Virus record (IMG/VR): IMGVR_UViG_3300011840_000036
Coordinates: 1-48,038 of that record
DNA from: a virus
Taxonomy: Duplodnaviria > Heunggongvirae > Uroviricota > Caudoviricetes
Direction: 5' to 3' (one strand)
Length of the DNA: 48,038 nucleotides
Translations under genes and position numbers: made by a program
Shown: piece by piece, positions 1 to 48,038 of the stretch
How positions within the stretch are numbered: position 1 is the first letter of the stretch
Layout: each line of letters begins with the position of its first letter
Notes under the pieces: model-generated
What the model saw: the letters and a program-made list of their open reading frames with translations, nothing else
The model's database searches: none
Told to the model about the DNA's origin: nothing

Positions 1-1131
1 TCAAATGACCAGTTTTTTCCACTCCTTGCCGCGTGCATCGTTGTAAATATCGGTCATTTTTTGATTCGAATGACCCAGCAAAATTTGGGTATCAATTCCC
101 TGCTCTCTGAACAATCGCTCTGATAAAGATCTCTGCTCATGGAAAGAGGGTGGGGTGCCATTAGCACGCCAGTTGTAATCCACAGAATCCCGCGCTTTTT
201 TAAATGCAACGGTTAACGTTGCTGGCTTAACCATCCCGCCGCGCTTAGCTGTCCCTTTCGCGTGATGATGGTGCAATAGCCACGGACTAAGAACGCAATC
301 GCGACAGGATGACACCACATCATCCAGGGTGAGATTTAATTTATCGCAACGCAGAGCCAGAGGGATGGCAATCCGGGTTCCTGTTTTTTGCTGTTCGATA
401 TGAAGATAACCATCCCGGATATCCGAAAATTGCATTTTGCAAATATCTGAAAGGCGCTGGCCTGTCATCAGTGCCAGCAGCATACCGCGCTGTAAAAAGT
501 AACCATCCTTTTCCGCTGCGTTATAAATCATCGTCCACTCATCAAAAGTCAGTCGCTGTCTTGATATCCGCACCTGTGGTTTTTTTGCCGATTCTGCAGG
601 GTTAAAGCCTGGCGGGACATCGCCCGTTTGCTGAGCCTCCCGGAAAACATCGATCAGTACCTTCCTGAAAATTTGTCCCATTCTGTTATGTCCTCTGGAC
701 TTGTACTCTTCCAGCACCGATACCACATCCTTTACGGTTATGGCATCTAACGGTCTGGTGCCAAAACGTTCATCAAAAACCCTGAGAGGGGCCGCTTTCT
801 GTTTCAGCGTGTTGAGTTTGATTTCTCCGTTTTCATATCTTTCCTGTTGAATTTTTCTGTAATTATTCAGAAAAATGGAAACGGTTGATGAACCGCCGGT
901 ATCATTAATAATTTTCTCCTGCAGACTGAGCATTTGCTCCATTTGTTGTCTGGCAAGACGGCTGTTCGCTTCTGCTGCAATGGTTTCCGCCAGTTTCTGG
1001 TCAATACTGCCGAGTCCATGATTTTTACCTGTGATGGGATGCCTGTAACGCCAGTAAACTTTGTTATTTCTTTTGTCAAAATACGGAGATAATCCCGGAA
1101 CAGCGGTTTTATATTTTCGCGGGCGTGCCAT
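1..1131 (-). CDS. int: Tyrosine-type site-specific integrase (lambda Int family)
   Basis: 376-aa ORF; C-terminus ...LLGHSNQKMTDIYNDARGKEWKKLVI resembles the lambda Int catalytic Tyr region; 23-bp overlap with the downstream excisionase ORF as in int-xis operons. Confidence 0.9.
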   Translation of the reverse strand: MARPRKYKTAVPGLSPYFDKRNNKVYWRYRHPITGKNHGLGSIDQKLAETIAAEANSRLARQQMEQMLSLQEKIINDTGGSSTVSIFLNNYRKIQQERYENGEIKLNTLKQKAAPLRVFDERFGTRPLDAITVKDVVSVLEEYKSRGHNRMGQIFRKVLIDVFREAQQTGDVPPGFNPAESAKKPQVRISRQRLTFDEWTMIYNAAEKDGYFLQRGMLLALMTGQRLSDICKMQFSDIRDGYLHIEQQKTGTRIAIPLALRCDKLNLTLDDVVSSCRDCVLSPWLLHHHHAKGTAKRGGMVKPATLTVAFKKARDSVDYNWRANGTPPSFHEQRSLSERLFREQGIDTQILLGHSNQKMTDIYNDARGKEWKKLVI

Positions 1132-1357
1132 CTTCCAGTATCCTCTTTAAAGCAGGGTGATCTGTGGCGATCACCTCCGGCTTGTTTACCATTCCGACAA
1201 AGCGAGCTCGCGGATCCACTCGCCAGTGTCTTCCAACTTTTTTGGGGAGAGGAAATATCATTCCGGCTTTAGCGTATTTACTTAACGTGCCCGGAGTAGG
1301 GACCGGATCGCTGAATTCCTCTTTTGCCCACTCAGTGAGCAGAATAAGTCTTGCCAT
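1109..1357 (-). CDS. xis: Excisionase-like DNA-binding protein (Xis)
   Basis: 82-aa ORF immediately upstream of and overlapping int on the same strand; small basic protein with a winged-helix-like pattern. Confidence 0.7.
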   Translation of the reverse strand: MARLILLTEWAKEEFSDPVPTPGTLSKYAKAGMIFPLPKKVGRHWRVDPRARFVGMVNKPEVIATDHPALKRILEDGTPAKI

Positions 1358-1420
1358 GAGTATCGTTCGCTAATCATGGTCGCCGCCACTATAGCTGGGG
1401 GCGACGACCGGGGTTGAACA

Positions 1421-3859
1421 TTAAAAATCAGACTGATTCGGGATCAGTTTTTGCCAGATTGCTGAAACGTATTTCGCCTGGTGACGGGCATCATCCAGCG
1501 CATTGTGGCGTATGCCTTCGAATTGAATAGGCGTCCTGGCATCGAAGTCTATGGATTTTCCCAGTTCAATGATTGTGCGTACATCGCGATCGTTGTAGTA
1601 GCGCCACGGGCAGGGGATACCCTGCCGTTCATATGAACGGCGCAAAATCACGTTGTTGAAGTTGGCTCCATTTCCCCAGACCTGAACAAACAATTCACCG
1701 GAGTTTTCGGCGATAAATTCCCGCAATTGCAGCAGTGCATCATCTAACGGGATTTCATCGGTCAGAATGGCAGATTGCGCTTCGCGTGATTGCTTCAGCC
1801 ACCACTTGATCGCGTCCCGATCAATGACTCCGCCAGCAGTTTCCAGATCGATGGTTTTATTAAATTCTGGTCCCATCTCTCCGGTTTGCGGATCGAAAAA
1901 TATTGCACCTATTGAGATAATCGGGGAATCAGGATTTTTTCCCATTGTTTCAAGGTCGATCATCAGATGGTGACACATTCTGCTGGTGGATGTTCTTTTC
2001 TGATGACCGTGCATATTAATTAAGGAATTTGTCGTCCTGTCAGTTTTATCACCGCTATTGTTATGCTGATTGCTGTCAGTATTTTCCGGATGCGGATGTT
2101 CAGGGTTTTCCATCTCCTCCGGAGCTTTTTCCTGAGATTCATCTGAATCTTCCTCGCAGAATGTCTCATGGTAAGTTGCGTCGCCCATTACTGAGGCACA
2201 GTCAGGGCATGTGCCCCCGCCAGTTTCCCCACAAACATTACAGGGATTTTTCTGTGCATGTTGCGCTGCTGGCTCCGGATGTATCGTTTTTGGTTCATTT
2301 TGGTGTGCATCCTGGCTATTTTGTCCCGATTCTGGCTTGGTTTGTTCCACTTCTGGTTGATTCTGGTTCGAAGACTCGCGAGTCTGGAGCCCCTTAACCC
2401 ATTTCGGATCATTCGGGTCACTAATCCCTTCAACAAATTCTCCGCGAGAGGCTGCCAGTAATTTGTTTGCGTCGACAGGATTTTTAGGCGAAATGTTTTT
2501 CCTAGCTTCATGGAGTTCTGCCCGCAGTTTCTGATATTTCGCATAAACAGAATTCACCTGTGGCTGAGCATCCACCGGCTGCGTGTCCGGATGATGTTCA
2601 GTTGCATCCGGTTCCACTGTTTCAGCCGTTGCCTGTTCATCTGCCATTGCGCCAGATGGTTGCGGTTTTTCTTCATCATGTTTTTCTTTTTCAGTTACAC
2701 GCTGCGGCATCGGGGCAGAGGAGCGACCGCAGGCAATATCCACGATTTCCGGATCAGGGTTGGCATGATCGGTTTCAGTCAGCACTTTATTCAGGTATTC
2801 GGTGACACGGTGGGGCATAGCCTCTATACCAACTGGTGCTTCTTTCACGGAGGCAACCACGATGGCACGGGAGAAATCCTTGTGGCCCGGCATGGTGATG
2901 AATTTGCTGAAGAAAACAGAAAAGGGCGGTTTATTTTCAGCGATAATTTCCTCGACGCGTTTAGCGTGTGCCGGATGAAGGTTATAAATGTCCACGTCCA
3001 TTGAACGGGCCAGCACGCCAGTGGCTACGTCGCGCGCCAGTGATGCATCATCGTGTACAAAACCTTCGCCGCGATCGGTAAGAATACCGCCGCCAGCGTT
3101 AGCGCCGGATGGTGTGCGGCTGATTCGCGAAACATGATTTCCTTTCATCCACTCTTTTGTAAGCAGACCGCGATTGGTGTAGTCAGCGTCCAGGTATGCT
3201 TCGATGAAGGAAGTCATCAGTCCCAGGTCTGAATTTACGGGGGCGGGAAAAACTTTGTCAGTGTCCCGCACCAGTTTGTACAAATCCCGAATCTCCAGCG
3301 GTTCGAGTTGCACTGCTTTATTTGAGATGGCCAGAGCGGTAACGGCGGGAAGTTTTTCTTCCTGTGCGTTATGTAATGCCCGCAGTTCATCCCGTGAAAC
3401 ATGCGTGACAGGTTTTTCGCTGCCGTGCTGTGCCAGCCATCTAACAGGCAGAAGCTGACCTGAAACCGGCAGAAGAATATTCTCCTCAATCTCAATCATG
3501 TCTTCGCCGTTGACGTTAGTATTAGCGGCGTTACTGTTTTCATCGCTGTTGCTGGACGGTACCGGCATCATTGTGATGCCATCTTCTCCACCTTTTTCGT
3601 AACGGTTACAGAAATCAGTATCAAATACGCCTTCAGGTGGCAGGTCATTTACAACAGGCAAATGGATGCGAACTGTTTTTTTGAAATCATCTTCGTCGTA
3701 GCCAGCATCGTCCATAGCGGCAATACAGCGGGAAACTGCAACGGAAAGTTTTTTGGCTTCGATCCAGAAAAAGCCACCTTTAATACCGAGACGCTTTCTG
3801 ACCTTGTCATTTTTAGCTTCGCAATATAGCGCAAACACTTCTTTATTCGTGCTCATCAA
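1421..3859 (-). CDS. Prophage exonuclease with C-terminal DnaQ-like 3'-5' exonuclease domain (often annotated exodeoxyribonuclease VIII)
   Basis: 812-aa ORF; C-terminal MIDLETMG...HNALDDARH is a DEDDh-type exonuclease signature; long acidic, low-complexity central region; sits at the lambda exo/bet position. Confidence 0.8.
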
Positions 3860-3976
3860 TAAACCTCATTACAGATTTAGGGGTGAACAAGTCACTGCCA
3901 TTGCTGGCATATAAGAATCGAATCTGATGTATTTATTAAACTGAATGTCGTATTGGGGTAGTTATTTTATTACAGC

Positions 3977-4198
3977 TCACCACGACTCCGCCTTTACAGG
4001 TAAACCATCACGATCAAGGAAGACTTTAATCATGGTTTCATTAATACAGTGTTGTGTGGAAAAATCACGAATATAGAGCCGGTGTTTTTTTATATTGTTT
4101 ACCGAAGCAATATATGTTCTTCCTTTATGAATAACATAATCACCGGGAGTCACGCACTGACGAGGAATATCATCAGTTCCGAAGTGATGAGCAATCAT
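3977..4198 (-). CDS. Hypothetical small protein (early-left operon accessory gene)
   Basis: 73-aa ORF in an AT-rich stretch between the exonuclease and the Rha gene, same strand; no family recognised. Confidence 0.4.
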
Positions 4199-4244
4199 AA
4201 TTATCTCCTTAATAAATTTGTCGCATTAAGAAAATTCCAGAAAA

Positions 4245-4799
4245 CTATTTAATACTCAGCAACTGCTCGACGGTCATATTTTTAATTGCGCTCCTGTTTA
4301 CAAGAGTCCACCCCTGCTTCTCCAGATAAAAGCGGAAAGTATCCAGAGTACAGACGAGAGCGCCGTCAGGAACGGTTTCGGTGAATTTGATATTGCCGCG
4401 TTCGTCGAAGTGAACAACGAGAGTGCGACCATCACCAGGAATTATTTTGTCTGTGGTAGTGGTATTAAGCTGGTACAACTCTGCCTCCATGCGATCGAAT
4501 TCAGCGATGTAGGCTTCCTTGAAAGCTGCGGCTTTTTTGCCCGTGAAGCCCATCACCAGGAAAACGAAGCCGTTTTTGGTGATTTGGTACATAGGGAGTT
4601 TGCGCCCGGTTGAGTCGGTGTATTCGCTCACCTTAAAATTAAGGGCAGTGAATTCAGGGGAGCAATCCAGTAATTTTATTTTTTGAATAACATTGTCGTG
4701 GCGTTTGCCAAAGAACTCGGCGATCGCAACAGACGTAGTGACAGCGCGACCATTTTCGATGGTTACGTCAGGTTGAGAAAGGGTAGGGATAGTAGCCAT
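4245..4799 (-). CDS. rha: Rha-family phage regulatory protein (antirepressor-like)
   Basis: Motif TTSVAIAEFFGKRHDNVIQKI typical of the Rha N-terminal domain. Start chosen at the internal Met (MATIPTLSQPDV..., GAGG 9 nt upstream); the six-frame ORF extends to 5096 but that extension contains a minus-strand terminator hairpin. Confidence 0.75.
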   Translation of the reverse strand: MATIPTLSQPDVTIENGRAVTTSVAIAEFFGKRHDNVIQKIKLLDCSPEFTALNFKVSEYTDSTGRKLPMYQITKNGFVFLVMGFTGKKAAAFKEAYIAEFDRMEAELYQLNTTTTDKIIPGDGRTLVVHFDERGNIKFTETVPDGALVCTLDTFRFYLEKQGWTLVNRSAIKNMTVEQLLSIK

Positions 4800-4968
4800 G
4801 ATAGCAGCCTCGTTAGTGAATTTGATTAACTCACCACCAAGGTTTTCCACGACCATAAGGGTGGTGAGACGTACAGGGGTGGAAATACCGGTCACTAACG
4901 AACCCGGCCAGCCTTGCGGCTGCCCTGCACGTCCCACCATAATCTGAATGTGGCTGTGCATTACGCAT

Positions 4969-4992
4969 AAAAAAACCGCCTGAGCGCGGTTA
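4969..4992 (-). terminator. Putative Rho-independent terminator (minus strand)
   Basis: Plus strand reads AAAAAAACCGCctgagcGCGGTT; on the minus strand this is a 6-bp GC-rich stem followed by a 7-T run. Confidence 0.4.
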
Positions 4993-5316
4993 TGCGCGTT
5001 AGTGAACATCGGGTTTCCACGCCCGGCACCCGTTTTATGAGGTGCAGGTGCACTATAATTCCACCCGTTCTGGTTTTCAATAGCTACATTCAACATTTTC
5101 TCTACCTTTCATCACCTAAGTGAACTTTGTGATGCGGTGCCTGGTGCCTCCAGGTGACGTTAACCAGTTAACAATTAACGCCGGATGATTCACCCATAAC
5201 ACTTGTGTTTTTAACTGTTCTGCGTGCGCTGAGCCGCATTCACCGCATCACGAAATTCACTTTTTACTTCATAGACCGTGATATGATTTAGCTTTCCACA
5301 GTAAAAAGGAGTGTTT

Positions 5317-5580
5317 ATGTCCCATATACATAGTCGTGAACACATGAATGATGGTGACCTTGTCAGGGTTCAATGTTCACACCAGATTAATGTTTTATTA
5401 ATGGATGATTCAAATTACCAGGCTTTCAAGCGGGGCGGGCGTTTTACCTATTACGGCGGTTTCTATGAACGATTCCCTGCCAATATTACCGTGCCCCACT
5501 CGGGTTACTGGAATGTTGTATTAGCACTCCCTCCCGGTCATCGAGCCAATATCAGATACTCCATTAACGTTATCAGATAG
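5317..5580 (+). CDS. Hypothetical protein (accessory gene, opposite in orientation to the early-left operon)
   Basis: 87-aa ORF from ATG at 5317 with AAAGGAG 6 nt upstream; AT-rich; possibly DUF1883-like, from memory only. Confidence 0.5.
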   Translation: MSHIHSREHMNDGDLVRVQCSHQINVLLMDDSNYQAFKRGGRFTYYGGFYERFPANITVPHSGYWNVVLALPPGHRANIRYSINVIR

Positions 5581-5817
5581 CAGAATTTGGCTTGTCGCCT
5601 GAGTTAATGCACTTGCAAGGGCGGTAATGATTTTTTGTTGAGTACCGTCCTTTATAAAAGTCATATTCATTATGTGTTTCTGGCTGACGGTATCGTATGA
5701 CCAGAGCAGCTTATTATTCCCGTCTGTGCATTGAACTATCATTTTTCCTCCGGTTAGACCCCATATATCTATAGCAGTATGAGTTATGGCGGGGTTGTCA
5801 CTTAAGCGTATGGTCAA
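5521..5817 (-). CDS. Hypothetical protein (uncertain)
   Basis: 98-aa ORF with a TTG start; an internal ATG at 5742 has a GGAGGA RBS (73-aa product). Its 3' end overlaps the convergent 5317..5580 ORF by 60 bp. Confidence 0.3.
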   Translation of the reverse strand: MTIRLSDNPAITHTAIDIWGLTGGKMIVQCTDGNNKLLWSYDTVSQKHIMNMTFIKDGTQQKIITALASALTQATSQILLSDNVNGVSDIGSMTGREC

Positions 5818-6102
5818 CCTGACAACCCGGTGTCCTCAACGGGGGAAGGAATAACCCCGCCATACTTACCGCCGCGCCATTTCGCGGAGTGCCACAACCG
5901 GAAGCGCACGGTCGAAGAAATTAACGACAAGCCTCATAGGTGAAGGCCTTCGCCGTACGCTTTCGTGTTATGCCCTGACTTTTCAGGGAAATATCCTTTC
6001 AGTAAACTGTCAGTGCCGGATTCTTATCCGTGTCCGGCGCACGACCACACGTAGCCCCGTATTGGTCTCCATTTCTAACCCAGAACCTAAATGGAGGATA
6101 AA

Positions 6103-6387
6103 ATGGCAAAATTTACAGTCAGGATCGAACTTCGCGATTCCAGTTCCGCTGATTACGATAAGCTTCATGAACGAATGGAAGCAAAGGGATTCTCCAGAAC
6201 GATTACAACCTCTTCAGGGAACACCTACCGACTTCCTAATGCCGAATATACATATTCAAGCAAGAATGAAGACAAAGAATCTGTTGCTAACCTTGCTGAA
6301 TCAGTGGCCTCAAAAGTTAAGAAAAATCCCGGAGTTCTTGTTACCGAATCTAATGGGCGCTATGTAAAAAACTTAGATGATGCTTAA
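6103..6387 (+). CDS. Hypothetical protein
   Basis: 94-aa ORF (MAKFTVRIELRD...) with GGAGG 7 nt upstream of the ATG; plus-strand gene embedded in a minus-strand operon. Confidence 0.5.
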   Translation: MAKFTVRIELRDSSSADYDKLHERMEAKGFSRTITTSSGNTYRLPNAEYTYSSKNEDKESVANLAESVASKVKKNPGVLVTESNGRYVKNLDDA

Positions 6388-6530
6388 CCTTCATCATCAC
6401 GACCTGACTCAATAGCGTACAATGCCAGCCAGATGCGGGCTTCAGTGCCTGCATTTGGTTCCAGTTGCTGGAGGCGTTTTGCATCCTCCAGAAGCAGAGC
6501 GATAACGTGTTTTAATTCTGTTTCGTTCAT
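6384..6530 (-). CDS. Small protein (48 aa), possibly YdfB-like member of the DicA-controlled operon
   Basis: ORF MNETELKHVIALLLEDAKRLQQLEPNAGTEARIWLALYAIESGRDDEG, below the 60-aa cutoff of the ORF track; sits 1 nt from the upstream ydfA-like ORF on the same strand. Confidence 0.4.
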   Translation of the reverse strand: MNETELKHVIALLLEDAKRLQQLEPNAGTEARIWLALYAIESGRDDEG

Positions 6531-6531
6531 T

Positions 6532-6687
6532 TTATTCACCTGAATGTCTTACCAACCAACGACGCGCGCCAGATTCGGTTTTAAACGTTTTGCTTTTGGT
6601 ATACGTCATCGCGGTGAACGTTCCGTCCTGGTTGGGAAACACACCGCACACCAGAGATTCGTTGTTGCCAAGATCGATAGTTTCCAT
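6532..6687 (-). CDS. Small protein (51 aa), YdfA-like, first gene of the dicB-type operon
   Basis: METIDLGNNESLVCGVFPNQDGTFTAMTYTKSKTFKTESGARRWLVRHSGE; first gene downstream of the dicA-proximal operator; the six-frame ORF extends to 6765 with a non-ATG start. Confidence 0.45.
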   Translation of the reverse strand: METIDLGNNESLVCGVFPNQDGTFTAMTYTKSKTFKTESGARRWLVRHSGE

Positions 6688-6767
6688 GTTGACCTCATTT
6701 CCCCTTAACGCCGGGGTGGCGGAACTGTTTGCTGAGAACACCGTGCGGTGTCTTGATGTAAGCAAGA

Positions 6768-6782
6768 TTAGTCATGGCTAAC
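6768..6782. promoter_or_regulatory. Candidate DicA operator half-palindrome (TTAGTCATGGCTAAC) in the promoter region of the leftward operon
   Basis: Near-palindrome related to the GTTAGC-N4-GCTAAC element between dicA and dicC; about 80 bp upstream of the ydfA-like start. Confidence 0.4.
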
Positions 6783-6853
6783 AAATTGGTCAAGTATTTT
6801 TGTTTGTCATGACTAACATTTTGGGCAACCAAAAAGATAACGCATTGATTGCG

Positions 6854-7261
6854 TTATCTTTTGTTTGTTCGTTGACGGGCTTTTAATAATTCTTCAAAGA
6901 GTTTGTTGAAATTTTTTACTCGGGCGCGCATCTCGGTGAGCTGAGCATCCTGTTCTGATTCAGGCAATGCATTAAAAAGCTCAAGGAGCTCAAGTTCTTT
7001 GGGGGATAGAGCAACTGGCTCCTCAATAGGTGGTGATGGCAGCTTGTCTTCATCGCCAAATAGAATCCATGTTGGCGAGCACTGCAGTACTTTGCTGAGG
7101 GCAAAAAGATTCTTTCCTGTAGGTTCGCTATCATCCCGCTCCCATTGTGAAACCGATACGTGAGAAATTTTCAGGGCTTTAGCAAGAGACCTTTGGGTGT
7201 ATTTGAGGTTTTTTCGGCGATATCTAATGCGTTCGCCAATGGTTAAATTTTTTGTATCCAT
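6854..7261 (-). CDS. dicA: DicA-type HTH (XRE) immunity repressor, no S24 peptidase domain
   Basis: 135-aa protein MDTKNLTIGERIRYRRKNLKYTQRSLAKALKISHVSVSQWERDDSEPTGKNLFALSKVLQ... matches E. coli DicA as I recall it (recalled, not searched); divergent from a Cro-like gene. Confidence 0.9.
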   Translation of the reverse strand: MDTKNLTIGERIRYRRKNLKYTQRSLAKALKISHVSVSQWERDDSEPTGKNLFALSKVLQCSPTWILFGDEDKLPSPPIEEPVALSPKELELLELFNALPESEQDAQLTEMRARVKNFNKLFEELLKARQRTNKR

Positions 7262-7312
7262 AGTTAGTTAATGCTAAATCTTATTGACTATGTTTTTGTT
7301 AACATCTATTTT

Positions 7313-7328
7313 GTTAGCTATGGCTAAC
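7313..7328. promoter_or_regulatory. Candidate operator palindrome GTTAGC-TATG-GCTAAC between dicA and dicC
   Basis: Perfect 6-bp inverted repeat with a 4-bp spacer in the 83-bp divergent intergenic region. Confidence 0.45.
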
Positions 7329-7344
7329 AGTCAAGGTGCTTTAA

Positions 7345-7575
7345 ATGCTTAAAACTGACGCACTTTTGTATTTCGGTTCAAAAACAAAACTTGCACAAGC
7401 TGCTGGTATTCGTTTGGCTTCGCTTTATAGCTGGAAAGGGGAGCTAGTACCTGAAGGTCGCGCGATGCGCCTGCAAGAGGCATCCGGCGGGGAACTTCAG
7501 TACGACCCCAAAGTTTATGACGAATATCGTAAGGCAAAGCGGGCGGGGCGGTTGAACAATGAAAATCACCCCTGA
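7345..7575 (+). CDS. dicC: DicC-type Cro-like regulator
   Basis: 76-aa protein MLKTDALLYFGSKTKLAQAAGIRLASLYSWKG... closely resembles E. coli DicC as I recall it; divergent from dicA. Confidence 0.85.
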   Translation: MLKTDALLYFGSKTKLAQAAGIRLASLYSWKGELVPEGRAMRLQEASGGELQYDPKVYDEYRKAKRAGRLNNENHP

Positions 7576-8110
7576 ACAGGTTTGTGAGGCTCTGGATGCC
7601 TGGGTATGCCGACCAGGAATGACACAGGAGCAGGCGACGATATTAATCACGGAAGCATTCTGGGCTCTGAAAGAACGCCCGAACATCGATGTTCAACGCG
7701 TCACGTTTAATGATGGCGAGGTTGATCAACGGGCGCTGGGCGTTAACCGGGTGAAGATATTCGAACGCTGGAAAGCTATCGACACCAGGGATAAGCGGGA
7801 AAAATTCACGGCGCTGATTCCGGCAATTATGGAGGCTATCCGGATCAGCGATTTCAGGTTGTATGGTGAAATTACTGACGGAAAAAGCATTACGTACATG
7901 ATCGCCGGGTTAAACAAAGAATATGGCGATGTGGTGGAGTCCGGGCTGCTTTTTGCGGATCCATCTGTTGTGGAACGTGAGACTGACGAGCTTATAGAAA
8001 AAGCTATTGCTTTCAAGCATGCGTATCGTCAGCAATATCAATATTACTTTGCAGATAAACAAATGTCTGCCAGGGGTTCGTATGAGTATCGATGCACTAC
8101 GATGGGCTAA
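7559..8110 (+). CDS. YdaT-like protein (cII-position regulatory/toxin-domain protein)
   Basis: 183-aa ORF overlapping the dicC stop; motif KFTALIPAIMEAI resembles the YdaT family core as recalled from Rac YdaT. Confidence 0.45.
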   Translation: MKITPEQVCEALDAWVCRPGMTQEQATILITEAFWALKERPNIDVQRVTFNDGEVDQRALGVNRVKIFERWKAIDTRDKREKFTALIPAIMEAIRISDFRLYGEITDGKSITYMIAGLNKEYGDVVESGLLFADPSVVERETDELIEKAIAFKHAYRQQYQYYFADKQMSARGSYEYRCTTMG

Positions 8111-9122
8111 AAAGGTGAAAACCGGCAGTTCATCCAGTAAGTCAGTATTGACCTGGCTTGCTGATATGTGCGGTGCCGATTTGTGTGCATACCCGTCTGT
8201 ATCTGCACTGGCAGAAGTAACGGAACTGAACAAAAAGACTGTGCAGGACAGCTTACGACACCTGATGGAGATTGGGTTAATTGTTGATACCGGTGAGAGA
8301 AAAGGCCGAACAAAGCAAATCGTGGTGTACCGACTTATCGGTGTAGAAGAAAGCGTTGCCGAGCCTGAATACACCCAAAAACGGGAGTCTTTAAAGGTGG
8401 GTAAAATTGGTGCTGTTAATAAAAACAGTACCGAAAATGGTTATGTTTCAGCACAAAACAGACCCAAAAACGGAACTCTTAGCTGCATGGAAAATAACCA
8501 AAGACACCCAAATTTTCCATCAAAGACACCCAAAAACGGATCACGGAACCCAAAGGAACCCAAAGATCTAAACCCCACACATAACGTACGCGAGAGTGCT
8601 CCGACCAGTGAGCAGGAAGTTTTGTCGTTACAGGCAGCCCCCCCTGTATTCCTGGATGGCCTGAGCGAACCCATCGGAAAATTTCCGATGACCGATAACT
8701 GGTATCCGTCACGGGATTTTCGACGACGGGCTGCGTTGTGGGGGATGGCTTTGCCGGAGACAGAATTCACACCTGCTGAACTTGCCGCATTCCGGGACTA
8801 CTGGGCAGCGGAGGGGAAAGTGTTTACGCAGGTTCAGTGGGAGCAGAAATTCGCCCGTCACGTAAATCACGTCAGGGCGCAGGTTAAACCAGTCAGCAAG
8901 GGGGTAAACCATGCAGCAGCACCAGGTGGCACCGCATCACGGGCAGTTCAGGAAATTCGGGAAGCACGTGAGCAGTGGGAACGTGAAAACGGATTTATCA
9001 GCGACGGAAACGGCTTGGAAGCTGTGGGAGCTCATGGGGGAGGTTTATTCGAACCGCTGGACCCAGAAGAACGGGGCCGCACCTTCGAAGCTCTGGATTG
9101 CACAGATTGGCGCGATGACTGA
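8082..9122 (+). CDS. Replication initiation protein (O-like: N-terminal winged helix, C-terminal DnaT-like domain)
   Basis: Start taken at MSIDALRWAKKVK... (ORF track begins at 8007); sits in the replication-gene position upstream of a P-like gene. Confidence 0.65.
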   Translation: MSIDALRWAKKVKTGSSSSKSVLTWLADMCGADLCAYPSVSALAEVTELNKKTVQDSLRHLMEIGLIVDTGERKGRTKQIVVYRLIGVEESVAEPEYTQKRESLKVGKIGAVNKNSTENGYVSAQNRPKNGTLSCMENNQRHPNFPSKTPKNGSRNPKEPKDLNPTHNVRESAPTSEQEVLSLQAAPPVFLDGLSEPIGKFPMTDNWYPSRDFRRRAALWGMALPETEFTPAELAAFRDYWAAEGKVFTQVQWEQKFARHVNHVRAQVKPVSKGVNHAAAPGGTASRAVQEIREAREQWERENGFISDGNGLEAVGAHGGGLFEPLDPEERGRTFEALDCTDWRDD

Positions 9123-9576
9123 GCAGCAAATCCGACAGGTCTGCCGCCAGTGCATGGACCGCTGCCGGGCGGGTGAAACATGGCCTCCGGACCTGGCTGA
9201 GTTTGTGGCGCTGATTTCGGAAAGCGGGGCCAATCCATTTGGTCTGACGGTGGATGCTGTGATGGAGGAGTACCGCCGCTGGCGCAATGAGTCCTGGCGA
9301 TACGACGGAAGTGATAAGTACCCTTGGTCTCAGCCTGTGCTGTATCACATTTGCCTCGAGATGCGTTCAAAGGGGATTGAACGCCAGATGACCGAAGGGG
9401 AATTAAAACGGCTTGCAGAACGGCAGCTGACGAAATGGGCAAAGCATGTTAGTCACGGCCTGAGCGTTCCGCCAGTACGGCGACAACTGGCGGCACCAAA
9501 ACGCCCGTTGGGACCAACGCCAATTGAGTTGCTGAAACAGGAGTATGAACGCCGGAAAGCGGCTGGTTTTGTTTGA
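8911..9576 (+). CDS. Replication protein P-like helicase loader
   Basis: C-terminal half aligns by eye with lambda P ([13 protein letters not shown]..., YPWSQ..., [14 protein letters not shown]...). Candidate starts at 8911 (AGGGGG RBS), 9034 and 9115 (ATGACTGA overlapping the O stop). Confidence 0.65.
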
Positions 9577-9610
9577 GTTGAGAAGTAATTTTTACCGGGA
9601 GGAAATTTTA

Positions 9611-10357
9611 ATGGAAACCGTTTTTGATGCACTGAAAGCAATGGGAAAAGCCACGTCGGTAGAGCTGGCTGCGCGACTTGATATCAGTCGTGAAGAAGTG
9701 CTGAACGAGCTGTGGGAACTGAAAAAGGCTGGCTTCGTTGATAAAAGCGTATACACCTGGCGTGTGGCTTATAACAACGTTCAGCAGGAACAGCCAGCGC
9801 CGGCAGAACTGTCGGAAGAAACCACCACGGCAACAGTCGCTAAAATTTCGGAGTGCGATTTAACTGCGACGGTTGAACAACGCGGACCACAAACGGCTGA
9901 TGAGCTGGCTACGTTGTTCGGTACAACATCACGCAAAGTGGCTTCAACGCTGGCAATGGCAATCAGCAAAGGTCGTCTGATTCGTGTAAACCAGAACGGT
10001 AAATTTCGTTACTGCATGCCGGGCGATAAGTTACCAGCAGAGCCGAAATCCGTGCCGGTAACGGAAAATGATGGTAAAGCCTTTCCTCAGCCAGCCGGTG
10101 TTGCGTTACCAGTACAGGAAGCTGCAACACAGGAAGATATTAAAACAGAAACTGTGGCTGATATTGTGCAATCGTTGCCATCGTTTACTGAAACGCGAGC
10201 GGATGACCTGGTTTTACCATCGCTGCATATGGCAAACCGCGAATTGCGTCGGGCGAAAAGTCATGTCCAGAAGTGGGCGCGAGTCTGCGCCGCGCTGCGG
10301 GAGCTGAACAAGCACCGGGATATGGTTGCCGGGATTTGTCGGAAGCCCGGGCAATGA
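9611..10357 (+). CDS. Winged-helix DNA-binding protein (DUF1627-like prophage protein)
   Basis: Start at [30 protein letters not shown]... with GGGAGG RBS; N-terminal wHTH followed by a Q/E/T-rich low-complexity region. Confidence 0.55.
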
Positions 10358-11024
10358 GCGGATGGTGCAGGCCTGAAATTATGATACTAACAATGAAGGT
10401 AAAATGCATTGGCAGTCTGATTGGTCGTAGTGAGGCGGCGGTCAGGATGAAAGCCCGGGTTAAGGGAATAAGCCTGATTCTGCGGGGTAATTTTCACCAG
10501 TCAACAAAATATCCGTAGCGCGATAACGGTCAAAAATCATGGCGCTGACACTTTTGTGCCACTGGAGATGACTGTACCTAAGTTCAGGGGAGAAGAACAC
10601 GTCCGGTGGGATGGTCGGGCCAGATTTAAAGGGCAGGTCATGGCTCCAGCCAGTACGCTGGCAATGGAGGCTGCCTGGCTGGAAATTGATATGGGAACCA
10701 CGCCACTCAGGGATTTACTGCCGGTCCAGAGAATAAATTCCTGTTACGGTTACACCACTGTGATCTTGCAAGTGCAGGAAAGTAGGTCTACACGGTAACG
10801 CGAGTGCGTGTAACTTTTGATGTTATTTCCGTAGAAACACCGGACAAATTTTCGCTGGCAGGTCATGCTGAAGGTATAATTCTGCAGATTATGGACAATT
10901 ACGGATATCCGGCAAGAGCCGGAAAAAGCATGCCGCCTTTAATTCTCAGTGGAAGATGGACTTGATTATACTCATTGCATTGTCAGAAATAGTTATCCAT
11001 TAAAGGCTGGCTATTCCAAACAGG

Positions 11025-11052
11025 ATGTTGATTACAAAAATGTAATCAACAT
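11025..11052. repeat. Perfect 28-bp palindrome ATGTTGATTACA-AAAA-TGTAATCAACAT (candidate operator or hairpin)
   Basis: 12-bp perfect inverted arms with a 4-nt spacer in the AT-rich region about 165 bp upstream of the 11217 gene. Confidence 0.6.
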
Positions 11053-11216
11053 GTAAGGTTTATACTCTTCAATATGCGTATAATTTTCCTTATTTTGTTA
11101 GCTTTAAATAACAAGCTATGCACGAGGTAAAGTCGGATAAGTTTATCTGGATGTAATATATATTATTTGTAGTGTTTATAACTTTATTTCATGATAACCA
11201 ATAAAAGGAGTTTTTT

Positions 11217-11975
11217 ATGAGGAACATAATGGCAGGTTTTTTAATATTTCTGTCTTCTGCTGCTTATGCTGATATCAATCTGTATGGTCCTGGTGGCCCG
11301 CATACAGCCTTGCTTGATGCAGCCAAACTTTATGCCGAAAAAACAGGTATTATAGTGAACGTTCATTACGGCCCACAGAACAAATGGAATGAAGATGCCA
11401 AAAAAAATGCAGATATCTTGTTTGGCGCATCAGAACAATCTGCTCTGGCTATCATTCGGGACCATAAAGACAGCTTCAGTGAAAAAGATATTCAGCCTCT
11501 TTATCTGCGAAAAAGTATTTTACTGGTAAAGAAAGGTAATCCTAAAAATATCCGGAGTATTGACGACCTGACCAGACCCGGGATTGGCGTAATTGTTAAT
11601 GATGGTGGTGGTACCAGTAATACATCAGGCACTGGCGTCTGGGAAGATATTGCCGGACGTAAAGGGAATATAGAAACTGTCGCCGCAATCCGAAAAAATA
11701 TTATTTTATATGCGCCCAATAGCGGAACTGCACGTAAGGCTCTTGAGAATCAGCCTGAAGCAGATGTCTGGATAACCTGGGCTGACTGGGCAGCCAGTAA
11801 TCCAGAAATTGGTGATGTCGTGGAAATAGCGCCAGACTACGTGATATGGCGTGATATGAACATTACAGTACGTCAGGATGCAAATGATGAAACCCGTCGA
11901 TTTGCAGAATGGCTACAAACCGATGAAGCGGCGCCTGCATTCAAAAAATATGGCTGGACCAGGAAAGGCACTTGA
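11217..11975 (+). CDS. Orphan periplasmic substrate-binding protein (ModA-like type 2 PBP fold) with signal peptide; moron
   Basis: 252-aa ORF; N-terminal MAGFLIFLSSAAYA signal-like segment; overall resemblance to ModA-type binding proteins (C-terminal ...FKKYGWT); AT-rich with its own promoter-like region and terminator; no permease or ATPase partner. Confidence 0.7.
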   Translation: MRNIMAGFLIFLSSAAYADINLYGPGGPHTALLDAAKLYAEKTGIIVNVHYGPQNKWNEDAKKNADILFGASEQSALAIIRDHKDSFSEKDIQPLYLRKSILLVKKGNPKNIRSIDDLTRPGIGVIVNDGGGTSNTSGTGVWEDIAGRKGNIETVAAIRKNIILYAPNSGTARKALENQPEADVWITWADWAASNPEIGDVVEIAPDYVIWRDMNITVRQDANDETRRFAEWLQTDEAAPAFKKYGWTRKGT

Positions 11976-11981
11976 CATCCT

Positions 11982-12010
11982 CCACGTCCTTCAGGACGTG
12001 GATTCTTTTT
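11982..12010 (+). terminator. Rho-independent terminator after the binding-protein moron
   Basis: CCACGTCC-ttca-GGACGTGG perfect 8-bp stem followed by ATTCTTTTT. Confidence 0.7.
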
Positions 12011-12096
12011 CCGGATGCCGCGCCAGCGGCATGTAGGGGCAGCTCACAAAACGGAAAAAATTGTACGCTAAGCCTCGCCAGGTGAACTGAATTCAT

Positions 12097-12122
12097 TCCG
12101 ATATGGGAATTCCCATATCGGA
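12097..12122. repeat. Perfect 26-bp palindrome TCCGATATGGGAATTCCCATATCGGA
   Basis: Spacer-less inverted repeat centred on GAATTC, upstream of the hok/mok locus. Confidence 0.6.
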
Positions 12123-12256
12123 CGAAAACGGCTTGCTGTAACGGCAGAGTTAAGTAGAATTGCTGCGGGTGCTTGAGGCTATCTGCCTCGGGCATGAACA
12201 CCAACGGCAGATAGATAAAAGCCCCACCCGACTATAAATCGAAGTGAGGCCCCTAT

Positions 12257-12469
12257 ATGCTCGTCACATATAGATTGCCTCTTACGGACCGAAAGGTCAA
12301 GGAGAAGCAGGCTATGAAGCAGCAAAAGGCGATGTTAATCGCCCTGATCGTCATCTGTTTAACCGTCATAGTGACGGCACTGGTAACGAGGAAAGACCTC
12401 TGCGAGGTACGAATCCGAACCGGCCAGACGGAGGTCGCTGTCTTCACAGCTTACGAACCTGAGGAGTAA
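12257..12469 (+). CDS. mok-like overlapping reading frame (modulator of killing) of a hok/sok-type locus
   Basis: 70-aa ORF starting 57 nt upstream of hok and read in the same frame through hok, as in hok/mok loci. Confidence 0.45.
   Translation: MLVTYRLPLTDRKVKEKQAMKQQKAMLIALIVICLTVIVTALVTRKDLCEVRIRTGQTEVAVFTAYEPEE
12314..12469 (+). CDS. hokD: Hok/Gef family type I toxin (HokD/RelF-like)
   Basis: 51-aa product MKQQKAMLIALIVICLTVIVTALVTRKDLCEVRIRTGQTEVAVFTAYEPEE is a typical Hok peptide (single TM segment, conserved C-terminus); followed by a terminator. Confidence 0.8.
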   Translation: MKQQKAMLIALIVICLTVIVTALVTRKDLCEVRIRTGQTEVAVFTAYEPEE

Positions 12470-12537
12470 GAGACCAGGCGGGGGAGAAATCCCTCGCCAC
12501 CTCTGATGTGTCAGGCATCCTCAACGCACCCGCACTT

Positions 12538-12566
12538 AACCCGCTTCGGCGGGTTTTTGTTTTTAT
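12538..12566 (+). terminator. Rho-independent terminator downstream of hok
   Basis: ACCCGC-ttcg-GCGGGT stem followed by TTTTTGTTTTT. Confidence 0.65.
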
Positions 12567-12689
12567 TTTCAACGCGTTTGAAGTTCCGGACGGCGCCGGA
12601 ATAGAATCAAAAATACTTAAGTAGCGCGCAGGGAGAAGAGGGATGGACCCCGAACAGGGGAGTGCTATTTATCTGGAAGGATTCTGTTG

Positions 12690-12950
12690 ATGAAAATCGA
12701 AGAATTACGTGAAATTTTTAGTGAAGATGGCCTCTATACTGTGCGCGTTGAGAAGGGCGCTATTGTCAGCCACTGCCGTATTAAATGTTTACAGTCTCAA
12801 CAAAGGAAGAGTGGAGCTGCGTTAATTCATTTTGTGGATGGGCTTGTGACGGATGGTTTTATTTTGCGTGCAAATGAATTTGTCACATCGTTGCCGTCTC
12901 TGAAAGACGCTGGGATTAAGGCTGGTTTTTCTGCTTTTGAAGATGAGTGA
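12690..12950 (+). CDS. Hypothetical protein
   Basis: 86-aa ORF with GGAAGGA RBS upstream of ATG 12690. Confidence 0.45.
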   Translation: MKIEELREIFSEDGLYTVRVEKGAIVSHCRIKCLQSQQRKSGAALIHFVDGLVTDGFILRANEFVTSLPSLKDAGIKAGFSAFEDE

Positions 12951-13016
12951 ATTCATCTACAATTCAGCGCAGGGCTGAACCCCTGTTGAGTAACACTGTG
13001 CCACCGGAGAAAGCCG

Positions 13017-13295
13017 ATGGCGCAAAATTCCAGACTACACAATTCTGATAATTCAGCCGTCTTTGCCAGCAGGCACGGGCGGCGTTCTCATGCATTCAAA
13101 TCTGACTGGTTCCAACACGACCCATGCACTGAAGAACAGGCCGAATGGCTGATTCAGAACTACCGCAGACGTGGGTATGAGTTTAGGAAAGCCCTCAGCC
13201 TCGATTATCGTCACTGGATAATCTCCGTCAGGCTTCCTTACTCCGAACGCCCACCGCGTCCGTCCCGCACATTCCAGCAACGCATCTGGAGGTAA
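13017..13295 (+). CDS. Hypothetical protein (Rem-position gene upstream of the ydfU-like gene)
   Basis: 92-aa ORF; stop overlaps the RBS/start of the following gene; position matches the Qin rem-ydfU arrangement. Confidence 0.5.
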   Translation: MAQNSRLHNSDNSAVFASRHGRRSHAFKSDWFQHDPCTEEQAEWLIQNYRRRGYEFRKALSLDYRHWIISVRLPYSERPPRPSRTFQQRIWR

Positions 13296-13296
13296 C

Positions 13297-14352
13297 GTGC
13301 GGGTATTACTTCGACCTGTTCTGGTACCGGAACTCGGGCTGGTGGTCCTTAAGCCAGGTCGTGAATCCATGCAGGTATTTCACAATACCCGGGTGCTGGT
13401 GGAGCCGGAACCGAAAAGCATGCGTAATCTGCCGTCCGGGGTCGTTCCTGCCGTTCGCCAGCCGCTGGTGGAAGACAAAACATTGCTGCCATTTTTCAGC
13501 GACGAACGAGTGATTCGTGCTGCTGGTGGTGCTGGTGCATTGTCTGACTGGCTGTTGCGCCATATTAAATCCTGCCAGTGGCCACACGGCGATTATCATC
13601 ACAGCGAAACCGTCATTCACCGTTATGGTACCGGCGCAATGGTGTTGTGCTGGCACTGCGACAACCAGCTGCGTGACCAGACCTCCGAATCATTCGGGCA
13701 ACTTGCTCACCAAAATTTGTCAGCATGGATGATTGACGTCATACGCCATGCAATGAATGGCACGCAGGAGCGGGAATTATCTCTGGCTGAATTATCCTGG
13801 TGGGCGGTCCGCAATCAGGTGGCGGACGCGCTACCGGAAGCGGTATTACGTCGTTCGCTGGGGTTGCGTGCGGAAAAAATCCGCTCAATGTACCGTGAAA
13901 GCGACATCGTACCGGGAGAGCAGACCGCCACCAGCATACTGAAGCAGCGCACAAAAAATCTTGCGCCGCTGCCTCACGCCCACCAGCAAAACCCGCCACA
14001 GGAAAAGACGGTGGTCAGCATTGCCGTTGATCCGGAGTCACCGGCTCAGTATCTCCAGCGCCAGAAACCACAACGGGAAGATATGCCTGTATACACGCGC
14101 TGGGTAAAAACGCAGAAATGCATGACGTGCGGTAATCAGGCAGATGATCCGCATCACATCATTGGTCATGGGCTGGGAGGGATGGGAACAAAGGCTGATG
14201 ATTTGTTTGTTATTCCGCTGTGCCGTAAATGTCATAACGAACTGCACGCCGGGGTAAAAGATTTTGAAGAAAAACACGGCAGCCAGCTGTTGTTGCTGAT
14301 TCGTTTTTTAATGCACGCGAGAAATTCGGGTGTCCTGAAGTGGAAAGCATGA
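13297..14352 (+). CDS. YdfU-like DUF968 protein with C-terminal Cys/His (HNH-like) motif
   Basis: 351-aa ORF (GTG start, GGAGG RBS); C-terminal CMTCGNQADDPHHIIGHG...CRKCHNELH; N-terminus MRVLLRPVLVPELGL resembles E. coli YdfU as recalled. Confidence 0.7.
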   Translation: MRVLLRPVLVPELGLVVLKPGRESMQVFHNTRVLVEPEPKSMRNLPSGVVPAVRQPLVEDKTLLPFFSDERVIRAAGGAGALSDWLLRHIKSCQWPHGDYHHSETVIHRYGTGAMVLCWHCDNQLRDQTSESFGQLAHQNLSAWMIDVIRHAMNGTQERELSLAELSWWAVRNQVADALPEAVLRRSLGLRAEKIRSMYRESDIVPGEQTATSILKQRTKNLAPLPHAHQQNPPQEKTVVSIAVDPESPAQYLQRQKPQREDMPVYTRWVKTQKCMTCGNQADDPHHIIGHGLGGMGTKADDLFVIPLCRKCHNELHAGVKDFEEKHGSQLLLLIRFLMHARNSGVLKWKA

Positions 14353-14730
14353 ATGACTGAACGCATAGAATTTGTTTTGCCTTACCCGCCGACGGTGAAT
14401 CCCTACTGGCGACGTCATGGCAATACGTATTTCATCTCGGAGGCCGGAAAGCGTTATCGCCGTGATGTGGCGCTAATTGTTCGCCAGCAGCGGTTGAAAT
14501 TAAACCTGTCCGGAAGGCTGGCGATAAAGATTATTGCAGAGCCACCGGATAAGCGCCGTCGTGACCTGGACAACCTGTTGAAAGCGCCACTGGATGCGCT
14601 GACGCATGCCGGACTACTCATAGACGACGAGCAATTTGATGAAATCAATATTGTGCGTGGTCTGCCTGTTTGCGGTGGGCGACTGGGTGTGAATATATTC
14701 GTAATAAGAGGATGTAATGATGTTGCGTGA
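14353..14730 (+). CDS. rusA: Holliday junction resolvase RusA
   Basis: 125-aa ORF; motifs [10 protein letters not shown] and [19 protein letters not shown] match the RusA family by eye. Confidence 0.85.
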
Positions 14731-15091
14731 TATTCAGCTGGTTATGGAGCGGTGGGGAGCATGGGCAGCAAATAATCATGAAGATGTAACATGGCCCTCG
14801 ATAGCTGCTGGTTTTAAAGGATTAATCCCGGCTAAAGTGAAATCACGTCCTCAGTGTTCTGATGATGACGCCATGATAATTTGTGGCTGTATGGCACGAT
14901 TAAACAAGAATAATCAGTATTTGCACGATTTGTTGGTGGATTATTACGTAGGTGGAATGACATTTATGGCTCTTGCACGTAAGCATAGATGTTCTGATGG
15001 GCTTATTGGTAAAAGACTTTATAAAGCAGAAGGTATTATTGAAGGAATGCTTATGGCTCTGAATGTCAGGTTAGATATGGATATGCGGTAG
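14717..15091 (+). CDS. Late-gene antitermination protein Q (QuuD-like small Q family)
   Basis: 124-aa [39 protein letters not shown]... closely resembles DLP12 QuuD as recalled; located just upstream of the late region. Confidence 0.8.
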
Positions 15092-15241
15092 GGATATATA
15101 GTGACTATGGTTATGTTTTCTATGTTTATAATCAATGTGTTTATTTTGTGGTCGTGAATTTTATGGAAAGTAAACAAAATGTTGCCAGGTGAATTGAAAA
15201 TATTGATAATCAATCTTCATCATTAAATAAAAGGAGTGTTT

Positions 15242-16060
15242 ATGTGGATTGTGTTAGCACTGTCACTGTCAACTCTCAGTTGGCATAAGGTAGTGGCTTT
15301 TTCATTGTTGACGGTGTCTGTTGTCCTGGCTGTGCTTAATGATATTATTGATTGGCCTGTGTTGTTTCTTGTTGCTACAATCGTTTTTTTTATTATTTTG
15401 AAGTTCAACTGGAAATATAACGCCTGGGCTAAATCCATATATGAAGCTGGCATAGTTTTATCAGCCATAGCATTATCTTTCCATTTATGGCCAGGGTTTC
15501 ACAATCCTGTAGTGCTAAAGTCTGTTACTGTCGGACCTCAAAGCACTCCCTATACAATGTATTTTAATTTTGATAAAGCACTGGTGCCATTTTTGTTAGT
15601 CCTGTGTACAGCTTCTTTGTTTAAAAAAGAAGTGAAATCAGAAGTATCTTTGTGGAAGTGGGGGGGGCTGTTGCTCTCTGTTCCTCTTATCCTGTTTTTG
15701 GCTGTTTTTTTTGGTGGGTTAAAGCCAGAGATTCATTTTCCTGAGTGGTTGCCAGAGTTTATATTGGCTAATTTGTTTTTTGTGTCTCTGGCAGAGGAAT
15801 CATTATTTAGAGGGTATATTCAATCACGGCTATCAGAAGTGACGTCTCCATTGGTTGCGTTAATTGTGGCGTCTTTGTTGTTTGGTTTTTTTCACTATTC
15901 AGGTGGTGCTTTACTTGTATTATTTGCCACGTTATCTGGTGTTGTGTATGGATTGTCATGGATGTGGAGTGGGCGCTTGTGGGTGGCAACCCTTTTCCAT
16001 TTTGGTCTGAATCTGTGTCACTTGTTATTCTTTACCTATCCATTCTTAAAATATAATTGA
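15242..16060 (+). CDS. CPBP-family (CAAX protease/Abi-type) intramembrane metalloprotease; moron
   Basis: Multi-pass membrane protein with EESLFRGY and FGFFH motifs typical of the CPBP/Abi family; AT-rich; AAGGAG RBS; followed by its own terminator. Confidence 0.75.
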   Translation: MWIVLALSLSTLSWHKVVAFSLLTVSVVLAVLNDIIDWPVLFLVATIVFFIILKFNWKYNAWAKSIYEAGIVLSAIALSFHLWPGFHNPVVLKSVTVGPQSTPYTMYFNFDKALVPFLLVLCTASLFKKEVKSEVSLWKWGGLLLSVPLILFLAVFFGGLKPEIHFPEWLPEFILANLFFVSLAEESLFRGYIQSRLSEVTSPLVALIVASLLFGFFHYSGGALLVLFATLSGVVYGLSWMWSGRLWVATLFHFGLNLCHLLFFTYPFLKYN

Positions 16061-16200
16061 TTTTTTCTATGGCTTTAAATTTATAACACTGAAAAATAGC
16101 AAGATGTGACATTTGCATGAAAAATATGCACGGCAAAGCATTTACGTACGTAAAAAATCATGTATGCTTTTAAGAGTGGTTATTTCACCGCATAGCCTGA

Positions 16201-16223
16201 ACCCGCCTCTGAGCGGGTTTTTT
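16201..16223 (+). terminator. Rho-independent terminator after the CPBP gene
   Basis: ACCCGC-ctctga-GCGGGT stem followed by TTTTTT. Confidence 0.65.
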
Positions 16224-16346
16224 GTGCTCGCAAAGTAGCGCAGTGCGTTAAATGTGCTGGTGGTTATTAATACTGGTCCTTCTGCTTGCAGGCTTTTTCG
16301 ACAAGAGTTATTGGTATGTCACGTTAACCAGAAAAGGGAAAAAGAC

Positions 16347-16544
16347 ATGCTAAAACAGCAGGATATGACCGAAACCGCCAGAGTGGTGTTTAATGAATTA
16401 AGCGTCACCGAACCGGCGACCGTCGGGGAGATTGCGCAGAATACTTACCTTTCACGCGAGCGCTGCCAGTTAATACTGACCCAGCTTGTTATGGCGGGCC
16501 TGGCAGATTATCAGTTCGGTTGTTACAGACGCCTTCCGCAGTGA
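16347..16544 (+). CDS. Small winged-helix-like protein (65 aa)
   Basis: Start at MLKQQDMTETARVVFNELSVTEPATVGEIAQNTYLSRERCQLIL...; pattern resembles the N-terminal wHTH of the 9611 protein; sits directly upstream of the methyltransferase. Confidence 0.45.
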   Translation: MLKQQDMTETARVVFNELSVTEPATVGEIAQNTYLSRERCQLILTQLVMAGLADYQFGCYRRLPQ

Positions 16545-16694
16545 AGGCTTTTTTATTTGTGGTAATGGGCGGCTGGTGGGTGTTAGCGGCACCTGCCAGC
16601 CATCTGCTCATGCGTTGGGGTCACAAGCAAACCTCAGGCCCATCTGCTTTGCGCAAAAGCGGAATGAGCCTATCAGAGAAGTGCTTATTGATCT

Positions 16695-17741
16695 ATGGTT
16701 AATACTGTAAAAATATCCAGTTGTGAGTTAATCAACGCTGATTGCCTGGAATTTATCCAGACCTTACCGGAAAACTCTGTCGATTTGATAGTCACAGACC
16801 CGCCATACTTTAAAGTGAAGCCCGAGGGCTGGGATAACCAGTGGAAGGGTGACGATGATTACCTGAAGTGGCTGGACCAGTGTCTGGCGCAGTTCTGGCG
16901 GGTACTGAAGCCCGCCGGAAGTCTTTACCTGTTCTGTGGGCATCGTCTGGCATCTGATATCGAGATCATGTTGCGTGAACGTTTCAACGTGCTTAACCAT
17001 ATCATCTGGGCGAAGCCGTCCGGACGCTGGAACGGGTGCAGGAAGGAAAGCCTGAGGGCATATTTCCCGGCAACAGAGCACATACTGTTTGCTGAACATT
17101 ACCAGGGGCCATATCGGCCAAAAAATGATGGCTATGTGGCAAAGGGGCGCGAGCTTAAACAGCATGTCATGGCTCCGCTGATTTCTTACTTTCGTGATGC
17201 GCGTGAATCACTGGGGATTACGCCGAAACAGATAGCGGAAGCCACCGGAAAGAAAAACATGGCTTCGCACTGGTTTGGTGCCAGCCAGTGGCAGTTACCG
17301 AACGAAGCTGATTACAGAAAGCTGCAGGCGTTGTTTGCGCGTGTTGCAGCAGAAAAACATCAACGCGGAGAACTGGAAAAGCCACACCACCATCTGGTCA
17401 GCACATACAGCGAACTGAACCGGCAATATGTCAGCCTGCTGGAAGAGTATAAATCTTTGCGGCGTTATTTTTCCGTATCGGCTGCCGTTCCTTATACGGA
17501 TGTCTGGACGCACAAACCTGTGCAGTATTATCCGGGTAAACATCCGTGTGAGAAGCCAGCAGATATGTTGCGGCAGATAATTACAGCCAGCAGTCGTCCG
17601 GGGGAACTGGTTGCAGACTTTTTTATGGGATCGGGGGCGACTATAAAGGCTGCGCTCTCTCTGGAACGTAGAGCTATTGGTGTAGAGCTGGAAACGGACA
17701 GGTTTAATCAAACGTTTGATGAAATAAGAAACAATAGTTAG
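16695..17741 (+). CDS. Orphan DNA methyltransferase (beta-class N6-adenine/N4-cytosine type)
   Basis: 348-aa ORF; DPPY motif near the N-terminus (LIVTDPPYF) and FxGxG motif near the C-terminus (DFFMGSGAT); no adjacent restriction endonuclease. Confidence 0.85.
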   Translation: MVNTVKISSCELINADCLEFIQTLPENSVDLIVTDPPYFKVKPEGWDNQWKGDDDYLKWLDQCLAQFWRVLKPAGSLYLFCGHRLASDIEIMLRERFNVLNHIIWAKPSGRWNGCRKESLRAYFPATEHILFAEHYQGPYRPKNDGYVAKGRELKQHVMAPLISYFRDARESLGITPKQIAEATGKKNMASHWFGASQWQLPNEADYRKLQALFARVAAEKHQRGELEKPHHHLVSTYSELNRQYVSLLEEYKSLRRYFSVSAAVPYTDVWTHKPVQYYPGKHPCEKPADMLRQIITASSRPGELVADFFMGSGATIKAALSLERRAIGVELETDRFNQTFDEIRNNS

Positions 17742-17907
17742 CTTTTTTTTGCGAACTTTTTAATTTTTATAATATTGTATAATTATGTTTTAAATACCTG
17801 ACATTGTTTGTATTGAAACAGGAGCGGAATTCATTATTATTCTTCGTCGGTTCCAAGGGAGGGTAATTTATGTATCCGGGCATCTCATCCACACCTGAGG
17901 AACCAAT

Positions 17908-17983
<76 letters not shown>

Positions 17984-17986
17984 TAT

Positions 17987-18061
<75 letters not shown>

Positions 18062-18414
18062 TCATTATTCTGGCAACACGAATTATACAGCACTGGCGTG
18101 TTTTTTTACGTGGGGGCAGGTTGTTTTAAGACATCTTTGGTCCTCAGGCTATGGTTTAAGGTCGGTTATAGCCTCAGTGCTGATTTTTTACAACAATGGA
18201 ATGGTGCATTATCGGTGGAGATTTAGTATTTCCTGGCAGGGCTGATGATGCACTATCCCGGTGTTGTAAAAACACTACAGAGGTGTTCCTCAGTGCGAGG
18301 GTGGTTTAAAGAGTCGGTTTAGCGGGAAACCACAGTATCCTTGTGGGGCTGGATGCTTCGGGAGGCACCCGACACTTCTGAATACAATTAAATCATGCGT
18401 TTTTATATGCCATT

Positions 18415-18441
18415 AACCGCCGCTCCAGGCGGTTTTTTTTA
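18415..18441 (+). terminator. Rho-independent terminator
   Basis: AACCGCC-gctcca-GGCGGTT stem followed by a run of 8 T. Confidence 0.65.
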
Positions 18442-19060
18442 TTCAAAGTTCGGGGTTACAAGTGCTCGCTTCCACTACTTTGGTTTTTACAATTATAGTT
18501 TTTGGGAGAATCTTCATGGGGCGTGCTTCATCCTTTGCAATTCGCTGATCCTGGTGTATGAGACAATGAAGTCCATGCGGTAACGAAGGTCGGATATCTG
18601 CTCGGTTTTATTCTGGTAATTTGGGGCCTTCGCTTTTTACGGATGCGGGCAGCACAAGGTTATTGGGGCGACGGCCATCATTGTTGCATTTGCAGGAGTT
18701 ATTCTGAGTCCGACAAGAATATGCTGTTGAGTGCACGGCTGGCTGAAAGAAACTGCCACCTGAAGAATGGTGAATTTATTTAGTAGGGGATCCTGGATGA
18801 AATTGAACGGGATGATAACTCCGAAATTAGTCCACTGAGGAATGCCTTATACAAGAGATCATGGATAACCCTCGGGCATTTACAGGAAGCAAACGCCACT
18901 TACTTCACTACCCCGGAGAAGTGGGGACTGTCAATATGACAGATAACAAAATCTGAAAATGAGTCTCTCCAGTTGAGAAATATACGATGAAGGAGCATTC
19001 TGTTCAGCGCAAAGTAATCCGTTTTGTGATGAATAATCTCGAGAGTCATTTTTCATTCCT

Positions 19061-19089
19061 GCCAGCCTCCCCAGAGCTGGCTTTTTTTT
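19061..19089 (+). terminator. Rho-independent terminator upstream of the lysis genes (tR'-like candidate)
   Basis: GCCAGC...GCTGGC stem followed by TTTTTTTT. Confidence 0.6.
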
Positions 19090-19154
19090 GAGGCCTGTTC
19101 TGACGGGCTTTGTTGTATTCGCTCCACGTCCCATACATATCAAATCTGAATAAC

Positions 19155-19200
19155 ACCACACAAAGGCATCTGCGGATGTCTTTGGTGTGGTGTTTTTTTT
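19155..19200 (+). terminator. Second hairpin plus T-run directly upstream of the holin gene
   Basis: Imperfect long inverted repeat CCACACAAAGGCATC...GATGTCTTTGGTGTGG followed by TTTTTTTT. Confidence 0.5.
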
Positions 19201-19240
19201 GGTCCGCTGGTGGCCTTTTTTAATTTACAGGAGAAAAAGT

Positions 19241-19633
19241 ATGTCTGAACCCTTATCCGGTTCCGGCACAGCTGCTGCGCTCGGTGGGGCGACTGTTTTC
19301 GGGCTGTTTACCGGAACGGATTTCGGGATTGTGTTTGGCGCATTTGCGGGGGCGTTGTTTGTTGCAACGATACCGCAGGCGCTTTCAGCATGGCGGGTGG
19401 CGGCACATTTTCTTGTGTCATTTATCGTCGGCGTACTGGGTGCGCGTTTGCTTTCAGCCTGGGTGGCATCAAAAACTGGTTATGACGGCACGTCTGCAGA
19501 TGCATTGTGTGCGGTGCTGGTATCGCTGGTGTCGGTAAAGATTATGTCATTCATCCACCAGCAGGATATCGCATCACTGGTGTCTGGTCTGTTCTCGCGC
19601 CTGCGGGGCGGAGGAGGCGGCAATGTTAAGTAA
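19241..19633 (+). CDS. Putative holin/lysis membrane protein
   Basis: 130-aa hydrophobic protein with Gly/Ala-rich TM segments, first gene of the cluster preceding the endolysin; AGGAG RBS. Confidence 0.5.
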   Translation: MSEPLSGSGTAAALGGATVFGLFTGTDFGIVFGAFAGALFVATIPQALSAWRVAAHFLVSFIVGVLGARLLSAWVASKTGYDGTSADALCAVLVSLVSVKIMSFIHQQDIASLVSGLFSRLRGGGGGNVK

Positions 19634-19898
19634 CCTTCCCGGATTGCTGAATGTGGCGTTATGCACGGTTATCGTGCTGACGCTCTTTTTTTATCGTCGT
19701 CGTGACTCCAGGCACAAACCGCTGATGTCATGGCTGGCCTGGCTGCTGATGCTGCTGTATGCCTTTGCCCCCCTCAGCTATCTGTGTGGTCGCTCGTTAG
19801 CAACGGGCTGGCTGGAGGTGTTTTTTAATCTGCTGTTCTGCGTGCTGGTGATACGCGCACGCGGGAACGTCACAAGAATCTTTCCATTGTTGAGGTGA
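19623..19898 (+). CDS. Putative second lysis membrane protein (holin/antiholin-like, about 3 TM segments)
   Basis: 91-aa hydrophobic ORF overlapping both neighbours. Confidence 0.45.
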   Translation: MLSNLPGLLNVALCTVIVLTLFFYRRRDSRHKPLMSWLAWLLMLLYAFAPLSYLCGRSLATGWLEVFFNLLFCVLVIRARGNVTRIFPLLR

Positions 19899-20278
19899 AT
19901 ATGTCGGGTAAATTCAGATTCAGCCGCCGGAGCGAGAAAAATCTGGAGGGTGTCAGACCACAGCTGGTTGCTGTAGTTCGCCGTGCCCTTGAACTGACGG
20001 AGGTTGATTTTGGTATTACGGAAGGTCTGCGCACGAAAGAGCGCCAGAAACAACTGGTCGCGGAAGGAAAAAGCCAGACCATGAACAGCCGCCACCTGAC
20101 CGGTGATGCGGTGGATGTTGTGGCCTACATTGGCAGCCAGGTGTCATGGGACTGGCCTCTGTACGAGAAAATCGCGCAGGCATTTAAGCAGGCTGCCGCA
20201 GAGCTGGGAACTGCCATCGAATGGGGCGGCGACTGGAAAACACTGAAAGACGGACCTCATTTTCAGTTGAAACGCTGA
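19895..20278 (+). CDS. Endolysin, L-alanyl-D-glutamate peptidase (peptidase M15 family)
   Basis: 127-aa ORF with SRHLTGDAVD ... GGDW ... DGPHFQ motifs typical of M15 zinc peptidase endolysins. Confidence 0.8.
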   Translation: MNMSGKFRFSRRSEKNLEGVRPQLVAVVRRALELTEVDFGITEGLRTKERQKQLVAEGKSQTMNSRHLTGDAVDVVAYIGSQVSWDWPLYEKIAQAFKQAAAELGTAIEWGGDWKTLKDGPHFQLKR

Positions 20279-20292
20279 TAACCAGGTGGGTT

Positions 20293-20475
20293 ATGAGCAG
20301 AAAACACTGGACACACAGAATGCCGCGAGCGGCGGTGAAATGGGCACTGGTAGCGATACTGGTGCCTTTTTTCCTGGTGGGATGCGTCAGCCTGGATAAA
20401 GCGCGCCAGCTTTTCGATACAGCTTCTCAGGTCTGTGAAATTGTCGACGATGTTCGGCAGTGTCTGCAGAACTGA
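20293..20475 (+). CDS. Lysis-associated lipoprotein (lipobox LVGC; possible spanin component)
   Basis: 60-aa product MSRKHWTHRMPRAAVKWALVAILVPFFLVGC... with signal peptide plus lipobox, immediately after the endolysin. Confidence 0.5.
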   Translation: MSRKHWTHRMPRAAVKWALVAILVPFFLVGCVSLDKARQLFDTASQVCEIVDDVRQCLQN

Positions 20476-20646
20476 TCGCCTGTAAGAGCAGAATATTTTG
20501 CTGAAAAATGAAGGGTGCGTCAGCGACCGGAAAGCATGAAATTCTGTGTTTGTGGTTATTCAATAAAATAAATTCTTTATGTCGCCGCGAATACTCAAAT
20601 GTTGATCAGTATCCGGTGCGGCGACGGGCTTAGATATCAGGAGACG

Positions 20647-20946
20647 ATGATGGAAAAAACAGAAAACAAACCGTTTGTAATTGGTGCTGATGCTGCTCCG
20701 TTTAAGTTTGAGTTGTCTCAACTGGTGGAGATGCGCATCAGTGATGAATGGGGTGAGATTAAAGCCCGCGCGCAGTATGCGGATGGCGAAAACCAGTACC
20801 TGATCCACTACAAAGCAGCTGATGGTCGCGCCACGACGGAGTGGTTTGGTGAGTCAATGCTGGAAGCAACAGAAGATAAGCGTCATCCTGGTTGTCCGGT
20901 ATTTGCCGGTATGGAATTACCGGAAGGTGCGGTAGTTACTGAGTAA
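20647..20946 (+). CDS. Hypothetical protein
   Basis: 99-aa ORF from MMEKTENKPF... with AGGAG RBS, between the lysis and packaging modules. Confidence 0.45.
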   Translation: MMEKTENKPFVIGADAAPFKFELSQLVEMRISDEWGEIKARAQYADGENQYLIHYKAADGRATTEWFGESMLEATEDKRHPGCPVFAGMELPEGAVVTE

Positions 20947-21005
20947 CAGCATTACAGCAGCCCTTCAGTGAGGGGCTGCGATAATGCAGCATGAGAAGGT
21001 GGAAT

Positions 21006-21671
21006 ATGGCTGACCTTAACGACCTTCACAGACAGCTTCTGGGAATGCAGAAGCAGGTGCGTTTTGCCACTGCGCGCGCCATCACTGCCACGGTGAGAAA
21101 AATTGAAGCGGCAGAGAAAGAAAACCTTCGCCGGAAGCTGGATAACCCGACGCCGTTCACCGTGAACTCGGTGCGCTCAAAAGGGGCAACAAGGGACAAT
21201 CTGACCGGTCGGGTGTTCATCATGGATACCGCCGTGCCTTACCTTGAACCCTTTGAGGTGGGCGGGCTGCATTATCTCGGTGAGGGGCAGAAAGCTGTAC
21301 TGAACCCGAAAAATATCCGGCTGAACAAATACGGCAACCTGCCAAAGGCAAAACTGCAACAGCTGAAGGCCAGACCGGATGTGTTCATCGGTAAGGTGAC
21401 GAACAACTATGGTGAGGATGTTGGTGGCGTCTGGCAGCGTAAGAAAGCGAAAAAAGTGGCAAAAACCAGGAAGCGGAGAAAACGCTCCCCCAATGGCACA
21501 CGCGCTCCCCGCAAAAAAAGCCGCTCACCAAAGCTGTTGATACGTTTTGGTGATGCACTGCCGGTCACGCCGGTACTGGGTTATCAGGCGCTGGCACACA
21601 ACATGGCATCGCGTCTCATGAAGACGGAGCTGAGTGTGGCGCTTGAACAGGCTTTAAAGACGGCGAAGTGA
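21006..21671 (+). CDS. Hypothetical protein with highly basic Lys/Arg segment
   Basis: 221-aa ORF containing RKKAKKVAKTRKRRKRSPNGTRAPRKKSRSPK; no family recognised. Confidence 0.5.
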   Translation: MADLNDLHRQLLGMQKQVRFATARAITATVRKIEAAEKENLRRKLDNPTPFTVNSVRSKGATRDNLTGRVFIMDTAVPYLEPFEVGGLHYLGEGQKAVLNPKNIRLNKYGNLPKAKLQQLKARPDVFIGKVTNNYGEDVGGVWQRKKAKKVAKTRKRRKRSPNGTRAPRKKSRSPKLLIRFGDALPVTPVLGYQALAHNMASRLMKTELSVALEQALKTAK

Positions 21672-21719
21672 TGCAGGGCATTGTTGCCCTGAAGAAAGAA
21701 CGTGCCAGCAGCGTTTTTA

Positions 21720-21911
21720 TTAACGTGATTCATGGCGAGAGTAACCACACTCTCTGCAAACATAAATGTCCCGCTGAAGGCCTAATACTCCAAACGTTGG
21801 ATCATTTTCAGTTCTGTCGAGCTGAAAAGACGCTTTTTGGCATTTGGGACAGAATTGTGCGCTGGTTGCAGAACAATGGTTCGATTCCAGTTCAGCAACT
21901 CTTCGCTTCAA
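21720..21911 (-). CDS. Putative zinc-ribbon protein (two CxxC pairs), opposite strand
   Basis: 63-aa ORF with CPKC ... CREC; TTG start with AGGAAA upstream; conflicts with the overlapping plus-strand ORF 21668..22000. Confidence 0.35.
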   Translation of the reverse strand: MKRRVAELESNHCSATSAQFCPKCQKASFQLDRTENDPTFGVLGLQRDIYVCRECGYSRHESR

Positions 21912-21996
21912 ATCTTCTATTTCCTGTGGGACTGACTGAAGTTTTTTTCAGAGTGGTATCTTTTCCAGAAGTGTATTTAATTCGGAGAGTATTCCC

Positions 21997-22200
21997 ATGA
22001 ATAACCTCATAAACAAAACTCACATTAGCGAACGCGGCATAGCGATATGCCGCCCCGTTGTTTCATATCTTGATGTTGAAAGAGATGAATCCGGGGGCAG
22101 GACATTGTATATCCACCGCACAGGAGGTGAAACGCTCGTGTTCCCTCTCAATAAGGAGGCGACCTGCCATCTGGTTGCGTTATTGTCTGATGAAACGTGA
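21997..22200 (+). CDS. Hypothetical protein
   Basis: 67-aa ORF just upstream of the cos-like region. Confidence 0.4.
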   Translation: MNNLINKTHISERGIAICRPVVSYLDVERDESGGRTLYIHRTGGETLVFPLNKEATCHLVALLSDET

Positions 22201-22339
22201 GGAAATATATGAAAACCATCAGTCGTGAAAAAATCATCACAGGGTTTTGTGATGGCATTGTGATTTATCGTTATCTTGAGATTTTTGAAACCGCAAGCGG
22301 GTGTCGACACTGTCGCCTGGCAGGGTAACGGGTCCTTCC

Positions 22340-22431
22340 TGGAGACCTTATTGCACGGGCATTGCGCGAGCGCGGTGTTTCGCTAGCTATAAAATTTTGA
22401 AATTTGGGTAACAGGTAACAGAGGGTAACAG
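22340..22431. other. Candidate cos region (cosN/cosB-like) upstream of the small terminase gene
   Basis: GGGCATTGCGCGAG-CGCGGTGTTTCGCTAGCTATAAAATTTTGAAATTTGG resembles the lambda left-end sequence as recalled (GGGCGGCGACCT-CGCGGGTTTTCGCTATTTATGAAAATTTTCC); lies directly upstream of the Nu1-like gene. Confidence 0.5.
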
Positions 22432-22690
22432 ATGAATCAGGCGGAATTCGCAAAACTTCACGGTGTCAGTCGCAAGACGGTAACGGCGTGGAAGGCCCGT
22501 GGCTGGCTGGTTCTGGACGGTGAGGACATCGATGTTGATGCCTCAAACGAGCGGATCCGGCGTTACCGGAAAACTGTTACCCGAATAAAAAATGAGCAAA
22601 AAGGTAACACTTTAGGTAACAGGGTAACATCCGAAGGTAACACTCCGGGTAACAACGAAGGTAACACTCCGGGTAACAACGAAGGTAACA
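22407..22690. repeat. Cluster of about 12 GGTAACA heptamers (3 upstream of terS, 9 inside it encoding Gly-Asn repeats, plus one inverted copy)
   Basis: Direct copies read at about 22407, 22414, 22424, 22603, 22615, 22623, 22636, 22648, 22660, 22672 and 22684; inverted TGTTACC at about 22576. Confidence 0.7.
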
Positions 22691-23073
22691 GCATTGCCCT
22701 GTACGATGACTCCTCTGATGTATCGAAAGAAGCACGGGTCGAACAGTTCATTGCCAGCCACGGAGCCATGATGACGCTCGATGAAGCCAGAACCATGAAA
22801 GAGAACTACTTCGCGCTGCTGGCAAAACTCGAGTATGACGAAAAGAAAGGAACACTGCTTCCCTGGAAACCCATCATTGAGCGGGTCGGGGCGGAGTATA
22901 CCCGGGTGAGGACGCGCCTTGTTGCCCTTGCGCCGGAACATGGTCCCCGTCTGCGGGCGCTGGCGGGGATGACAGACGATCAGGGATTCACGGCGGCATT
23001 GCAGGAACTGATTTACGAGGCGCTGAATGAACTTGCATTTGACAGGCGCGAAACCCACGGAGATACAGTTTGA
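22432..23073 (+). CDS. Terminase small subunit (lambda Nu1-like, N-terminal HTH)
   Basis: 213-aa ORF; N-terminus MNQAEFAKLHGVSRKTVTAWKARGW resembles the Nu1 DNA-binding domain; overlaps the terL start; internal GNTPGNNE repeats. Confidence 0.85.
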   Translation: MNQAEFAKLHGVSRKTVTAWKARGWLVLDGEDIDVDASNERIRRYRKTVTRIKNEQKGNTLGNRVTSEGNTPGNNEGNTPGNNEGNSIALYDDSSDVSKEARVEQFIASHGAMMTLDEARTMKENYFALLAKLEYDEKKGTLLPWKPIIERVGAEYTRVRTRLVALAPEHGPRLRALAGMTDDQGFTAALQELIYEALNELAFDRRETHGDTV

Positions 23074-25006
23074 GGATGCGCTGCTTTCGTGTCCGCGTTA
23101 TCTTGCGCCTCCGCCTCCATTATCCTTAAGTCAGTGGGCCAACACCTTCGCTGTACTGTCCCGTGAGACCAGTGCCCAGACGGGGAAATTCCGCTCCTAT
23201 CCCTATCAGGACGGCATAATGGATGCCATCACCGACCCGTCAGTCACGTATGTGTCTGTGATGAAATCAGCCCGTGTGGGATACACGAAAATTCTTGATC
23301 ATGTGGTGGGCTATTACCTGGCACATGATCCGTCCCCCATCCTGGTGGTTCAGCCGAGGGTGGAGGATGCCGAAGACTACAGTAAAACCGAAATTGCCCC
23401 GATGCTGCGCGACACGCCGGTGCTGGCAGGCATCAGCGGCGACCCGAAGGCAAAAAACAGCAACCAGACCATTCTTCGCAAAACCTTTTCCAACGGCGCA
23501 AACCTCACGCTGGTCGGGGCCAACTCCCCCGGCGGTTTTCGCCGTATCACATGCCGCATCATCCTTTTTGATGAGGTGGACGGGTATCCGGCAGGGGGCG
23601 CAGGGTCCGAAGGGGATCAGATTGCGCTGGGAACAAAACGTTCCGAAACCTTCTGGAACCGCAAGATTGTTCTCGGCTCAACGCCAACCGTGAAAGGCGT
23701 GAGCCGTATTGAAAAAGCCTGGCTGGAAAGCGATCAGCGCCGCTACTTCGTGCCCTGTCCTCACTGCGGTGAATATCAGGTGCTGGAGTGGGGCAGCAAA
23801 AGCACCCCTTACGGCATCAAGTGGGAAAAGGACAGCGAAGGTAACGGGCTGCCGGAGACCGCTTACTACCTGTGCCGCCACCACGGCTGTGTGATTGTGC
23901 ACAGTGAACTGCCCGGGATGCTGGAAAAAGGCGAATGGCGCGCCGGTGCACCATTCAGGGGGCATGCCGGTTTTCATATCTGGACGGGCTACAGCCCGCA
24001 CTCAAATGCCTCCTGGCCGAATCTGGTCGCCGAATGGCTGAGGGTGAAGGACGATCCGCTGATGCGCCAGACATTCATCAATACCACGCTGGGCGAGCCT
24101 TACGAGGATGCAGGCGAGTTTGCGATGAGTGAGCAGCGGCTGATCGCCCGCGTTGAGGTCTGGGGGGCGGAGGTGCCGTATGGCGTGCTCCTGCTCACCG
24201 CCGGGGTGGATACGCAGGATGACCGCTTCGAAATCACCGTTCTCGGCTGGGGCATGAACGAAGAATGCTGGGTGATTGCGCATGACATGATTTTTGGTGA
24301 CCTTGAAACAGAAGAGCCGTGGGAGCGCCTTGATGCGTATCTGAAGCAGGTCTGGCGGCGGGCTGACGGTTTCGGGCTGACGCTCTCGGCGGTCTGCCAT
24401 GACTCGGGCGGTCATCACACCAACAAAGTGTATGAGTTCTCGAAGGCGCGTATCGGGCGTCGTATCTGGGCGACAAAAGGTGAGTCGGCGACGGGCGGTA
24501 AACGTAACCCTGTCTGGCCGACGCGTGTCGTTTCGTCCCGCAACCGGAAATCCTTCCGCCCCGTCATTCTGGGGGTGAACTCCGCGAAGGACGACATCAG
24601 GCACCGGCTCCATATTGAGCCGGATCCGGCAGGCGCGCCTGCCGCAGGCTGTATCCATTTTCCGTCGTTTCTGGATTTGCATTATTTCAGTCAGCTGCTC
24701 TCTGAGCGTCTGGTGCGTAAGGAGAACGGCGGGCAGGTGTACCGTGTCTGGGAGCTGTCTGCCGGACGGGCGAATGAGGCGCTGGACTGCATGGTGTACG
24801 GTTACGCGGCCCTGAAGGGGCTGCTGCATCACGGTCTGAAACTGAACCGTCTGGCTGAACGGGCGGCGCAGGATCTGTCATTCATGGAGCCGCCTCCCGC
24901 GCAGCCGGAAGAAAAAATCAGTTTAAGTATGCCGGGCGCAAAAGCACCGGAGACACCCCGTAAGAAAATACCGCTGCATATGAGGCTTGCAGGAGTGAGA
25001 CGATGA
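23027..25006 (+). CDS. Terminase large subunit (lambda gpA-like)
   Basis: 659-aa ORF with extensive similarity by eye to lambda gpA (KSARVGYTK..., FDEVDGYP..., CPHCGEYQ..., FINTTLGEPYE). Confidence 0.95.
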   Translation: MNLHLTGAKPTEIQFEDALLSCPRYLAPPPPLSLSQWANTFAVLSRETSAQTGKFRSYPYQDGIMDAITDPSVTYVSVMKSARVGYTKILDHVVGYYLAHDPSPILVVQPRVEDAEDYSKTEIAPMLRDTPVLAGISGDPKAKNSNQTILRKTFSNGANLTLVGANSPGGFRRITCRIILFDEVDGYPAGGAGSEGDQIALGTKRSETFWNRKIVLGSTPTVKGVSRIEKAWLESDQRRYFVPCPHCGEYQVLEWGSKSTPYGIKWEKDSEGNGLPETAYYLCRHHGCVIVHSELPGMLEKGEWRAGAPFRGHAGFHIWTGYSPHSNASWPNLVAEWLRVKDDPLMRQTFINTTLGEPYEDAGEFAMSEQRLIARVEVWGAEVPYGVLLLTAGVDTQDDRFEITVLGWGMNEECWVIAHDMIFGDLETEEPWERLDAYLKQVWRRADGFGLTLSAVCHDSGGHHTNKVYEFSKARIGRRIWATKGESATGGKRNPVWPTRVVSSRNRKSFRPVILGVNSAKDDIRHRLHIEPDPAGAPAAGCIHFPSFLDLHYFSQLLSERLVRKENGGQVYRVWELSAGRANEALDCMVYGYAALKGLLHHGLKLNRLAERAAQDLSFMEPPPAQPEEKISLSMPGAKAPETPRKKIPLHMRLAGVRR

Positions 25007-25254
25007 TGAATCCCCCCGGCGTGTTTGCCGGAATGTCAAAAGAACAACTGAAGGCGGCACTGAATGAAGCTCAGGCGGCCTATATTGAGCTGCTTTCAGG
25101 GCGACGTGGCGTGAGTTTCTCCTATGCACAGGGAGACGGCACGCGCACCGTGACTTATTCACAGGCCAGCAGTGCTGATTTGCTGGCGCTGATCGCGACG
25201 CTCCAGCGGGCGCTGGGGATAAGGACGAGAAGGTCTCTGAGCGTGCGTTACTGA
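25003..25254 (+). CDS. Head-tail joining protein (lambda gpW-like)
   Basis: 83-aa ORF between terL and portal, start overlapping the terL stop. Confidence 0.7.
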   Translation: MMNPPGVFAGMSKEQLKAALNEAQAAYIELLSGRRGVSFSYAQGDGTRTVTYSQASSADLLALIATLQRALGIRTRRSLSVRY

Positions 25255-25262
25255 GGTGAGCG

Positions 25263-26903
25263 ATGATAGTCGATAAAAATGGCAGACCTTTTCCGCAACA
25301 GACGGAAAAAAAACGCGCACTGAATGACAGCGGGCGGATCCCCTACGACTCTGCCGGTTTCTCGCACGGTTCGGTGGCGGGCTGGAACCCGGTACTGTGG
25401 TCACCGGACAATGAAGTGAATATCTGGCGTAACCGTATGGTTGCCAGAATGCGCGACCTTGTCCGCAATGACGGCTGGGCGAATGGCAGTATCACCCGTC
25501 TGCTGGACAATGCCATGGGGGTGGTTTTTCGCCCGAGGATGAAGCCTGACTACCGGATGCTGGCAGAGATGACCGGCAACCGGGCATTTGATGCAGACTG
25601 GGCGGATGAGTACGGGCGCTGTGTGGAGGCACACTGGCGCAACTGGGCCAGTGATGCCGGGTGTTACTGCGACCTTGAACGCAGACAGACCCTGCCGCAG
25701 CTTTTCCGGCTGGCATTCCGCCACAAGATGATCGACGGCGATGCGCTGGCGGTCATCCACTGGCGACCGGACAGAATAGCCCCCGGTCGCGGGCGTTACG
25801 GTACGGTGGTACAGGTGATTGACCCCGACCGGCTGAGTAACCCGAACGATGCGTTTGACATGCCGCATATTCGTGGCGGTGTGGAAATTGACGCGGACGG
25901 GGTGCCGGTAGCCTATCACATCCGGTCCGCACACATGGGGGACTGGTGGAGCGGCAGTGACACGATGCACTGGGAACGCGTGCCGCGTGAAACGTCGTGG
26001 GGAAGGCCGGTGGTGGTGCATGACTTTGATCATGACCGTGCGGGCCAGCATCGTGGTGTCGGTATTCTCAATCCCGTGGTTCAGCGTCTGAAAATGCTTA
26101 TCAAGTACGACCAGGTGGAGCTGGAAGCCGCCATCATCAATGCCATGTTCGGTTTTTTCATCACGTCGCCCTATGACCCGAAACTGACAGAAGATCTGAT
26201 GAGTGACGCGGAGGTGATTAATGGCTACCAGGATGCGCGCATGAAGTATCACGATACTAACCGGATTTCGATGTCGGGCGTGCGTATTCCCATCACGTTC
26301 CCCGGCGAAGAGCCAAAAGCCGTGAGCGCCGCCCGCCCGGTCAGTAACTTTAAGGAGTTCGAGGGCACGGTGCTCAGGAATATTGCCGCTGCACTGGGTC
26401 TGTCCACCCAGCAGGTGACACAGGACTGGTCGGACGTTAACTACAGCTCTGCCCGCGCGGCACTCCTTGAGGCGTGGAAAACACTGACCCGCCGTCGTGA
26501 TGAGTTTGCGGTTGGCTTTGCCCAGCCGGTGCTGACGGCGTTTCTGGAAGAGCTGCACGAAGAAGAGGATTTGCCGCTGCCTGCAGGCGCACCGGATTTT
26601 CTGGCGGCGCGGGCCGCTTACACCCGTGCCCACTGGATGGGACCGGGGCGTGGCTGGGTGGATCCGGTCGCGGAGAAAAAAGGGGCGATTCTGGCGATGG
26701 AGGCCGGCATGTCCACGCTGGAAATCGAAGTGGCTGAGAACGTGGGGGAAGATTTCGAGGACATTCTCGATCAGCGGGCGCGAGAAGAGCGGGCCTTTAA
26801 GGAAAGAGGCCTGACACCGCCTTCCTGGTTTCAGGCAGAGCAGTTTGCCCCCACACCGACGGGCAGTGACCCGGCAGAGCCGAAGGAGCCTGATGTTTCA
26901 TGA
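25263..26903 (+). CDS. Portal protein (lambda gpB-like)
   Basis: 546-aa ORF in the portal position, same size class as lambda B. Confidence 0.9.
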   Translation: MIVDKNGRPFPQQTEKKRALNDSGRIPYDSAGFSHGSVAGWNPVLWSPDNEVNIWRNRMVARMRDLVRNDGWANGSITRLLDNAMGVVFRPRMKPDYRMLAEMTGNRAFDADWADEYGRCVEAHWRNWASDAGCYCDLERRQTLPQLFRLAFRHKMIDGDALAVIHWRPDRIAPGRGRYGTVVQVIDPDRLSNPNDAFDMPHIRGGVEIDADGVPVAYHIRSAHMGDWWSGSDTMHWERVPRETSWGRPVVVHDFDHDRAGQHRGVGILNPVVQRLKMLIKYDQVELEAAIINAMFGFFITSPYDPKLTEDLMSDAEVINGYQDARMKYHDTNRISMSGVRIPITFPGEEPKAVSAARPVSNFKEFEGTVLRNIAAALGLSTQQVTQDWSDVNYSSARAALLEAWKTLTRRRDEFAVGFAQPVLTAFLEELHEEEDLPLPAGAPDFLAARAAYTRAHWMGPGRGWVDPVAEKKGAILAMEAGMSTLEIEVAENVGEDFEDILDQRAREERAFKERGLTPPSWFQAEQFAPTPTGSDPAEPKEPDVS

Positions 26904-27760
26904 ATCAACTTGCACTGTTAAGCCAGCGCCTGCTGAACACGCCGCTGGCCATTCATCCGCGAAAAGCGGAAATCATTGTTACGGCACTGGCAGAACGACT
27001 CGGGATCACCCGGATAAAAACGGGGGCCTGGTATGACGATGATGAAGACGATTTCTGCCGTCCCGCCCCTGAAAGCGGGTACGACATTCTGGAGGGGATC
27101 GCCATCATTCCCGTGCACGGCACCCTGGTACAGAAACTGGGGACGCTACGGCCTTACTCCGGCATGACGGGGTATGACGGCATCCGGCGAAATTTTCTGA
27201 CGGCGCTTAACGACCCTGATGTGAAGGGCATCTGTCTTGATATCGATTCACCCGGCGGAGAAGTGGCCGGGTGTTTTGATCTGGTGGACACGATTTTTGC
27301 CTGTCGCGGGCAGAAACCGGTGCACGCCATTCTCTCGGAGTCGGCGTACTCGGCGGCCTATGCCCTTGCCAGCGCCGCCGACCGGATCCTGGTCCCCCGC
27401 ACGGGCGGCGTGGGATCCGTCGGTGTCATCTACGTGCACTGTGACATGTCGCGCCAGATGAAGGATGAGGGGCTGAACGTGACCATCATCACCTGCGGCA
27501 GCCGGAAGGCGGAGACCAGTCCGCTGCGTCCGCTGAGTGAGGCGGCACAGGCGGCACTTCAGGCGGACACTGACGCTGCAGGCACGCTTTTTATCGAAAC
27601 CGTTGCCCGCAACCGTGGCATCAGCGCGGATGCGGTGCGTGCACTTGAGGCCCGGACGTTGCGGGCTGACGAAGGGGTGCAGGCAGGGCTTGCCGACGAC
27701 GTGATGTCGCCGGATGAGGCCTTTTCTTTTCTGTTAAAGGAGACAGCAAACAATGGGTAA
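26900..27760 (+). CDS. Head maturation protease (S49/ClpP-like, lambda gpC-like)
   Basis: 286-aa ORF; ...DIDSPGGEVAGCFDL...SAYSAAYALASAADRI... typical of S49 peptidases; follows the portal. Confidence 0.85.
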   Translation: MNQLALLSQRLLNTPLAIHPRKAEIIVTALAERLGITRIKTGAWYDDDEDDFCRPAPESGYDILEGIAIIPVHGTLVQKLGTLRPYSGMTGYDGIRRNFLTALNDPDVKGICLDIDSPGGEVAGCFDLVDTIFACRGQKPVHAILSESAYSAAYALASAADRILVPRTGGVGSVGVIYVHCDMSRQMKDEGLNVTIITCGSRKAETSPLRPLSEAAQAALQADTDAAGTLFIETVARNRGISADAVRALEARTLRADEGVQAGLADDVMSPDEAFSFLLKETANNG

Positions 27761-28331
27761 ATTTTCTTTCATGCACCTGGTAGGCATGGGCGATCGTTCG
27801 CGAATGGATGACGATCCGGAGGACAAACGCGACGGGGAGAATGCGGAGGATGACGAGGACCGTCGCGAAAGCCGTAAGGCGCGCTCCCGTGCGGGTGACG
27901 ACGATAACGACGACGACGGGCAGGCGGATGACGACGATGACCGCCGCGAAAGCCGTAAGGCGCGCTCCCGTGCGGATGATGACGATAACGACGACGATGA
28001 AAACGCAGAAGACGACGATGACGAAGAAAAGGCCCGTGCCAGTGAACGTCATCGCTGCGCAGCCATCTTCGCCACGCCGTATGCAGCGAAAAATCCAGCC
28101 CTTGCCGCAGAGCTGGCTTTCAACACCCGCATGAGTGTGAAACAGGCCAGAGCCGTGATGAAAGCGGCGGTGGCAGGGGGCGCAGGCCAGAAAGGCGGGC
28201 TGGCTGCCCGTATGCAGCATGTACCACAGCCGGGAACCGGACGTGATGTCCGCCCTGCACCGACGGAGGCGCACGCGATGGCGCAGCACGCCATGAAACT
28301 GTACAACGAGGCTATGGGGGGTAAAGCATAA
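27753..28331 (+). CDS. Scaffolding protein (Nu3-like) with acidic tandem repeats
   Basis: 192-aa highly acidic protein between protease and decoration/capsid genes. Confidence 0.75.
   Translation: MGKFSFMHLVGMGDRSRMDDDPEDKRDGENAEDDEDRRESRKARSRAGDDDNDDDGQADDDDDRRESRKARSRADDDDNDDDENAEDDDDEEKARASERHRCAAIFATPYAAKNPALAAELAFNTRMSVKQARAVMKAAVAGGAGQKGGLAARMQHVPQPGTGRDVRPAPTEAHAMAQHAMKLYNEAMGGKA
27858..27999 (+). repeat. Tandem direct repeat (about 81 bp x 2) inside the scaffold gene, encoding DRRESRKARSRA-DDDNDDD units
   Basis: Two near-identical copies of GACCGTCGCGAAAGCCGTAAGGCGCGCTCCCGTGCGG...GACGACGATAACGACGACGA. Confidence 0.7.
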
Positions 28332-28732
28332 TGAGCACATACGGAAACAACCCGTCGGTACCGGGTTACTGGTCCGGTGCATACCAGCCGGACCAGCTGC
28401 TGTGCGGACCGCTTCAGGTGGTCACAAAAACTGTGACCATCACTGGTGGCGAGGTGTATCAGCGCGGTACGGTGCTGGGGCGCATCACGGAAAGTGGGGC
28501 GTACACCCTCTGCAAGCAGGGGGCCGGCGTGACGGACGGCAGCGAAACGCCGGTGGCGATTCTGGCGGACATGGCGGATGCCTCGTCCGGTGATGTGCTG
28601 GCCGGTGTCTACCTGATGGGTGAGTTCAACGCAAACCGGGTGATTTTTGATGAAAGCTGGGACATTGATGATCTGAGCGTGGCGCTGGAGAAAGAGAAAA
28701 TCTTTCTGCGCAATCCGGTCACGGTACCGTGA
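28331..28732 (+). CDS. Head decoration protein (lambda gpD-like)
   Basis: 133-aa ORF immediately upstream of the major capsid gene. Confidence 0.7.
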   Translation: MSTYGNNPSVPGYWSGAYQPDQLLCGPLQVVTKTVTITGGEVYQRGTVLGRITESGAYTLCKQGAGVTDGSETPVAILADMADASSGDVLAGVYLMGEFNANRVIFDESWDIDDLSVALEKEKIFLRNPVTVP

Positions 28733-28754
28733 TCTCCCCTCTGACAGCCTGACA

Positions 28755-28777
28755 GCCGCATGATGCGGCTTTTTTTA
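28755..28777 (+). terminator. Hairpin plus T-run between the decoration and major capsid genes
   Basis: GCCGC-atgat-GCGGC stem followed by TTTTTTT, 11 nt before the capsid ATG. Confidence 0.5.
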
Positions 28778-28787
28778 TGGGATTTTT

Positions 28788-29843
28788 ATGAGCGAAAAAG
28801 ACTTTAATCTGCTGTACGACACCGCGTTTCTGGCGCAGGTGGTGCCGAACCTGTTTGTGGCTCAGAACTGGCTGCTGGACAGTTTCTTCCCGAATATCGT
28901 GCTGAGCGATACGGAGTATGTGGCCATTGATGTGGAAGTGGGCGCACGCCGTATGTCACCGTTCTGCTCCCCTCTGGTGGAAGGACCAATGGTTGAGGCC
29001 CTGCCGTACCAGACCAACACCTTCAGACCGGCCTACATCAAGGATAAGCGCGTTCCCGATTTGCTTCGTCCGGTGCGCCGTATGATCGGCGAACGCCTGG
29101 GCGGGCGTGAGTACACGCCAGCAGAGCGTGCAATGCTGAACCTCCAGTACGAGATGGCCGACCAGATCAACATGCTGAACCGTCGTCTTGAATGGATGGC
29201 GGCACAGGCGCTCCAGTACGCGAAGGTGACGATCGCCGGTGAGGGCTACCCGACCACGGAAGTGGATTTTCGTCGTGACAGCGACCTGACGGTGACACTG
29301 AGCGGGGATGATGTCTGGCCTTCTGAGGAAAGCAGCACGATCCCGACCTCCTGCCTTGAGGCGTGGGCGACGCTGATGCTGAAAAAATCCGGTGCGTACC
29401 CGACCGAGGTGATTTTCACGCCGTCAGCCTGGACAGCGTTCATGAACGACAGTTTCATTCGTGAGAACGCCATCAACATGCCCGCCCTGAACCCGACCAG
29501 CAACGTGGTGAACCCGGGGACGCAGATCAACACCGGTGCGGTGTACAAGGGCAGGTGGGGGAACTTCAACCTCTGGCTGTATAACGACTGGTTCATCGAT
29601 CCGGATGACGGAACCGAAAAACCGATGCTGGATGACGGCAACGTCATTCTGACCGGGGCGGCCCTGATGGGGACCCGCGCGTTCGGCTGTATCATGGATC
29701 CGGCGTTTAATTACGGCCAGATGGCCTATGCCCCGAAAATGTGGGATCAGCAGGATCCGGCACAGCGTTTCCTGATGATGCAGTCGGCACCGATTGTCAT
29801 CCCGTCCCGTGTCAATGCGTGCCTGTGCGCGTCGGTGGTGTGA
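28788..29843 (+). CDS. Major capsid protein (lambda gpE-like)
   Basis: 351-aa ORF in the gpE position after protease, scaffold and decoration genes. Confidence 0.9.
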   Translation: MSEKDFNLLYDTAFLAQVVPNLFVAQNWLLDSFFPNIVLSDTEYVAIDVEVGARRMSPFCSPLVEGPMVEALPYQTNTFRPAYIKDKRVPDLLRPVRRMIGERLGGREYTPAERAMLNLQYEMADQINMLNRRLEWMAAQALQYAKVTIAGEGYPTTEVDFRRDSDLTVTLSGDDVWPSEESSTIPTSCLEAWATLMLKKSGAYPTEVIFTPSAWTAFMNDSFIRENAINMPALNPTSNVVNPGTQINTGAVYKGRWGNFNLWLYNDWFIDPDDGTEKPMLDDGNVILTGAALMGTRAFGCIMDPAFNYGQMAYAPKMWDQQDPAQRFLMMQSAPIVIPSRVNACLCASVV

Positions 29844-29844
29844 G

Positions 29845-30030
29845 ATGGCGTCCGGCAAAAAGGGCGCGCCGGTTGACTATGTTGTGCTGCGCGGTTGTGT
29901 GCAGCACAACGGACAACGGGTGGCGCAGGGTAATGTGATCACCCTGAGCGAAAGCGAGGCGCAGCGTCTTCTGCGTCTGGGGGTGATTGTTCCACTGGCG
30001 GAGATGAAGGGTGATGGCCGGACCGGTTGA
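29845..30030 (+). CDS. Small head-associated protein (hypothetical)
   Basis: 61-aa ORF starting 2 nt after the capsid stop codon. Confidence 0.45.
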   Translation: MASGKKGAPVDYVVLRGCVQHNGQRVAQGNVITLSESEAQRLLRLGVIVPLAEMKGDGRTG

Positions 30031-30346
30031 CTGGGACAAAAATCTGTTGTCCCCGTTGTTCGGGGTGTTTGGTGAGGAATGCGAACACCGCCCGCGTGGC
30101 GGTGAGGCGTACCGGCTGACCGGGATTTTTGACCGGGCGTACACGCAGCAGCTTGTCGGCGAGGACGGGGGCACGGAATCAAACTCCACGCTGCCCGTGC
30201 TGGGCGTGCGGGATGCGGCGTGTCGCGTGAAGCCGAAGCAGGGCGATATTTTCCTCATCGTGCGCACGGGGGAGCTGTATATCGTGCGGGATGTGCAACC
30301 GGACAGCCACGGCGGCACGCGACTTGAACTGAACAGGGTGAAGTGA
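30011..30346 (+). CDS. Head-tail connector/adaptor protein (hypothetical, FII-like position)
   Basis: 111-aa ORF between the head and tail modules. Confidence 0.5.
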   Translation: MMAGPVDWDKNLLSPLFGVFGEECEHRPRGGEAYRLTGIFDRAYTQQLVGEDGGTESNSTLPVLGVRDAACRVKPKQGDIFLIVRTGELYIVRDVQPDSHGGTRLELNRVK

Positions 30347-30906
30347 TGAATACCGCAGAAGCCAGAAAAATTGTCACCCGGGCACTGAACGACTGTTCCG
30401 GTTTTGGCGGTCGGGTGTATTCCCCGCGCACCCTGCCGGTGATGCCGGACCAGTACCCGCTCATCATTGTGTCCGTGCAGTCCGAACACAAGGTGTCACA
30501 GGGGCGGCATGTGCCGCAGTTCACCACCACCACGACCCTGCGTATCGACGGTCGCGTGCTGGCGTATGACAGCGGGGACGAGACGGAAAATGCAGCAGGC
30601 GTGGCGTGGGAAGAGGCGGAGGCGATGAAGGAGGCGATAGAGCGTGCCGTCATCGGTAATCCGGACGTCCGCATGAAGTTTCAGCAAATCAGCAGGATCC
30701 GGTCGCATATCGGCGTGGATTCCGACGGTGAAGCGCACACCGGTATTGTGGTGCTGGAGCTGGATCTGGAGTACTACCAGGGGCCGGAGGATTTCTTCCC
30801 GTCTGAGATTGTCCCGCTGCGTGAGGTGAACGTGCGCGGCGTGTATCCGTCATTCCGCCTGCATTTTGATTTGTCTGCCGGTGATGAAACCGGCAGTGAA
30901 ACCTGA
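30343..30906 (+). CDS. Tail completion/neck protein (Mu gp37-like position)
   Basis: 187-aa ORF, start overlapping the previous stop. Confidence 0.5.
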   Translation: MMNTAEARKIVTRALNDCSGFGGRVYSPRTLPVMPDQYPLIIVSVQSEHKVSQGRHVPQFTTTTTLRIDGRVLAYDSGDETENAAGVAWEEAEAMKEAIERAVIGNPDVRMKFQQISRIRSHIGVDSDGEAHTGIVVLELDLEYYQGPEDFFPSEIVPLREVNVRGVYPSFRLHFDLSAGDETGSET

Positions 30907-30919
30907 CAGGAGAAATTCC

Positions 30920-31156
30920 ATGTTTGTGAAACCTGTACCGGGGCGCAGGGTGCGCTACCCCGGCGACCCGTCACGTCTGCTGCCTGATGAGGGGGCGGAG
31001 GTGCCGGATCGTGATTTGTTCTGGCGACGCCGCCTGAAGCAGGGGGATGTGGTACTGGCTGACAGGGCCACCACGGCAGCCACCGGCAAAGTGACCGCGT
31101 CCACGACAGCAACAGGCAGCACGTCTGCCAGCACGGCGAAAGGGGGTGATGCATGA
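30920..31156 (+). CDS. Small tail-module protein (Mu gp38-like position)
   Basis: 78-aa ORF from MFVKPVPGRRVRYPG..., directly upstream of the sheath gene. Confidence 0.45.
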   Translation: MFVKPVPGRRVRYPGDPSRLLPDEGAEVPDRDLFWRRRLKQGDVVLADRATTAATGKVTASTTATGSTSASTAKGGDA

Positions 31157-32655
31157 CGGTATCGTTCAGCAATATCCCGTCAAATCTCCGTGTGCCACTG
31201 TTCTATGTTGAAGTGGACAACTCAATGGCGAACAGCGCCACGGAGACGCAGCGCACCCTGCTGATTGGTCAGATGACGGCTGCGGGAACGGCCACGGCAG
31301 GGACGGCATACCGCTGTTCATCGGCCTCCATGGCTGCCGGGCTGTGCGGGGAAGGCTCCATGCTGCATACCATGCTGATGGCCTACCTTAAAAATGACAG
31401 CTACGGAGAGACCTGGCTGCTGCCGCTGGCAGATGATGACAGCAGCATGACGACGGCCACAGGCAGTATATCTGTTGACAGTGTGCCGACGGCATCCGGC
31501 GTTATTTACCTGTACATCGCAGGCACCCGCGTGCGCCTGACGGTGAAGCCAGCGTACACGCGGGCAGAGATTGCCAGTCTGCTGGCAGACAGAATCAACG
31601 CCACCTCCGGGCTGCCGGTGACGGCCTCCGTGCCCCGTGATGGCACGACCGTTGAGCTTACGGCCAGAAATGCCGGTGAGACGGGAAACACCATTGATAT
31701 CCGGCTGAACTATCTCGGGTCATCCGGCGGCGAGTCCACCCCGGACGGCCTGACGCTGACCATCACGGCGATGAGTGGCGGGGAGGGTGCGCCGGACCTT
31801 GCGGATGCGCTCGCCTCTCTGGGCGACCGCACGTTTGATTTCATTGTCCTGGCGTATTCCGACACCACATCGCTCAACGACATGAAGGATTTTCTGTCGG
31901 ATGACGAAGGTCGCTGGGCGTGGGACAAACAAATTTACGGCCATGCCTTCACGGCGGTAAACGGCAGCTATGGCGAGCTGGCAGACAAGGGAGAGCGCCG
32001 CAACGACCAGCACATGACACTCTGGGGAGTGTATGACGGTCCGAACACCTCATATGACTATGCCGCCGCGATGGTGGGGGCGCTGGCGCAGTCGGTCCGC
32101 AACGATCCGGCGAGACCCACCCAGACGCTGCCGGTATCCGGTGTGCTGGCCCCGCCGCTGGCAAGCCGTTTCACCCTGACGGAGCGGAACACGCTTCTCT
32201 ACAGCGGTATCTCAACCTTCACGGTGTCGGCCGACGATACGGTGACGCTTGAGAATACCATCACCACGTACCAGACCAACCGATACGGTGCGACAGACGA
32301 CAGCTACCTGCAGATCGAGACGATGTACACGCTGATGTATGTATGCCGCGACATGCGCACACAGGTGACCTCGAAGTTTGGACGGATGAAGCTGGCAGAT
32401 GACGACGCGAATATTCCGGCAGGGGCTGCGATAGCCACACCTGCGATTATTCGTGCTGAGCTGATCGCCCGGTTCCGGACGCTGGCGAGCAACGGCTACG
32501 TGCAGAATGCGGATGCGTTTGCGGAGCAACTGGTGGTTGAGCGTGACAGTGACAACCCGAACCGCGTGAACGTGGTGTGGCCGGGCCGCCTGATGAACCA
32601 GTTACGCATCTTTGCGGTGCTGAACCAGTTCAGTCTGAACAGCCGCAGCGATTAA
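31153..32655 (+). CDS. Contractile tail sheath protein (Mu gpL-like)
   Basis: 500-aa ORF followed by tube, chaperone and tape-measure genes in canonical myovirus order. Confidence 0.8.
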   Translation: MTVSFSNIPSNLRVPLFYVEVDNSMANSATETQRTLLIGQMTAAGTATAGTAYRCSSASMAAGLCGEGSMLHTMLMAYLKNDSYGETWLLPLADDDSSMTTATGSISVDSVPTASGVIYLYIAGTRVRLTVKPAYTRAEIASLLADRINATSGLPVTASVPRDGTTVELTARNAGETGNTIDIRLNYLGSSGGESTPDGLTLTITAMSGGEGAPDLADALASLGDRTFDFIVLAYSDTTSLNDMKDFLSDDEGRWAWDKQIYGHAFTAVNGSYGELADKGERRNDQHMTLWGVYDGPNTSYDYAAAMVGALAQSVRNDPARPTQTLPVSGVLAPPLASRFTLTERNTLLYSGISTFTVSADDTVTLENTITTYQTNRYGATDDSYLQIETMYTLMYVCRDMRTQVTSKFGRMKLADDDANIPAGAAIATPAIIRAELIARFRTLASNGYVQNADAFAEQLVVERDSDNPNRVNVVWPGRLMNQLRIFAVLNQFSLNSRSD

Positions 32656-32694
32656 CCATGATGCCGCCTGCGGGCGGCTTTTTTACGGGAGACG

Positions 32695-33060
32695 ATGATG
32701 AGTAAGAACGCGTTAGCGGGCACCTGTACCGTGACGATTGACGGCGTGTCGGTCAATGTGGCCGGAACGTTCAGATATTCCGTGGGTGAAATCGAGCGTG
32801 AAACGCTCACGGGGATGAGCGGCATACATGGCTTTAAGGAGTCGTACAAAGCGCCGTTTATCGAGATGACGGTGCGTGATTCCGGCTCACTGTCACTGAA
32901 GGATTTTGCGGCATATACGGATGTGACGGTGGCGGCCTATCTGGTGAACGGCAAGACCATTCTCGGTCAGAATATGTGGCTGACTGGCCGGATTGAGACA
33001 GACAACAACGATGCAACCTTTACGGCCCGTTTTGAGGGGCGGGAAGTGACGGAGAGCTGA
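32695..33060 (+). CDS. Tail tube protein (Mu gpM-like)
   Basis: 121-aa ORF directly after the sheath gene. Confidence 0.75.
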   Translation: MMSKNALAGTCTVTIDGVSVNVAGTFRYSVGEIERETLTGMSGIHGFKESYKAPFIEMTVRDSGSLSLKDFAAYTDVTVAAYLVNGKTILGQNMWLTGRIETDNNDATFTARFEGREVTES

Positions 33061-33062
33061 CA

Positions 33063-33341
33063 ATGAATGAGAAACAGACCGAAGAACTGGTGGTGACGCT
33101 GAAACGTCCGGTGAAGGATCCGGATACCAGGACCGAGTTCCGTGAGCTGCGACTGAAAGAGCCGGTGCTGTTCCAGGCGGAGGACTTTCACCGCAATACC
33201 GCCTCACTGGGCGCAATGGCGGCCATGCGTGAGCTGATTGCGGCAGTGGCGGGCGTGCCGTCTGCCCCGCTGAAATTCATGGCGGTGTCCGATTACAAAA
33301 AGTGTGAGCGGTTCCTGACGGGTTTTTTCCTGGAGGCCTGA
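33063..33341 (+). CDS. Tail assembly chaperone (short product)
   Basis: 92-aa ORF between tube and tape-measure genes, ending just after a T_TTT_TTC slippery heptamer. Confidence 0.75.
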   Translation: MNEKQTEELVVTLKRPVKDPDTRTEFRELRLKEPVLFQAEDFHRNTASLGAMAAMRELIAAVAGVPSAPLKFMAVSDYKKCERFLTGFFLEA

Positions 33342-33487
33342 GCCAGTGGCAGTCGAGGGCGGCTGAACTGACGTGGTTCTTTCACTGGTCCCCGCGCGAG
33401 GCGTGGGGGCTGACGTCAGGGGAAATTCTCTGGTGGTCGTCACAGGCAGAGCGGATCAACAGGCTGAGGAGTGGCGATGGCGGGTAA
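33063..33487 (+). CDS. Tail assembly chaperone, predicted -1 frameshift-extended product
   Basis: Heptamer T_TTT_TTC at 33323-33329 in the zero frame; the -1 frame continues ...PGGLSQWQSRAAELTWFFHWSPREAWGLTSGEILWWSSQAERINRLRSGDGG to a stop at about 33487, overlapping the tape-measure start. Confidence 0.6.
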
Positions 33488-35435
33488 TGCTTTTGTTTTT
33501 GAGCTGAATGCAAAGGGTAACGCGGATGCGCTTTTACTGAGAGCCTCAGAGGCTGCAGGACTGCTGGCAGGTAACGCAGAGCAGGCGGCGGCCAGCGTGT
33601 CAGGTCTGTCTGAGGAGCTGGGTGAAGTAAATGACACGTCCCTGAACGGGGCATCCGGTGCGGCGGATGCGCTGGGCGGGAAGATAACGCAGATCCACGA
33701 TTCGGTTACGCTACTGATGAACGCGCTGCTGGCCACAGACAGGGCGGGTAACAGGGCGCTGGGAAGGGAGAGTCAGGAGAATGCGGACAGGATGTCCGGA
33801 TATTTTGAACAGCTGTCCCGGCTGGGGAAGGACACGTCACAGCATTTCGGGGATATTGTGCCGCCGCTGCGCAATGTCGGGGCACTGTCATCAGAGCTGT
33901 TCAGTGCGCTGGGGCGCGGAGGTCTTGCGGGGCTTGCGGTCGCTGGCGGTGGCATGGCGGTGAAGGCGGTCGTCAGTAATCTTTATGATGCCTCGAAAGC
34001 GGCATACAGCCTGGATGTGAACGCAAGGAACGCCGGAATGCGCGTGAGTGCGTTCAGCCGCTTTGCCGGGGTGTTCCGTCTGATGGGCCTGTCGGCAGAT
34101 CAGGCACAGGCGGAGACCGGTGCACTGTTCACGACACTGAACGATGCGCTGAACACCCGTTCACCGGAGGTCACGGGCATTCTTAACCAGTTTGGTGTGA
34201 AGCTGGCGGAGAACAGCGACCACACGGTGAACCTGGAAAAGAGCACGCAGAACCTGATTGATGCCTTCGGGCGACTGAACAGTTCGTCGCAGAAGGTGGT
34301 GGCAGACGCGCTGGGGCTGTCGGATGCACAACTGGCGCTGCTGCGGGGAACGAAAAACCTGAATGCGGCGCTGGCGGAGTCCGATCGTCTGGGGCTGTCG
34401 ATGCCGGACAGTCTGAATGCGAAGCTGGTTCAGGCGAACAGCAACCTGAACCGTCTGTCAGCCGCGTGGGATGGTTTCACCGGCAGGATGAAGGCGAAGG
34501 TACTGGGCAGTGATGCTGTCACCGCCTCCGTGGACTGGGCGACCGATGTCCTGACCGGTCAGCGCAGCAGTCAGCAGAAAACGGGGGACCGTCTGTCAGA
34601 GCTGCGCGGTTATCTGTATGCCCATCCGGAGCAACTGAAATCACTGACGTCCCGGCAAAGATACAATCTCGATAACAATATCGCGACATCAGATCTCCTG
34701 GAGATGCACACGCGTCTGTCCGGTCAGCGGTCCGACAGACTGAATGCGCTTACCACGATGCTGAATGACGATCTGTCGAAAGTTATGGTGTCTCCGGCCC
34801 TGTCACAGATCACGTCACCACAAAAAAACGGTGCCGGTGGTCGTGATATCACCCCTGAACTGCGGGCGCATTTTGCGGCACTGGAGAAGCAGTACAACCT
34901 GCCGGAAAACACGCTGTACGGTCTGGCCATGACGGAGTCGTCCGGGCGGGCGGATGCTGTCGGGCCGCTCACCCGTTACGGCACGGCAAAGGGGATGTTT
35001 CAGTTCATTGACCCGACGGCCCGGGAGTATGGCCTTTCCGGTATGGATGTATTCAACCCTTACCGGGCCTCGGAGGCAGCCGCCAGAAAACTGGCGGGGC
35101 TGATGGCGCAGTATGGTGGTGACATGCAGCGCGCCTTTCAGGCGTACAACTGGGGCGAAGGCAATATGAGCGCCTGGCTTCGCGGACAGAAGGGGATGCC
35201 GCAGGAGACACAGACCTACGCGCCGAAGGTGTTCAGGCACATGTCACAGGTATCCGGCGGCAGCATCATCATGCCGCAGTCCGGCAGTTCAGGGACTGAC
35301 GTGCGGGATGAAATCAGTCGCGGTTTCAGCGAAAACAAAATCCGGCTGGACATTAACGTCACCAACACCGCCACGGGGCAGACAACCCGACGGACGGTGA
35401 AGGGGGGCGCGGTGGTCACGGCGATGGATGTGTGA
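33471..35435 (+). CDS. Tail tape measure protein with C-terminal lytic transglycosylase (SLT)-like domain
   Basis: 654-aa ORF after the chaperone pair; C-terminal ...TESSGRADAVGPL...GMFQFIDPTAREYG...AYNWGEGN resembles SLT-domain motifs. Confidence 0.8.
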   Translation: MAMAGNAFVFELNAKGNADALLLRASEAAGLLAGNAEQAAASVSGLSEELGEVNDTSLNGASGAADALGGKITQIHDSVTLLMNALLATDRAGNRALGRESQENADRMSGYFEQLSRLGKDTSQHFGDIVPPLRNVGALSSELFSALGRGGLAGLAVAGGGMAVKAVVSNLYDASKAAYSLDVNARNAGMRVSAFSRFAGVFRLMGLSADQAQAETGALFTTLNDALNTRSPEVTGILNQFGVKLAENSDHTVNLEKSTQNLIDAFGRLNSSSQKVVADALGLSDAQLALLRGTKNLNAALAESDRLGLSMPDSLNAKLVQANSNLNRLSAAWDGFTGRMKAKVLGSDAVTASVDWATDVLTGQRSSQQKTGDRLSELRGYLYAHPEQLKSLTSRQRYNLDNNIATSDLLEMHTRLSGQRSDRLNALTTMLNDDLSKVMVSPALSQITSPQKNGAGGRDITPELRAHFAALEKQYNLPENTLYGLAMTESSGRADAVGPLTRYGTAKGMFQFIDPTAREYGLSGMDVFNPYRASEAAARKLAGLMAQYGGDMQRAFQAYNWGEGNMSAWLRGQKGMPQETQTYAPKVFRHMSQVSGGSIIMPQSGSSGTDVRDEISRGFSENKIRLDINVTNTATGQTTRRTVKGGAVVTAMDV

Positions 35436-35445
35436 GGAGCAGAAG

Positions 35446-36852
35446 ATGGGCATTATCACAGACGCGGTGTCATCCGCCCTGGGGCTGTCTTCCTCCGGCG
35501 GGTGGGAGTGGCAGTCGCATATTCACCAGGCGTCATTTTGTGGCGTGCCGTTTGGCGTGATTGCCGGAGAGGGGGTATATGGTCGCCGGGTGGCGGTGCA
35601 TGAATACCCGTACCGCGATACGGTCTGGGTGGAAGACCTGGGGCGCAGCGCCCGGAAGTTCACACTGCGCGGGTTCCTGATACAGGACAGTCTGGTGTAC
35701 AGCGCGGGGGATGTGTTCAGTCAGCGGGATGCCCTGGTGGCGGCCTGTGAAACATCCGGCGGAGGTCTGCTGGTCCATCCGACGCTGGGTGAGATGACGG
35801 TGTATGTCCCGGACGGAGGTCTGCGTATTGAAGAGGGCGTGGAGTCCGGGCGTGTGTTTTCGTTCACGCTGACCGTCATTGAGTCAGGGGAAAAAGCGTT
35901 TTCACTGGTGACGGGGACAACCTCCACGTCATCGGAGACGTGGTATCAGACGCTGACCACAACGGCCACCGTGACGCTGGCGGCGATTACCGGTGAGATG
36001 AACAGTGTCACCGGGGCGGTAAAAACGATAAAGAGCACGGTGAGCGCGTGGAAGACGATATTTTCGCGGGCGGTGACGTCGGTGACCAGCATGACCAGCA
36101 CGGTGTCATCCCTGTATTCGCCTGACAGTTACGGGCGTTACTGTCGGGGCAGTGACACGCCGTCGGGCAGCACGGCCTCGTCGCTTGCAACGTGGCTTGC
36201 CACCACGGATGCGGATGATGACAGTATCCTGGAAACCATTCAGGCCTGCTCCGTGCAGGACCGGTCGGCGGCGGAGTCGGCGACAGCGGTGCTGGAGGAT
36301 ATCACATCCGTGTCCGGTGCCGTGTCCGCGATACAGGCGGTCATTATCACTCTGGCGGAGGCCACGGGCAGCGACACGGAGAAAATCCGCGTCATGGCTG
36401 AGATTGCGTCGGCGGAAGACGGGACGTATTACGAAGGGGAGGCGGCAAATGCCATCTCTGCGGCGGTGCAGGCCCTTATCCGCACACTGGGGGCCGGAGC
36501 GATGCTGTGGCGGCTGATGCAGTATTCCCCCCGTGGTCACGACGACGCGGTGTTGGTGATGCGGAAGGCCCGCACGGTGACGGAAACCGTCCTGCTGTTA
36601 CTGGCTGACCGTACGGATGACGACAGTTATGACGCGCTGAATGCGCAGTACACGCAGTTTGTCACCCACTGGCAGACGAATTATCTGTCACAACAGGACG
36701 TGATGAAGGTGACCAGCCGCTCACCGCAGCCGTCGCTGGCGCTGGCAAACCGGCTGTATCAGGACGCCTCGCGTGCGGACGAACTGGTACAGGCGGTCTC
36801 TCCCGTCCATCCGGCGTTCATGCCGCTTTCCTTCACAGCGAGAAACACATGA
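35446..36852 (+). CDS. Mu gpN-like DNA circularisation protein
   Basis: Start at MGIITDAVSS... with GAGGAG RBS (ORF track starts at 35428); position after the tape measure matches Mu N. Confidence 0.7.
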   Translation: MGIITDAVSSALGLSSSGGWEWQSHIHQASFCGVPFGVIAGEGVYGRRVAVHEYPYRDTVWVEDLGRSARKFTLRGFLIQDSLVYSAGDVFSQRDALVAACETSGGGLLVHPTLGEMTVYVPDGGLRIEEGVESGRVFSFTLTVIESGEKAFSLVTGTTSTSSETWYQTLTTTATVTLAAITGEMNSVTGAVKTIKSTVSAWKTIFSRAVTSVTSMTSTVSSLYSPDSYGRYCRGSDTPSGSTASSLATWLATTDADDDSILETIQACSVQDRSAAESATAVLEDITSVSGAVSAIQAVIITLAEATGSDTEKIRVMAEIASAEDGTYYEGEAANAISAAVQALIRTLGAGAMLWRLMQYSPRGHDDAVLVMRKARTVTETVLLLLADRTDDDSYDALNAQYTQFVTHWQTNYLSQQDVMKVTSRSPQPSLALANRLYQDASRADELVQAVSPVHPAFMPLSFTARNT

Positions 36853-37937
36853 GTACAACCACAGATGACACCCTGACGCTGAAGGTGAACAACACCGTCA
36901 TGTCGGGATGGAGCCATATCCGGGTGACGCGGGGTATTGAGCGCCTGCCGTCGGATTTTGAGCTTTCGCTGACGGACTGGTATCCGCAGGAGGGCTTTCA
37001 GCTGGCCCCGCCGGGGAGCAGCTGCACGATATCCATTGGTGATGACCGGGTGATGACCGGCTATGTCGACCAGTGGGTGAACACCCTGACGCCGCAGTCG
37101 CATGATATCCGGGTGACGGGCAGGGGAATGTGCCAGGACCTTGTGGACTGCGCCGCCTGGTGGGAGAACAACATGATAAAGGGCGGCGATGCGCTGGCCA
37201 TCATCAGAAAACTGGCGTCGGTGTACGGCATCACGGTGACGACAGACATCGACAGTTTCACCACGGTGCCGGATTTTGTCATCAACTGGGGGGAGTCGTC
37301 GCAGCAAATCATTGACCGCATCTGCCGGTATGAGGGGCTGCTGTATTACGACCTGCCGGATGGCAGCCTGTTCCTGACGCGGGCAGGAACGGCGTCGGCA
37401 GCCAGTGGGGTGACGCAGGGGGTGAACCTGCAGAAGGCGGAGTACACACGAAGCATGAATGAACGGTTTTCGGAATACACCGGGCTGTCGGTGTCGGTGA
37501 ACAGCCTCAGCGAGCTGTCACCGGCATCCGGTTATGACAGCGTGCTGCTGGCGACGGCCCGTGACCCGGAAGCCGCCGGTATGCGCACCCGTCGTCACGT
37601 GACGATAGTGGAGAGCACGCTGATGACGACGGGGTGTGCACAGCAGGCGGTGAACTGGGAAATGAACCGGCGCTACGGGCGTTCCATGGCAGTGAACGTC
37701 ACGGTGGACAGCTGGCGTGACAGTGCGGGAACGCTGTGGCAGCCCAACACCTTTGTGCCGGTGAGCATACCGGCACTGGGGGCGGACAGTCTGAACTGGC
37801 TGGTCTCTGAGGTGACGTTCAGCCGTGACGATGAGACGGGGACCACGGCATCGCTGGTCCTGATGCCGCCGGAGGCGTTCAGCGTGCAGCCGTACCGTTT
37901 TTATTCCGGCGTGGCCGGAAGGGATGTGTCGTCATGA
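36849..37937 (+). CDS. Baseplate hub protein (Mu gpP/gp44-like)
   Basis: 362-aa ORF in Mu gene order after the N-like gene. Confidence 0.7.
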   Translation: MSTTTDDTLTLKVNNTVMSGWSHIRVTRGIERLPSDFELSLTDWYPQEGFQLAPPGSSCTISIGDDRVMTGYVDQWVNTLTPQSHDIRVTGRGMCQDLVDCAAWWENNMIKGGDALAIIRKLASVYGITVTTDIDSFTTVPDFVINWGESSQQIIDRICRYEGLLYYDLPDGSLFLTRAGTASAASGVTQGVNLQKAEYTRSMNERFSEYTGLSVSVNSLSELSPASGYDSVLLATARDPEAAGMRTRRHVTIVESTLMTTGCAQQAVNWEMNRRYGRSMAVNVTVDSWRDSAGTLWQPNTFVPVSIPALGADSLNWLVSEVTFSRDDETGTTASLVLMPPEAFSVQPYRFYSGVAGRDVSS

Positions 37938-38515
37938 ATCCTGTACAGGTGCTTTTTCGCCGTCTGGTGTCACTGCTGAGCGTGGGGCGCGTGACGGCGG
38001 GTGATGACAGCGGTGTGGTGCAGACCGTGCAGGTGCAGAGTCCGTCAGAGGTACGCAGCGACACGCCGGTTCTTCAGCAGTTTGGTTTTTCCTCGGTGCT
38101 GCCCGACGGAACGGATGTGGTGGTGATGAGTCTTGCCGGTAACCGCAGCAGCGCGGTGGTGGTGGCGTCCGGCCATCAGTCATACCGGATTAACGGTCTG
38201 AGCAGCGGTGAGGTGGTGGTCTACAACCAGTGGGGGCAGTTCGTCCGTCTGGGTGAGGACGGGATTGTGGTGGAGGCCTCCGGGCAGCCGGTGACGGTGA
38301 ACAGGGCCACCACGCTGAAGGTAACGGCGACGGACGGGGTCACCCTTGAAACGCCGTCGCTGAAGGTGACGGGGGATATCACGGACAACTGTGAAACCAA
38401 CAGCACCACGCTGAAGGCGCTGCGGGAGGCATACAACATCCACACCCACCCGGTCAGCGGTGTGGAGAGCGGCGGCAGCACGGTGACAAGTCAGGCAACC
38501 ACGGGGACGGTGTGA
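37934..38515 (+). CDS. Baseplate spike/assembly protein V-like (Mu gp45-like)
   Basis: 193-aa ORF with an OB-fold-like N-terminal region, following the hub gene. Confidence 0.7.
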   Translation: MNPVQVLFRRLVSLLSVGRVTAGDDSGVVQTVQVQSPSEVRSDTPVLQQFGFSSVLPDGTDVVVMSLAGNRSSAVVVASGHQSYRINGLSSGEVVVYNQWGQFVRLGEDGIVVEASGQPVTVNRATTLKVTATDGVTLETPSLKVTGDITDNCETNSTTLKALREAYNIHTHPVSGVESGGSTVTSQATTGTV

Positions 38516-38516
38516 G

Positions 38517-38954
38517 ATGAGCGATATCACGCTTTTGTACGATGAAGAGGCGCTGCGGTGCGACTGGTCCGTGGGCACAGGTGACATTGTCTGCGGAAAT
38601 GATTTGCAGACGGCCATTCTCATCAGCCTGTTCACGGACAGGCTGGCGGATGCATCAGATGAGACGGATGACGGCAACCGGCGCGGATGGTGGGGTGACC
38701 TTGAGCAGGACTACCGGGTTGGTTCACGGCTGTGGCTGCTGCGCAGGCAGAAACTGACCACACAGGTGGCGCTTAAGGCGGAGGCATACGCCCGGGAGGC
38801 GCTGCAGTGGCTGAAGGATGACGGCGTGGTGGCCTCGCTGGATGTGGAGGCGTGGATAGTGCCGCCGGACCGGCTGTACATGACCATTGCATACCAGCGT
38901 CCGGATGCGGACACGACGGAATACCAGAAATTTTACCGGGTGTGGGAGGTATGA
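38517..38954 (+). CDS. Baseplate protein (Mu gp46-like)
   Basis: 145-aa ORF between the spike and J-like genes. Confidence 0.65.
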   Translation: MSDITLLYDEEALRCDWSVGTGDIVCGNDLQTAILISLFTDRLADASDETDDGNRRGWWGDLEQDYRVGSRLWLLRRQKLTTQVALKAEAYAREALQWLKDDGVVASLDVEAWIVPPDRLYMTIAYQRPDADTTEYQKFYRVWEV

Positions 38955-38955
38955 G

Positions 38956-40110
38956 ATGCCGTTTGAGCGTCCCGGATTAAGCGAACTGCGTGAGAAAAGC
39001 CGGTCGTATGTGACCGGCCAGCTGGATGAGGCCGGTGCCCTGCTGCGGTTTTCCACGCTGGGGATTCTGGCGGATGCCGTGGCGGGCATGACGCATCTGC
39101 ATTACGGCTATCTTGACTGGATAGCGCAGCAGTGCACACCGGCCACGGCCACCGGGGAATATCTGGCGGCGTGGGGGGCACTGAAGGGCATCATCCGCAG
39201 GGCAGCAGTGGCGGCCACCTGTGAGGCGGTGCGCTTTACGGGCACACCGGGCAGCACGGTGAGCGCGGAGGCGGTGCTGAACCGTGCGGACGGGTATCAG
39301 TACACGCTGGATGAGGATGTGAGCATTGACAGTGACGGCAGCGGCACGGGGAGCATCACGGCGGTGCTGCCGGACCCGACGGATGACCGCAGCGGCGGTG
39401 GTGATGACGGTAACGCGGATGCCGGAACGACCCTGACACCGGATGTCACCTGGTCAGGCATCGACTCAACGGTGACGATGGTGAGTGCCGCCACCGGCGG
39501 CAGTGACACTGAGGATGAGGAAGCGTACCGCCAGCGCGTGCTGTATGCGTACCAGAACCCGCCTCAGGGCGGGGCGGCGGCGGACTATGTGCAGTGGGCG
39601 CTGGAAGTTCCCGGTGTGACCCGTGCATGGTGTGTGAACCGTGCACTGGGGTTCGGGACGGTGGGTGTTTACATCATGACGGACGGAGATGATGAAGACA
39701 ACGCCGGGGGCTTTCCTGACGGCACGGACGGGGTGGCAACGGATGAGGACTGGACGGACCGGAAAGCCACGGGGGTGCAGCTGACGGTGGCGGACCATAT
39801 CCGGCAGTACCAGCCGGTCACGGCGGTGGTGTACGTGATGTCGCCGGTGGCCAGAAGCATTGATTTTGAGATACAGGGGCTGAGCAGTGCCACGGCGGCA
39901 CTGAAGGCACGGGTGGAGAGTGCCATCAGCGAGGTGCTGTACAACGTGGGTGAACCGGACGGCAGCGGGGTGATTCACCTTTCAGACCTCTGGTACGCCA
40001 TTGCGGACACAGAGGGGACAGACGGGTTCATTCTGGTGTCTCCTGACAGCAACATCACGCTGTCGCAGGGAGAGCTGCCGGTGACCGGAACGATAACCTG
40101 GGCAACATGA
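38956..40110 (+). CDS. Baseplate J-like protein (Mu gp47-like)
   Basis: Start at MPFERPGLSELREKS... (ORF track begins upstream at a TTG, 38887); about 384 aa. Confidence 0.75.
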   Translation: MPFERPGLSELREKSRSYVTGQLDEAGALLRFSTLGILADAVAGMTHLHYGYLDWIAQQCTPATATGEYLAAWGALKGIIRRAAVAATCEAVRFTGTPGSTVSAEAVLNRADGYQYTLDEDVSIDSDGSGTGSITAVLPDPTDDRSGGGDDGNADAGTTLTPDVTWSGIDSTVTMVSAATGGSDTEDEEAYRQRVLYAYQNPPQGGAAADYVQWALEVPGVTRAWCVNRALGFGTVGVYIMTDGDDEDNAGGFPDGTDGVATDEDWTDRKATGVQLTVADHIRQYQPVTAVVYVMSPVARSIDFEIQGLSSATAALKARVESAISEVLYNVGEPDGSGVIHLSDLWYAIADTEGTDGFILVSPDSNITLSQGELPVTGTITWAT

Positions 40111-43100
40111 GGAACAGGATGAGTCGTTTTTCACATGATGACTACACGCGCGCGATGCTGAACCTTCTGCCGTCAGGGATTGCCTGGAGCCGTCTGCCTG
40201 ACAGCGTGCAGCACCGGCTGATACGCGGACTGGCACAGGCGTACCGGCAGAGTGACGCTGATGCGTGCGCACTGATAACGGGCGCCTTCCCGGAAACGGC
40301 GGATGCGCTCACTGATGAGTGGTATGCCTCGCTGGGGCTGAATGATGAATGCGGGACGCAGGCATCCACCACAGACCCGGCGCAGGCCAGAAAATTCATT
40401 CTGGCGAAACTGCTGTCGACGGGCGGGCAGAGTGTGGCGTATTTCACGGAGCTTGCGGCGACGATGGGGTACAGCATCAGTATCCGTGAGTACCGCACAC
40501 CACTGTGCGGATTTTCGTGGAGCGGGCATCTGCTGAGTGACGACAACCGGTTTAACTGGACCGTGGTGGTGGCCCCGCCGGGGGATGAGGTGACCACCTC
40601 ACGGGCGTACCTGGAGTGCCTGTTTCGTCGTTATGCCCCGGCGCATACGCTGGTGACGTTTGAGTGGCAGTTATCGTACAGCGCCGCCCTGAGCATTGCA
40701 TGGGACAACATCACACACGTTCTTTCCGGCGCGCTCACGGCAGATGAGGGGGTGGTGGTGTCGGGGGTGACGGTGAATGTTGTCATCAAATCCGCGTCGG
40801 GACAGCGGTATGTGGCGACAGTGACAACGGACAGTGAAGGGCACTGGTCGTATGAAATGGAGGATGATGATTTTGCGAACGGCTGGTATTCGGCGTATGC
40901 AGAGGCTGCCGTTGACATGCCGGATGACGTGACAGTACCGGTACGCAGTGAGGTGATAAATCTGCGGAAAACCGTGAGTGTGCGCGGTGTGAGCCTGTCG
41001 GTCACTGAGCTGGAGCTTGACAATGATGAGTGTGCTGCGGTTGCGGTGAGTGTCTGGCCGGAGAATGCTGAAGACCGGAGCTGGACTGTGACGGTCAGCG
41101 ATGAAAGCGTGGTGTCGGTGGTGGTCAACAGCGACAGTTCACTGACCGTGTGCGGGATGAGCGAAGGTGATGCGGTGGTGACGGTGACGACAAATGACGG
41201 CGGACACACGGCAACATTACAGGTCAGCTGTTACGTGCCGGCGGTTTTTGATTCGGTCTGTGCTTCATCGTCAAAAGCGCTGGTCAGTGTTGCTGATGTG
41301 GTGAACTGCCGTGTCAGCTTCGGCGACGGATATGTTGCTGCGGACCAGCTTGAAACGACAACCAGCGGGGGCTGGGCGAATATCCTGTTACCCGACTCAC
41401 TGGCAGACGGGGAGCTCCGGACAATCAGGGTGAGAACGGCGGGGAGTGTCAGGTTCAGGGTGTACGGGTACAGCAGCACGGCTTACAACGACCTGGTCAG
41501 ACTACGTCAACTTCCGGCGGGACAAAAATCCTGTAGCTACCTTGCGAGTAATACCCCCAGTCTGGTGAGTATTGACAGCGGCGCATTCCGTTTTTGCAAA
41601 AACGCTACGGCATTCGACAGTGCATTTTACCGGTGTAAAGGACTGACTGCGATACCTCCGGGGCTGTTTGCTGAGTGCGCCAGCGCCACGACGTTCTATC
41701 AGGCATTTTACGAATGTACGGGACTCAATGCAGTCGGTGACAGCGCATTTGCCGGGTGCACCGGTGCCACAACGTTTAAGGATACCTTTCGTGGTTGTAC
41801 CGGACTGAGAACGGTGGGTGACAGCGTGTTTGCCGGGTGCACCGGTGCCACAACGTTTGAGGATACCTTTTATGGTTGTACCGGACTGAGTGCCGTGGGG
41901 GACCATGTGTTTGCCGGGTGCACCAGTGCGACAACATTTTACAGGGTCTTTTATAACTGCAGGGAACTGAGCACGGTGGGTAACAGCGTGTTTGCCGGAT
42001 GTGCCAGTGCCACAACGTTTTTGCAGGCCTTTTATGGCTGCCAGGCGCTGACATCATTAGGTCAGGGGATATTTGCAGACTGCACCGGGGTGACGACATT
42101 CCTCCAGGCTTTTTATAACTGCAGGGGACTGACGGCATTGCCGGAAGGGATGTTTGACAGCTGCACTGCCGTGACCACGTTCAGTAATGCCTTTTATGGC
42201 TGCACGGCTCTGACAGCAATACCGGAAGGGTTGTTTGACAGTTGTACCGGGGTGACGACATTCAACCGGACGTTTTATGGCTGCGCGGCCCTGACAGCGA
42301 TACCGGCAAAATTGTTCGCAAACTGCACAGAGGTTGCGACGTTTGAGGGGGTGTTTTCGGGATGCTCGGGGCTGGTAACGATACCGGCAGGGTTATTTGA
42401 AAAACTCACCAGTGTCACGACGTTTGACAGCGCGTTTTACGGGTGCAGGGCACTGACAACAGTGGGTGACAGAGTATTTGCTGGTTGTACAGGTACCACA
42501 ACATTCGCAAGCGTATTTGAAGGTTGCACCGGACTGGTCACGATACCGGCTGACGTGTTTGCTGGTTGTTCGGGTGTCAGATCGTTTTACCGGTCGTTTT
42601 TGGGGTGTACAGGACTGGCAATGGTCCCCCCGGAATTGTTTGCAGATTGTACCGGAGCCACGACGTTCTATACGACATTTTACCGTTGTACCCGTCTGTC
42701 GGAAGTTCCTGCAGAGTTGTTTTCCGGTTGTACCGGAGCAAAGTCTTTCTATAAGACTTTTGGCGAATGTACCGGGTTGTCGGAGGTACCGGCCAGATTA
42801 TTTGCAGACTGTACCGGTGCCACGACGTTTGAGGGGGTGTTTTCGGGATGCCGGGGGCTGACAACGATACCGGCAGGGTTGTTCGCTGACAGCGCCAGTG
42901 TCACCACTTTCTTTGAGGCGTTTTACGAATGCACGGGCCTGACCGCGATACCGTCAGGATTGTTTGCAGACTGTGTAAGTGTGACAACCTTCAGGCGGAC
43001 CTTTTACGGTTGTTCCGGGCTGAGAACGCTGGGCGACAATGTGTTTGCCGGTTGTGTCAGTGCCACAACGTTTGAAGACACCTTTTATGGTTGTACCGGG

Positions 43101-44450
43101 CTGACAACGGTGGGAGACGGCGTGTTTGCCGGATGTACCAGTGTTACGACGTTCTACCGGGCGTTTTACGGCTGTACGGGGCTGACATCCATAGGAGAGG
43201 GAGTGTTTGCAGGTTGTACTGCTGTGACGACGTTCAGTAGTGCTTTTTATAACTGCAGGGGACTGACGGCATTGCCGGAAGGGATGTTTGACAGCTGCAC
43301 TGCCGTGACCACGTTCAGTAGTGCTTTTTATGGCTGTACGGCTCTGACAGCGATACCGGCAGGGCTGTTTGACAACTGCGTCTCTGTGACGACGTTCAGT
43401 TATGCCTTTGGCGACTGTGTGAGACTGAAGGCGCTGCCTGCCGGGCTGTTTGAAAACTGTAGTCGTGTGACGACCTTCTTCCGGACGTTTTATGGCTGCA
43501 CGGAACTGGTAACGGTGGGGGAAAGGGCGTTTGCAGGCTGCAGCAGTGCATCGACGTTCGAAGGCACATTTTACGACTGCACGAAGCTGACAACGCTGGG
43601 AGACAGTGTATTTGACGGATGTACAGGTGTGACGTCGTTCTATCAGACTTTCAGTGGCTGCACGAAGCTGACAGCAATACCTGCAGGGCTGTTTGACAGC
43701 AGCCACGGCGTGACAACCTTCTACCGGACATTTTACCGGTGTGCCGCCCTGACGACGGTGCCTGAGGCGGTATTTGACCGTTGTGTCAGCGCAGGGTCTT
43801 TCCAGGATACGTTTTTCGGTTGTACGGGGCTGACGATGTTACCTGCAGGATTGTTTGATAACTGTACCCGTGTGACGTCGTTTTACCGGACGTTCCGGGG
43901 CTGTACAGGTCTGAAGACACTGCCGGAAGGGTTGTTTGACAACAACACTGCTGTGACCACGTTCAGTCAGACTTTTTACGGCTGTACGGGGCTGGCGGTG
44001 CTGCCTGCCGGGCTGTTTGAAAACTGTACCGGAGTGACATCGTTCTATCAGACCTTTGATGGTTGCACGGGGCTGATGACGATACCGGACGGACTGTTTG
44101 CAGGACTCGCCAGCGTCACAACATTCAGAGAGACCTTTAACGGTTGTACGGGGCTGACCACTGTGGGCGACGGCTTGTTTGCGGGGTGCGTCAGTGCGAC
44201 GACGTTTGAAGGCACCTTTTACGGTTGCACAGGGCTGGAGAGTGATGTGAATGACATCCTCCCGGCGGAAGAGTACCCGCAAATAACCAGTGTGTACCGT
44301 TGTTTTTACAACTGCCGGTCATTGCAGGGAAGCGGATGTGCGCTCATTGAGAAGTTGCCTGGCGTGACGAGTTACGCGGATGCGTTTTATAACTGCGTAT
44401 CCCTGAGCGATTTCAGGACCTTGTCTGAGCGTTATCCAGTCTGGGTTTAA
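40107..44450 (+). CDS. Giant chimeric tail protein: N-terminal Mu gp48/YmfQ-like baseplate domain, Ig-like (Big_2-type) domains, then about 33 cysteine-rich 27-residue BspA-type leucine-rich repeats
   Basis: Single uninterrupted 1447-aa ORF; start overlaps the J-like stop; N-terminal ~190 aa resemble YmfQ/gp48; central segment VSVWPENAEDRSWTVTVSDESVVSVVVNSDSSLTVCGMSEGDAVVTVTT is Big_2-like; the remainder repeats the FxGCTGLTxIPxGLFxxCTxVTTFxxxF unit. Confidence 0.8.
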   Translation: MRNRMSRFSHDDYTRAMLNLLPSGIAWSRLPDSVQHRLIRGLAQAYRQSDADACALITGAFPETADALTDEWYASLGLNDECGTQASTTDPAQARKFILAKLLSTGGQSVAYFTELAATMGYSISIREYRTPLCGFSWSGHLLSDDNRFNWTVVVAPPGDEVTTSRAYLECLFRRYAPAHTLVTFEWQLSYSAALSIAWDNITHVLSGALTADEGVVVSGVTVNVVIKSASGQRYVATVTTDSEGHWSYEMEDDDFANGWYSAYAEAAVDMPDDVTVPVRSEVINLRKTVSVRGVSLSVTELELDNDECAAVAVSVWPENAEDRSWTVTVSDESVVSVVVNSDSSLTVCGMSEGDAVVTVTTNDGGHTATLQVSCYVPAVFDSVCASSSKALVSVADVVNCRVSFGDGYVAADQLETTTSGGWANILLPDSLADGELRTIRVRTAGSVRFRVYGYSSTAYNDLVRLRQLPAGQKSCSYLASNTPSLVSIDSGAFRFCKNATAFDSAFYRCKGLTAIPPGLFAECASATTFYQAFYECTGLNAVGDSAFAGCTGATTFKDTFRGCTGLRTVGDSVFAGCTGATTFEDTFYGCTGLSAVGDHVFAGCTSATTFYRVFYNCRELSTVGNSVFAGCASATTFLQAFYGCQALTSLGQGIFADCTGVTTFLQAFYNCRGLTALPEGMFDSCTAVTTFSNAFYGCTALTAIPEGLFDSCTGVTTFNRTFYGCAALTAIPAKLFANCTEVATFEGVFSGCSGLVTIPAGLFEKLTSVTTFDSAFYGCRALTTVGDRVFAGCTGTTTFASVFEGCTGLVTIPADVFAGCSGVRSFYRSFLGCTGLAMVPPELFADCTGATTFYTTFYRCTRLSEVPAELFSGCTGAKSFYKTFGECTGLSEVPARLFADCTGATTFEGVFSGCRGLTTIPAGLFADSASVTTFFEAFYECTGLTAIPSGLFADCVSVTTFRRTFYGCSGLRTLGDNVFAGCVSATTFEDTFYGCTGLTTVGDGVFAGCTSVTTFYRAFYGCTGLTSIGEGVFAGCTAVTTFSSAFYNCRGLTALPEGMFDSCTAVTTFSSAFYGCTALTAIPAGLFDNCVSVTTFSYAFGDCVRLKALPAGLFENCSRVTTFFRTFYGCTELVTVGERAFAGCSSASTFEGTFYDCTKLTTLGDSVFDGCTGVTSFYQTFSGCTKLTAIPAGLFDSSHGVTTFYRTFYRCAALTTVPEAVFDRCVSAGSFQDTFFGCTGLTMLPAGLFDNCTRVTSFYRTFRGCTGLKTLPEGLFDNNTAVTTFSQTFYGCTGLAVLPAGLFENCTGVTSFYQTFDGCTGLMTIPDGLFAGLASVTTFRETFNGCTGLTTVGDGLFAGCVSATTFEGTFYGCTGLESDVNDILPAEEYPQITSVYRCFYNCRSLQGSGCALIEKLPGVTSYADAFYNCVSLSDFRTLSERYPVWV
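41580..44420 (+). repeat. 81-bp-periodic coding repeat array with long near-identical copies (about 80 nt perfect identity at about 42109..42186 and 43243..43320)
   Basis: Direct comparison of the two copies shows an identical stretch followed by about 90 percent identity over a further ~60 nt; spacing 1134 bp (14 x 81). Confidence 0.75.
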
Positions 44451-44496
44451 TGACAGGAGGATCCCGCCGCTCCGGTGGCGGGGTAAGGAGATATGC

Positions 44497-45288
44497 GTGA
44501 AGAAAATATCTGATATCACACCGTATGTTGATGAAAACGACGAGTTTACTGACGGCGCGCCTGCCACAGGGCTGAAGCCAACGCCGTTGCTGGCGGCGTG
44601 GTTTAACCTCATTCAGCGGGAGCTGGTGAAGGTGGTGGAGGGGGCCGGGCTGACGCTGGATCCGACAGATGACACACAGCTCTGGCAGGCGTTATCGAAA
44701 TACTTTGCCTCACAGGAGAATGTGAACACTGCCATGGGTGCTCTGGGTACGATGGCCGGTCAGAACAGTGATGCGGTGGATATCACCGGCGGCGCGATAA
44801 CAGGGACATCCCTCACTGGCGATCTGACGGGCAATGCGGATACAGCCACAAAACTGAAAACGGGCCGGACAATCCAGGTAAATCTTGGCAGTACGGGTGC
44901 AGTTACTTTTGATGGCAGTGCGAATGTCACGCCGGGCGTGACCGGCACATTGCCGGTGAGCAGTGGTGGTACCGGGGCCACCACTGCGTCAGGGGCCAGA
45001 ACAAATCTGGGGCTGGGAGATGTGGCAACCCAGAATCTGAGTACGCTCGATGCCCGTTACCTGCTGACGACGGGCGGTGTGTCGGCGGTAAGGCTGGGGA
45101 GTGCCAGTTCGTATATCCCTCCCGGTAACGAAGTATCGTGGACCAGTAATCTCTCCTCCGGAAATGTGCTCACAGGGATTATTGTTCAGGAAACGGGATC
45201 AAACTCGGCAGACAATATTGGTGGGGTTTATTACCGCCAGTTGCAGTATTGCATAAACGGCACCTGGTATTCAGCTGAATCGCTATAG
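44497..45288 (+). CDS. Short tail fibre protein with P2 gpH-like C-terminal tip
   Basis: 263-aa ORF, GTG start with AAGGAG RBS; C-terminal ...QYCINGTWYSAESL resembles the P2 gpH C-terminus as recalled; Gly/Thr-rich segments; followed by a tail fibre assembly gene. Confidence 0.75.
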   Translation: MKKISDITPYVDENDEFTDGAPATGLKPTPLLAAWFNLIQRELVKVVEGAGLTLDPTDDTQLWQALSKYFASQENVNTAMGALGTMAGQNSDAVDITGGAITGTSLTGDLTGNADTATKLKTGRTIQVNLGSTGAVTFDGSANVTPGVTGTLPVSSGGTGATTASGARTNLGLGDVATQNLSTLDARYLLTTGGVSAVRLGSASSYIPPGNEVSWTSNLSSGNVLTGIIVQETGSNSADNIGGVYYRQLQYCINGTWYSAESL

Positions 45289-45297
45289 GATGAAAAT

Positions 45298-45837
45298 ATG
45301 CAGAATATAAAAAATTTCACGAAATACACCCCGGACAACCCGCCAGTGGAAGGGGCGGGATATCTCATCAGTGAGGATGGTCAGGACTGGTATGAATGCC
45401 AGACGCAGTTTGCAGAGGATACATACAAAGTTGCGTATGACAGTGACGGTATCGTGCGCAGTATTTCGACCGATGTGTCGGCACTTTGTCCTGTCAGTCT
45501 GAGTGTTGCTGAGGTTGAGTCGCTGCCGGACGGTGCGGATATCGACGGCAACTGGGTGTTTGACGGGGAGAGTGTGGTTGCGCGGACGCTGACGGCAGCG
45601 GAGTGGCAGGCAAGGGCGGAATCGCAACGAAGCGCGCTGATATCGGATGCGAAGGCGACAATCAGCCTCTGGCAGTCAGAGCTTCTGCTGGGCACCATCA
45701 GTGATGATGACAAAGAGAGTCTGACGGAATGGCTGGCTTACATAAAGGCGCTTCAGGCGCTGGATTTAAGTGATGTGACGGATGAGTCGAGTTACAACGC
45801 GACAGTCTGGCCGGATGAGCCGGGAGTCACCGCATAA
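45298..45837 (+). CDS. Tail fibre assembly protein (Tfa, P2 gpG/Mu U-like)
   Basis: 179-aa ORF immediately after the fibre gene; N-terminus MQNIKNFTKYTPDNPP typical of Tfa proteins. Confidence 0.75.
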   Translation: MQNIKNFTKYTPDNPPVEGAGYLISEDGQDWYECQTQFAEDTYKVAYDSDGIVRSISTDVSALCPVSLSVAEVESLPDGADIDGNWVFDGESVVARTLTAAEWQARAESQRSALISDAKATISLWQSELLLGTISDDDKESLTEWLAYIKALQALDLSDVTDESSYNATVWPDEPGVTA

Positions 45838-45907
45838 AGCCGCTGAGAAGCGTTTTTGCTTCAGTGAAACAAAATATTGGCTACTGTAGCATCGTGTTTA
45901 AAGAAAA

Positions 45908-45928
45908 ACCGGCATGGTTGATGCCGGT
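45908..45928 (-). terminator. Hairpin terminator serving the minus-strand hydrolase gene
   Basis: ACCGGCAT-ggttg-ATGCCGGT 8-bp stem; on the minus strand it is followed by TTTTTCTT. Confidence 0.55.
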
Positions 45929-46056
45929 TATATCAAAGCACGATATAAACTAAGGATAAAAGGATTTCAGGAACAACAATCTAACCAAAAGGTATATTTG
46001 AATCAAGTATGACCTGTGTATTGTTATTTATTTATCGTTTCGTGATTTTTTATGGC

Positions 46057-46857
46057 TTATTTATAAGAGTTAGATTTACTCTCAGTGCGTTTTTGTAACC
46101 AGTTTTTTAATATTGTATTTACTTCTTTTGCATGAGTGACATTCAATGCATGATTGGCGTCAGGTATAACTGCAAGCTCAGAGTGCGGGATCATTTTGTG
46201 CATTTCAAGAGCTTTCTCCAGTGGTATTCCTGTATCACCGGATCCATGAAGAATCAGGGTGGGCGTTTTGATCGTATGAACTTTACCTGAAATATCGTCT
46301 CGCTCCAGCATTGCATTCATAGCTAGTTTGATGTTTTCAGGTTCATGACGTAGCCATACTTGTCTCCATTTCGCTGCTTCAGAGATATTCTTTCCAAAGA
46401 AAACGGGTAATAATGAGGATATTATCTCTTCTTTTATTAGTGAGTTATGCCATCCATTGCATAGTTCCATATAACTGGATGCAATTTCTGGCGGGTCCTG
46501 CTCGACCTGAGTTGCCATAAGAATTAGTCCTGACAAACGCTCTGGATGTGACAGGGCAAATCGTAATGATATATACCCTCCCATCGACATCCCCCCTAAA
46601 ATAAACTTATCCAGTTGTAGTGAGTCTGCGACGTTTACAATGTCATCAACGATGTCATAGAGCGAGAATGGCTCAGTTTTTTCGGAGGTGGCATCGAAAC
46701 CCCGAACATTAATGCAAACAACTCTATGTTTTTCTTTTAGTTCGTCAAACTGGTATTTGAACATTTCATTATTCATGAAAAATCCATGAACGAAAATGAT
46801 AGGGGGATTGTTTTTATTTGTTTCAGTGTATCCAGAGTCAGTAAACGTAAAATTCAT
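46057..46857 (-). CDS. Alpha/beta-fold hydrolase (serine esterase/lipase-type), AT-rich cargo gene
   Basis: 266-aa ORF with nucleophile elbow GGMSMGG and a plausible Ser-Asp-His triad (HGSGDTG, ANHALN); markedly lower GC than the flanking tail genes. Confidence 0.8.
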   Translation of the reverse strand: MNFTFTDSGYTETNKNNPPIIFVHGFFMNNEMFKYQFDELKEKHRVVCINVRGFDATSEKTEPFSLYDIVDDIVNVADSLQLDKFILGGMSMGGYISLRFALSHPERLSGLILMATQVEQDPPEIASSYMELCNGWHNSLIKEEIISSLLPVFFGKNISEAAKWRQVWLRHEPENIKLAMNAMLERDDISGKVHTIKTPTLILHGSGDTGIPLEKALEMHKMIPHSELAVIPDANHALNVTHAKEVNTILKNWLQKRTESKSNSYK

Positions 46858-47039
46858 GAGTACTCCGTTATTTAGACAGTTATGTTGTACATTTGACTAA
46901 TGATAGCGAAGAGCTTTATTGACCTGCTGAACAGAAATCCACTTGTCAAAAACCTTCGAAGTTTATCTACCAAGATGGAGATAATCTTGTCAAGTATTCG
47001 TTAGGGCATAAAAGCATGGGTTTAATAGTAAATCTAAGA

Positions 47040-47289
47040 CTTTTACGTGCGACAACACGCCTCATTCGTGTTGTGTTTTGTCGCAGTTTGTTCTTAAATT
47101 CTCGCAAATCATTTCCCTCTAATTTGAAGTAGTGCCTCCCACAAACAAACCGCTCAGAGTTACGGGTGTAATTGACTCTGATGTTGTTGATCTTGGCACC
47201 TAAAGCTGATCCAAAAGTTCGGTGATGATAACAGGAATCTGGTTATGGATGAGCGGGGATATGGTTTCAACAGAGATTTGAGTTGTCAT
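47040..47289 (-). pseudogene. Disrupted fragment of an antirepressor N-terminal domain
   Basis: Minus strand reads MTTQISVETISPLIHNQIPVIITELLDQL-stop, then a homologous segment (...NIRVNYTRNSERFVCGRHYFKLEGNDLREFKNKL) in another frame; DNA about 80 percent identical to the 5' end of the intact gene at 47960..48038. Confidence 0.55.
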
Positions 47290-47474
47290 AATGACGTCCT
47301 CTAGTGGTTTCTAAACTTAAACTATCACCACCGTCAGGTTCCAATCATCGGGTGGTGAGACGCACAGGGTTGGAACTACCGGGAAACCGACCGACGAGCT
47401 TTTCAGCTCCCCCATGCGCCCCACAATAATTCATATGTGCGCGTGCATACGAGAAAAAACACTTGTTATATCTG

Positions 47475-48038
47475 CTAAAGCTGCATCAGCCTTTCCACCA
47501 GTTGTTCTTTACGGGCAACGAGCCAGCCGTGTTGCTCCAGATAAAATTTAAACCGTTCCAGAGTGCATACCATCGCATCGGCGGGGACTTTTTCTGTGAA
47601 CTCTACCTGACCGTGTTTATCGAAGTGGATCAGTAATGCGCATCCATCATTTACGGTGGGGGTGTTTTGTGTTGCTGGTGGCTGTTTCTGGCTGAAATAA
47701 CAGTCTTCCAGTTTTTCGAACACTTCCCACGCCTGATCTGTTTCGAGCATTTTGGCGTGGCGGGCTGCGCCACGTTCTGTCCATAGGATGAGGGAGCGGG
47801 CTTTGGGAGATATGGGGTTTTGTGACTTACTTAAAGTAAGTCGCAAATTTTTTAATTCTTCACCCGATGCTTTAAAAAAGTGCTTTCCTTCGACAAAACG
47901 CTCTTTGTTTCTGGTGAAGTTAACCTGGATATTCAGAATTTCGGTGCCATAAAGCTGCGCCAAAAGTTCGGTGGTAATAACAGGGATCTGGTTATGGGTG
48001 ATCGGGGTGAGAGTTTCAACAGAGATTTGAGTGGCCAT
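47475..48038 (-). CDS. Phage antirepressor (AntA/ORF6N-type N-terminal domain; C-terminal domain shared with the Rha protein at 4245..4799)
   Basis: 187-aa ORF whose ATG sits at the last three bases of the window; C-terminal ...HFDKHGQVEFTEKVPADAMVCTLERFKFYLEQHGW parallels ...HFDERGNIKFTETVPDGALVCTLDTFRFYLEKQGW in the Rha protein. Confidence 0.75.
   Translation of the reverse strand: MATQISVETLTPITHNQIPVITTELLAQLYGTEILNIQVNFTRNKERFVEGKHFFKASGEELKNLRLTLSKSQNPISPKARSLILWTERGAARHAKMLETDQAWEVFEKLEDCYFSQKQPPATQNTPTVNDGCALLIHFDKHGQVEFTEKVPADAMVCTLERFKFYLEQHGWLVARKEQLVERLMQL

Follow-up and report, generated by a model that had tools for sequence, protein, structure and literature searches.

Why would a tailed-phage genome encode a secreted binding protein alone, and does the inverted repeat that precedes its gene have a function? 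The viral DNA that raises these questions (48,038 nucleotides, the whole of which we call the window) contains an intact open reading frame at 11217–11975 on the + strand (252 amino acids plus the stop); the initial annotation described its product as an orphan ModA-like binding protein with an operator-like palindrome upstream. We assign the locus, with a probability of about 85%, to the virulence-associated gene paa (adfO), carried in a cassette of ~1 kb inside a lambdoid prophage. The observation of a lone binding-protein gene is real but already known, so the presence of paa in the window brings no new biology; the unexplained remainder is only a small inverted repeat at the edge of the paa cassette. 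The gene is a routine virulence marker for porcine ETEC and EPEC and, as part of OI-57, is used in the risk typing of human STEC.

Identity and family of the encoded protein

The protein has 100% identity to WP_001815900.1 (“AcfC family adhesin Paa”), which is AdfO of the O157:H7 island OI-57, and matches a protein cluster of the same name (P0001) at 99%. At the nucleotide level, the window is 99.8% identical to loci in O103, O121 and O45 genomes that are annotated “paa: AcfC family adhesin Paa” and 98.9% identical to PPompW prophages annotated Paa/AdfO; PHROG 11834 is also matched (2.5e-176). These identities assign the lone “binding protein” gene to paa (adfO), a long-known, prophage-borne gene for adherence and colonisation in pathogenic E. 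coli. The novelty that the initial annotation saw in an orphan prophage binding protein falls away because this identity had not been recognised. No NCBIfam model scores above its cut-off for Paa, and the RefSeq name is evidently the product of a rule other than an NCBIfam model.

By inspection, residues 1–18 (MRNIMAGFLIFLSSAAYA, followed by D19) constitute a Sec-type signal peptide that ends in AYA; the cleavage site is of the signal-peptidase-I type, with no lipobox cysteine, and leaves a mature protein of ~26 kDa whose first residue, D19, pairs in the alignment with residue 2 of PEB3 as crystallised (construct 2hxw). Nearly the entire mature sequence matches Pfam SBP_bac_11 (PF13531; E = 1.6e-34, residues 20–247 against profile positions 1–226 of 227), and the matches to PEB3 (3fir, E = 4.1e-82) and AcfC (4jb7, 1.5e-81) extend over residues 11–248, with roughly half of the residues identical (~50–55%). 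Paa has all of the invariant columns (48/48) of a 14-sequence family alignment that ranges from Escherichia to Campylobacter and Burkholderia and itself contains the protein of the window as well as the closest cluster representative; the invariant motifs are LYGPGGP near the mature N-terminus, the NTSGTGxWED loop, SG at 169–170 and DxWxTW at 183–188. We conclude from these alignments that Paa is a member of the PEB3/AcfC/Paa family, Sec-exported and with the two-lobed type-2 binding-protein fold; the initial description of a secreted, stand-alone type 2 binding protein is borne out, and profile searches did not place the protein in an unrelated family.

“ModA-like” does not apply in the family sense. 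The modA models score far below their cut-offs (TIGR01256, 18.6 bits vs 62.5; NF007958, 12.1 vs 253), as do the sulfate-binding models (NF008022, 22.7 vs 288; TIGR00971, 21.6 vs 155.5; NF008106, 19 vs 308 bits), so membership in either group was rejected; the match to 1sbp is local only (E = 5e-4), and the matches to sulfate-binding proteins are weak and confined to residues 96–204.

The paa cassette and its prophage slot

The element that hosts paa is a lambdoid prophage of the PPompW/OI-57 type, and the gene lies, as initially described, between replication genes upstream and Hok/Sok downstream, in the manner of a moron with its own terminator. Copies on IncF plasmids (86–90% nucleotide identity) match only from ~11013–11031 through ~11979–12002, and in alignments of cassette copies the flanks to the left of ~11013 and to the right of ~12035 are unrelated. 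The unit common to prophage and IncF-plasmid copies, at ~11013–12035 on the + strand, consists of a leader, paa, a terminator and a 3' hairpin; judged from these alignments, the mobile unit is this cassette of ~1.0 kb, and its definition as the form in which paa travels in both prophages and IncF plasmids is a modest gain of the analysis. The “30 percent GC island” of the initial annotation shrinks to the 204-bp leader (11013–11216, 26.5% G+C); the coding sequence has 43.7%, the cassette 41.2%, the whole flagged span 40.7% and the window 52.8%.

The expression signals of the cassette can be read in part. A strong Shine-Dalgarno sequence, AAGGAG, is read directly at 11205–11210 (+ strand), 6 nt before the ATG, and AAAAGGA is kept in all cassette lineages. 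The promoter-like sequence noted initially is reduced to a candidate −10, TATAAT (11079–11084, + strand), that is invariant in 8/8 cassette lineages but has no recognisable −35: a relaxed −35/−10 scan of 11000–11200 found nothing, and a consensus scan found no promoter from 10972 to the ATG of paa. The sole + strand hit to a consensus sigma-70 promoter, at 10943–10972, lies within the upstream fimbrial fragment and outside the cassette, and was rejected as a promoter in the paa leader. Rfam has no match to the leader (11013–11216) at E <= 1, so no riboswitch or sRNA was found there. The strong terminator described initially is present (11981–12010, + strand): it starts 6 nt past the stop codon and has a 9–10 bp G+C-rich stem (11981–12002) followed by the T-run TTCTTTTT, with a hairpin energy of −16 kcal/mol (z = −5.5). 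Beyond it, at the cassette's 3' edge, a 7-4-7 hairpin (ATGCCGC GCCA GCGGCAT, 12014–12031; −16.4 kcal/mol, z = −2.2) is kept in 3/4 plasmid lineages, with divergence from the window thereafter. At the plasmid copies, the cassette brings no regulator gene with it, and the chromosomal homologues of paa in E. albertii, Citrobacter and Edwardsiella are preceded by unrelated sequence. We know of no one who has mapped a promoter or regulator of paa, widely used as it is as a marker.

On its left, the cassette adjoins a fragment of a chaperone-usher fimbrial subunit gene (10559–11012, + strand) that is truncated at both ends and, in three-frame translation, contains frameshifts and stops. The fragment has 85% nucleotide identity to intact genes for 195-aa fimbrial subunits located upstream of an usher gene, and the intact homologue matches Pfam Fimbrial; the RefSeq “fimbrial protein” pseudogene annotation spans about 10523–11056, and the homology to intact genes stops at 11012. 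On its right is a hok/sok type I toxin-antitoxin locus (12167–12469, + strand; Rfam sok RF01794, 103.9 bits; Pfam HOK_GEF, 2.9e-23) that is annotated hokD/gef in related records and is absent beside the plasmid copies of paa; it is the “ckf” partner of adfO in OI-57 and belongs to the phage backbone, not the cassette.

The DUF1627 gene is common to 2,700 genomes, only about 570 of which continue into the paa region, and in the Rac-like prophage of NCTC9082 the slot is occupied by DUF977 and the IteAS defence system instead of paa. From these comparisons, the slot after the replication genes is a variable cargo position in related prophages; because the cassette adjoins a dead fimbrial fragment in such a slot, the paa insert behaves as a moron. 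The O157 copy is ~98% identical to the window in the upstream fimbrial-fragment segment and ~92% identical in the DUF1627 gene.

The inverted repeat at the 5' edge of the cassette

A perfect 12-4-12 inverted repeat is located at 11025–11052: ATGTTGATTACA (11025–11036), AAAA, then TGTAATCAACAT (11041–11052), with arms that are 100% complementary. It ends 164 nt before the ATG, close to the ~165 bp given initially; the AAAA spacer is not self-complementary, so it is an inverted repeat rather than the perfect 28-bp palindrome that had been claimed. The repeat is also 12 nt inside the 5' edge of the cassette and 27 nt upstream of the TATAAT. If arms of 12 nt or more and loops of up to 10 nt are counted, the window has three separate perfect inverted repeats (at 6832, 11025 and 12097), compared with an average of 0.04 per window in first-order Markov random sequences; a chance origin of the 12-4-12 repeat is unlikely. 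As RNA, it would fold as a hairpin of −14.3 kcal/mol (z = −5.5).

Several readings of the repeat were rejected. A repeated phage operator is ruled out: neither an arm nor the dyad recurs in the window more than chance would allow, and E. coli genomes contain only 1–2 places each that match the repeat with its junction. An intrinsic terminator is ruled out, as no T-run follows and no A-run precedes the repeat. Fimbrial coding sequence is ruled out as well: homology to intact fimbrial genes ends at 11012, and the rest of the annotated pseudogene is frame continuation. Comparison by eye with CRP, Fur, IHF, PhoP, OmpR and LysR (T-N11-A) motifs gave no convincing match except a generic T-N11-A fit, which is uninformative.

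A 50-nt query that spans the junction and the repeat finds the repeat 100% identical in 576/605 E. coli records (1–2 copies each), and the number of genomes matched is about the same as the number with paa; because the surrounding DNA is itself 98–100% identical in ~570 genomes, the identical 50-mer carries little information. The inner core, ATTACA-AAAA-TGTAAT (11031–11046), is kept in 7/8 cassette lineages, and the core plus the right arm is the longest invariant block in a leader that is otherwise ~10–15% divergent among the eight lineages, an invariance that is partly imposed by the search pattern used to gather the lineage sequences. Uninterrupted arm pairing reaches 6 bp or less in five lineages, whereas the other three have arms of 12, 10 and 9 bp, and the outer arms show no compensatory changes across the eight; in this comparison, the full 12-bp symmetry appears specific to the prophage-borne allele. 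The operator look noted initially therefore survives in the perfect dyad (12-4-12) but not in the diverged copies, where symmetry beyond 6 bp is neither conserved nor compensated. A role as an operator is possible but unproven.

We favour a promoter-upstream element at the 5' edge of the cassette. With the TATAAT as a hypothetical −10, the repeat would be located at about −66 to −39 (a position that is itself hypothetical because the TATAAT has no −35), and the 16 bp of the conserved core may be the binding site of a host regulator or serve as an A-tract UP-like element. The competing reading, to which we allow somewhat less than an even chance, is that the repeat has no regulatory function: it would be a recombination or mobilisation relic of the joining of the cassette to the fimbrial fragment, or a short conserved core that chance has lengthened, and would look invariant because the prophage cassette is near-clonal. 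Its distance of only 12 nt from the junction (11012/11013), the second hairpin at the 3' edge of the cassette, the single occurrence in the window, the restriction of full symmetry to the prophage allele (10 bp in one plasmid lineage and 9 bp in another, 6 bp or less elsewhere, without compensation) and the 98–100% identity of the surrounding DNA in ~570 genomes agree with this reading. The rarity of a 12-nt perfect repeat (0.04 expected per window) and, allowing for the ascertainment effect, the long invariant block of core and right arm argue against it. A further modest gain of the analysis is a conserved cassette leader that carries an unexplained dyad.

Partners, function and comparison with known systems

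A motif screen found no permease or ATPase in the 48 kb, as the initial annotation had stated, and no permease partner came to light in the wider search: no ABC partner is located beside homologues in Edwardsiella or Francisella, and a screen of 32 GTDB loci by motif and hydrophobicity flagged none next to the matching ORF, which the screen did not recover in one further locus, L017. A 5-TM protein encoded at 15236–16060 was considered as a permease and rejected; it is CPBP/Rce1-like, not an ABC component. The partners suggested at family loci are a chemoreceptor (in V. cholerae, the chemoreceptor gene acfB lies just ahead of acfC, with a gap of 6 nt), secondary anion transporters and ECF sigma modules. 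That no screened family member is encoded with an ABC transporter supports sensing over transport and may ease the “adhesin or binding protein” ambiguity.

These loci bear directly on whether Paa, as an orphan binding protein, could supply an ABC importer encoded by the host (chromosomal permease and ATPase) or sequester a nutrient anion, which we regard as improbable. Transport proteins of the ModA, Sbp and CysP types have the SBP_bac_11 fold as well, anion binding would suit the invariant loop motifs, and a complete ABC operon ends ~690 bp upstream of the Enterobacter homologue; however, that operon includes a binding protein of its own and a long spacer separates it from the paa homologue, a permease/ATPase pair adjoins none of the screened family loci, the suggested partners are of the other kinds just listed, and the phenotypes on record (adherence, colonisation and chemotaxis) do not include nutrient uptake (PMC8565820, PMC5976639).

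Published work on the family points to the host surface and to the periplasm. For alleles that match that of the window exactly or almost exactly, PMC8565820, citing Batisson 2003 and Ho 2008, describes weaker adherence and colonisation of paa and adfO mutants, and the adfO mutant is pleiotropic, with several proteins less secreted (PMC8565820); transcripts of the O157 copy occur in lysogens, and bovine rumen and rectal contents induce it (PMC8524897). PEB3 is listed as a binder of 3-phosphoglycerate and phosphoenolpyruvate (PMC8835900). AcfC is periplasmic and required for mucin chemotaxis, and in ELISA the recombinant protein binds sulfated glycans (heparin, chondroitin sulfate) and also mucin (PMC5976639). 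Published work names Paa and PEB3 adhesins while AcfC failed to show adhesion, so the roles of the family members may differ.

Is Paa, then, a true adhesin, that is, an exported and possibly type 2 secreted protein that, displayed or released, directly binds host-cell or mucus glycans as the first step of attachment? The name in RefSeq and the literature, the reduced adherence reported for the mutants and the glycan and mucin binding of recombinant AcfC are what such a protein would lead one to expect, and we give the idea some weight while doubting it: inspection of Paa finds a signal-peptidase-I site alone, with no lipobox, beta-barrel or C-terminal sorting signal, AcfC and PEB3 are reported to be periplasmic and AcfC did not adhere to Caco-2 or HT-29 cells (PMC5976639), and the phenotype of the adfO mutant is pleiotropic, with several proteins less secreted (PMC8565820).

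The function that we propose for Paa is indirect. Paa would act in the periplasm, possibly partly released, and would bind a small anionic ligand or a sulfated, mucin-derived ligand; it probably promotes colonisation via sensing or chemotaxis-type signalling, and would be neither a transporter component nor a classical anchored adhesin. We extrapolate this anion- or mucin-sensing mechanism from homologues of ~50–55% identity. A more specific version, which we consider unlikely, is that Paa is a periplasmic ligand sensor, carried by phages and plasmids, that couples to host chemoreceptor or envelope signalling as AcfC appears to do with AcfB. It would guide the lysogen to mucus-derived compounds that are sulfated or phosphorylated, and a host regulator specific for the ATTACA-N4-TGTAAT dyad at the cassette's edge would gate its expression. 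If this were true, no binding protein of the PEB3/AcfC/Paa family would ever work with an ABC importer, and the partners of these proteins would be chemoreceptors, YeiH-like (PF03601) or SLAC1/TehA-type anion transporters, or ECF sigma/anti-sigma modules.

Among known systems, Paa/AdfO of O157:H7 OI-57 is the closest: the gene order (replication genes, DUF1627, fimbrial pseudogene, paa, hokD/ckf) is the same, the adfO-ckf linkage has been described for OI-57 (PMC8565820), and nothing of substance differs, with the window backbone nearest to O103/O121/O45 (99.8%) and PPompW of O145:H28 (98.9%), not O157. PEB3 of Campylobacter jejuni (2hxw, 3fir, 3fjg, 3fjm, 3fj7) is a full-length homologue of equal length that shares the mature N-terminus D-[IV]-N-L-Y-G-P-G-G-P-H and the NTSGTGVWED loop and is likewise a stand-alone gene product called an adhesin; unlike Paa, it is chromosomal, not phage-borne, and an N-glycoprotein with a DFNVS sequon where Paa has DSFSE. 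AcfC of Vibrio cholerae (4jb7) is also an exported full-length homologue without an ABC partner, encoded on a horizontally acquired virulence island and a colonisation factor (PMC5976639); however, acfC is co-transcribed with acfB (6-nt gap), whereas paa is a monocistronic gene that has a leader and a terminator to itself, and AcfC, unlike the Paa and AdfO mutants, showed no adhesion phenotype. ModA, Sbp and CysP share the Pfam family or clan (SBP_bac_11) and the type-2 fold, but Paa is far under each family cut-off, has no adjacent permease/ATPase and has a different biology. The last comparison is with Hendrix-type morons (lom, bor), from which paa differs in that its promoter is not defined (a lone −10) and its insert is composite, a dead fimbrial fragment plus a plasmid-circulating cassette; like them, it is an extra gene between essential modules, with lower G+C and its own terminator, expressed in lysogens (PMC8524897) and present or absent among otherwise related prophages.

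Identity of the exported protein

The sole long ORF in the region (11217-11975, plus strand; 252 aa) carries an AAGGAG Shine-Dalgarno sequence (11205-11210, plus strand) upstream of its ATG and encodes a protein that the initial annotation regarded as ModA-like. In profile searches, it matches Pfam SBP_bac_11 over its full length (1.6e-34) and PHROG 11834 (2.5e-176), a PHROG annotated as of unknown function; membership in the ModA family is ruled out by its score for NCBIfam modA TIGR01256 (18.6 bits; cut-off, 62.5), and Sbp/CysP membership is ruled out in the same way (e.g., Sbp NF008022, 22.7 bits; cut-off, 288). The description as ModA-like gives way to membership in the PEB3/AcfC/Paa family: C. 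jejuni PEB3 (3fir, 4.1e-82) and V. cholerae AcfC (4jb7, 1.5e-81) are matched in the PDB, with alignments that span practically all of the mature protein. The 1.6-kb region shares 99.8% identity with loci annotated as 'paa: AcfC family adhesin Paa' in O103:H2, O121, and O45:H2 genomes and 98.9% with the PPompW lambda-like prophages of O145:H28 (described in PMC8112680), in which the gene is annotated as 'Paa/adherence factor AdfO'; this DNA comparison with annotated loci settles the identity of the gene as paa, and the translation is that of WP_001815900.1 (100% identity). By all sequence criteria tested, the gene product is a member of the PEB3/AcfC/Paa family and, indeed, the named Paa protein itself.

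As read from the sequence, the N-terminus is a Sec signal peptide ending in an A-x-A cleavage site, MRNIMAGFLIFLSSAAYA, after which the protein continues as DINLYGPGGPH; in the alignment to the PDB, D19 stands opposite residue 2 of 2hxw, the crystallised PEB3 construct.

The prophage slot and the limits of the paa cassette

The window is a lambdoid prophage, in which genes for a CI-like repressor (6854-7261, minus strand) and for YdaT-like, DnaT-domain replication, lambda-P-like, and DUF1627 proteins precede the paa region, and hok/sok (sok at 12167-12316, Rfam sok 103.9 bits, with a Pfam HOK_GEF match), DUF968, RusA, and antiterminator Q follow it. Of complete E. coli genomes, 2,700 show homology to the DUF1627 gene (9545-10357, directly upstream of the insert); in most it ends near 10328, and in only about 570 does it extend into the paa region. 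In the paa-less Rac-like prophage of NCTC9082 (L166, 5189-9207), the slot after DUF1627 is occupied by DUF977 and the IteA/IteS (IteAS) anti-phage system. These two observations identify a variable cargo position, so paa qualifies as a moron located between replication genes and hok, as had been proposed; because paa is found here and IteAS in NCTC9082, the same slot hosts either virulence or defence cargo, depending on the prophage. The end of DUF1627 homology near 10328 marks the left edge of the slot.

The DUF1627 protein may bind DNA, because it has an N-terminal winged-helix domain (HTH_20, 1.3e-5). Between the end of its homology and the fimbrial fragment lies a 54-aa ORF (10354-10518; RefSeq 'hypothetical protein') that may be another fragment imported with the insert. 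Elsewhere in the window, a 274-aa ORF with five TM segments (15236-16060; CPBP/Rce1-like, PF02517) lies in a stretch of ~33% GC directly after antiterminator Q (14717-15091), and a DNA methylase gene (16695-17741) comes next; a different Q region occupies this position in the closest chromosomal relative (L001), and the ORF looks like a second moron.

Upstream, paa is adjoined by a RefSeq 'fimbrial protein' pseudogene (about 10523-11056). Its intact relative (about 267 E. coli records, 85% identity) encodes a 195-aa subunit; in its chaperone-usher operon, this gene follows that of a PapB-like regulator and precedes those of a further subunit, the usher, and the chaperone. The window is homologous to it from 10559 to 11012, ending about 13 codons short of the intact stop. 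Diverged copies of paa carried by IncF plasmids (E. coli and E. albertii) share with the window only a stretch that begins at about 11013-11031 and ends at about 11979-12002 (DNA, 86-90% identity; protein, 92-94% in the three copies checked); they are bordered on both sides by sequence unrelated to the window, namely RepFII/yacAB, an autotransporter gene, IS110, or an antirestriction gene. Because fimbrial homology ends and the plasmid matches begin there, 11012/11013 is a recombination junction; read from these alignments, a dead fimbrial fragment lies to the left and a ~1.0-kb paa cassette to the right, and their juxtaposition may point to an origin on a plasmid or fimbrial island.

The cassette comprises the leader, the gene, its terminator, and a second small hairpin. 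The claim of a strong terminator was borne out: a G+C-rich hairpin (11981-12002, plus strand; −16 kcal/mol, z = −5.5) starts 6 nt past the stop codon and is directly followed by TTCTTTTT. Just past it, at the 7-4-7 hairpin ATGCCGC-GCCA-GCGGCAT (12014-12031), the prophage and three of the four plasmid copies part ways. Hairpins of the form ATG...CAT, then GTARGG, occur at both cassette edges; this likeness may be a coincidence.

The inverted repeat in the leader

The perfect 12-4-12 palindrome claimed about 165 bp upstream of paa is present: the arms of ATGTTGATTACA-AAAA-TGTAATCAACAT (11025-11036 and 11041-11052) are 100% complementary, and its 3′ end is 164 nt from the ATG. Perfect inverted repeats whose arms reach 12 nt or more and whose loops do not exceed 10 nt occur at three separate places in the window (6832, 11025, and 12097) vs a mean of 0.04 in Markov-1 random sequences, so the repeat at 11025 is more than chance. 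Its being part of the fimbrial gene is ruled out, fimbrial homology ending at 11012. The repeat at 6832-6862 (13-5-13, beginning AAAAGATAACGCA) overlaps the 3′ end of the CI-like repressor gene and is probably an immunity-region operator or terminator; that at 12097-12122 (13-0-13, TCCGATATGGGAA/TTCCCATATCGGA, with a central EcoRI site; −19.2 kcal/mol as RNA, z = −5.4) lies between the 3′ edge of the cassette and hok/sok, just outside the segment common to the window and the sokW loci of 933W-type phages.

A 50-nt segment containing the junction and the repeat shows no mismatch in 576 of 605 E. coli records and is present in 604 genomes vs 577 for the full paa region (one or two copies per genome); this invariance says little, because the flanking DNA is 98-100% identical in the same genomes. 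Eight cassette lineages more than 4% apart, collected from plasmids, metagenomes, and viral contigs, tell more. The core, ATTACA-AAAA-TGTAAT, is retained in seven (E. albertii has ATTGCA), although this is partly an ascertainment effect because the search pattern fixed part of the core; the right arm, TGTAATCAA, is retained in all eight. The outer left arm is variable, the arms measuring 12, 10, and 9 bp in three lineages and pairing without interruption over 6 bp or less in the other five, and no compensatory changes between the arms occur in the eight. That the repeat, which starts 12 nt inside the 5′ edge of the cassette, is a relic of the cassette junction is a serious alternative to a regulatory site.

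The supposed island of ~30% GC is confined to the 204-bp leader (26.5%; the CDS has 43.7% and the whole flagged span 40.7% vs 52.8% for the window), and promoter scans of the leader found no consensus sigma-70 promoter; the promoter-like sequence claimed for it reduces to a lone TATAAT (11079-11084). This hexamer lies 27 nt downstream of the repeat and is invariant in the eight lineages. If it is the −10 element, the repeat occupies positions of about −66 to −39, the zone of UP elements and of upstream activator/repressor sites. The window holds no second copy of an arm or of the dyad beyond chance, the leader matches no Rfam family, no regulator gene travels with the cassette in the plasmid paa neighbourhoods, and the upstream regions of chromosomal homologues (E. 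albertii, Citrobacter, Edwardsiella) are unrelated to that in the window. Thus, the operator proposed for the palindrome lacks support over its full 28 bp; for the 16-bp core, an operator role is possible.

Family context and relation to known adfO loci

Members of the PEB3/AcfC/Paa family occur in Enterobacterales, Aeromonas, Vibrio, Francisella, Helicobacter, and Campylobacter, with more distant members in Burkholderiales and Flavobacteriia. A screen by motif and hydrophobicity, in which ten neighbouring proteins were also checked against Pfam, covered about 33 loci from a GTDB scan and three individual loci and found no ABC permease/ATPase pair beside the family gene. In V. cholerae, the chemoreceptor gene acfB is 6 nt upstream of acfC. 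Secondary anion transporters, either PF03601 (YeiH-like; L032, L033, L039, and L040) or SLAC1/TehA (L036), recur beside family genes in Limnobacter, Flavobacteriia, and Burkholderia, and ECF sigma/anti-sigma modules with Lipoprotein_15 genes recur in Vibrio and Endozoicomonas (L027-L029, L031, L034, L035, L037, and L038). The distant members in these loci (41-49% identity) are directly beside and co-oriented with the transporter or ECF sigma genes, and none (L027-L029, L031-L040) has an ABC permease or ATPase gene beside it, which hints that the family binding proteins partner with non-ABC systems.

In the family alignment, the invariant residues cluster in Gly/Ser-rich loop motifs (LYGPGGP, GASEQS, NTSGTGxWED, and SG) that, on the model of other binding proteins with this fold, are candidates for an anion-binding cleft. 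The title of the AcfC entry 4jb7 describes a complex with D-aspartate. We infer that Paa acts after export by binding a small anionic or mucus-derived ligand; it would aid colonisation via sensing or signalling, not transport, and is probably no classical anchored adhesin. For AcfC, published work gives a periplasmic location, binding of sulfated glycosaminoglycans and mucin in ELISA, a requirement in mucin chemotaxis, and an absence of cell adhesion (PMC5976639); 3-phosphoglycerate and phosphoenolpyruvate are listed as ligands of PEB3 (PMC8835900).

The initial observation is confirmed and its interpretation partly supported. The small points that remain of interest are a defined paa cassette with a conserved leader and dyad, its joining to a dead fimbrial gene, and the finding that the family loci screened consistently lack ABC partners. 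The gene itself has long been known as virulence-associated: AdfO (z2053), from O-island 57 (OI-57) of O157:H7, resembles porcine EPEC Paa and promotes adherence, adfO mutants show less adherence and lower secretion of several proteins, and adfO is always accompanied by ckf (z2054), a Hok-like killing factor (reviewed in PMC8565820); the EDL933 copy of paa is induced in rumen and rectal contents (PMC8524897), and swine E. coli diagnostics routinely use paa for typing (e.g., PMC12218006). The protein is the named Paa itself, and the literature covers both the prophage type and the adfO-ckf pairing, so the finding is already known; the order in the window, paa then hok/sok, is exactly the adfO-ckf pair reported for OI-57.

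Follow-up and report, generated by a model that had tools for sequence, protein, structure and literature searches.

The founder of the CPBP family is Rce1, the type II CAAX prenyl endopeptidase (PDB 4CAD). To our knowledge, prenylated CAAX substrates are not to be expected in E. coli. SpdC/LyrA of Staphylococcus aureus (PDB 6U0O), another family member, has reportedly lost catalytic residues; its partner is a glucosaminidase and proteolysis is dispensable. Abx1 of group B Streptococcus works through a sensor kinase as its partner, and here too proteolysis is dispensable (PMC3578759). The same protein family comprises the immunity proteins SkkI, PlnI and PlnLR of Gram-positive bacteria and McsI of the E. 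coli microcin S system, the last of which shows that a CAAX-family protein can give toxin immunity in E. coli (PMC3316575). The genes of these immunity proteins adjoin those of a bacteriocin and its exporter.

In lambdoid phages, the interval between the antiterminator gene Q and the lysis genes is a cargo slot, occupied for instance by stx1/stx2 or nanS-p, with the stx genes lying downstream of the terminator tR' and depending on Q for their expression. The late promoter pR' of lambda is strong and constitutive, and short pR'-tR' transcripts are known as the 6S RNA in lambda and as StxS. Each Q protein recognizes its cognate binding site specifically, as established for lambda, 21 and 82. The locus considered here, in which a CPBP gene occupies the Q-to-lysis slot, belongs to an E. 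coli prophage, a Caudoviricetes genome of 48,038 nucleotides (IMG/VR record IMGVR_UViG_3300011840_000036), the whole of which was analysed and is referred to below as the window.

A CPBP-type protease gene directly behind Q

The gene, its product and its surroundings comprise the following features.

14717-15091, plus strand: Q antiterminator gene, a short 124-aa allele of the Q21 family (PF06530, E 5.9e-51)
15229-15236, plus strand: ribosome-binding site AAAAGGAG, 5 nt before the CPBP ATG
15242-16060, plus strand: gene for a CPBP (type II CAAX protease-like) intramembrane glutamic endopeptidase, 272 aa, ATG start, predicted enzyme
15794-15811, plus strand: motif 1, EESLFR (EExxxR), residues 185-190
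15881-15895, plus strand: motif 2, FGFFH (FxxxH), residues 214-218
15998-16012, plus strand: motif 3, HFGLN (HxxxN/D), residues 253-257
16061-16162, plus strand: 3' untranslated stretch travelling with the CPBP gene, end of the module according to allele comparison
16199-16226, plus strand: first intrinsic terminator after the promoter, shared backbone element and candidate tR' (hairpin 16199-16220)
16347-16544, plus strand: 65-aa TrmB-like ORF, backbone, outside the module
16695-17741, plus strand: N6/N4 DNA methyltransferase, backbone, outside the module

The CPBP gene is intact and encodes a multi-pass membrane protein that matches the Pfam profile PF02517 (Rce1-like) with an E-value of 1.2e-19 (bit score 70.8, the cut-off being 22.4) over profile positions 3-92 of 93. 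The residues E185, E186, R190, F214, H218, H253 and N257 are invariant among 38 homologues, and the motifs map to consecutive transmembrane helices (170-198, 203-216 and 246-263) of a confident AlphaFold model. This model has an Rce1-like helical membrane fold, its only strong structural matches being SpdC and Rce1, to which the protein is 15 % and 17-18 % identical in sequence, respectively. It differs from Rce1 in its N-terminal half, where a conserved PGFHN...MYxNxDKA loop is specific to the enterobacterial subfamily, and from SpdC and Abx1 in that every catalytic residue is invariant among the homologues. The product can be assigned from its sequence as an inner-membrane CPBP-type glutamic endopeptidase with a predicted complete catalytic site. 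Values of dN/dS between alleles range from 0.10 to 0.30, indicative of purifying selection; because of this constraint and of the conservation of the catalytic residues, the protein is probably an active protease.

Within the family, the protein has no NCBIfam equivalog above cut-off among the named subfamilies, i.e., the myxosortases MrtX/C/P/S/J/Z, MroQ and the ABC-permease fusion: all nine matches fall far under their cut-offs, the best scoring 45.7 bits against 435. The PHROG family that it matches, phrog_13291, is annotated as of unknown function. With 272 aa it is longer than McsI (216 aa), and its gene is flanked by Q and the TrmB-like ORF, whereas the immunity genes have a bacteriocin and an exporter as neighbours. 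A tblastn search with the window protein of 72,556 plasmids, a set that does not comprise the microcin S record HE578057, returned no E. coli relative other than a fragment from EDL933, which argues against a close kinship with McsI.

The ATG start corresponds to the 819-bp form annotated by RefSeq in close relatives, and an alternative, longer GTG start at 15236 overlaps the ribosome-binding site. The leader of 25 nt has no significant structure, leaving the ribosome-binding site exposed. The initial annotation, made from the letters of the window, had already recognized a multi-pass CPBP protein with its own ribosome-binding site in the slot between Q and the late/lysis region, and all of this holds. 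It had also taken the gene to be AT-rich, and the GC content is indeed 39.1 % compared with 52.8 % for the whole window; Q, however, is equally AT-rich (41.1 %), and the AT-rich block consists of Q and the CPBP gene jointly.

Q and the CPBP gene form a co-inherited module

The CPBP gene is widespread and already known as an annotation: out of 5,426 complete genomes of E. coli, 572 carry it, for the most part those of EHEC, with EDL933 among them (whose CPBP ortholog is 95 % identical to that of the window), in which it is annotated as "CPBP family intramembrane glutamic endopeptidase". Q together with the intergenic region is found at a coverage of at least 80 % in 571 genomes. None of these E. 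coli genomes possesses this Q allele but lacks the CPBP gene, and a true empty site is absent. In phage EH2201, Q is directly followed by the backbone terminator, but this Q is just 46 % identical to that of the window. Among IMG/VR loci, Q lies immediately upstream of the CPBP gene in 41 of 43, and the two genes have co-diverged. Since the CPBP gene is found solely with one Q allele, Q and CPBP are best described, on comparative grounds, as one co-inherited module and not as a backbone with a free insertion, which qualifies the initial view of the gene as a moron.

The module ends downstream of the CPBP gene. The stretch 16061-16162 is present in the four alleles compared (window, pigeon strain, EDL933 and C311) and absent from phiP27 and EH2201, and homology to phiP27 and to Stx2 phages without the CPBP gene begins at about window position 16145-16170, with 86-93 % identity. 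Beyond this point, the TrmB-like ORF and the methyltransferase are common to phiP27 and many Stx2 phages with other Q types, where this backbone, including its tRNAs, is a carrier of stx2. The terminator at 16199, located 140 nt past the CPBP stop codon, is a real one (dG of -18.6 kcal/mol, z of -3.1, followed by a U-tract). The same element is found in phiP27, Stx2 phage EH2201 and STEC306, all devoid of the CPBP gene, and because it sits in this shared DNA it is to be regarded as part of the backbone and not, as first proposed, as the gene's own terminator. When the window was scanned with Rfam, and 14600-19400 once more with a permissive threshold, no credible RNA-family match emerged in or adjoining the CPBP gene; the sole overlap, P9 on the minus strand over the terminator, is far below threshold (24.5 bits against a gathering score of 43).

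The CPBP gene is the first ORF after Q in every phage lineage. In C311 the Q-CPBP pair precedes stx1d, so that the CPBP gene lies between the antiterminator and the toxin gene. In a lineage with a Q of the lambda family, the gene follows the pR'-tR' cassette and directly precedes the holin gene, from which no terminator separates it. In EDL933, the late region beyond the CPBP gene has decayed (it contains pseudogenes, an IS element and an inverted lysis gene), yet the CPBP copy stays intact. A tblastn search of 50,697 phage records yielded two weak Listeria matches and nothing else; the gene is thus lacking from deposited phage genomes, although it is present in prophages.

Transcription in the lysogen and a candidate late promoter

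Four sequence elements upstream of the CPBP gene are relevant to its transcription.

15127-15139, plus strand: P1, perfect -10 TATAAT (15127-15132) with a poor -35 (sequence reading); weak start at about 15139
15182-15217, plus strand: P2, main promoter, TTGCCA (15182-15187), 17-nt spacer, GATAAT (15205-15210), start 15217; candidate pR'
15193-15210, plus strand: tandem 9-mers ATTGAAAAT / ATTGATAAT in the P2 spacer and -10; possible Q-binding element
15218-15223, plus strand: CATCAT, -10-like, +2 to +7; possible sigma-dependent pause element (sequence reading)

P2 scores 10 out of 12 in a promoter scan, and both of its hexamers are invariant in the four alleles, which are 85-99 % identical overall. 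In Cappable-seq data of EDL933 (E. coli O157:H7), a start site at 1264544 is present in eight out of eight uninduced conditions (PMC10469882, Table S5), with a signal between 8 and 109. This site corresponds to window position 15217; it lies 7 nt past the predicted -10 and 25 nt before the EDL933 ATG. These measurements concern the EDL933 ortholog and not the window phage itself, and on their strength the CPBP gene is very probably transcribed in the lysogen. The gene had been suggested to be expressed in the lysogen from its own promoter: expression is borne out for the ortholog at the predicted promoter, but this promoter may well be that of the phage late operon rather than a private one. 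No terminator separates P2 from the CPBP ORF, the first one being located 3' of the gene, whereas stx lies beyond tR' and requires Q.

Where the late promoter is likely to be found can be narrowed down by comparison. Phages with no fewer than four other types of Q, some of them from different Q families, share the block that follows (terminator, TrmB-like ORF, methylase or HTH gene, tRNAs). Given the site-specificity of Q proteins, the binding site for this Q would have to be located between 15092 and 16162. A late promoter in the backbone block past the terminator can be rejected on the same grounds, as the block is common to phages with unrelated Q proteins. Within 15092-16162, P1 and P2 are the only conserved promoters. 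The sole promoter-like sequence in 16061-16162, TTGATT-19-TATAAC, within the first 100 bp past the CPBP stop codon, is an unlikely late promoter: its spacer is 19 nt long, it was not called in the scan and, in C311, it is disrupted by the loss of 6 nt.

P2 resembles the pR' of phage 21, whose Q is likewise of the common Q21 family. Both display the same order of elements, i.e., a -35, tandem ATTGA-type repeats in the spacer, a -10 and a -10-like sequence after the start. The repeats occupy the position equivalent to that of QBEu ATTGAGCA and QBEd AATGAGCA in phage 21, and CATCAT coincides with the annotated phage 21 pause element (+2 to +8). The arrangement ATTGA-N4-ATTGA occurs once in the 48-kb window, against 0.12 expected by chance. 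Phage 21 has a repeat spacing of 8 bp, compared with 9 bp in the window and with about 7 bp in the related locus L019 and 5 bp in L017; no fixed spacing for a Q-binding element was found across the window, L017 and L019. In the C311 allele the first repeat is altered and CATCAT is not conserved. In L019, the promoter begins 19 nt after the Q stop codon and a terminator before the CPBP gene is again absent.

Several features differ. The phage 21 Q is 162 aa long, compared with 124 aa here, and the two are distant (E 7e-8 for the match to the Q21 structures 6p18/6jnx). The phage 21 tR' lies within about 50 nt of the start, as opposed to about 1 kb downstream at this locus. Against P2 being pR' also speaks that related phages such as L008 have a terminator immediately after pR' and the cargo beyond it, as does the position of the CPBP gene beyond the pR' terminator in the lineage with a lambda-family Q. 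For start sites not assigned to a gene, the EDL933 tables covered positions before 1.26 Mb, and such a site may lie 3' of the CPBP gene. The likeness to the phage 21 promoter and the elimination of other sites make P2 a candidate pR', and we consider the question finely balanced, leaning slightly towards P2 as the Q-loading late promoter. If so, a coding gene would stand where lambda and phage 21 have a short RNA only.

What the CPBP protein may do

In the explanation that best fits the locus as a whole, to which we give about an even chance, the CPBP gene encodes a Q-linked protease, P2 is pR' and the protein protects the lysogen. The sigma-70 promoter TTGCCA-17-GATAAT would fire constitutively from 15217 in the lysogen and, by doubling as pR', would place the CPBP transcript where lambda and phage 21 make their non-coding RNAs. 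In the lysogen, the protein would be produced independently of Q, and its gene would become the first of the Q-antiterminated late transcript after induction. The least certain step is the last one: the enzyme may cut or disable an exogenous membrane-inserted peptide or protein, such as a toxin of the microcin or bacteriocin type or, from a superinfecting phage, a protein that inserts into the membrane. Precedents for such a role are the CPBP/Abi immunity proteins, McsI among them; immunity or exclusion nevertheless strikes us as possible rather than probable. The initial annotation had invoked the bacteriocin-immunity and abortive-infection associations of the family, a link that here goes no further than the family name: the CPBP protein matches no PADLOC-DB family even at E<=1, and bacteriocin or exporter genes are linked neither to the phage loci nor recurrently to chromosomal relatives. 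Literature searches on CPBP proteins in relation to prophages, E. coli and superinfection exclusion, and on PF02517 in phages, yielded no paper dealing with this gene. A bolder version is that pR' has been co-opted for lysogenic conversion by placing CPBP between this promoter and the first terminator, thereby shielding EHEC lysogens against a toxin that acts on the membrane or against a superinfecting phage, with phiP27 doing likewise with a GIY-YIG gene; this is rather doubtful.

Other readings share part of this evidence. P2 could serve the CPBP gene alone, in the lysogen only, with P1 or an unrecognised element as the true late promoter and the CPBP gene being read through late in infection. 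P1 is indeed located where a pR' might be, about 12 nt past the Q stop codon as in phage 21, phiP27 and L008, with P2 at a distance of 90 nt from that stop codon; the TATAAT of P1 is invariant in all four alleles, and the spacing of the P2 repeats is unlike that of the phage 21 Q-binding element. However, P1 has no usable -35, its tandem repeat is conserved in neither EDL933 nor C311, and the EDL933 start attributable to it (1264465, about window 15139) is seen in only one of eight conditions, stationary phase with salt, a weakness that counts against P1 since the lambda pR' is strong and constitutive. As no terminator separates P1 from the ORF, the CPBP gene would be the first late gene in either case, and a private P2 appears unlikely. 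It is also conceivable that the protease acts in lytic growth, modifying, once the prophage is induced, the envelope or the machinery of lysis (holin timing, a block to re-adsorption or the processing of a phage membrane protein), and that its expression in the lysogen is incidental. The place of the gene right after Q in all lineages would fit, as would its position between Q and stx1d in C311 and, in phages with a lambda-family Q, its location after pR'-tR' and before the holin gene, which is where late genes that depend on Q, such as stx, are found. But the EDL933 start site is constitutive without induction, the EDL933 gene has been kept intact by purifying selection while its late region decayed, and chromosomal relatives exist in bacteria devoid of any phage context. 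A primarily lytic role is decidedly improbable.

These chromosomal relatives point in yet another direction. In Morganellaceae, the family occupies a fixed housekeeping locus, modF-CPBP-gpmA, and this synteny speaks more for an ordinary function in the cell than for dedicated immunity; besides it, no conserved partner gene was found near the chromosomal relatives. The phage protein might accordingly be a housekeeping-type envelope factor, performing in E. coli a task for which other Enterobacterales have a chromosomal gene, for instance the maturation of membrane proteins or lipoproteins, or else a non-proteolytic modulator of a sensor kinase or cell-wall hydrolase in the manner of Abx1 and SpdC. 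The invariance of all catalytic residues speaks against a mere partner, and the fixed phage slot behind Q is left unexplained, which makes this option quite unlikely. As for a true abortive-infection gene that kills the infected cell, the historical Pfam name of PF02517, 'Abi', and the prophage location are all that would recommend it. Constitutive transcription, the absence of a linked regulator or sensor, the lack of a PADLOC match and a PHROG family without functional annotation speak against it and render it extremely improbable.

Significance for EHEC prophages

Roughly a tenth of the complete E. coli genomes have the CPBP gene in a prophage, and so do essentially all major EHEC lineages sampled (O157:H7, O111, O145, O103 and O121). 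If neither the protective role nor the identity of P2 with pR' were true, it would simply be a further CPBP annotation in a cargo slot already known. If P2 is pR', the module would represent a simple route to the expression of cargo in both lysogeny and lytic growth, and would bear on the transcription that reaches stx1d in C311-type phages. The same phage backbone carries the Shiga toxin genes and, if the CPBP protein does guard lysogens against toxins or phages, it would count among the fitness factors of EHEC prophages.

The Q-CPBP pair and its protein product

The window is occupied by a complete lambdoid prophage whose backbone resembles that of phiP27; the integrase occupies the left end and the structural genes lie to the right. 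The features of the region downstream of its antiterminator gene are as follows.

14717-15091 (+): Q antiterminator gene, 124 aa (PF06530, E 5.9e-51)
15127-15132 (+): P1, candidate promoter with a perfect TATAAT
15182-15210 (+): P2, candidate promoter from the promoter scan, TTGCCA-17-GATAAT
15242-16060 (+): CPBP ORF, 272 aa, ATG start, after 150 nt of intergenic DNA behind Q
16199-16220 (+): intrinsic terminator hairpin (dG -18.6 kcal/mol, z -3.1), then a U-tract

The Q protein is a distant relative of the solved Q21 protein (E 7e-8). The ATG of the CPBP gene is preceded by AAAAGGAG at a spacing of 5 nt, and its product scores 70.8 bits against Pfam PF02517 (Rce1-like, formerly “Abi”; cut-off 22.4). 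All three family motifs are present, namely EESLFR (185-190), FGFFH (214-218) and HFGLN (253-257), and residues E185, E186, R190, F214, H218, H253 and N257 are invariant among 38 aligned homologues of 47-85 % identity. The AlphaFold2 model built on this alignment has a mean pLDDT of 95.5 and a pTM of 0.92. All named NCBIfam CPBP subfamilies (myxosortases, MroQ and others) score far below their cut-offs. The phage protein is thus a CPBP family member with all the defining features that could be tested, outside every named subfamily, as the initial annotation had recognized at the family level.

That annotation also singled out the gene as AT-rich. Its GC content is indeed 39.1 % vs 52.8 % for the whole window, but Q is AT-rich as well (41.1 %), so the compositional anomaly spans both genes jointly. 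Between alleles, CPBP shows a dN/dS of 0.10-0.30, with parallel divergence of Q, which indicates a long-standing pairing and purifying selection on the CPBP gene.

Elsewhere in the prophage, Rfam detects two C4 antisense RNAs (80 and 58 bits) and the Hfq-binding sRNA IsrK (66 bits) at 4857-5045 (-) and 47348-47431 (-), the first C4 RNA and IsrK overlapping the 5' part of a minus-strand 283-aa ORF (4245-5096). Since IsrK controls an anti-Q protein in Salmonella Gifsy-1, a second layer of Q control may exist here by analogy. A sok antitoxin RNA (104 bits, 12167-12316, +) lies just 5' of the DUF968-RusA-Q block and belongs to a hok/sok-type module; in related prophages, the RefSeq annotation has hokD at the corresponding position.

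Distribution and linkage to Q

Of 5,426 complete RefSeq E. coli genomes, 572 carry the 1,132-bp region, mostly at 90-95 % identity to the window, and the carriers listed are nearly all EHEC/STEC lineages (O157:H7 including EDL933, O111, O145, O103, O121). Q together with the intergenic region reaches ≥80 % coverage in 571 genomes, so that this Q allele and CPBP go as a pair. In about 45 other genomes the match is limited to the first two-thirds of Q, followed by another Q C-terminus and other cargo (e.g., ORF6N-domain proteins). In IMG/VR, 43 loci encode a relative, and in 41 of them a Q gene lies directly upstream; of the other two, one is a 732-bp fragment. The 41 include a second sub-lineage with the same Q type, in which CPBP is only about 60-64 % identical (L017, L019, L058, L059, L062), and a lineage whose antiterminator is of the Q-lambda family (PF03589) and whose CPBP protein is about 55-58 % identical (L020, L021, L061). 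The sole “plasmid” copy in E. coli, on a 286,775-bp record labelled as an EDL933 plasmid (H131, NZ_CP124741.1), looks like a misassigned chromosomal or prophage fragment and not a true plasmid location.

At least 379 relatives occur among GTDB species representatives; the best 80 have 44-62 % identity and, for the most part, an equal length, and not one of these 80 has a Q gene nearby. Thirty-seven of them, from Morganellaceae (Providencia, Proteus, Photorhabdus, Xenorhabdus and others), occupy a fixed locus, modE-modF-CPBP-gpmA-aroG-pnuC. Elsewhere (e.g., Enterobacter, Dickeya, Salmonella) the gene is solitary, in varied neighbourhoods. The chromosomal relatives lack bacteriocin or exporter neighbours and any other recurrent partner, and no relative was found in E. 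coli outside prophages. The phage gene thus stems from an ordinary chromosomal enterobacterial family. Over about 200 residues, Pseudomonas proteins (P. aeruginosa / P. paraeruginosa; P0073, P0088, L142) share 61-62 % identity with the phage protein, more than most enterobacterial chromosomal relatives do (47-54 %), which suggests horizontal transfer between distant hosts.

A variable cargo site bounded by a backbone terminator

The stretch from Q to the backbone is a variable cargo site. The backbone block beyond it runs in the order terminator, 65-aa TrmB-like ORF, methylase or HTH gene, tRNAs, sometimes stx, and lysis genes.

Content of the site between Q and the backbone
EH2201 (Stx2 phage): nothing
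phiP27: GIY-YIG protein
Stx2a_1447: two reverse-strand genes
phiSTEC1575: small ORFs
STEC306 and CU37RT-2: ORF6N, with or without an OB-fold protein
Window: CPBP

Homology to phiP27 and the Stx2 phages begins at about 16145-16170. The hairpin at 16199-16220, 140 nt past the CPBP stop codon, was initially ascribed to the gene itself; it falls within DNA that is 86-93 % identical to phiP27 and many Stx2 phages lacking CPBP, and phiP27, EH2201 and STEC306 carry the same terminator. It belongs to the backbone. The designation of the gene as a moron holds as regards a promoter active in the lysogen (see below) but not as regards a terminator of its own, and no empty-site form of the Q-CPBP locus exists. 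The gene is better described as a fixed passenger of one Q module.

In E. coli C311 (L004 4627-7985), stx1d directly follows the Q-CPBP pair (about 86 % identical), with one intervening reverse-strand ORF of 105 aa, and the terminator behind CPBP is weakened. From this arrangement, late transcription of stx1d would have to traverse the CPBP gene.

The 3' stretch that co-travels with CPBP contains an 18-codon ORF (MKNMHGKAFTYVKNHVCF, 16117-16173, +), whose open frame and length are kept in EDL933 and C311 although several amino acids differ; since no Shine-Dalgarno sequence is visible, it may be due to chance. Between Q and the lysis genes, four intrinsic-terminator-like hairpins follow one another on the plus strand (16199, 16531, 18415, 19089), which is consistent with a region crossable only by Q-modified polymerase; the terminator scan found 14 sites vs 4.7 expected in shuffles. 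The last two hairpins lie within about 1.1 kb (18062-19186) that extends from a tRNA-Thr/tRNA-Gly pair to the lysis genes and has no ORF >65 aa. This is the stx position of phiP27 and the Stx2 phages, empty here; a long hairpin within it (18172-18283) gives weak matches to microRNA-precursor models.

Transcription in the lysogen

Both P2 hexamers are invariant in four aligned alleles, including that of C311 (about 86 % identity), while flanking bases vary. The start site predicted from P2 was about 1264543-1264545 in EDL933 coordinates. EDL933 Cappable-seq lists a gene-specific start at 1264544 (+), labelled “CPBP family intramembrane metalloprotease”, in 8/8 conditions, with a signal of 8-109, like that of the aroP start site (PMC10469882, Table S5). 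These conditions were exponential- and stationary-phase cultures in LB, M9, acid and salt, none of them with prophage induction. This start corresponds to window position 15217, 7 nt past the -10 and 25 nt before the ATG. Since it is present in all eight uninduced conditions, the EDL933 ortholog, a 95 %-identical allele and not the window phage, is transcribed from its own start site in the uninduced lysogen, in agreement with the initial expectation of lysogen expression. The same table lists a second start at 1264465, which matches P1, in stationary phase with salt only (PMC10469882). The CPBP leader is unstructured.

EDL933 (L003) has another constitutive start listed (1265979, 8/8 conditions), between a frameshifted TrmB-like ORF and the HTH regulator gene RS06220, which precedes the ileZ-argN-argO tRNAs. 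In the window a methylase replaces the HTH gene, and the promoter scan predicts no equivalent promoter.

Is P2 also the late promoter?

Q proteins act solely at their own binding site beside the late promoter pR', as established for lambda, 21 and 82. The backbone downstream of 16163 is common to phages whose Q proteins are of at least four other types, some of different families; the binding site of the window Q must therefore lie between 15092 and 16162. This interval comprises P1, P2, the CPBP ORF and 100 nt of 3' sequence. The scan does not call the sole promoter-like sequence of the 3' part, TTGATT-19-TATAAC, which a 6-nt deletion abolishes in C311.

In phage 21 (annotated genome OL657228), the TTGACA of pR' is followed by QBEu ATTGAGCA and QBEd AATGAGCA; next come the -10 and the start site, a pause element spanning +2 to +8, and a terminator. 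P2 has the same order of elements: a -35, tandem repeats in the spacer, a -10, and CATCAT at +2 to +7. The tandem ATTGAAAAT and ATTGATAAT is the only ATTGA-N4-ATTGA in the window (0.12 expected by chance). In L019, of the second sub-lineage, a TTGACA...TATAAT promoter begins 19 nt past the Q stop codon; TATGAT and then CPBP come after it, and no terminator intervenes. In phiP27 (L002, 2645-2740), a strong promoter-like site (TTGATT-16-TAAAAT) stands 12 nt past the Q stop codon, then come a 12-bp hairpin without U-tract and the GIY-YIG gene, with no terminator; promoter, cargo, backbone and terminator are arranged as in the window. Against P2 being pR', the repeat spacing differs (9 bp in the window, 8 bp in phage 21, about 7 in L019 and about 5 in L017), and the first repeat and the CATCAT element are altered in C311. 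P1 is nearer to Q, the usual place of pR', and related phages (L008) show the canonical order of Q, promoter, terminator and cargo, while the Q-lambda-family lineage has CPBP past a promoter-terminator cassette, directly before the holin. Weighing these features, we consider the odds that P2 is pR' to be about even, perhaps slightly better. Whether or not P2 is pR', no terminator separates P1 and P2 from the ORF, and CPBP is therefore the first gene on any post-Q transcript.

Possible function and significance

Gram-positive Abi proteins provide a precedent for proteolytic immunity to membrane-acting peptides, MroQ and the myxosortases mature exported peptides, and SpdC modulates a sensor kinase or wall hydrolase without proteolysis. 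The last mode of action also applies to Abx1 (PMC3578759), and McsI of E. coli microcin S is a CPBP/Abi precedent for immunity to membrane-acting peptides (PMC3316575). For the phage gene, the proposed Abi or immunity role stays a hypothesis: no bacteriocin gene is linked to it and a PADLOC search gave no match to a defence model. The literature searched yielded no publication on this gene. Our best guess is that it encodes a protease that would benefit the lysogen, a reading favoured by the intact catalytic site, the constitutive expression in the lysogen and the retention of the gene in prophages with decaying late regions (EDL933). In its most economical version, the protease would protect the lysogen from an incoming membrane toxin or phage protein.

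Hundreds of genomes already have this gene annotated, in E. coli under “CPBP family intramembrane glutamic endopeptidase” or “lysostaphin resistance A-like protein”; PHROGs lists it as phrog_13291, function unknown. The present analysis adds that linkage to Q is strict over three Q lineages, that an experimentally mapped start coincides with the predicted promoter, and that the family is of chromosomal origin, together with the testable idea of a protein gene between pR' and the first terminator. With nothing surprising about it so far, this is a widespread, expressed and uncharacterised gene in an important pathogen.

Follow-up and report, generated by a model that had tools for sequence, protein, structure and literature searches.

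The methyltransferase gene examined here lies in a 48,038-nt window (the whole stretch of viral DNA that was analyzed) and encodes another allele of a characterized and very common prophage enzyme. By sequence, the enzyme is a member of the M.EcoGI/GII clade of adenine methyltransferases. We interpret its locus as the segment nearest the promoter in a Q-dependent late operon, carried by a lambdoid, phiP27-like Escherichia coli prophage, and assign a probability of about 0.62 to this explanation as a whole. The analysis itself shows the homology, the order of the genes, the RNA covariation, the terminator hairpins and the selection on the small ORF; non-specific activity, lysogen silence and toxicity are carried over from papers on homologs, and Q-dependence, the role against restriction, gating of translation and any role of the small protein are inferred. 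The elements of the locus are as follows.

14717-15091, + strand, Q-family late antiterminator, the presumed driver of cassette expression (PF06530 Phage_antitermQ, E = 6e-51)
16100-16172, + strand, candidate late promoter (pR'-like) region with a -10-like TATGCT at ~16160-16165, placed by eye only and with low confidence
16199-16228, + strand, tR'-like intrinsic terminator T1, ahead of the small ORF; its 8-bp stem has five G-C pairs and is followed by T7
16256-16263, + strand, Chi site (GCTGGTGG) preceding the small ORF and also conserved in phiP27 and 1720a-02
16288-16327, + strand, motif in the 5' UTR of the small ORF, CTTGC..-N-..AGAGTTAT.GGTATGTCAC, recognized by cross-species conservation
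16347-16544, + strand, small winged-helix protein gene, 65 aa (ATG at 16347 to TGA at 16544; phrog_331, E = 1e-37)
16531-16556, + strand, hairpin T2, whose loop holds the stop codon of the small ORF, followed by T6
16558-16675, + strand, structured RNA leader of 118 nt within a 150-nt spacer, recognized by covariation and ending 20 nt before the methyltransferase AUG
16572-16579, + strand, Chi site within leader hairpin P1, on its 5' arm, lost in divergent leaders whose hairpin is kept by compensatory changes
16676-16694, + strand, methyltransferase translation-initiation region, with no Shine-Dalgarno sequence and able to pair with the 3' arm of P2
16695-17741, + strand, M.EcoGI/GII-clade beta-class N6-adenine DNA methyltransferase, 348 aa (PF01555, identity to M.EcoGII, PADLOC MTase_II)
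17908-18061, + strand, tRNA-Thr(UGU) and tRNA-Gly(UCC), the following genes of the late transcription unit (ARAGORN; Rfam tRNA, 69.8 and 65.6 bits)

Both reading frames proposed in the initial annotation were recovered, at 16347-16544 (65 aa) and 16695-17741 (348 aa), and its description of the second as an orphan beta-class methyltransferase with DPPY and FxGxG motifs is borne out for this prophage-borne enzyme. The protein matches the PF01555 (N6_N4_Mtase) profile at 143.4 bits over residues 29-339, against a cut-off of 26.7, and the PADLOC MTase_II model at E = 2e-151. Motif IV (DPPY, residues 35-38, nt 16797-16808) lies toward the N-terminus, the target-recognition domain (TRD) is central, and motif I (FMGSG, residues 310-314, nt 17622-17636) lies toward the C-terminus, which is the order of the beta class. 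Pfam and PADLOC searches of ~40 ORFs, including every ORF longer than ~180 aa and part of the shorter early-region ORFs, detected no restriction endonuclease, in agreement with the annotation of the enzyme as lacking a partner.

Alignment to M.EcoGII shows 293 of 347 residues identical over the full length, or ~84%, a figure that is approximate because the reference sequence was taken from a machine-read PDF with obvious errors (PMC11551740, Suppl. Table S1). As a cross-check, the methyltransferase of phage 1720a-02, which has been named as very similar to M.EcoGII (PMC5778455), is 84% identical to the window's enzyme. M.EcoGII/M.EcoGI, from a prophage of E. coli O104:H4 C227-11 (GenBank EGT69837.1), are likewise orphan, prophage-borne enzymes with the beta-class motif order; M.EcoGII has 349 aa to the 348 of the window's enzyme, and the likeness between the two extends through the TRD. 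They differ by ~16%, with most of the divergence in the C-terminal SAM-binding half: identity is 94% in the N-terminal catalytic region, 83% in the TRD (residues 160-237, where 13 of 78 positions differ) and 72% in the C-terminal catalytic region. M.EcoGII, M.EcoGI and reconstructed ancestors are reported to methylate adenine in any context, in DNA, ssDNA and RNA (PMC5778455, PMC11551740), and the reconstructed ancestors of the clade stay largely non-sequence-specific (PMC11551740). By extrapolation from 84% identity, the window's enzyme would also methylate adenine independently of sequence. The earlier view of it as an orphan of unknown specificity is superseded by its place in a clade with ~84% identity to an enzyme acting on adenine in any context (PMC5778455).

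Why would a prophage carry such an enzyme? Protection of phage DNA from restriction, one of the roles suggested in the initial annotation, is the most plausible. M.EcoGII is reported to be unexpressed in lysogens and harmful to the cell under constitutive expression (PMC5778455). No lysogen transcript of the M.EcoGI homolog M.EcoMV was detected by RT-PCR in EC958 (PMC4659465), no motif was detected for the homolog in O111 lysogens (PMC6602927), and a review sets the enzyme alongside Mu Mom, which is likewise silent and toxic (PMC12707154). By analogy with these homologs, the window's gene would be silent in the lysogen and its non-specific product toxic if mis-expressed. Since homologs are silent in lysogens, a missing lysogen motif is to be expected even from a fully functional enzyme and is not a valid refutation of its activity.

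The gene order of the locus suggests how such silence could be achieved. The cassette lies downstream of a Q antiterminator and an intrinsic terminator and upstream of tRNA and lysis genes, in the order Q (PF06530), T1, small ORF, T2, methyltransferase, tRNAs, holins. Phages phiP27 and 1720a-02 have the identical gene order, with stx located 3' of the tRNAs, and the cassette is present in 2836 of 5426 complete E. coli genomes. The Q protein, labeled 'antiterminator Q family protein' in RefSeq, is a distant relative of the Q21 structures 6JNX and 6P18 (E = 7e-8). The arrangement resembles lambdoid pR'-tR'/Q control of the type that yields the short terminated StxS RNA, in which Q is followed by a short region, a strong intrinsic terminator and the late genes, including tRNAs, the stx site and lysis genes. 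It differs from this scheme in that Q is only distantly related to Q21, a CPBP-protease gene intervenes between Q and the putative late promoter, and two extra genes and a structured leader are present between tR' and the tRNAs. A mention of a methylase was sought in the StxS paper and not found.

The late promoter was placed visually, on the basis of three to ten sequences in alignment. In phiP27 and 1720a-02, the same position holds a TATnnT hexamer with TTAAGAGTGGT after it, and GTTAAGAGTGGTCAC is found again ahead of T1 in several other species. The consensus promoter scan missed this candidate and returned no + strand promoter-like site at all between 15400 and 17800, so that neither the late promoter nor promoters belonging to the small ORF or the methyltransferase can be called objectively. 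A weak isrK-like Rfam match (16146-16223; 21.9 bits, E = 0.14) covers the T1-terminated region. The T1 stem is kept in phiP27 and 1720a-02 with a variable loop, and an equivalent G+C hairpin with a T-run precedes the small ORF by ~70-100 nt in essentially all 57 species-level loci. T2 is terminator-like in the window because T6 follows it; in 1720a-02, its stem is retained and its loop altered. A hairpin spanning the stop codon occurs in 51 of 58 loci and is followed by a T-tract in only 11, so T2 is not generally a terminator. The motif at 16288-16327, which is not promoter-like in the consensus scan, is kept from E. coli to Xenorhabdus/Photorhabdus at 35-55 nt upstream of the small-ORF ATG.

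The late promoter of Stx phages is constitutive yet terminated (PMC7547250). We propose that in a lysogen of the window's prophage, a constitutive late promoter combined with the block at T1 leaves the enzyme unmade: transcripts would end at T1 (16199-16228), and any that leak through would meet the T2 hairpin (16531-16556). T1 and T2, the empty promoter scan and the behavior of homologs (PMC4659465, PMC6602927) are all consistent with silence of the gene in this state. Upon induction, Q would render RNA polymerase resistant to the terminators, and the small ORF, leader, methyltransferase, tRNAs and lysis genes would be co-transcribed. The 348-aa product would then use SAM to convert adenine to N6-methyladenine with essentially no sequence requirement, so that replicating phage DNA would become heavily adenine-methylated ahead of packaging and the progeny would be shielded from many adenine-sensitive restriction systems in the next host. 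At the mRNA level, two conserved and mutually exclusive folds of the leader may gate translation of the methyltransferase.

The leader lies in the cassette's 150-nt spacer, which is better conserved than the adjoining methyltransferase gene. A helix, P0 (UGGGC/GCCCA), forms the base of a three-way junction from which hairpins P1 (16571-16601) and P2 extend, and hairpin P3 follows. When 40 sequences were aligned with MAFFT, paired cells made up 88.6%, compared to 27-44% in slid controls, and 16 pairs are changed on both sides compared to 4-7 in controls; none of 500 shuffles reached the observed values, and RNAalifold independently recovers P0, P1 and P2. A covariance model of the leader (R1) matches once in each of 56 loci, always on the + strand. 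Scores are 71-138 bits on the sense strand and about 13-16 bits on the reverse strand, and the structure is assigned to the sense strand because G-U pairs are tolerated there only. Among independent viral-contig matches, 74 of 78 have the methyltransferase start 53-55 nt after the end of the leader pattern.

How might this RNA act? The initiation region, which has no Shine-Dalgarno sequence, can enter an alternative helix that pairs GGUCACAAGCA with UGCUUAUUGAUC in the window and GGUCACAAGCG with CGCUUACUGAUC in the consensus. This helix is 87% paired compared to 26-41% in slid controls, with four pairs changed on both sides, and minimum-free-energy folds of single sequences adopt it. Taken together, the two alternative helices are 87% and 99% paired versus 26-54% in slid controls, with compensatory support that is modest or absent. 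Because one of the two mutually exclusive folds would pair the initiation region, translation of the methyltransferase is probably gated by the leader. Two further pairings noticed by eye, GCUCAU/GUGAGC downstream and an AUCAG/CUGAU hairpin at the start site, are uncompensated in divergent sequences and were rejected. With its multi-stem junction, strong covariation, highly conserved unpaired nucleotides and a candidate pairing that would occlude the initiation region (the alternative helix being moderately supported), the leader resembles riboswitches and other RNA switches. It differs from known riboswitches in matching no Rfam family: a search of Rfam 15 (4227 families, including the SAM and SAH classes) at E <= 1 gave no match at 16545-16694 or in the leaders of five diverse loci. 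A literature search found no described leader of this kind. Divergent leaders also occur without the methyltransferase, before a holin gene in two loci (L189, L181) and before an AraC-type gene in a third (L013), showing that the leader is not strictly a methyltransferase device.

The 65-aa ORF upstream is a real gene, under purifying selection with a median dN/dS of 0.25 over 937 pairs. The winged helix proposed for it is upheld by an AlphaFold2 model (pLDDT 92.8) of three helices and a beta-hairpin (H9-16, H26-33, H37-49, E53-56, E59-62), although its Pfam winged-helix matches are all below gathering thresholds (TrmB, 18.0 vs 25.6 bits; MarR_2, 14.7 vs 27; DprA_WH and HTH_24 also sub-threshold). 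NCBIfam and PADLOC gave nothing for the small ORF. The protein is near-neutral, with variable basic residues in helix 3 and the wing; LTQ (44-46) and Cys40 are conserved, and Cys58 is present in most members. The family comprises 334 clusters at 90% identity, enterobacterial in all clusters listed. When 1.8 billion proteins, clustered at 50%, were searched with its profile, only 61 representatives of a narrow enterobacterial family were returned and no informative distant relatives. The resemblance noted earlier to the '9611 protein', which belongs to DUF1627 (PF07789) and carries a winged helix at its N-terminus, where the similarity lies, is real but weak, at 33% over 48 aa by BLASTP (pairwise E = 1e-4). 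A Zalpha-type, Z-DNA-binding reading was rejected by eye, as the key Asn/Tyr positions of Zalpha helix 3 are Cys/Leu. No described function for the small ORF was found in a literature search, and the M.EcoGII literature searched describes neither the small ORF nor the terminators or RNA leader.

What, then, does the small protein contribute? It is a conserved but dispensable accessory, and our best guess is that it modulates expression or activity of the methyltransferase after transcription. It might bind the leader or its own stop-codon hairpin and switch translation of the toxic enzyme as Com does for mom in phage Mu, or bind the enzyme or DNA and so direct or limit methylation; in this specific form, the idea is tentative, and the odds are against it. 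In Mu, translation of mom is controlled by a small upstream gene (~62 aa) together with a hairpin in the mRNA at the start site, a layout analogous to the 65-aa ORF, structured leader and presumably toxic modifier seen here. The components are unlike, since Com is a four-cysteine zinc-finger RNA binder and the small protein a predicted winged helix with only two conserved cysteines, and Mom, unlike an M.EcoGII-type enzyme, is not a SAM methyltransferase. Mom is nevertheless silent in the lysogen, toxic if mis-expressed and late, a parallel with enzymes of the M.EcoGII type that has been drawn in review (PMC12707154).

Linkage of the two genes favors such a functional partnership. Among 78 species-level loci gathered by way of the methyltransferase, 57 have the small ORF upstream of it; among 74 gathered by way of the small ORF, 73 have the methyltransferase as its partner, and in the sole exception, the methyltransferase has been replaced. 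Adjacency persists at 42-53% protein identity in distant hosts, and the most divergent homologs are found behind two different Q families. The two genes are separated by a structured RNA that has two conserved alternative folds, and an ACCAGAGT core is found upstream of both genes; the near-neutral protein with its variable basic residues and conserved LTQ and Cys40 also fits a post-transcriptional role. The distribution of the leader weighs on the other side. Methyltransferase loci without the small ORF still carry it in 18 of 21 cases, which argues against an obligatory protein-leader partnership and is a further difference from Mu, and Xenorhabdus/Photorhabdus loci with the small ORF give no leader-model match at E <= 1. 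Moreover, Foldseek searches of the PDB and BFVD returned generic winged helices at E ~1e-3, with no function-specific match or RNA-binding relative.

Somewhat more doubtful is the alternative that the small ORF, as a moron-like late gene, is functionally independent of the methyltransferase and lies next to it through joint inheritance of a Chi-bounded recombination block. Hairpins or terminators are present on both of its flanks, as with morons, and in the 21 of 78 methyltransferase loci that lack it, its site is held by unrelated ORFs. Among the best 80 of 585 viral loci, the small ORF is 100% identical and the adjacent methyltransferase 84 to 97%; an invariant small ORF beside a variable methyltransferase indicates a mosaic junction. 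Two + strand Chi sites also flank the gene. A passenger gene is harder to reconcile with an adjacency that holds at 42-53% identity, in distant hosts and with different Q types, and with a single exception in 74 loci that itself involves replacement of the methyltransferase.

It is unlikely that the small ORF encodes a classical DNA-binding transcription factor acting on the methyltransferase promoter or its own. The fold invites this reading: the best PDB match by TM-score (0.80, with a weak E of ~2e-3) is the MarR-family repressor OhrR, IclR-type regulators also match, homologs are named 'TrmB family transcriptional regulator' by NCBI, and a conserved block precedes the start codon. In the initial annotation, the protein was suggested to be controller-like. 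Controller (C) proteins are built on a five-helix HTH of the Xre type, bind C-box operators and set the timing of a restriction gene. The small protein shares with them its size, its nucleic-acid-binding type and its position just upstream of, and co-directional with, a modification gene. However, it is a winged helix without an HTH_3 (PF01381-like) match, and no restriction gene needing delay was found. The 16229-16346 interval holds a conserved non-palindromic block and no convincing inverted repeat suitable as a C-box-like operator, and no + strand promoter-like site was detected from T1 to the methyltransferase. The 65 aa comprise the winged helix alone, with no added dimerization or effector domain and with sub-threshold Pfam scores, and the gene is optional, being absent in 21 of 78 loci. 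The controller reading is accordingly not sustained.

Could conservation of the spacer reflect a DNA-level function, as a Chi hotspot or a linker at which mosaic modules recombine, instead of an RNA structure? Chi is present in the P1 5' arm in most Enterobacteriaceae and also in the unrelated short spacer of two loci (L083, L084), the window holds 12 Chi sites where 2.2 are expected, and the spacer outstrips the methyltransferase gene in conservation. A tandem repeat as the cause of four closely spaced Chi sites at 13338-13529 was unsupported. We consider this explanation improbable: where Chi is lost, compensatory changes preserve the pairing of P0, P1 and P2, G-U tolerance and the model scores (71-138 vs about 13-16 bits) favor the sense strand, and the distance to the start codon is fixed. 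Least probable is a sequence-specific orphan whose expression in the lysogen would affect host genes epigenetically, as with the orphans Dam and CcrM, even though 13 of the 78 TRD positions are not shared with M.EcoGII. Against it stand the ~84% identity to a non-specific enzyme, homologs without a lysogen methylation signal or transcript (PMC5778455, PMC4659465, PMC6602927) and harm under constitutive expression (PMC5778455), together with two terminator hairpins and no promoter-like site upstream. The epigenetic role in the lysogen put forward in the initial annotation is unlikely because homologs are silent and deleterious if constitutive (PMC5778455, PMC4659465, PMC6602927, PMC12707154) and two terminator hairpins separate the gene from Q upstream.

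For the late-operon reading, a practical consequence is that a lysogen methylome would probably give a false negative for this methyltransferase, while virion DNA after induction should reveal the enzyme. The locus also offers candidate elements by which a genome-wide adenine methylase may be kept harmless: two terminator hairpins, a covarying leader with two alternative folds, an initiation region without a Shine-Dalgarno sequence and a conserved 65-aa winged-helix gene. More speculatively, and with the balance of our judgment against it, the 118-nt leader may be a new RNA switch that gates the first late gene, with the winged-helix protein as its trans partner or that of the enzyme, in a Com/mom-like safety system. 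If true, this would be a safety system built from parts unrelated to Com/mom, present in about half of sequenced E. coli genomes and placed before an enzyme widely used as a reagent. In Stx phages, the cassette lies between Q and stx, and modulation of its read-through or mRNA fate would act upstream of Shiga toxin expression.

What is new at this locus? The methyltransferase belongs to a family that is already characterised and extremely common. The novelty lies in its regulatory context: a winged-helix gene conserved next to the methylase and, above all, an apparently undescribed leader RNA between the two. Profile scans of its ORFs identify the window as a complete phiP27-like lambdoid prophage of E. 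coli, with host-like genes at the right end. After the integrase come a RecE-like exonuclease, a Rha/Ash protein, a CI-type repressor and replication genes; then the DUF1627 protein (start at 9611), a DUF968/HNH protein, RusA, Q and the lysis genes; and then a lambda-type terminase and portal and a Mu-like contractile tail. Q belongs to PF06530, with Q21 a distant relative. The cassette runs in the order Q, T1, small ORF, T2, leader, methyltransferase, tRNAs and lysis genes.

Features of the prophage and its cassette
1-1131, minus strand: lambda-type integrase
16199-16228: T1, strong intrinsic terminator, upstream of the cassette and downstream of Q
16347-16544, plus strand: small winged-helix ORF, 65 aa
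16531-16556: T2, hairpin whose loop holds the small-ORF stop codon, followed by T6
16558-16675, plus strand: leader, a three-way junction plus hairpin with covariation, in a spacer reaching the ATG at 16695
16695-17741, plus strand: methyltransferase, 348 aa

Phages phiP27 and 1720a-02 carry Q, small ORF and methylase in that sequence, followed by tRNAs (phiP27) and stx. The window shares the layout of phiP27, except that it carries tRNA-Thr and tRNA-Gly, lacks toxin genes, and has a CPBP-protease gene replacing the GIY-YIG nuclease gene that phiP27 carries between Q and the small ORF. This CPBP/Rce1-like intramembrane protease gene (PF02517; phrog_13291; 15236-16060, plus strand) lies between Q and the putative late promoter, near a promoter-like site at 15182-15210. 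Because phiP27 carries its nuclease gene there, this position looks like a variable moron slot. Where phiP27 has stx, about 1.1 kb between the tRNA genes and holin (18062-19186) holds no convincing ORF; terminator-like hairpins lie at 18415-18434 and 19089-19112, and its Rfam matches are all sub-threshold. Elsewhere, the early-right region carries an unusual cargo, a periplasmic solute-binding-protein-like ORF (11217-11975, plus strand; PF13531 SBP_bac_11, E = 2e-34), and the tail-fibre region encodes a 1447-aa protein (40107-44450, plus strand) combining a Mu Gp48-like N-terminus, Big_2 and BspA-type leucine-rich repeats.

The initial annotation described an orphan beta-class methyltransferase preceded by a small winged-helix ORF. 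Both ORFs are present, and the class holds: PF01555 scores 143 bits, and DPPY (residue 35) and FMGSG (residue 310) stand in beta-class order. Solved structures match the enzyme at the generic beta-class level only. Its orphan status also held, as Pfam and PADLOC scans of about 40 prophage ORFs, including every ORF longer than ~180 aa, detected no restriction enzyme. Murray et al. described M.EcoGII (349 aa) as a prophage non-specific adenine methyltransferase and noted a very similar enzyme in phage 1720a-02 (PMC5778455). The window enzyme is 84% identical to that of 1720a-02 and matches M.EcoGII at 293/347 residues, about 84%, an approximate value given that the reference, from the SUPREM paper supplement (PMC11551740), is machine-read text with a few obvious errors. 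Identity to M.EcoGII is 94% in the N-terminal catalytic region, 83% in the target-recognition domain and 72% at the C-terminus. Because of these identities, and because M.EcoGI, M.EcoGII and reconstructed clade ancestors are reported to be largely non-sequence-specific (PMC5778455, PMC11551740), we file the window gene in the M.EcoGI/GII clade, and its own allele may likewise be non-specific. Megablast matches to the 1.8-kb cassette segment occur in 2836/5426 complete E. coli genomes, at up to 7 copies per genome, and in 51 phage records, among them phiP27, many Stx2a, Stx2c and Stx2d phages and phage 1720a-02. In RefSeq, the pair is labelled 'hypothetical protein' and 'DNA-methyltransferase' on an E. 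coli chromosome of 99.7% identity.

The small ORF is a real gene. It matches phrog_331 (E = 1e-37; function unassigned), and its family forms 334 protein clusters when grouped at 90% identity; among the matches listed, those with a name come from enterobacteria (Escherichia, Shigella, Salmonella, Klebsiella, Citrobacter, Buttiauxella). The family is narrow, since only 61 representatives occur among 1.8 billion clustered proteins. A median dN/dS of 0.25 (937 pairs), with the third codon position most variable, shows purifying selection. The AlphaFold2 model (pLDDT 92.8) has the three helices and beta-hairpin of a winged helix; every Pfam wHTH match is sub-threshold. Foldseek matches are generic and weak (E about 1e-3): MarR-family OhrR at TM 0.80, IclR N-domains, and winged-helix dimerisation domains of small-molecule O-methyltransferases. 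The protein lacks the extra domain of TrmB/MarR regulators. The suggestion of a controller-like regulator is unsupported, the protein being no C-protein by fold or context, while its proposed likeness to the N-terminus of the DUF1627 protein is real and weak (33% over 48 aa).

How tightly are the two genes linked? The methyltransferase follows the small ORF in 73/74 viral loci with room downstream, an AraC-type gene replacing it in the exception, and the most divergent small-ORF homologues (42-53% identity) all have a PF01555 gene downstream. Conversely, the small ORF lies directly upstream in 57/78 species-level methyltransferase loci, about 80-155 nt separating the two genes everywhere except at one locus; the remaining 21 have unrelated ORFs, or nothing, at its position. 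The association is strong, not obligatory. In the best 80 of 585 viral loci, the small-ORF protein is 100% identical, and the adjacent methyltransferase is 84 to 97% identical to the window enzyme. An invariant protein beside a variable one points to mosaic recombination, with its boundary at the leader or beyond it. A CTTGCTG-N8-10-ACCAGAGTTAYCTGTRTGTCAC block (16288-16327) occurs 35-55 nt upstream of the small-ORF start in 57 loci; it is not promoter-like and is kept from E. coli to Xenorhabdus and Photorhabdus. Its ACCAGAGT core reappears at the leader 3' end. The window also has short direct repeats at 16256/16572, 16275/16637 and 16287/16542, suggesting that part of the leader was duplicated around the small ORF.

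A comparison of phiP27, 1720a-02 and the window shows stronger conservation in the 150-nt spacer than in the methyltransferase gene itself; the spacer contains no conserved reading frame and also precedes the methyltransferase in loci lacking the small ORF. Forty leaders from different species were aligned with MAFFT. In the RNAalifold consensus, helix P0 (UGGGC/GCCCA) closes a junction with the 12-bp hairpin P1 and hairpin P2, and hairpin P3 comes next. For our 32-pair structure laid on the same alignment, 88.6% of cells are paired, versus 27-44% in controls with partners slid by 1-3 columns; 16 pairs are changed on both sides (4-7 in controls), as are 51 cells (6-13 in controls), and 0/500 shuffles reach any observed pairing measure. 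G-U pairs are frequent, which assigns the structure to the sense strand. Searched with a covariance model, 56 loci each yield a single strong copy (71-138 bits), always on the plus strand and ending ~20 nt before the start codon; among them are 18 of the 21 that lack the small ORF. At E <= 1 the model has no match in the Xenorhabdus and Photorhabdus loci, where a P1-like hairpin is kept, as judged by eye. An independent pattern scan of viral contigs gave 120 matching stretches, with 80 loci listed; of the 78 analysed, 74 have a methyltransferase start 53-55 nt beyond the leader pattern. Two divergent true copies (49 bits; viral-contig loci L189:2195-2310, plus strand, and L181:6141-6256, minus strand) lack the methyltransferase and sit between a 273-aa cysteine-rich Q-like antiterminator with terminator, different from the window's Q, and a holin gene. 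At a third such locus (L013:4212-4335, plus strand), the small ORF and a divergent leader precede an AraC-type regulator gene, without a methyltransferase. Because two copies precede a holin gene instead, the leader is a late-operon element whose fusion to the methyltransferase is usual but not universal. It has no match among the Rfam 15 families, and the searches possible found no description in the literature; it is a well-supported structured RNA, apparently undescribed.

Could the leader act as a switch? The methyltransferase start lacks a Shine-Dalgarno sequence. Folded singly, two leaders adopt a different fold, not the junction: AUGGGC pairs with GCUCAU adjoining P1, and the freed P2 3' arm (GGUCACAAGCG) pairs with CGCUUACUGAUC directly 5' of the AUG. 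Across the 40-leader alignment, the first helix is 99% paired (31-54% in slid controls), with one-sided changes only, and the second is 87% paired (26-41% in slid controls), with four pairs changed on both sides. One leader has a G-to-A change in UGGGC still compatible with both partners. Each of the two alternative helices is kept, a pattern characteristic of an RNA switch that has occluding and non-occluding states; support for the second state is moderate. Such a switch could respond to co-transcriptional kinetics, to SAM, SAH or another metabolite, to the small protein or to the enzyme itself.

When would the cassette be expressed? Growing lysogens with close homologues show no methylation signal, the EC958 homologue gives no transcript by RT-PCR, and constitutive expression of close homologues sickens cells (PMC5778455; PMC4659465 for the RT-PCR; PMC6602927; PMC12707154). 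Because homologues are silent in lysogens, the epigenetic role offered in the initial annotation is unlikely, while protection of phage DNA remains reasonable; refutation by a lysogen methylome would misfire for the same reason. T1 and T2 keep their stems and differ in their loops in phiP27 and 1720a-02. A G+C hairpin and its T-run stand ~70-100 nt upstream of the small ORF in 57 species-level loci, preceded by at least three unrelated promoter-like sequence types, and the antiterminators ahead of the cassette come from two different Pfam families. A consensus promoter scan of 15400-17800 found no promoter-like site on the plus strand. On the simplest reading, T1 would be the tR' of the late operon and the small ORF and methyltransferase Q-dependent late genes, a general logic also described for Stx phages (PMC7547250). 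The late promoter is tentatively placed, by eye, at about 16100-16172.

A weak isrK-like Rfam match (16146-16223, plus strand; 21.9 bits, E = 0.14) lies in the region that T1 closes, and a Symbiopectobacterium locus (L136:1927-2116, plus strand) carries full isrK (73 bits) and C4 antisense RNA (74 bits) ~750-950 nt upstream of its leader and methyltransferase. The small-ORF stop lies in a hairpin loop in 51/58 loci (window 16531-16548). Because only 11/58, the window among them, have a T-tract after it, this hairpin is a conserved RNA feature, not a general terminator; it would be melted by a terminating ribosome. Chi (GCTGGTGG) occurs 12 times in the window versus 2.2 expected (0/100 shuffles reach 12), including 13338, 13395, 13464, 13522, 16256, 16572 and 19206 on the plus strand and 13928 and 13980 on the minus strand. 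Four plus-strand copies, spaced 57-69 nt, occupy the 5' part of the DUF968/HNH gene and are not a tandem repeat. Two plus-strand copies flank the small ORF, one within leader hairpin P1.

Our proposal draws, at this locus, on M.EcoGII homology, gene order, hairpin conservation, RNA covariation, purifying selection on the small ORF and the missing restriction partner; non-specific m6A activity, lysogen silence and toxicity come from papers on homologues (PMC5778455; PMC4659465; PMC6602927; PMC12707154). The cassette would be expressed late under Q, the leader would gate methyltransferase translation, perhaps with some role for the small protein, and hypermethylation of progeny DNA could confer broad anti-restriction. 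In Mu com-mom, a small upstream gene and an mRNA hairpin at the start site accompany a toxic late DNA modifier. It is the closest analogy in logic; the parts are unrelated, and in 18 loci the leader does without the small ORF. The finding would gain in interest if the leader, alone or together with the small protein, is indeed a dedicated safety switch.

What the first reader, a model, noticed from the sequence alone, without database searches (positions are those of the whole stretch)
20647..22330. Unassigned gene block between lysis and packaging, including a basic 221-aa protein and a possible opposite-strand zinc-ribbon gene
About 1.7 kb between the lysis cassette and cos holds ORFs with no recognised function. 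The 21006 protein carries an extremely basic stretch, suggesting nucleic-acid binding. A two-CxxC zinc-ribbon ORF on the opposite strand conflicts with a plus-strand ORF that is start/stop-coupled (TGATG) to the upstream gene. This is a typical moron or defence slot in lambdoid phages.
Basis: partly seen in the sequence, partly recalled or inferred. Interest (0 to 1): 0.45.

Follow-up and report, generated by a model that had tools for sequence, protein, structure and literature searches.

The report
Displaced tail-completion gene plus decaying moron
The "unassigned" block before the phage's DNA-packaging site holds an ordinary virion-assembly gene (a relative of lambda's tail-completion protein gpZ) sitting in an unusual place, followed by a small, rare, already broken accessory cassette. 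It is a tidy annotation fix, not a new system.

Summary
The ORFs exist as described, but the block is three different things.

1. **The basic 221-aa protein (21006-21671,+) is not a moron.** It belongs to a large family (about 1,200 relatives; PHROG 1924 "minor tail protein"). Its confident model has the lambda-gpZ / HK97-gp10 tail-completion (Neck1) architecture. In about 55 prophages from Enterobacterales to Azospirillum, Burkholderia and Bryobacterales, the gene sits just upstream of cos-TerS-TerL. The usual Neck1 slot between gpFII and the sheath is empty there. The polybasic loop is a family trait.

2. **Bases 21677-22322 are a 646-bp insertion.** It occurs in only 4 of 5,426 complete E. 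coli genomes. It carries a real minus-strand zinc-ribbon gene. This is a 92-codon family member (21998-21720) cut by TGG→TGA at invariant Trp17. Its partner is a conserved 67-aa gene (21997-22200,+), and the two start codons overlap in a CATG. Sibling copies carry other knock-outs, so the cassette is decaying.

3. **The plus-strand 110-aa ORF is spurious.** The "TGATG coupling" is simply the 3' end of the tail-completion gene.

The 99-aa ORF (20647-20946) is a conserved phage gene of unknown function.

The parts
20647..20946 (+). 99-aa conserved phage ORF of unknown function (phiP27 L33 family, PHROG 1935). It is intact. It does not belong to the tail-completion family or to the insertion.
   Evidence: PHROG 1935, E 7e-59. 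It is 95% identical to phiP27 L33 and occurs in Yersinia, Escherichia and Burkholderia phages, always annotated as hypothetical. No Pfam, NCBIfam or PADLOC hit. The single-sequence AF2 model was unusable, pLDDT 43.9.
21006..21671 (+). Tail-completion protein (TCP / Neck1) of the lambda-gpZ type, 221 aa, encoded just upstream of cos instead of between the head-closure and tail-terminator genes.
   Evidence: PHROG 1924 'minor tail protein', E 5.7e-51, and PHROG 27 'tail completion or Neck1', E 0.004. Of 105 diverse relatives, 25 hit PHROG 27 (best 3.2e-6) and 6 hit PF06763 Minor_tail_Z weakly. AF2 model pLDDT 92.9: long N- and C-terminal helices with a beta domain between them. BFVD fold hits include HK97-gp10, Ne1 and minor tail proteins. 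hhalign to lambda gpZ gives E 7.7e-4 over 179 columns. Synteny holds in about 55 loci.
21438..21533 (+). Polybasic loop of the TCP (residues 145-176, RKKAKKVAKTRKRRKRSPNGTRAPRKKSRSPK). It is flexible and inserted in the beta domain.
   Evidence: 18 K/R and 0 D/E in 32 residues. 100 of 105 family members have a net loop charge of +5 or more. Model confidence is lower here, pLDDT 67-74. The loop is conserved in enterobacterial relatives.
21677..22322 (.). 646-bp accessory insertion (moron-like cassette) between the TCP stop codon and the conserved cos region.
   Evidence: E. coli relatives L007 and L008 have about 16 bp in place of this segment. The full segment is found in 4 of 5,426 E. coli genomes. 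GC is 0.41-0.46 against about 0.53-0.55 in the flanks.
21720..21998 (-). Zinc-ribbon gene, 92 codons, disrupted by TGG->TGA at invariant Trp17 (plus-strand 21948-21950).
   Evidence: It aligns over residues 1-89 at 66% identity with Salmonella P0280, through the stop codon. W17 is invariant in 13 family members. All five E. coli copies carry the TGA. IMG/VR copy L106 has TGG at codon 17 but an independent CGA->TGA at codon 32. The family has 17 clusters among 5.8 billion proteins.
21997..22200 (+). 67-aa partner gene of the zinc-ribbon gene, transcribed divergently. The two start codons overlap by 2 nt in a CATG (21996-21999), and each Shine-Dalgarno sequence lies in the other gene's first codons.
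   Evidence: Homologues at 36-44% identity sit head-to-head with the zinc-ribbon gene in Salmonella, Ewingella, Raoultella, Morganella and IMG/VR contigs. The junction TTCGGAGAGTATTCC-CATGA-nnACCTC is conserved. The gene is knocked out in two E. coli copies, E31* in ST2350 and +1G in DS26-1.
21668..22000 (+). 110-aa ORF antisense to the zinc-ribbon gene. Judged a chance ORF, not a gene.
   Evidence: No family hit in any library and no tblastn hit in related loci. The equivalent antisense frame has 2-8 stops in five homologous loci. Its start lies in the conserved flank and its body in the inserted DNA. The PapM-36-2 copy has a 1-nt deletion at 21684.
22209..22328 (+). 39-aa ORF (43 aa from the GTG at 22197) at the right edge of the insertion. 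Doubtful.
   Evidence: No homologue or family hit. Its stop codon lies in the conserved flank GGGTAACGGG beyond the insertion boundary.
22359..22370 (.). Predicted 12-nt cohesive end (cosN), GCATTGCGCGAG. It marks the right-hand limit of the block.
   Evidence: Window 22327-22445 aligns with the right end plus left end of Serratia phage BZS1. BZS1's 12-nt 5' overhang, GCATTGCGCGCC, was mapped experimentally (PMC7556043).

Best explanation
The block is a mosaic of three unrelated things.

**(1) The 221-aa protein is the phage's tail-completion protein (TCP, also called Neck1).** It is the counterpart of lambda gpZ, HK97 gp10 and SPP1 gp16.1.

- Expression (inferred from position only): it is made late from the transcript that runs through the lysis genes.
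- Action (inferred by analogy): it joins the finished contractile tail at its head-proximal end. [quoted passage not shown]
- Polybasic loop (inferred): it would contact that DNA end. Loss of the protein would give unjoined or poorly infectious particles.
- Gene position (shown): in this lineage (lambda-type head with gpW, gpFII and a gpU-like protein, plus a Mu-like sheath and baseplate) the gene is not between gpFII and the terminator. It is the last gene before cos, so it lies at the extreme right end of virion DNA.

**(2) Bases 21677-22322 are a rare accessory insertion.**

- It carries a two-gene cassette: a 92-aa zinc-ribbon protein and a 67-aa partner.
- The two are transcribed divergently with overlapping start codons.
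- Here the zinc-ribbon gene is inactivated by a nonsense codon, and the cassette is decaying.

**(3) The 99-aa ORF is an independent, conserved late-region gene of unknown function.**

The 110-aa plus-strand ORF is an artefact.
For: **Family and fold of the 221-aa protein**

- PHROG 1924 'minor tail protein', E 5.7e-51; PHROG 27 'tail completion or Neck1', E 0.004.
- Among 105 diverse relatives: 105 hit PHROG 1924, 25 hit PHROG 27 (best 3.2e-6), 16 hit PHROG 4688 'minor tail protein', and 6 hit PF06763 Minor_tail_Z weakly.
- AF2 model pLDDT 92.9, pTM 0.82: helix 4-44, beta domain 56-182, helix 193-220. This matches the published description of TCPs, with lambda gpZ having a beta domain inserted at the apex.
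- BFVD hits reach TM 0.72-0.77, and named hits are HK97-gp10, Ne1 and minor tail proteins.
- A weak PDB Foldseek hit is a chain of the SaPI1/80alpha neck entry (9mu2_P).
- In an hhalign panel the family matches lambda gpZ best (E 7.7e-4, 179 columns). The neighbouring 187-aa neck protein matches lambda gpU best (E 2.7e-3).

**Synteny**

- In about 55 loci from many genera and several phyla the gene lies 0.75-2.2 kb upstream of TerS-TerL-portal-S49-gpD-MCP-gpFII-p187-DUF2635-sheath.
- It is the last or near-last gene before cos in the isolated phages BZS1, R4C and RcCronus.
- No Neck1 gene lies between gpFII and the sheath in the window. phiP27, which lacks this family, has one there.
- Displaced TCP genes are already known in Mu and P2.

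**Basic loop**

- 100 of 105 relatives have a net loop charge of +5 or more.

**Insertion and pseudogene**

Against: - No direct evidence places any member of this family in a virion. Gel-band mass spectrometry of BZS1 particles found 13 proteins but not the homologue p72. The R4C cryo-EM study modelled 12 proteins but not ORF049. Both results are expected for a one-copy internal protein, but neither supports the claim.
- Sequence links to curated TCP models are sub-threshold. The window protein itself has no Pfam hit to PF06763 or PF04883. hhalign probability to gpZ is only 25%. A PDB profile search found nothing.
- The role proposed for the basic loop rests on analogy with 80alpha, a headful packager with a much smaller TCP.
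- The zinc-ribbon gene could still yield some full-length protein, because UGA read-through by tRNA-Trp would restore the original residue.
Confidence: 0.72

Rival explanations
1. The 221-aa protein is a DNA-binding packaging accessory that acts at cos, a helper of terminase or a cos-end binding or protecting factor. It would not be a virion tail component.
For: Its gene is invariably adjacent to cos and TerS. It has a very basic loop and pI 10.9. It was not detected in BZS1 virions or modelled in R4C.
Against: Sequence and fold point to TCP/Neck1 proteins, not to any packaging factor. The family stays at 57-62% identity while TerS and TerL are swapped between classes (75% versus 45% versus 25% identity), so it does not co-vary with terminase. 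The canonical Neck1 slot is empty.
Confidence: 0.1
2. The whole block, including the 221-aa protein, is a moron or anti-phage defence slot.
For: The position between lysis genes and cos is a known moron site in lambdoid phages (established knowledge). The 646-bp segment really is a variable insertion. In Salmonella the same zinc-ribbon cassette sits beside HicAB toxin-antitoxin genes.
Against: The 221-aa gene is a fixed part of the virion module across several phyla. No PADLOC model matches it. The only PADLOC hits in the block are generic zinc-ribbon similarities to a Cas12a segment. The inserted cassette is inactivated here.
Confidence: 0.04
3. The zinc-ribbon gene is still functional in this prophage. 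It would work either as the 63-aa product started at the TTG (21911) or as full-length protein made by UGA read-through, since tRNA-Trp would restore Trp17.
For: Natural short forms of 68-69 aa exist, P0282 and the Raoultella L035 copy. The four Cys and the rest of the reading frame are intact in the window. UGA is the leakiest stop codon and is misread as Trp (established knowledge).
Against: Three of five E. coli copies carry Y86D at an invariant Tyr. A sibling copy has an independent nonsense codon at R32. The partner gene is knocked out in two copies. This is the pattern of a decaying locus. The invariant N-terminal helix MGILSEL..IPLW would be missing from the 63-aa form.
Confidence: 0.15
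4. The plus-strand 110-aa ORF (21668-22000) is the real gene, translationally coupled to the 221-aa gene, as PGAP annotates it in strain DS26-1.
For: TGATG start/stop overlap. PGAP calls it in one of four genomes, WP_063079835.1.
Against: No homologues or family hits. PGAP does not call it in C8, ST2350 or PapM-36-2. The frame is closed by 2-8 stops in homologous loci, while the opposite strand is conserved at protein level. PapM-36-2 has a 1-nt deletion in it. The TGATG also exists where the ORF is absent.
Confidence: 0.03

Closest known systems
Lambda gpZ (Pfam PF06763 Minor_tail_Z; UniProt P03731), the prototype tail-completion protein
   Same: Similar size (192 versus 221 aa) and very basic (pI 12.0 versus 10.9), with a polybasic run. 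Weak collinear similarity over the full length, E 7.7e-4. Same overall architecture of two long terminal helices with an inserted beta domain, as described for the gpZ model. It occurs in a phage with the same lambda-type neck partners: gpW, gpFII and a gpU-like protein.
   Different: The gene is not between FII and U but upstream of cos and Nu1. The window protein does not reach any Pfam threshold. The polybasic segment lies in a different loop. The tail it would complete is contractile and Mu-like, not a lambda siphovirus tail.
HK97 gp10 / SPP1 gp16.1 / 80alpha gp51 (PHROG 27, Neck1; Pfam PF04883)
   Same: Weak sequence hits to PHROG 27 for the window protein and for 25 of 105 relatives. Fold-level hits to HK97-gp10-family and Ne1 proteins, and a weak hit to a chain of the 80alpha/SaPI1 neck structure. 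The expected role is a low-copy protein in the neck lumen that touches the tape measure and the DNA end, needed for head-tail joining and correct DNA delivery.
   Different: It is about twice the size, with a large beta domain and a 32-residue polybasic loop. Those proteins are encoded directly upstream of the terminator and tube genes.
Mu gpG and P2 gpS, tail-completion proteins of myoviruses whose genes lie away from the tail module
   Same: They are the precedent for a TCP gene displaced from the neck gene cluster in contractile-tailed phages. The rest of this tail is Mu-like: DUF2635/Mup38, sheath L, tube M and baseplate.
   Different: No detectable sequence relationship (hhalign E 0.03-0.05 over about 32 columns). 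Mu G lies inside the head module, not before the terminase genes.
Lambdoid morons between the lysis genes and cos (for example lambda bor), for the 646-bp insertion only
   Same: Same genomic slot, lower GC, patchy distribution among close relatives, and one gene on the opposite strand.
   Different: No similarity to bor or to any known moron or defence family. It is a two-gene head-to-head cassette, and here it is a pseudogene.

Membership tests
Tail-completion protein / Neck1 (lambda gpZ, HK97 gp10, SPP1 gp16.1; PHROG 27, PF06763, PF04883) | Significant match to a curated family model | tested here: inconclusive
   Strong match to PHROG 1924 'minor tail protein' (5.7e-51), but only E 0.004 to PHROG 27 and no Pfam hit for the window protein. 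Among 105 relatives, 25 hit PHROG 27 (best 3.2e-6) and 6 hit PF06763 (best 4.7e-4, below the gathering score). hhalign to gpZ gives E 7.7e-4, probability 25%.
Tail-completion protein / Neck1 (lambda gpZ, HK97 gp10, SPP1 gp16.1; PHROG 27, PF06763, PF04883) | Fold: long N-terminal and C-terminal helices joined by a loop or beta region (a beta domain at the apex in gpZ) | tested here: met
   AF2 model pLDDT 92.9: H4-44, strands 56-182, H193-220. BFVD matches include HK97-gp10, Ne1 and minor tail proteins. No direct superposition on a gpZ model was possible.
Tail-completion protein / Neck1 (lambda gpZ, HK97 gp10, SPP1 gp16.1; PHROG 27, PF06763, PF04883) | Gene lies between the head-closure gene and the tail-terminator and tube genes | tested here: not met
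   The gene lies upstream of cos and TerS, about 9 kb from gpFII. The same criterion fails for the accepted TCPs of Mu and P2, so it is typical of the family but not defining.
Tail-completion protein / Neck1 (lambda gpZ, HK97 gp10, SPP1 gp16.1; PHROG 27, PF06763, PF04883) | One such protein per long-tailed phage; it co-occurs with adaptor, head-closure and terminator proteins | tested here: met
   The window has gpW, gpFII (PF05354) and a gpU-like 187-aa protein, but no other Neck1 candidate among the proteins scanned between the capsid and sheath genes. Co-occurrence holds in about 55 loci. phiP27 lacks the family and has a canonical Neck1.
Tail-completion protein / Neck1 (lambda gpZ, HK97 gp10, SPP1 gp16.1; PHROG 27, PF06763, PF04883) | Present in tails or virions; loss blocks head-tail joining or infectivity | not testable with these tools
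   Published data on relatives are silent. BZS1 virion mass spectrometry did not list p72, and R4C cryo-EM did not model ORF049.
   This criterion is not met for the 221-aa gene, which is core and syntenic in about 55 loci. It is met for bases 21677-22322 only, which are found in 4 of 5,426 genomes and absent from L007 and L008.
   PADLOC returned only a generic zinc-ribbon similarity to a Cas12a segment (E 5e-5) and a marginal HamC hit (E 0.006). Nothing matched the 99-aa or 221-aa proteins.
Uncharacterised 91-96-aa zinc-ribbon family (P0271-P0285) with head-to-head partner | Conserved MGILSEL..IPLW N-terminus, coiled-coil segment, CPxC...CxxC ribbon; uninterrupted reading frame | tested here: not met
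   All motifs are recognisable and the four Cys are present, but codon 17 (invariant Trp) is TGA in the window and in four E. coli genomes. The window copy is therefore a pseudogene of the family, not an intact member.
Uncharacterised 91-96-aa zinc-ribbon family (P0271-P0285) with head-to-head partner | Divergent partner gene whose ATG overlaps the zinc-ribbon ATG in CATG | tested here: met
   The window has CATG at 21996-21999. The same junction occurs in L034, L086, L087, L088 and 12 intact IMG/VR loci. It is mutated to CCTG in L035 and L107.

The most novel reading that the evidence does not exclude
The zinc-ribbon and 67-aa pair may be a previously undescribed kind of two-gene accessory module.

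- Its defining feature is a head-to-head overlap of the start codons in a CATG.
- Each ribosome-binding site is embedded in the partner's first codons, so each promoter must lie inside the partner gene.
- The two mRNAs would then be mutually antisense at their 5' ends. That would give either/or expression, as in a built-in toggle or a toxin-antitoxin-like pair.
- The order of decay fits one partner being needed only while the other is active. The zinc-ribbon gene was knocked out twice independently, and the partner was then lost in two sub-lineages.
- The copy in this window would be a dead example of the module.
Probability: 0.2. Interest if true: 0.5.

Novelty: new member of a known kind. 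Interest (0 to 1): 0.3.

Why it matters
**Annotation.** RefSeq calls the 221-aa protein 'hypothetical' in the E. coli genomes inspected. The family has about 1,200 relatives. All of these can be annotated as the tail-completion (Neck1) protein of a widespread class of phages with a lambda-type head and a Mu-type tail.

**Neck classification.** Schemes that look for Neck1 only between the head and tail genes would score these phages as lacking it.

**Biology.** How tail-completion proteins work is still poorly understood. A family with a large beta domain and a conserved polybasic loop, in cos phages whose DNA end is sequence-defined, is a convenient system for testing the proposed contact with the DNA end.

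**Gene calling.** The work removes a spurious gene call (the 110-aa ORF) and identifies a pseudogene. It also flags a small gene pair with overlapping divergent start codons that may merit study in hosts where it is intact.

Tried and rejected
- **PDB searches.** PDB sequence searches with the 221-aa protein and with a 105-sequence profile found nothing useful. Foldseek against the PDB gave only one weak partial hit, 9mu2_P.
- **Other comparisons.** hhalign of the family against Mu gpG, Mu gp36, Mu gp37/gpK, phiP27 L42 (Neck1), phiP27 L43 (terminator), lambda U and lambda FII was negative. BLASTP of the 187-aa neck protein against Mu gp37 and phiP27 L43 was also negative.
- **Zinc-ribbon ORF.** A search of the big protein collection with the 63-aa ORF alone found no candidate. 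It succeeded only with an alignment that included full-length homologues. tblastn of the zinc-ribbon and 67-aa proteins against 50,697 phage records found nothing.
- **Family scans.** Pfam, NCBIfam and PADLOC scans of all small ORFs, and of full-length cassette homologues, gave only generic sub-threshold zinc-ribbon hits.
- **99-aa protein.** The single-sequence AF2 model had pLDDT 43.9, so it was not taken to a fold search.
- **Promoters and terminators.** The promoter scan of the block was at chance level (2 found, 2.1 expected). Terminator-like hairpins were above chance (8 versus 2.5), but I did not pursue them.
- **Virion evidence.** I looked for virion proteomics of family members. The BZS1 and R4C papers do not report the protein, and the marine-phage proteomics supplement is not held.
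- **Rejected idea.** I considered that the TCP co-evolves with terminase. Its identity stays about constant across three TerL/TerS classes, so I rejected this.
Full report
**Setting.** The window is a prophage related to phiP27 in its lysis region only; phiP27 shares bases 20400-20987 at 96% identity. It has a lambda-type packaging and head module:
- TerS 22432-23073 and TerL 23027-25006
- gpW, portal, S49 protease, a gpD-like decoration protein and a gpE-like capsid protein
- gpFII 30011-30346

A Mu-like contractile tail follows: DUF2635, sheath 31153-32655, tube, chaperone, tape measure and baseplate. Near-identical copies of the whole finding region occur in only four complete E. coli genomes: C8, DS26-1, PapM-36-2 and ST2350. 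RefSeq calls every gene in the block hypothetical.

**Checking the observation.**
- The 221-aa protein has 18 Lys/Arg and no acidic residue in residues 145-176, and a pI of 10.9.
- The right-hand boundary can be placed precisely. Window 22327-22445 aligns with the right end joined to the left end of Serratia phage vB_SspM_BZS1. That phage's 12-nt 5' cohesive end (GCATTGCGCGCC) was mapped experimentally (PMC7556043).
- The window counterpart is GCATTGCGCGAG at 22359-22370. The block is therefore the last 1.7 kb before cos, at the extreme right end of virion DNA.

**The 221-aa protein: family and fold.**
- It matches PHROG 1924 ('minor tail protein') over its full length, E 5.7e-51. It weakly matches PHROG 27 ('tail completion or Neck1 protein'), E 0.004.
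- The family is large. There are 1,277 hits in the 5.8-billion-protein collection, a few of which their sources name gpZ, HK97 gp10 family or tail protein. There are 1,171 representatives at 50% clustering.
- Of 105 diverse representatives, all hit PHROG 1924, 25 hit PHROG 27 (best 3.2e-6), 16 hit PHROG 4688 'minor tail protein', and 6 hit Pfam PF06763 Minor_tail_Z below threshold.
- An AlphaFold2 model built on that alignment is confident (pLDDT 92.9, pTM 0.82). It shows a 40-residue N-terminal helix, a beta domain (56-182) and a 28-residue C-terminal helix. The basic loop is the least confident part.
- This is the architecture that Kizziah et al. describe for tail-completion proteins. In 80alpha gp51, two long terminal helices flank a loop and hairpin. 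[quoted passage not shown]
- Foldseek against viral models gave two unnamed matches at TM 0.72-0.77. A tail of named matches were HK97-gp10 family, 'Neck Ne1', 'minor tail' or 'tail component' proteins.
- Against the PDB the only suggestive hit was a chain of the SaPI1/80alpha neck entry, probability 0.63 over 78 columns.
- In a small hhalign panel the family matched lambda gpZ best (E 7.7e-4, 179 collinear columns, probability only 25%). It did not match gpU, gpFII, Mu G, Mu gp36/37 or phiP27 L42/L43. The neighbouring 187-aa neck protein (30343-30906) matched lambda gpU best, E 2.7e-3.
- Each sequence link is weak on its own. Together with the fold, they point one way.

**The 221-aa protein: synteny.** This is the strongest argument. 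I fetched 74 genomic loci that encode relatives and mapped the window's virion proteins onto them.
- In essentially every locus with enough flank (about 55), the gene lies 0.75-2.2 kb upstream of TerS-TerL-portal-S49-gpD-MCP-gpFII-p187-DUF2635-sheath, on the same strand.
- These loci span Enterobacterales, Azospirillum, Burkholderia/Paraburkholderia, Chromobacterium, Pseudomonas, an alphaproteobacterial MAG and a Bryobacterales MAG.
- Precomputed annotations of two further contigs show the same order: lysis genes, this gene, then terminase.
- In isolated cos phages it is the last or near-last gene of the linear genome: BZS1 p72, Dinoroseobacter R4C ORF049 and Rhodobacter RcCronus gp44. The last two are siphoviruses.
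- A moron would not behave like this.
- The canonical Neck1 slot between gpFII and the terminator-like protein is empty in the window. phiP27 lacks this family and has a recognisable Neck1 (L42) followed by a terminator (L43, PF23840) in that slot.
- Auzat et al. already note that the usual TCP gene context 'is lost in myoviruses P2 and Mu' (PMC11099176). A displaced TCP gene therefore has precedent.

**How the protein most likely works.**
- Shown: the family, the fold, the synteny, and the family-wide basic loop. In the family 100 of 105 members have a net loop charge of +5 or more, and the loop K/R fraction is 0.32 against 0.15 elsewhere.
- Inferred from position: the gene is transcribed with the late operon that runs from the lysis genes across cos into the head genes.
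- Inferred by analogy: the protein is added to the head-proximal end of the finished tail. In 80alpha a TCP monomer sits in the neck lumen, forms a beta sheet with the tape-measure N-termini, and touches the DNA end. SPP1 gp16.1 helps tail-to-head joining and is needed for correct routing of DNA into the cell. Lambda particles lacking gpZ are about 500-fold less infectious, and gpZ was proposed to act on the DNA end.
- On that basis the flexible polybasic loop would be the DNA-end contact. Lambda gpZ is likewise extremely basic (pI 12.0, with an RRRRRKK run), though in a different loop.
- Against: no family member has been seen in a virion. BZS1 gel-band mass spectrometry listed 13 proteins without p72, and the R4C cryo-EM model has 12 proteins without ORF049. 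This is the usual fate of TCPs in symmetrised maps, so it is neutral rather than contrary.

**The 646-bp insertion.** Alignment with E. coli relatives L007 and L008 shows that window 21677-22322 replaces about 16 bp. In those strains the TCP stop and the TerS start are about 130 bp apart.
- A distant-mode search finds the segment in 4 of 5,426 complete E. coli genomes. The cos-proximal 118 bp is shared more widely.
- GC drops to 0.41-0.46 in the segment.
It also exists where the insertion is absent, and there it is followed by an 8-codon ORF.

**Which strand is coding at 21668-22000.** The minus strand is.
- tblastn of the window's small ORFs against the fetched loci hit only the zinc-ribbon ORF and the 67-aa ORF, together, in Ewingella and Raoultella.
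- A profile of three zinc-ribbon sequences found a small family: 17 clusters among 5.8 billion proteins, typically 91-96 aa. Members come from Salmonella, Morganella, Xenorhabdus, Photorhabdus, Ewingella, Klebsiella, Arsenophonus and Cupriavidus.
- Read on the minus strand from the ATG at 21998-21996, the window encodes the whole family sequence: MGILSELNTLLEKIPL*KKLQ...CPKC...CRECGY. Codon 17 is TGA where 13 of 13 relatives have Trp.
- The 110-aa plus-strand frame has 2-8 stops in five homologous loci, has no homologue anywhere, and carries a 1-nt deletion in strain PapM-36-2. PGAP calls it in only one of the four genomes. It is a chance antisense ORF.

**The cassette and its decay.** The 67-aa ORF (21997-22200) is the conserved partner of the zinc-ribbon gene, at 36-44% identity.
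- The two genes are divergent and their ATGs overlap by two bases in a CATG.
- The partner's Shine-Dalgarno sequence (GGAGAG) is the reverse complement of zinc-ribbon codons 4-6. The zinc-ribbon gene's Shine-Dalgarno sequence (GAGGT) is the reverse complement of partner codons 3-4.
- This junction is conserved in Salmonella, Ewingella, Morganella and 12 intact IMG/VR copies.
- The cassette occupies different accessory slots in different prophages: after the TCP gene, between Q and the holin, or beside HicAB. No library gives it a function.
- In E. coli it is breaking down. All five copies share W17*. Three also have Y86D at an invariant Tyr. The partner gene has E31* in ST2350 and a +1G frameshift in DS26-1.
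- An IMG/VR copy 98.7% identical to the window keeps TGG at codon 17 but has an independent CGA→TGA at codon 32.
- In Raoultella (L035) and in the IMG/VR copy L107, the CATG reads CCTG, a change that removes both start codons.
- I therefore read the window copy as a pseudogenised cassette. Low-level UGA read-through, which would restore Trp, cannot be excluded.

**The remaining ORFs.**
- The 99-aa ORF (20647-20946) is PHROG 1935 (E 7e-59). It is 95% identical to phiP27 L33 and occurs in Yersinia, Escherichia and Burkholderia phages and about 280 E. coli genomes.
- Its distribution is independent of the TCP: phiP27 has it without the TCP, and only 5 of the fetched loci have both. No function can be assigned, and the single-sequence model failed.
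- The 39/43-aa ORF (22197/22209-22328) has no homologue, and its stop codon lies beyond the insertion boundary. I treat it as doubtful.

**Verdict.**
- Its main gene is a recognisable structural gene in an atypical, but lineage-wide and precedented, position.
- The 'conflict' region is a rare, decaying accessory insertion whose true gene is on the minus strand.
- Novelty is modest: a new, well-supported member of the tail-completion family with a displaced gene and a polybasic loop.
- The one unusual item, the start-codon-overlapping gene pair, is dead in this window and would be better studied elsewhere.

Noticed in passing
window 22407-22690: 12 of the window's 17 GGTAACA heptamers cluster here (4.5 expected by chance in the whole window). 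Three lie directly before the TerS ATG and nine inside TerS, where they form about 24-nt tandem units encoding EGNTPGNN repeats. The upstream trio is conserved in Serratia phage BZS1 just downstream of its mapped cos end. An IMG/VR sibling (L106) lacks exactly one 24-bp unit (22632-22655). These are probably TerS-binding (cosB-like) repeats that also shape the protein.
   Followed up: partly
window 21996-21999 and loci L034, L086, L087, L088, L094-L106: Divergent genes (zinc-ribbon protein and 67-aa partner) whose ATGs overlap in a CATG. Each ribosome-binding site lies inside the partner's first codons. The arrangement is conserved across at least five genera, so each promoter must lie inside the other gene.
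   Followed up: partly
L106 (IMG/VR UViG_2713896795_000007), equivalent to window 21905: A 98.7%-identical copy of this region keeps Trp17 of the zinc-ribbon gene but has a separate nonsense codon at Arg32. 4 of the 11 point differences between the two copies fall in the 279-bp zinc-ribbon gene. This suggests repeated inactivation rather than a single accident.
   Followed up: yes
window 20293-20475 (+): A 60-aa ORF right after the endolysin (PHROG 7528) has a signal peptide ending in a lipobox (FLVGC). It looks like an outer-membrane lipoprotein or o-spanin-like product, and I recognised no Rz-type partner gene next to it.
   Followed up: no
window 30343-30906 (+): A 187-aa protein between gpFII and DUF2635/sheath (PHROG 6774, 'unknown') shows weak N-terminal profile similarity to the lambda gpU tail terminator (E 2.7e-3). 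Its BZS1 homologue p11 was detected in virions but is annotated 'ATP-binding tail sheath protein'. It is likely the tail terminator of this lineage.
   Followed up: partly
L109 (Dinoroseobacter phage R4C) and L091 (Rhodobacter phage RcCronus): In these siphoviruses the homologue of the 221-aa protein is the very last gene of the linear genome. In R4C the tail terminator (ORF018) is also displaced, to after the tail-fibre gene. Scattered neck genes seem typical of this lambda-terminase lineage.
   Followed up: no
window about 17907-18060 (from L001 annotation, 3508-3661): RefSeq annotates tRNA-Thr and tRNA-Gly genes between the DNA methyltransferase and the holin genes of the near-identical prophage in E. 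coli C8. I did not verify them in the window.
   Followed up: no
window 20950-20990: A GC-rich hairpin (GCAGCCC-TTCAGTGAG-GGGCTGC) lies between the 99-aa ORF and the tail-completion gene. It has no following T-run, so it is not an obvious intrinsic terminator.
   Followed up: no

Follow-up and report, generated by a model that had tools for sequence, protein, structure and literature searches.

Predicted cosB-like arrays of the heptamer GGTAACA in front of and within a phage small terminase gene

Results

Terminase genes and their relatives

The window analysed here, a stretch of viral DNA of 48,038 bases, carries a small terminase gene, terS, a large terminase gene, terL, and, in front of and within terS, a cos-like region with arrays of the heptamer GGTAACA (Table 1). 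The predicted TerS is matched by phrog_57 over residues 1-208 (E 1.6e-27), the family that is also matched by lambda Nu1 (1.3e-76). A direct comparison of TerS with Nu1 by hhalign is weak and covers the helix-turn-helix (HTH) only, with residues 2-31 aligned to residues 4-33 of Nu1 (E 1.7e-4, probability 50%). In the Pfam search TerS matched no TerS family, HTH_28 appearing below threshold only, and PDB sequences searched with a profile yielded nothing beyond chance matches to cellobiohydrolases. The AlphaFold2 model shows an N-terminal domain of helices 3-10, 14-22 and 35-49 with a hairpin at 28-33 (pLDDT about 80-84), a stretch from residue 50 to 95 with pLDDT <50, and helices within residues 99-208; the pTM of the full model is 0.24. 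The best Foldseek matches to the model were Xis, BldC, RacA and MerR-type domains, all of them weak (E 0.3 or higher). TerL matches the Pfam families GpA_ATPase (3.5e-76) and GpA_nuclease (7.4e-81). The locus has the N-terminal winged HTH (wHTH), the helical C-terminal part and the overlapping GpA-type terL that mark a Nu1-type TerS paired with a gpA-type TerL. The small ORFs upstream (21997-22200 and 22197-22328) gave no family match.

Megablast of 22200-23100 against 50,697 phage records returned no match. Relatives were found by tblastn (6 records), in E. coli chromosomes (9 genomes) and in large collections of proteins and contigs, and the related set used below consists of 141 unique terS loci or ORFs. 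The N-domain is 61% identical in distant relatives vs 31% for the C-domain, and the sequence VSRKTVTxWK is invariant or nearly so in them, among the matches listed, with I replacing V in a few. Our literature searches found no description of a GGTAACA array at cos or inside terS.

Table 1. Features of the cos-terS-terL region (positions in the window).
Feature	Position	Strand	Remarks
cosQ-like GGGTCCT, within the conserved box GGGTCCYTYY	22330..22336	+	identical to lambda 48473-48479
Predicted 12-nt 5' cohesive end (cosN), GCATTGCGCGAG	22359..22370	+	homologue of the BZS1 end GCATTGCGCGCC
I2-like spacer between cosN and cosB, GCGCGGTGTTTCGCTAGCTATAAAATTTTGAAATTT	22371..22406	+	aligns with lambda bp 13-48; conserved across the family
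Predicted proximal cosB cluster, 3 direct GGTAACA	22407..22430	+	22407-13, 22414-20, 22424-30; predicted mature-chromosome bp 49-72
terS, Nu1-type small terminase, 213 aa (phrog_57)	22432..23073	+	
Coding sequence of the N-terminal wHTH, residues 1-49	22432..22578	+	presumed heptamer reader
Inverted heptamer, TGTTACC on the + strand	22575..22581	-	codes (T)VT
Predicted distal cosB array in terS, 8 direct GGTAACA	22603..22690	+	codes GN-x repeats of the disordered linker; copies start at 22603, 22615, 22623, 22636, 22648, 22660, 22672, 22684
terL, lambda gpA-type large terminase	23027..25006	+	overlaps the end of terS by 47 nt

A lambda-type cos region

The sequence-only reading had placed a cos-like sequence next to the array, and this is borne out by the cosQ-like heptamer and the cohesive-end homologue listed in Table 1. 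GGGTCCT lies 30 nt from the right end of lambda and 29 nt before the predicted end in the window, and the box that contains it is present in 117 of the 141 related loci, 26-29 bp (mostly 29) before the cosN-like sequence. The predicted end agrees at 10 of 12 positions with the cohesive end of Serratia phage BZS1, which was determined experimentally by PhageTerm, PCR and sequencing (PMC7556043); its position is uncertain by 1 nt, as alignment with lambda would move the start by 1 nt. From cosQ through cosN to I2 the window and lambda share 54 identities over about 78 positions, and the alignment has a score of 19, compared with a mean of -12 and a maximum of 5 for shuffled sequences. In 106 of 107 loci the distance from the start of the cosN-like motif GGGCATTGCGC to the first heptamer is 48-50 bp, in most of them 49.

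Judged from its sequence, the region is a lambda-type cos in a cohesive-end prophage of E. coli, composed of cosQ, cosN, an I2-like spacer and a candidate cosB of short words, the ends being those predicted here. The three 16-bp R sequences of a lambda-type cosB, with the IHF site I1 between R3 and R2, were not found in the window; the wHTH coding sequence of terS occupies the place where I1 would be. An Rfam search of the region identified no RNA family. A headful pac site inside terS was considered and rejected on account of the GpA (cos) type of TerL and of the cohesive ends defined for the relative BZS1.

The heptamer array

Exact copies of GGTAACA number 17 in the window, both strands counted, while in 100 dinucleotide-preserving shuffles of the window the count averaged 4.5 (sd 2.4) and never exceeded 11. 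Twelve of these copies fall within the 284 bp from 22407 to 22690. The earlier count of at least twelve copies within about 370 bp, three of them directly upstream of the start codon, thus holds, and so does the enrichment over expectation. The array does not, however, begin at 22323 as had been proposed: only the hexamer in GGTAACG is found there, at 22324, and the first exact heptamer is at 22407. The GGTAACG hexamer is on the other side of cosN, is not kept in relatives and is probably incidental.

The proximal copies end directly 5' of the terS ATG, and in most related loci they stand at -27/-20/-8 (or -26/-19/-8). The copies at 22407 and 22414, which are 7 bp apart, may be too close for simultaneous occupation by two wHTH domains. 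Within the gene, the inverted copy lies 161-174 bp 3' of the three proximal ones. The eight direct copies beyond it are spaced by 12, 8, 13, 12, 12, 12 and 12 bp, and Tandem Repeats Finder describes 22622-22690 as 2.8 copies of a 24-bp unit with 95% match. The nine intragenic copies had all been said to encode Gly-Asn; the number is correct, but only seven do so. Val-Thr is encoded by the other two, namely the copy at 22623, which is read in frame +2 (within GNRVT), and the inverted copy (Table 1). Hexamers at 22479 and 22562 are not exact heptamers. The inverted one (22562-22567) is confined to the E. coli group; the one at 22479, in the recognition-helix codons, was rejected as an additional site because the codons there differ among relatives.

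Throughout the 141 loci the density of GGTAACA is 14.3/kb between -200 and +350 of the terS start vs 0.065/kb outside. The consensus element is R-GGTAACA-V, and the flank rule (R before, no T after) is common to upstream and intragenic copies. GGTAACA is conserved in prophages of gamma-, beta- and alpha-proteobacteria, even where TerS identity is down to 30-40% and where GC reaches 70%.

Selection acts on the DNA word

Repeats of the form GN-x are present in nearly all close TerS homologues, and in the model of TerS they lie in the low-confidence, disordered linker. Selection could accordingly have favored the Gly-Asn repeats as a flexible, Asn-rich protein linker, the DNA repeats being a by-product and the upstream copies unrelated. 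The codons speak against this explanation, as they are nearly fixed. At linker GN pairs Gly is encoded by GGT in 538 of 552 cases (97%) vs 356 of 1360 (26%) elsewhere in terS, and Asn by AAC in 549 of 552 (99%) vs 632 of 958 (66%); the codon that follows begins with A in 531 of 552, Arg in this position being AGR in 89/90 cases (185/1963 elsewhere in terS) and Ser being AGY in 43/43 (514/1565 elsewhere), although all these counts overstate the number of independent events because related sequences are not independent.

The word is also used in more than one frame and orientation. The 141 ORFs contain 528 forward copies in frame 0, 25 in frame 2 and 158 reverse copies, and those in the other frame and in the opposite orientation code Val-Thr. 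Family members throughout have an inverted copy at +143 or +155, with the codons NNT GTT ACC in 93 of 104 cases among the matches listed. An internal control is provided by the TVT of the recognition helix: its codons vary, whereas those of the second TVT are nearly always NNT GTT ACC. In high-GC relatives the linkers are rich in VT and not in GN, yet they are built from the same GGTAACA word.

A natural control is found in a sub-family of the L059 type, which has the same HTH in a TerS of 185 aa but no GN linker. All eight of its heptamers are kept in the non-coding leader. A direct pair comes first, about 150 bp upstream of the ATG, followed by some 75 bp of AT-rich spacer, a pair of inverted copies and three or four direct ones. 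Only this sub-family has such a non-coding spacer ahead of inverted copies.

Codons, frames and orientations together show that selection acts on the DNA word and not on the peptide. The codon data largely refute selection for a protein linker as the source of the repeats, and with the L059-type leader taken into account we consider that explanation highly improbable. A neutral low-complexity or microsatellite repeat was also rejected, as synonymous positions are almost fixed while spacers vary, and in view of the TVT codon control.

The word changes with the HTH class of TerS

The profile of the TerS class of the window (class A) retrieved 160 loci in which no covariation was found; none could be visible there because the word is identical in all 160. 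Covariation emerged through matches confined to the C-terminal part of TerS, namely phiAP1 and Bordetella phages. A search for related loci with the phiAP1 TerS yielded only copies 97-99% identical, and the other classes were collected by a homologous-protein search together with the contigs encoding the proteins. Five HTH classes each have a heptamer: GGTAACA in class A, GGTTGCA in B, GTTCGCA in C, GTCCGCA in D and ACTGACG in F. Each class has its own word at both the proximal and the distal place, with matching peptide repeats in the linker. In each of the 18 loci that represent the five classes the dominant motif is the word of its own class, and the table of counts is almost purely diagonal, with seven stray off-diagonal counts in five of the 18 loci; class C is supported by no more than 2-3 copies per locus. 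While the word follows the HTH class of TerS, cosQ, cosN, I2 and TerL stay constant. Bordetella phage PY223 has three copies of what may be a third kind of word, GCGCGACGA, too few to call.

The strongest support for reading the heptamers as TerS sites comes from these relatives, in which different heptamers accompany different N-terminal HTHs. It bears on whether some other factor reads the word, be it a nucleoid protein of the host, a regulator of late genes or a protein encoded by one of the small ORFs nearby. A reverse search, from word to protein, provides an argument for such a factor: 26 of 95 sites with three heptamers have no TerS of this kind downstream. They comprise microsatellite-like runs, arrays beside integrase genes and arrays near other packaging modules, and no TerS N-domain was found encoded with them even at E of 10 or less. 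The word is therefore not unique to TerS, and we treated these 26 sites as unrelated uses of GGTAACA rather than as relatives. Against another factor stands the switch of the word with the HTH class while the rest of the packaging apparatus named above stays constant. In addition, hosts of class A span alpha-, beta- and gamma-proteobacteria with a single word, which argues against a host factor; the upstream small ORFs have no family match; and the proximal heptamers lie in the position of lambda R3, a TerS site (PMC4669245). Reading by another factor is in our opinion quite improbable.

A different question is whether the intragenic copies matter. Only the proximal cluster might be a functional cosB, the array in the gene being a tolerated relic that was spread by slippage or by recombination with the proximal sites and plays no role in packaging. 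Copy number is indeed very variable, with 0-10 forward copies per terS ORF among relatives and different numbers among the E. coli relatives, whose TerS proteins range from 201 to 251 aa; the window itself has one 24-bp unit more than its closest relatives. Moreover, the rR2 site of phage N15 is reported not to be critical for growth (PMC4669245), so the distal array may likewise be dispensable. On the other hand, a neutral relic would decay at synonymous positions, whereas the word has remained exact across 30-100% protein identity while the spacers between copies diverged. Each of the five specificity classes has a distal cluster made of its own word, and where distal sites are absent from the gene they are kept in the non-coding leader. 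That the intragenic array is such a relic seems quite unlikely.

The location of some copies suggests yet another role. The third heptamer lies between a Shine-Dalgarno-like GAGG and the ATG of terS, the proximal word of class D overlaps the start codon, and the array is within a transcribed gene, so that TerS bound to these heptamers could, mainly or additionally, throttle transcription or translation of terS and terL. No promoter-like site was seen on the + strand in 21600-23100, however, and the conserved distance is that to cosN, not to the start codon, also in the L059 type. We regard autoregulation as unlikely; it and a role in packaging are compatible and not exclusive of each other.

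Discussion

The heptamers in front of and within terS are probably cosB-like TerS sites that also dictate the sequence of the linker. The sequence-only reading had suggested as much, and the proposal gains support from the position of the array, the codon usage, the L059-type sub-family and the covariation with HTH class. We infer that TerS binds the heptamers, that binding involves cooperativity or wrapping, and that the distal array contributes to packaging. In the mechanism that we propose, the N-terminal wHTH, with VSRKTVTxWK as its recognition helix, would bind the heptamer words. The three proximal heptamers (bp 49-72 from the left end) would act as lambda R3 does and would place the gpA-type TerL on cosN, about 40-50 bp upstream, where it would make nicks staggered by 12 nt. 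The inverted copy and the eight distal ones, 150-260 bp further on in terS, may serve as extra cooperative docking sites for an oligomeric TerS and would correspond to R2 and R1 of lambda and to the intragenic rR2 of N15. Since the distal array coincides with the codons of the disordered linker that joins the HTH to the helical C-terminal domain, the DNA word would fix the linker peptide, as Gly-Asn-(K/T/R/S/N) in frame 0 and as Val-Thr when read in the other frame or orientation. The repeats presumably expand and contract by unequal recombination or slippage.

The array illustrates with unusual clarity how a signal in the DNA overrides the freedom of a coding sequence. Since each of the HTH classes, of which there are at least five, comes with a word of its own, the family offers natural specificity swaps that could be used to study DNA recognition by small terminases, a matter not settled even for SPP1 and SF6. 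Sequence could serve to predict packaging specificity, and with it which satellites or helper phages can cross-package, and hundreds of public proteins annotated as 'RNA polymerase sigma-70' could be renamed small terminases.

It is possible, though doubtful, that the same holds throughout the Nu1-like TerS superfamily in prophages of proteobacteria. The part of terS that encodes the linker would then be a second half of cosB, in which each specificity class writes its own 7-bp word (in class A typically with 12-bp spacing), and the linker peptide (GN, VT, VQP, xAN, ADN/VSAP or TDE) would be the translation of that word. If this were true, packaging specificity would be readable from sequence across the superfamily, with a natural recognition code from wHTH to heptamer; the arrays would be a track for an oligomeric TerS that wraps or polymerises, and TerS on its own coding DNA could couple the initiation of packaging to the shut-off of terS and terL.

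Comparison with known packaging sites

The pac regions of SPP1 and SF6 have direct repeats around and in the 5' part of the small-terminase gene. According to one proposal, a ring of HTH motifs docks on these repeats, each subunit taking up roughly one helical turn (PMC4737164). The isolated DNA-binding domain of SF6 shows little specificity for the repeats that were expected to be TerS sites (PMC4737164), and repeats alone are thus no proof of specific binding. The window resembles them in having direct repeats where the small-terminase gene begins; in the pac region these are boxes A, B and C, which span promoters and gene start. SPP1 and SF6 are, however, headful phages with a different TerL, and their repeats are poorly conserved between the two, whereas the word described here stays exact between very distant relatives and varies together with the HTH class.

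Phage P1, which also packages by headful, has at pac clusters of the hexamer TGATCA/G that flank a cleavage site inside pacA; the hexamers are Dam methylation sites that regulate cleavage. Both systems have a short word in two clusters inside the small-terminase gene, but P1 is cleaved between the clusters while cosN of the window is outside, upstream of all of them. Xis and BldC are small MerR-like proteins with monomeric wHTH domains that polymerise head to tail on arrays of short direct repeats. Among known folds, those of Pukovnik Xis (4j2n) and of BldC in complex with DNA (6ama and 6amk) match TerS residues 1-49 best, albeit weakly (E 0.3 or higher), but these proteins act in recombination or transcription and have no C-terminal terminase-binding domain.

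Phage N15 has a simple cosB made of a single R3 and an accessory inverted rR2 about 200 bp distal, inside the TerS gene (PMC4669245). The comparison with N15 relies on that work, as rR2 did not show up when we scanned bp 1-450 of N15 for repeats. The window shares with N15 a proximal site after I2 and an inverted intragenic copy, here at 22575-22581 and found family-wide. It differs in copy number (3 + 1 + 8 vs one each), in having a peptide repeat, and in the word itself, to which the N15 R3 sequence is unrelated.

Lambda cos and the window have in common GGGTCCT about 30 bp before the nick, a homologous I2, a 12-nt 5' end (in the relative BZS1), a GpA-type TerL and a TerS in the PHROG of Nu1. 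The first elements of the window begin about bp 49, where R3 of lambda lies; the critical positions of R3 are bp 56-59 (PMC4669245). The L059-type sub-family repeats the R3-I1-R2-R1 logic, with direct copies, an AT-rich spacer, inverted copies and direct copies. In contrast to lambda, with its three 16-bp R sequences, the element of the family is a word of 7-8 bp in arrays of 2-10. The cohesive-end sequence of the window is different and no I1 is evident in it. Finally, the start of terS in the window falls between the proximal and the distal cluster, so that most sites are in the gene and would dictate the linker. A cosB that consists of 7-bp words in arrays, located for the most part within the gene of their presumed reader, is a new way of building the recognition half of cos.

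The small terminase gene and its prophage

The ORF preceding the large terminase gene matches phrog_57 over its whole length (E 1.6e-27), lambda Nu1 falls in that PHROG too (E 1.3e-76), and in a profile comparison its residues 2-31 pair with Nu1 4-33 (E 1.7e-4, 50% probability). On this homology we assign it as the small terminase gene, terS. In an AlphaFold2 model, the product TerS consists of a winged helix-turn-helix (wHTH; residues 1-49, pLDDT about 80-84), a disordered segment (residues 50-95, pLDDT below 50) that coincides exactly with the Gly-Asn (GN) repeat region, and a helical C-terminal part (residues 99-208). The folds closest to the N-domain, at weak E-values, are small MerR-like winged helices (Pukovnik Xis, BldC, RacA). 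In NCBI and UniRef, most homologues (P0001-P0120) carry the name 'RNA polymerase subunit sigma-70' or 'hypothetical protein'; the sigma-70 naming looks like a propagated mis-annotation of Nu1-type TerS.

The element, a prophage of E. coli, combines lambdoid regulation with lambda-like head genes and a contractile tail; close copies occur in 9 of 5,426 complete E. coli genomes. A megablast search of 22200-23100 against 50,697 phage records found no isolated phage with DNA-level similarity; by protein, the nearest are Citrobacter phiNP and Serratia BZS1 (TerS identity 53-57%). Directly upstream of cos and distant from the tail genes lies a gene whose 226-aa product matches phrog_1924, 'minor tail protein' (E 4.3e-51). 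The same conserved position was remarked on for BZS1 p72 by its authors (PMC7556043), and genes of ~166-256 aa precede terS in most loci of the other TerS classes as well. RNAs identified elsewhere in the prophage by Rfam and ARAGORN are sok (the hok/sok antitoxin RNA), two C4 antisense RNAs and isrK; genes for tRNA-Thr(TGT) and tRNA-Gly(TCC) lie next to each other.

The heptamer array

The window contains 17 copies of the word GGTAACA, whereas dinucleotide-preserving shuffles yield 4.5 ± 2.4 and none of 100 reached 17, confirming the enrichment. Twelve of the 17 copies lie inside 22407-22690. The sequence-only reading had claimed at least twelve copies, three upstream and nine in the gene, and the exact counts agree: three direct copies upstream, and one inverted plus eight direct within terS. 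Its claim that all nine intragenic copies encode Gly-Asn stands for seven; the copy at 22623 is in another frame and encodes Val-Thr within GNRVT, while the inverted copy reads (T)VT. Tandem Repeats Finder resolves part of the distal array, 22622-22690, into 2.8 copies of a 24-bp unit with 95% match. The hexamers at 22324 and 22479 are unconserved among relatives and look incidental.

Compared with its closest relatives (E. coli relatives H1-H4 and loci L084-L086), the window bears an additional 24-bp unit, GGTAACACTCCGGGTAACAACGAA, coding GNTPGNNE, which makes TerS 213 aa long instead of 205 aa. Other E. coli variants carry duplicated blocks of 33 or 51 bp, the latter taking in the inverted copy, and reach up to 251 aa.

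Features of the terminase region and other prophage features in the window
Feature	Position	Strand	Remarks
Gene matching phrog_1924	20991-21671	+	226 aa
Hexamers	22324, 22479, 22562		no exact heptamer match
Stretch aligned with lambda junction	22330-22406
Counterpart of BZS1 cohesive end	22359-22370		GCATTGCGCGAG
Proximal heptamers, direct	22407, 22414, 22424	+	third ends 1 nt ahead of terS ATG
Small terminase gene, terS	22432-23073	+	213 aa
Inverted heptamer	22575-22581	-	exact copy
Distal heptamers, 8 direct	22603-22690	+	spacings 12, 8, 13, 12, 12, 12, 12 bp
24-bp repeats, including one extra unit	22622-22690		GGTAACACTCCGGGTAACAACGAA
gpA-type large terminase gene	23027-25006	+	GpA_ATPase + GpA_nuclease domains
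RNA genes	12167-12316, 4857-4944, 47348-47431, 4969-5045, 17908-18061

A predicted lambda-type cos

In the BZS1 record the first 12 nt, GCATTGCGCGCC, are annotated as the left cohesive end, and terS begins at base 75. This end was established by PhageTerm and then by PCR and sequencing of the prophage junction and virion ends; the paper does not mention the repeats, and its authors did not find a viral homologue of TerS (PMC7556043). The window holds a counterpart, and the stretch around it, aligned with the lambda junction from cosQ through bp 48, has 54 identical positions and scores 19, versus -12 ± 4.7 (maximum 5) in 1,000 shuffles, bearing out the cos-like sequence first suspected. Both the I2 spacer and lambda's cosQ word, GGGTCCT, fall within the aligned stretch. 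The layout hardly varies over 141 unique related loci, with a GGGTCCYTYY box 26-29 bp (mostly 29) ahead of the cosN motif and the first heptamer 48-50 bp (mostly 49) past the motif start. With numbering from the predicted left end, the proximal heptamers cover bp 49-72, the place of lambda R3, whose critical base pairs are 56-59 (PMC4669245). We infer from these alignments that the region is a lambda-type cos.

Constraint on the word as DNA

We fetched 160 loci encoding TerS relatives and counted codons in 141 unique ORFs. GGTAACA is the commonest 7-mer around the terS start in nearly all 160 loci, among them loci of Burkholderia, Pseudomonas, Pandoraea, Cupriavidus, Kaistia and Rhodothalassium, whose TerS identity is 30-40% and whose GC reaches 70%. 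Its usual positions relative to the terS start are -27, -20, -8 and +171 to +246, and its density is 14.3 per kb in -200..+350 versus 0.065 per kb in the remainder of the loci.

At linker GN, Gly is GGT in 538 of 552 cases (356/1360 elsewhere in terS), Asn is AAC in 549 of 552 (632/958), and the next codon begins with A in 531 of 552, Arg there being AGR in 89/90 (185/1963 elsewhere) and Ser AGY in 43/43 (514/1565), although relatives share descent and codon and copy counts are non-independent events. Forward heptamers in these ORFs number 528 in frame 0 and 25 in frame 2, and inverted ones 158; high-GC relatives use this word too, in the other frame or orientation, to write linkers rich in Val-Thr. 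One flank rule, a purine before and no T after, applies to upstream and intragenic copies alike. The TVT of the recognition helix serves as an internal control: its codons vary, and just 38 of 138 contain GGTAAC. At residues 48-50 the second TVT is written, almost without exception, as NNT GTT ACC, the inverted word. Spacers between copies are unconserved, copies per ORF range from 0 to 10, and neighbouring copies most often stand 12 bp (290 cases) or 15 bp (83 cases) apart; such variation in spacers and copy number accounts for the range of 201-251 aa among E. coli TerS variants. The near-fixed codons, with the word in two frames and both orientations, uphold the idea of an imposed repetitive linker and argue that GGTAACA is selected as DNA.

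Eight relatives (L024, L052, L053, L056, L057, L059, L069 and L071) with the same N-terminal HTH as the window TerS (N-domain identity 67-79% in the five scored) form a sub-family that carries all eight of its heptamers in a longer non-coding leader, seen at L059 1300-1500. First come two direct copies, as far from cosN as usual. Some 75 bp of AT-rich sequence separate them from two inverted copies, after which three or four direct ones follow; L024 is exceptional in also keeping four intragenic copies. The linker of the L059 TerS (185 aa, encoded ahead of a gpA-type TerL) is rich in Lys and contains no GN, so the protein does not need the GN peptide. In L071 the TerS ORF seems truncated, and a capsid-like gene comes next. 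The leader amounts to a heptamer version of lambda R3, I1, inverted R2 and R1 (PMC4669245). The window has the same order of direct cluster, inverted copy and direct array, with wHTH coding sequence filling the gap because the terS start codon follows the first cluster.

Covariation of the word with the TerS HTH

In Acetobacter phage phiAP1 only the C-terminal half of TerS matched. This phage keeps cosQ (GGGTCCTTCC), a cosN-like GGGGATTGCGCC and an I2-like spacer, but its HTH differs (ISRPAIKKNI) and GGTTGCA replaces GGTAACA before the start codon. Its linker contains GGTTGCA once and TGCAACC three times, read in different frames (VQP, LQP, DAT, KVA). Homologues of phiAP1 TerS, for ten of which DNA was fetched, sort by recognition helix, each class with its own linker peptide repeat.

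TerS classes, their words and linker repeats (window, class A)
Class	HTH	Word	Linker
A	VSRKTVTxWK	GGTAACA	GN, VT
B	SRPAIKK / SRAAIQK	GGTTGCA	VQP, LQP
C	REFxRRExCSDTLVRK	GTTCGCA	xAN (word in few copies per locus)
D	REFARxxGCDxKQVRR	GTCCGCA	ADN, ADK, VSAP
F	GVxKQSVAQWKSRGLL	ACTGACG	TDE, TDD

When the five words were counted in 18 loci, the dominant word was that of the locus's own class in every one. Class words lie in two places relative to the start codon, one proximal (-33 to +17) and one distal (+141 to +257), and are almost absent from the remainder of each locus; cosQ, the cosN-like sequence, the spacer and a GpA-type TerL are kept throughout. Strays amount to seven counts in five loci, the largest being three class C words in the class A locus L040. 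In this locus (Cupriavidus pauculus), -80..+330 around terS holds 7 GGTAACA and 3 GTTCGCA; the latter may have arisen by chance or be left over from a specificity hybrid. Identity in distant class A relatives is 61% for the N-domain and 31% for the C-domain, with VSRKTVTxWK invariant or nearly so.

Such covariation would be expected of a word read by the N-terminal wHTH. Reading by a host factor and repeats arising from peptide-level selection are both hard to reconcile with a word that follows the TerS HTH class, each class having its own across the 18 loci.

In class D loci L288-L290 the proximal word, at +2 of terS, overlaps the start codon (aTGTCCGCA), so that the DNA site also sets the protein's first residues, Met-Ser-Ala. 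L275 (Bordetella phage PY223) has another TerS N-domain, a more lambda-like cohesive-end sequence (GGGTGACGGCGACC), and, within -150..+120 around terS, two copies of GCGCGACGA upstream of the gene and one inside it, three in all and not enough to define a sixth class.

The word outside this system

A reverse search of IMG/VR for GGTAACAGGTAACA-N(1-8)-GGTAACA gave 95 sites. The window-type TerS N-domain follows 69 and was detectable at none of the other 26, which comprise microsatellite-like runs as well as arrays located beside integrase genes or near other packaging modules; the word is therefore not exclusive to the terS/cos system. Contigs L179 (at 2456), L257 and L210, which are without a TerS of the window family, have GGTAACA triplets or quadruplets with an inverted TGTTACC pair or triplet ~90 bp on, directly upstream of integrase-like genes (N-terminus MKNPNGYGSVVKLSGNRRKPF...); these may be arm-type or Xis sites using the same word. 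In L172, L209/L227, L243 and L228, GGTAACA and TGTTACC clusters precede packaging modules in which the candidate small terminase bears no relation to the window TerS family; this may be chance or reflect a broader use of the word.

Proposed mechanism and comparison with known systems

We propose that TerS wHTH domains bind RGGTAACA. The proximal cluster would anchor TerS beside cosN in the manner of lambda R3, and anchored TerS would recruit TerL to nick sites lying some 40-50 bp upstream. The inverted copy and distal array, proposed counterparts of lambda R2 and R1 and of the accessory intragenic rR2 of N15 (PMC4669245), would offer extra cooperative sites for a TerS oligomer and could stabilise the complex that stays on the left end until prohead docking. 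Copy number would vary by unequal recombination among copies, and the linker would tolerate the imposed peptide because it is presumably disordered. The 12-bp spacing, about one helical turn, would suit either of two arrangements, the wrapped ring that has been proposed for SF6 (PMC4737164) or a head-to-tail filament like those of Xis and BldC. In SPP1 and SF6, similar repeats proved not to be specific sites for the isolated DNA-binding domain (PMC4737164).

We found no description in the searchable literature of a cosB built from arrays of a 7-bp word, of the placement of most such words inside terS, of the class-specific linker peptide repeats that result, or of covariation between word and HTH class. 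With its clean dual-coding signature and natural specificity swaps, the system opens TerS-DNA recognition to direct testing. A lambda-type cos whose cosB is read by a Nu1-type TerS is of an already known kind, and N15 provides the precedent for an intragenic accessory site.
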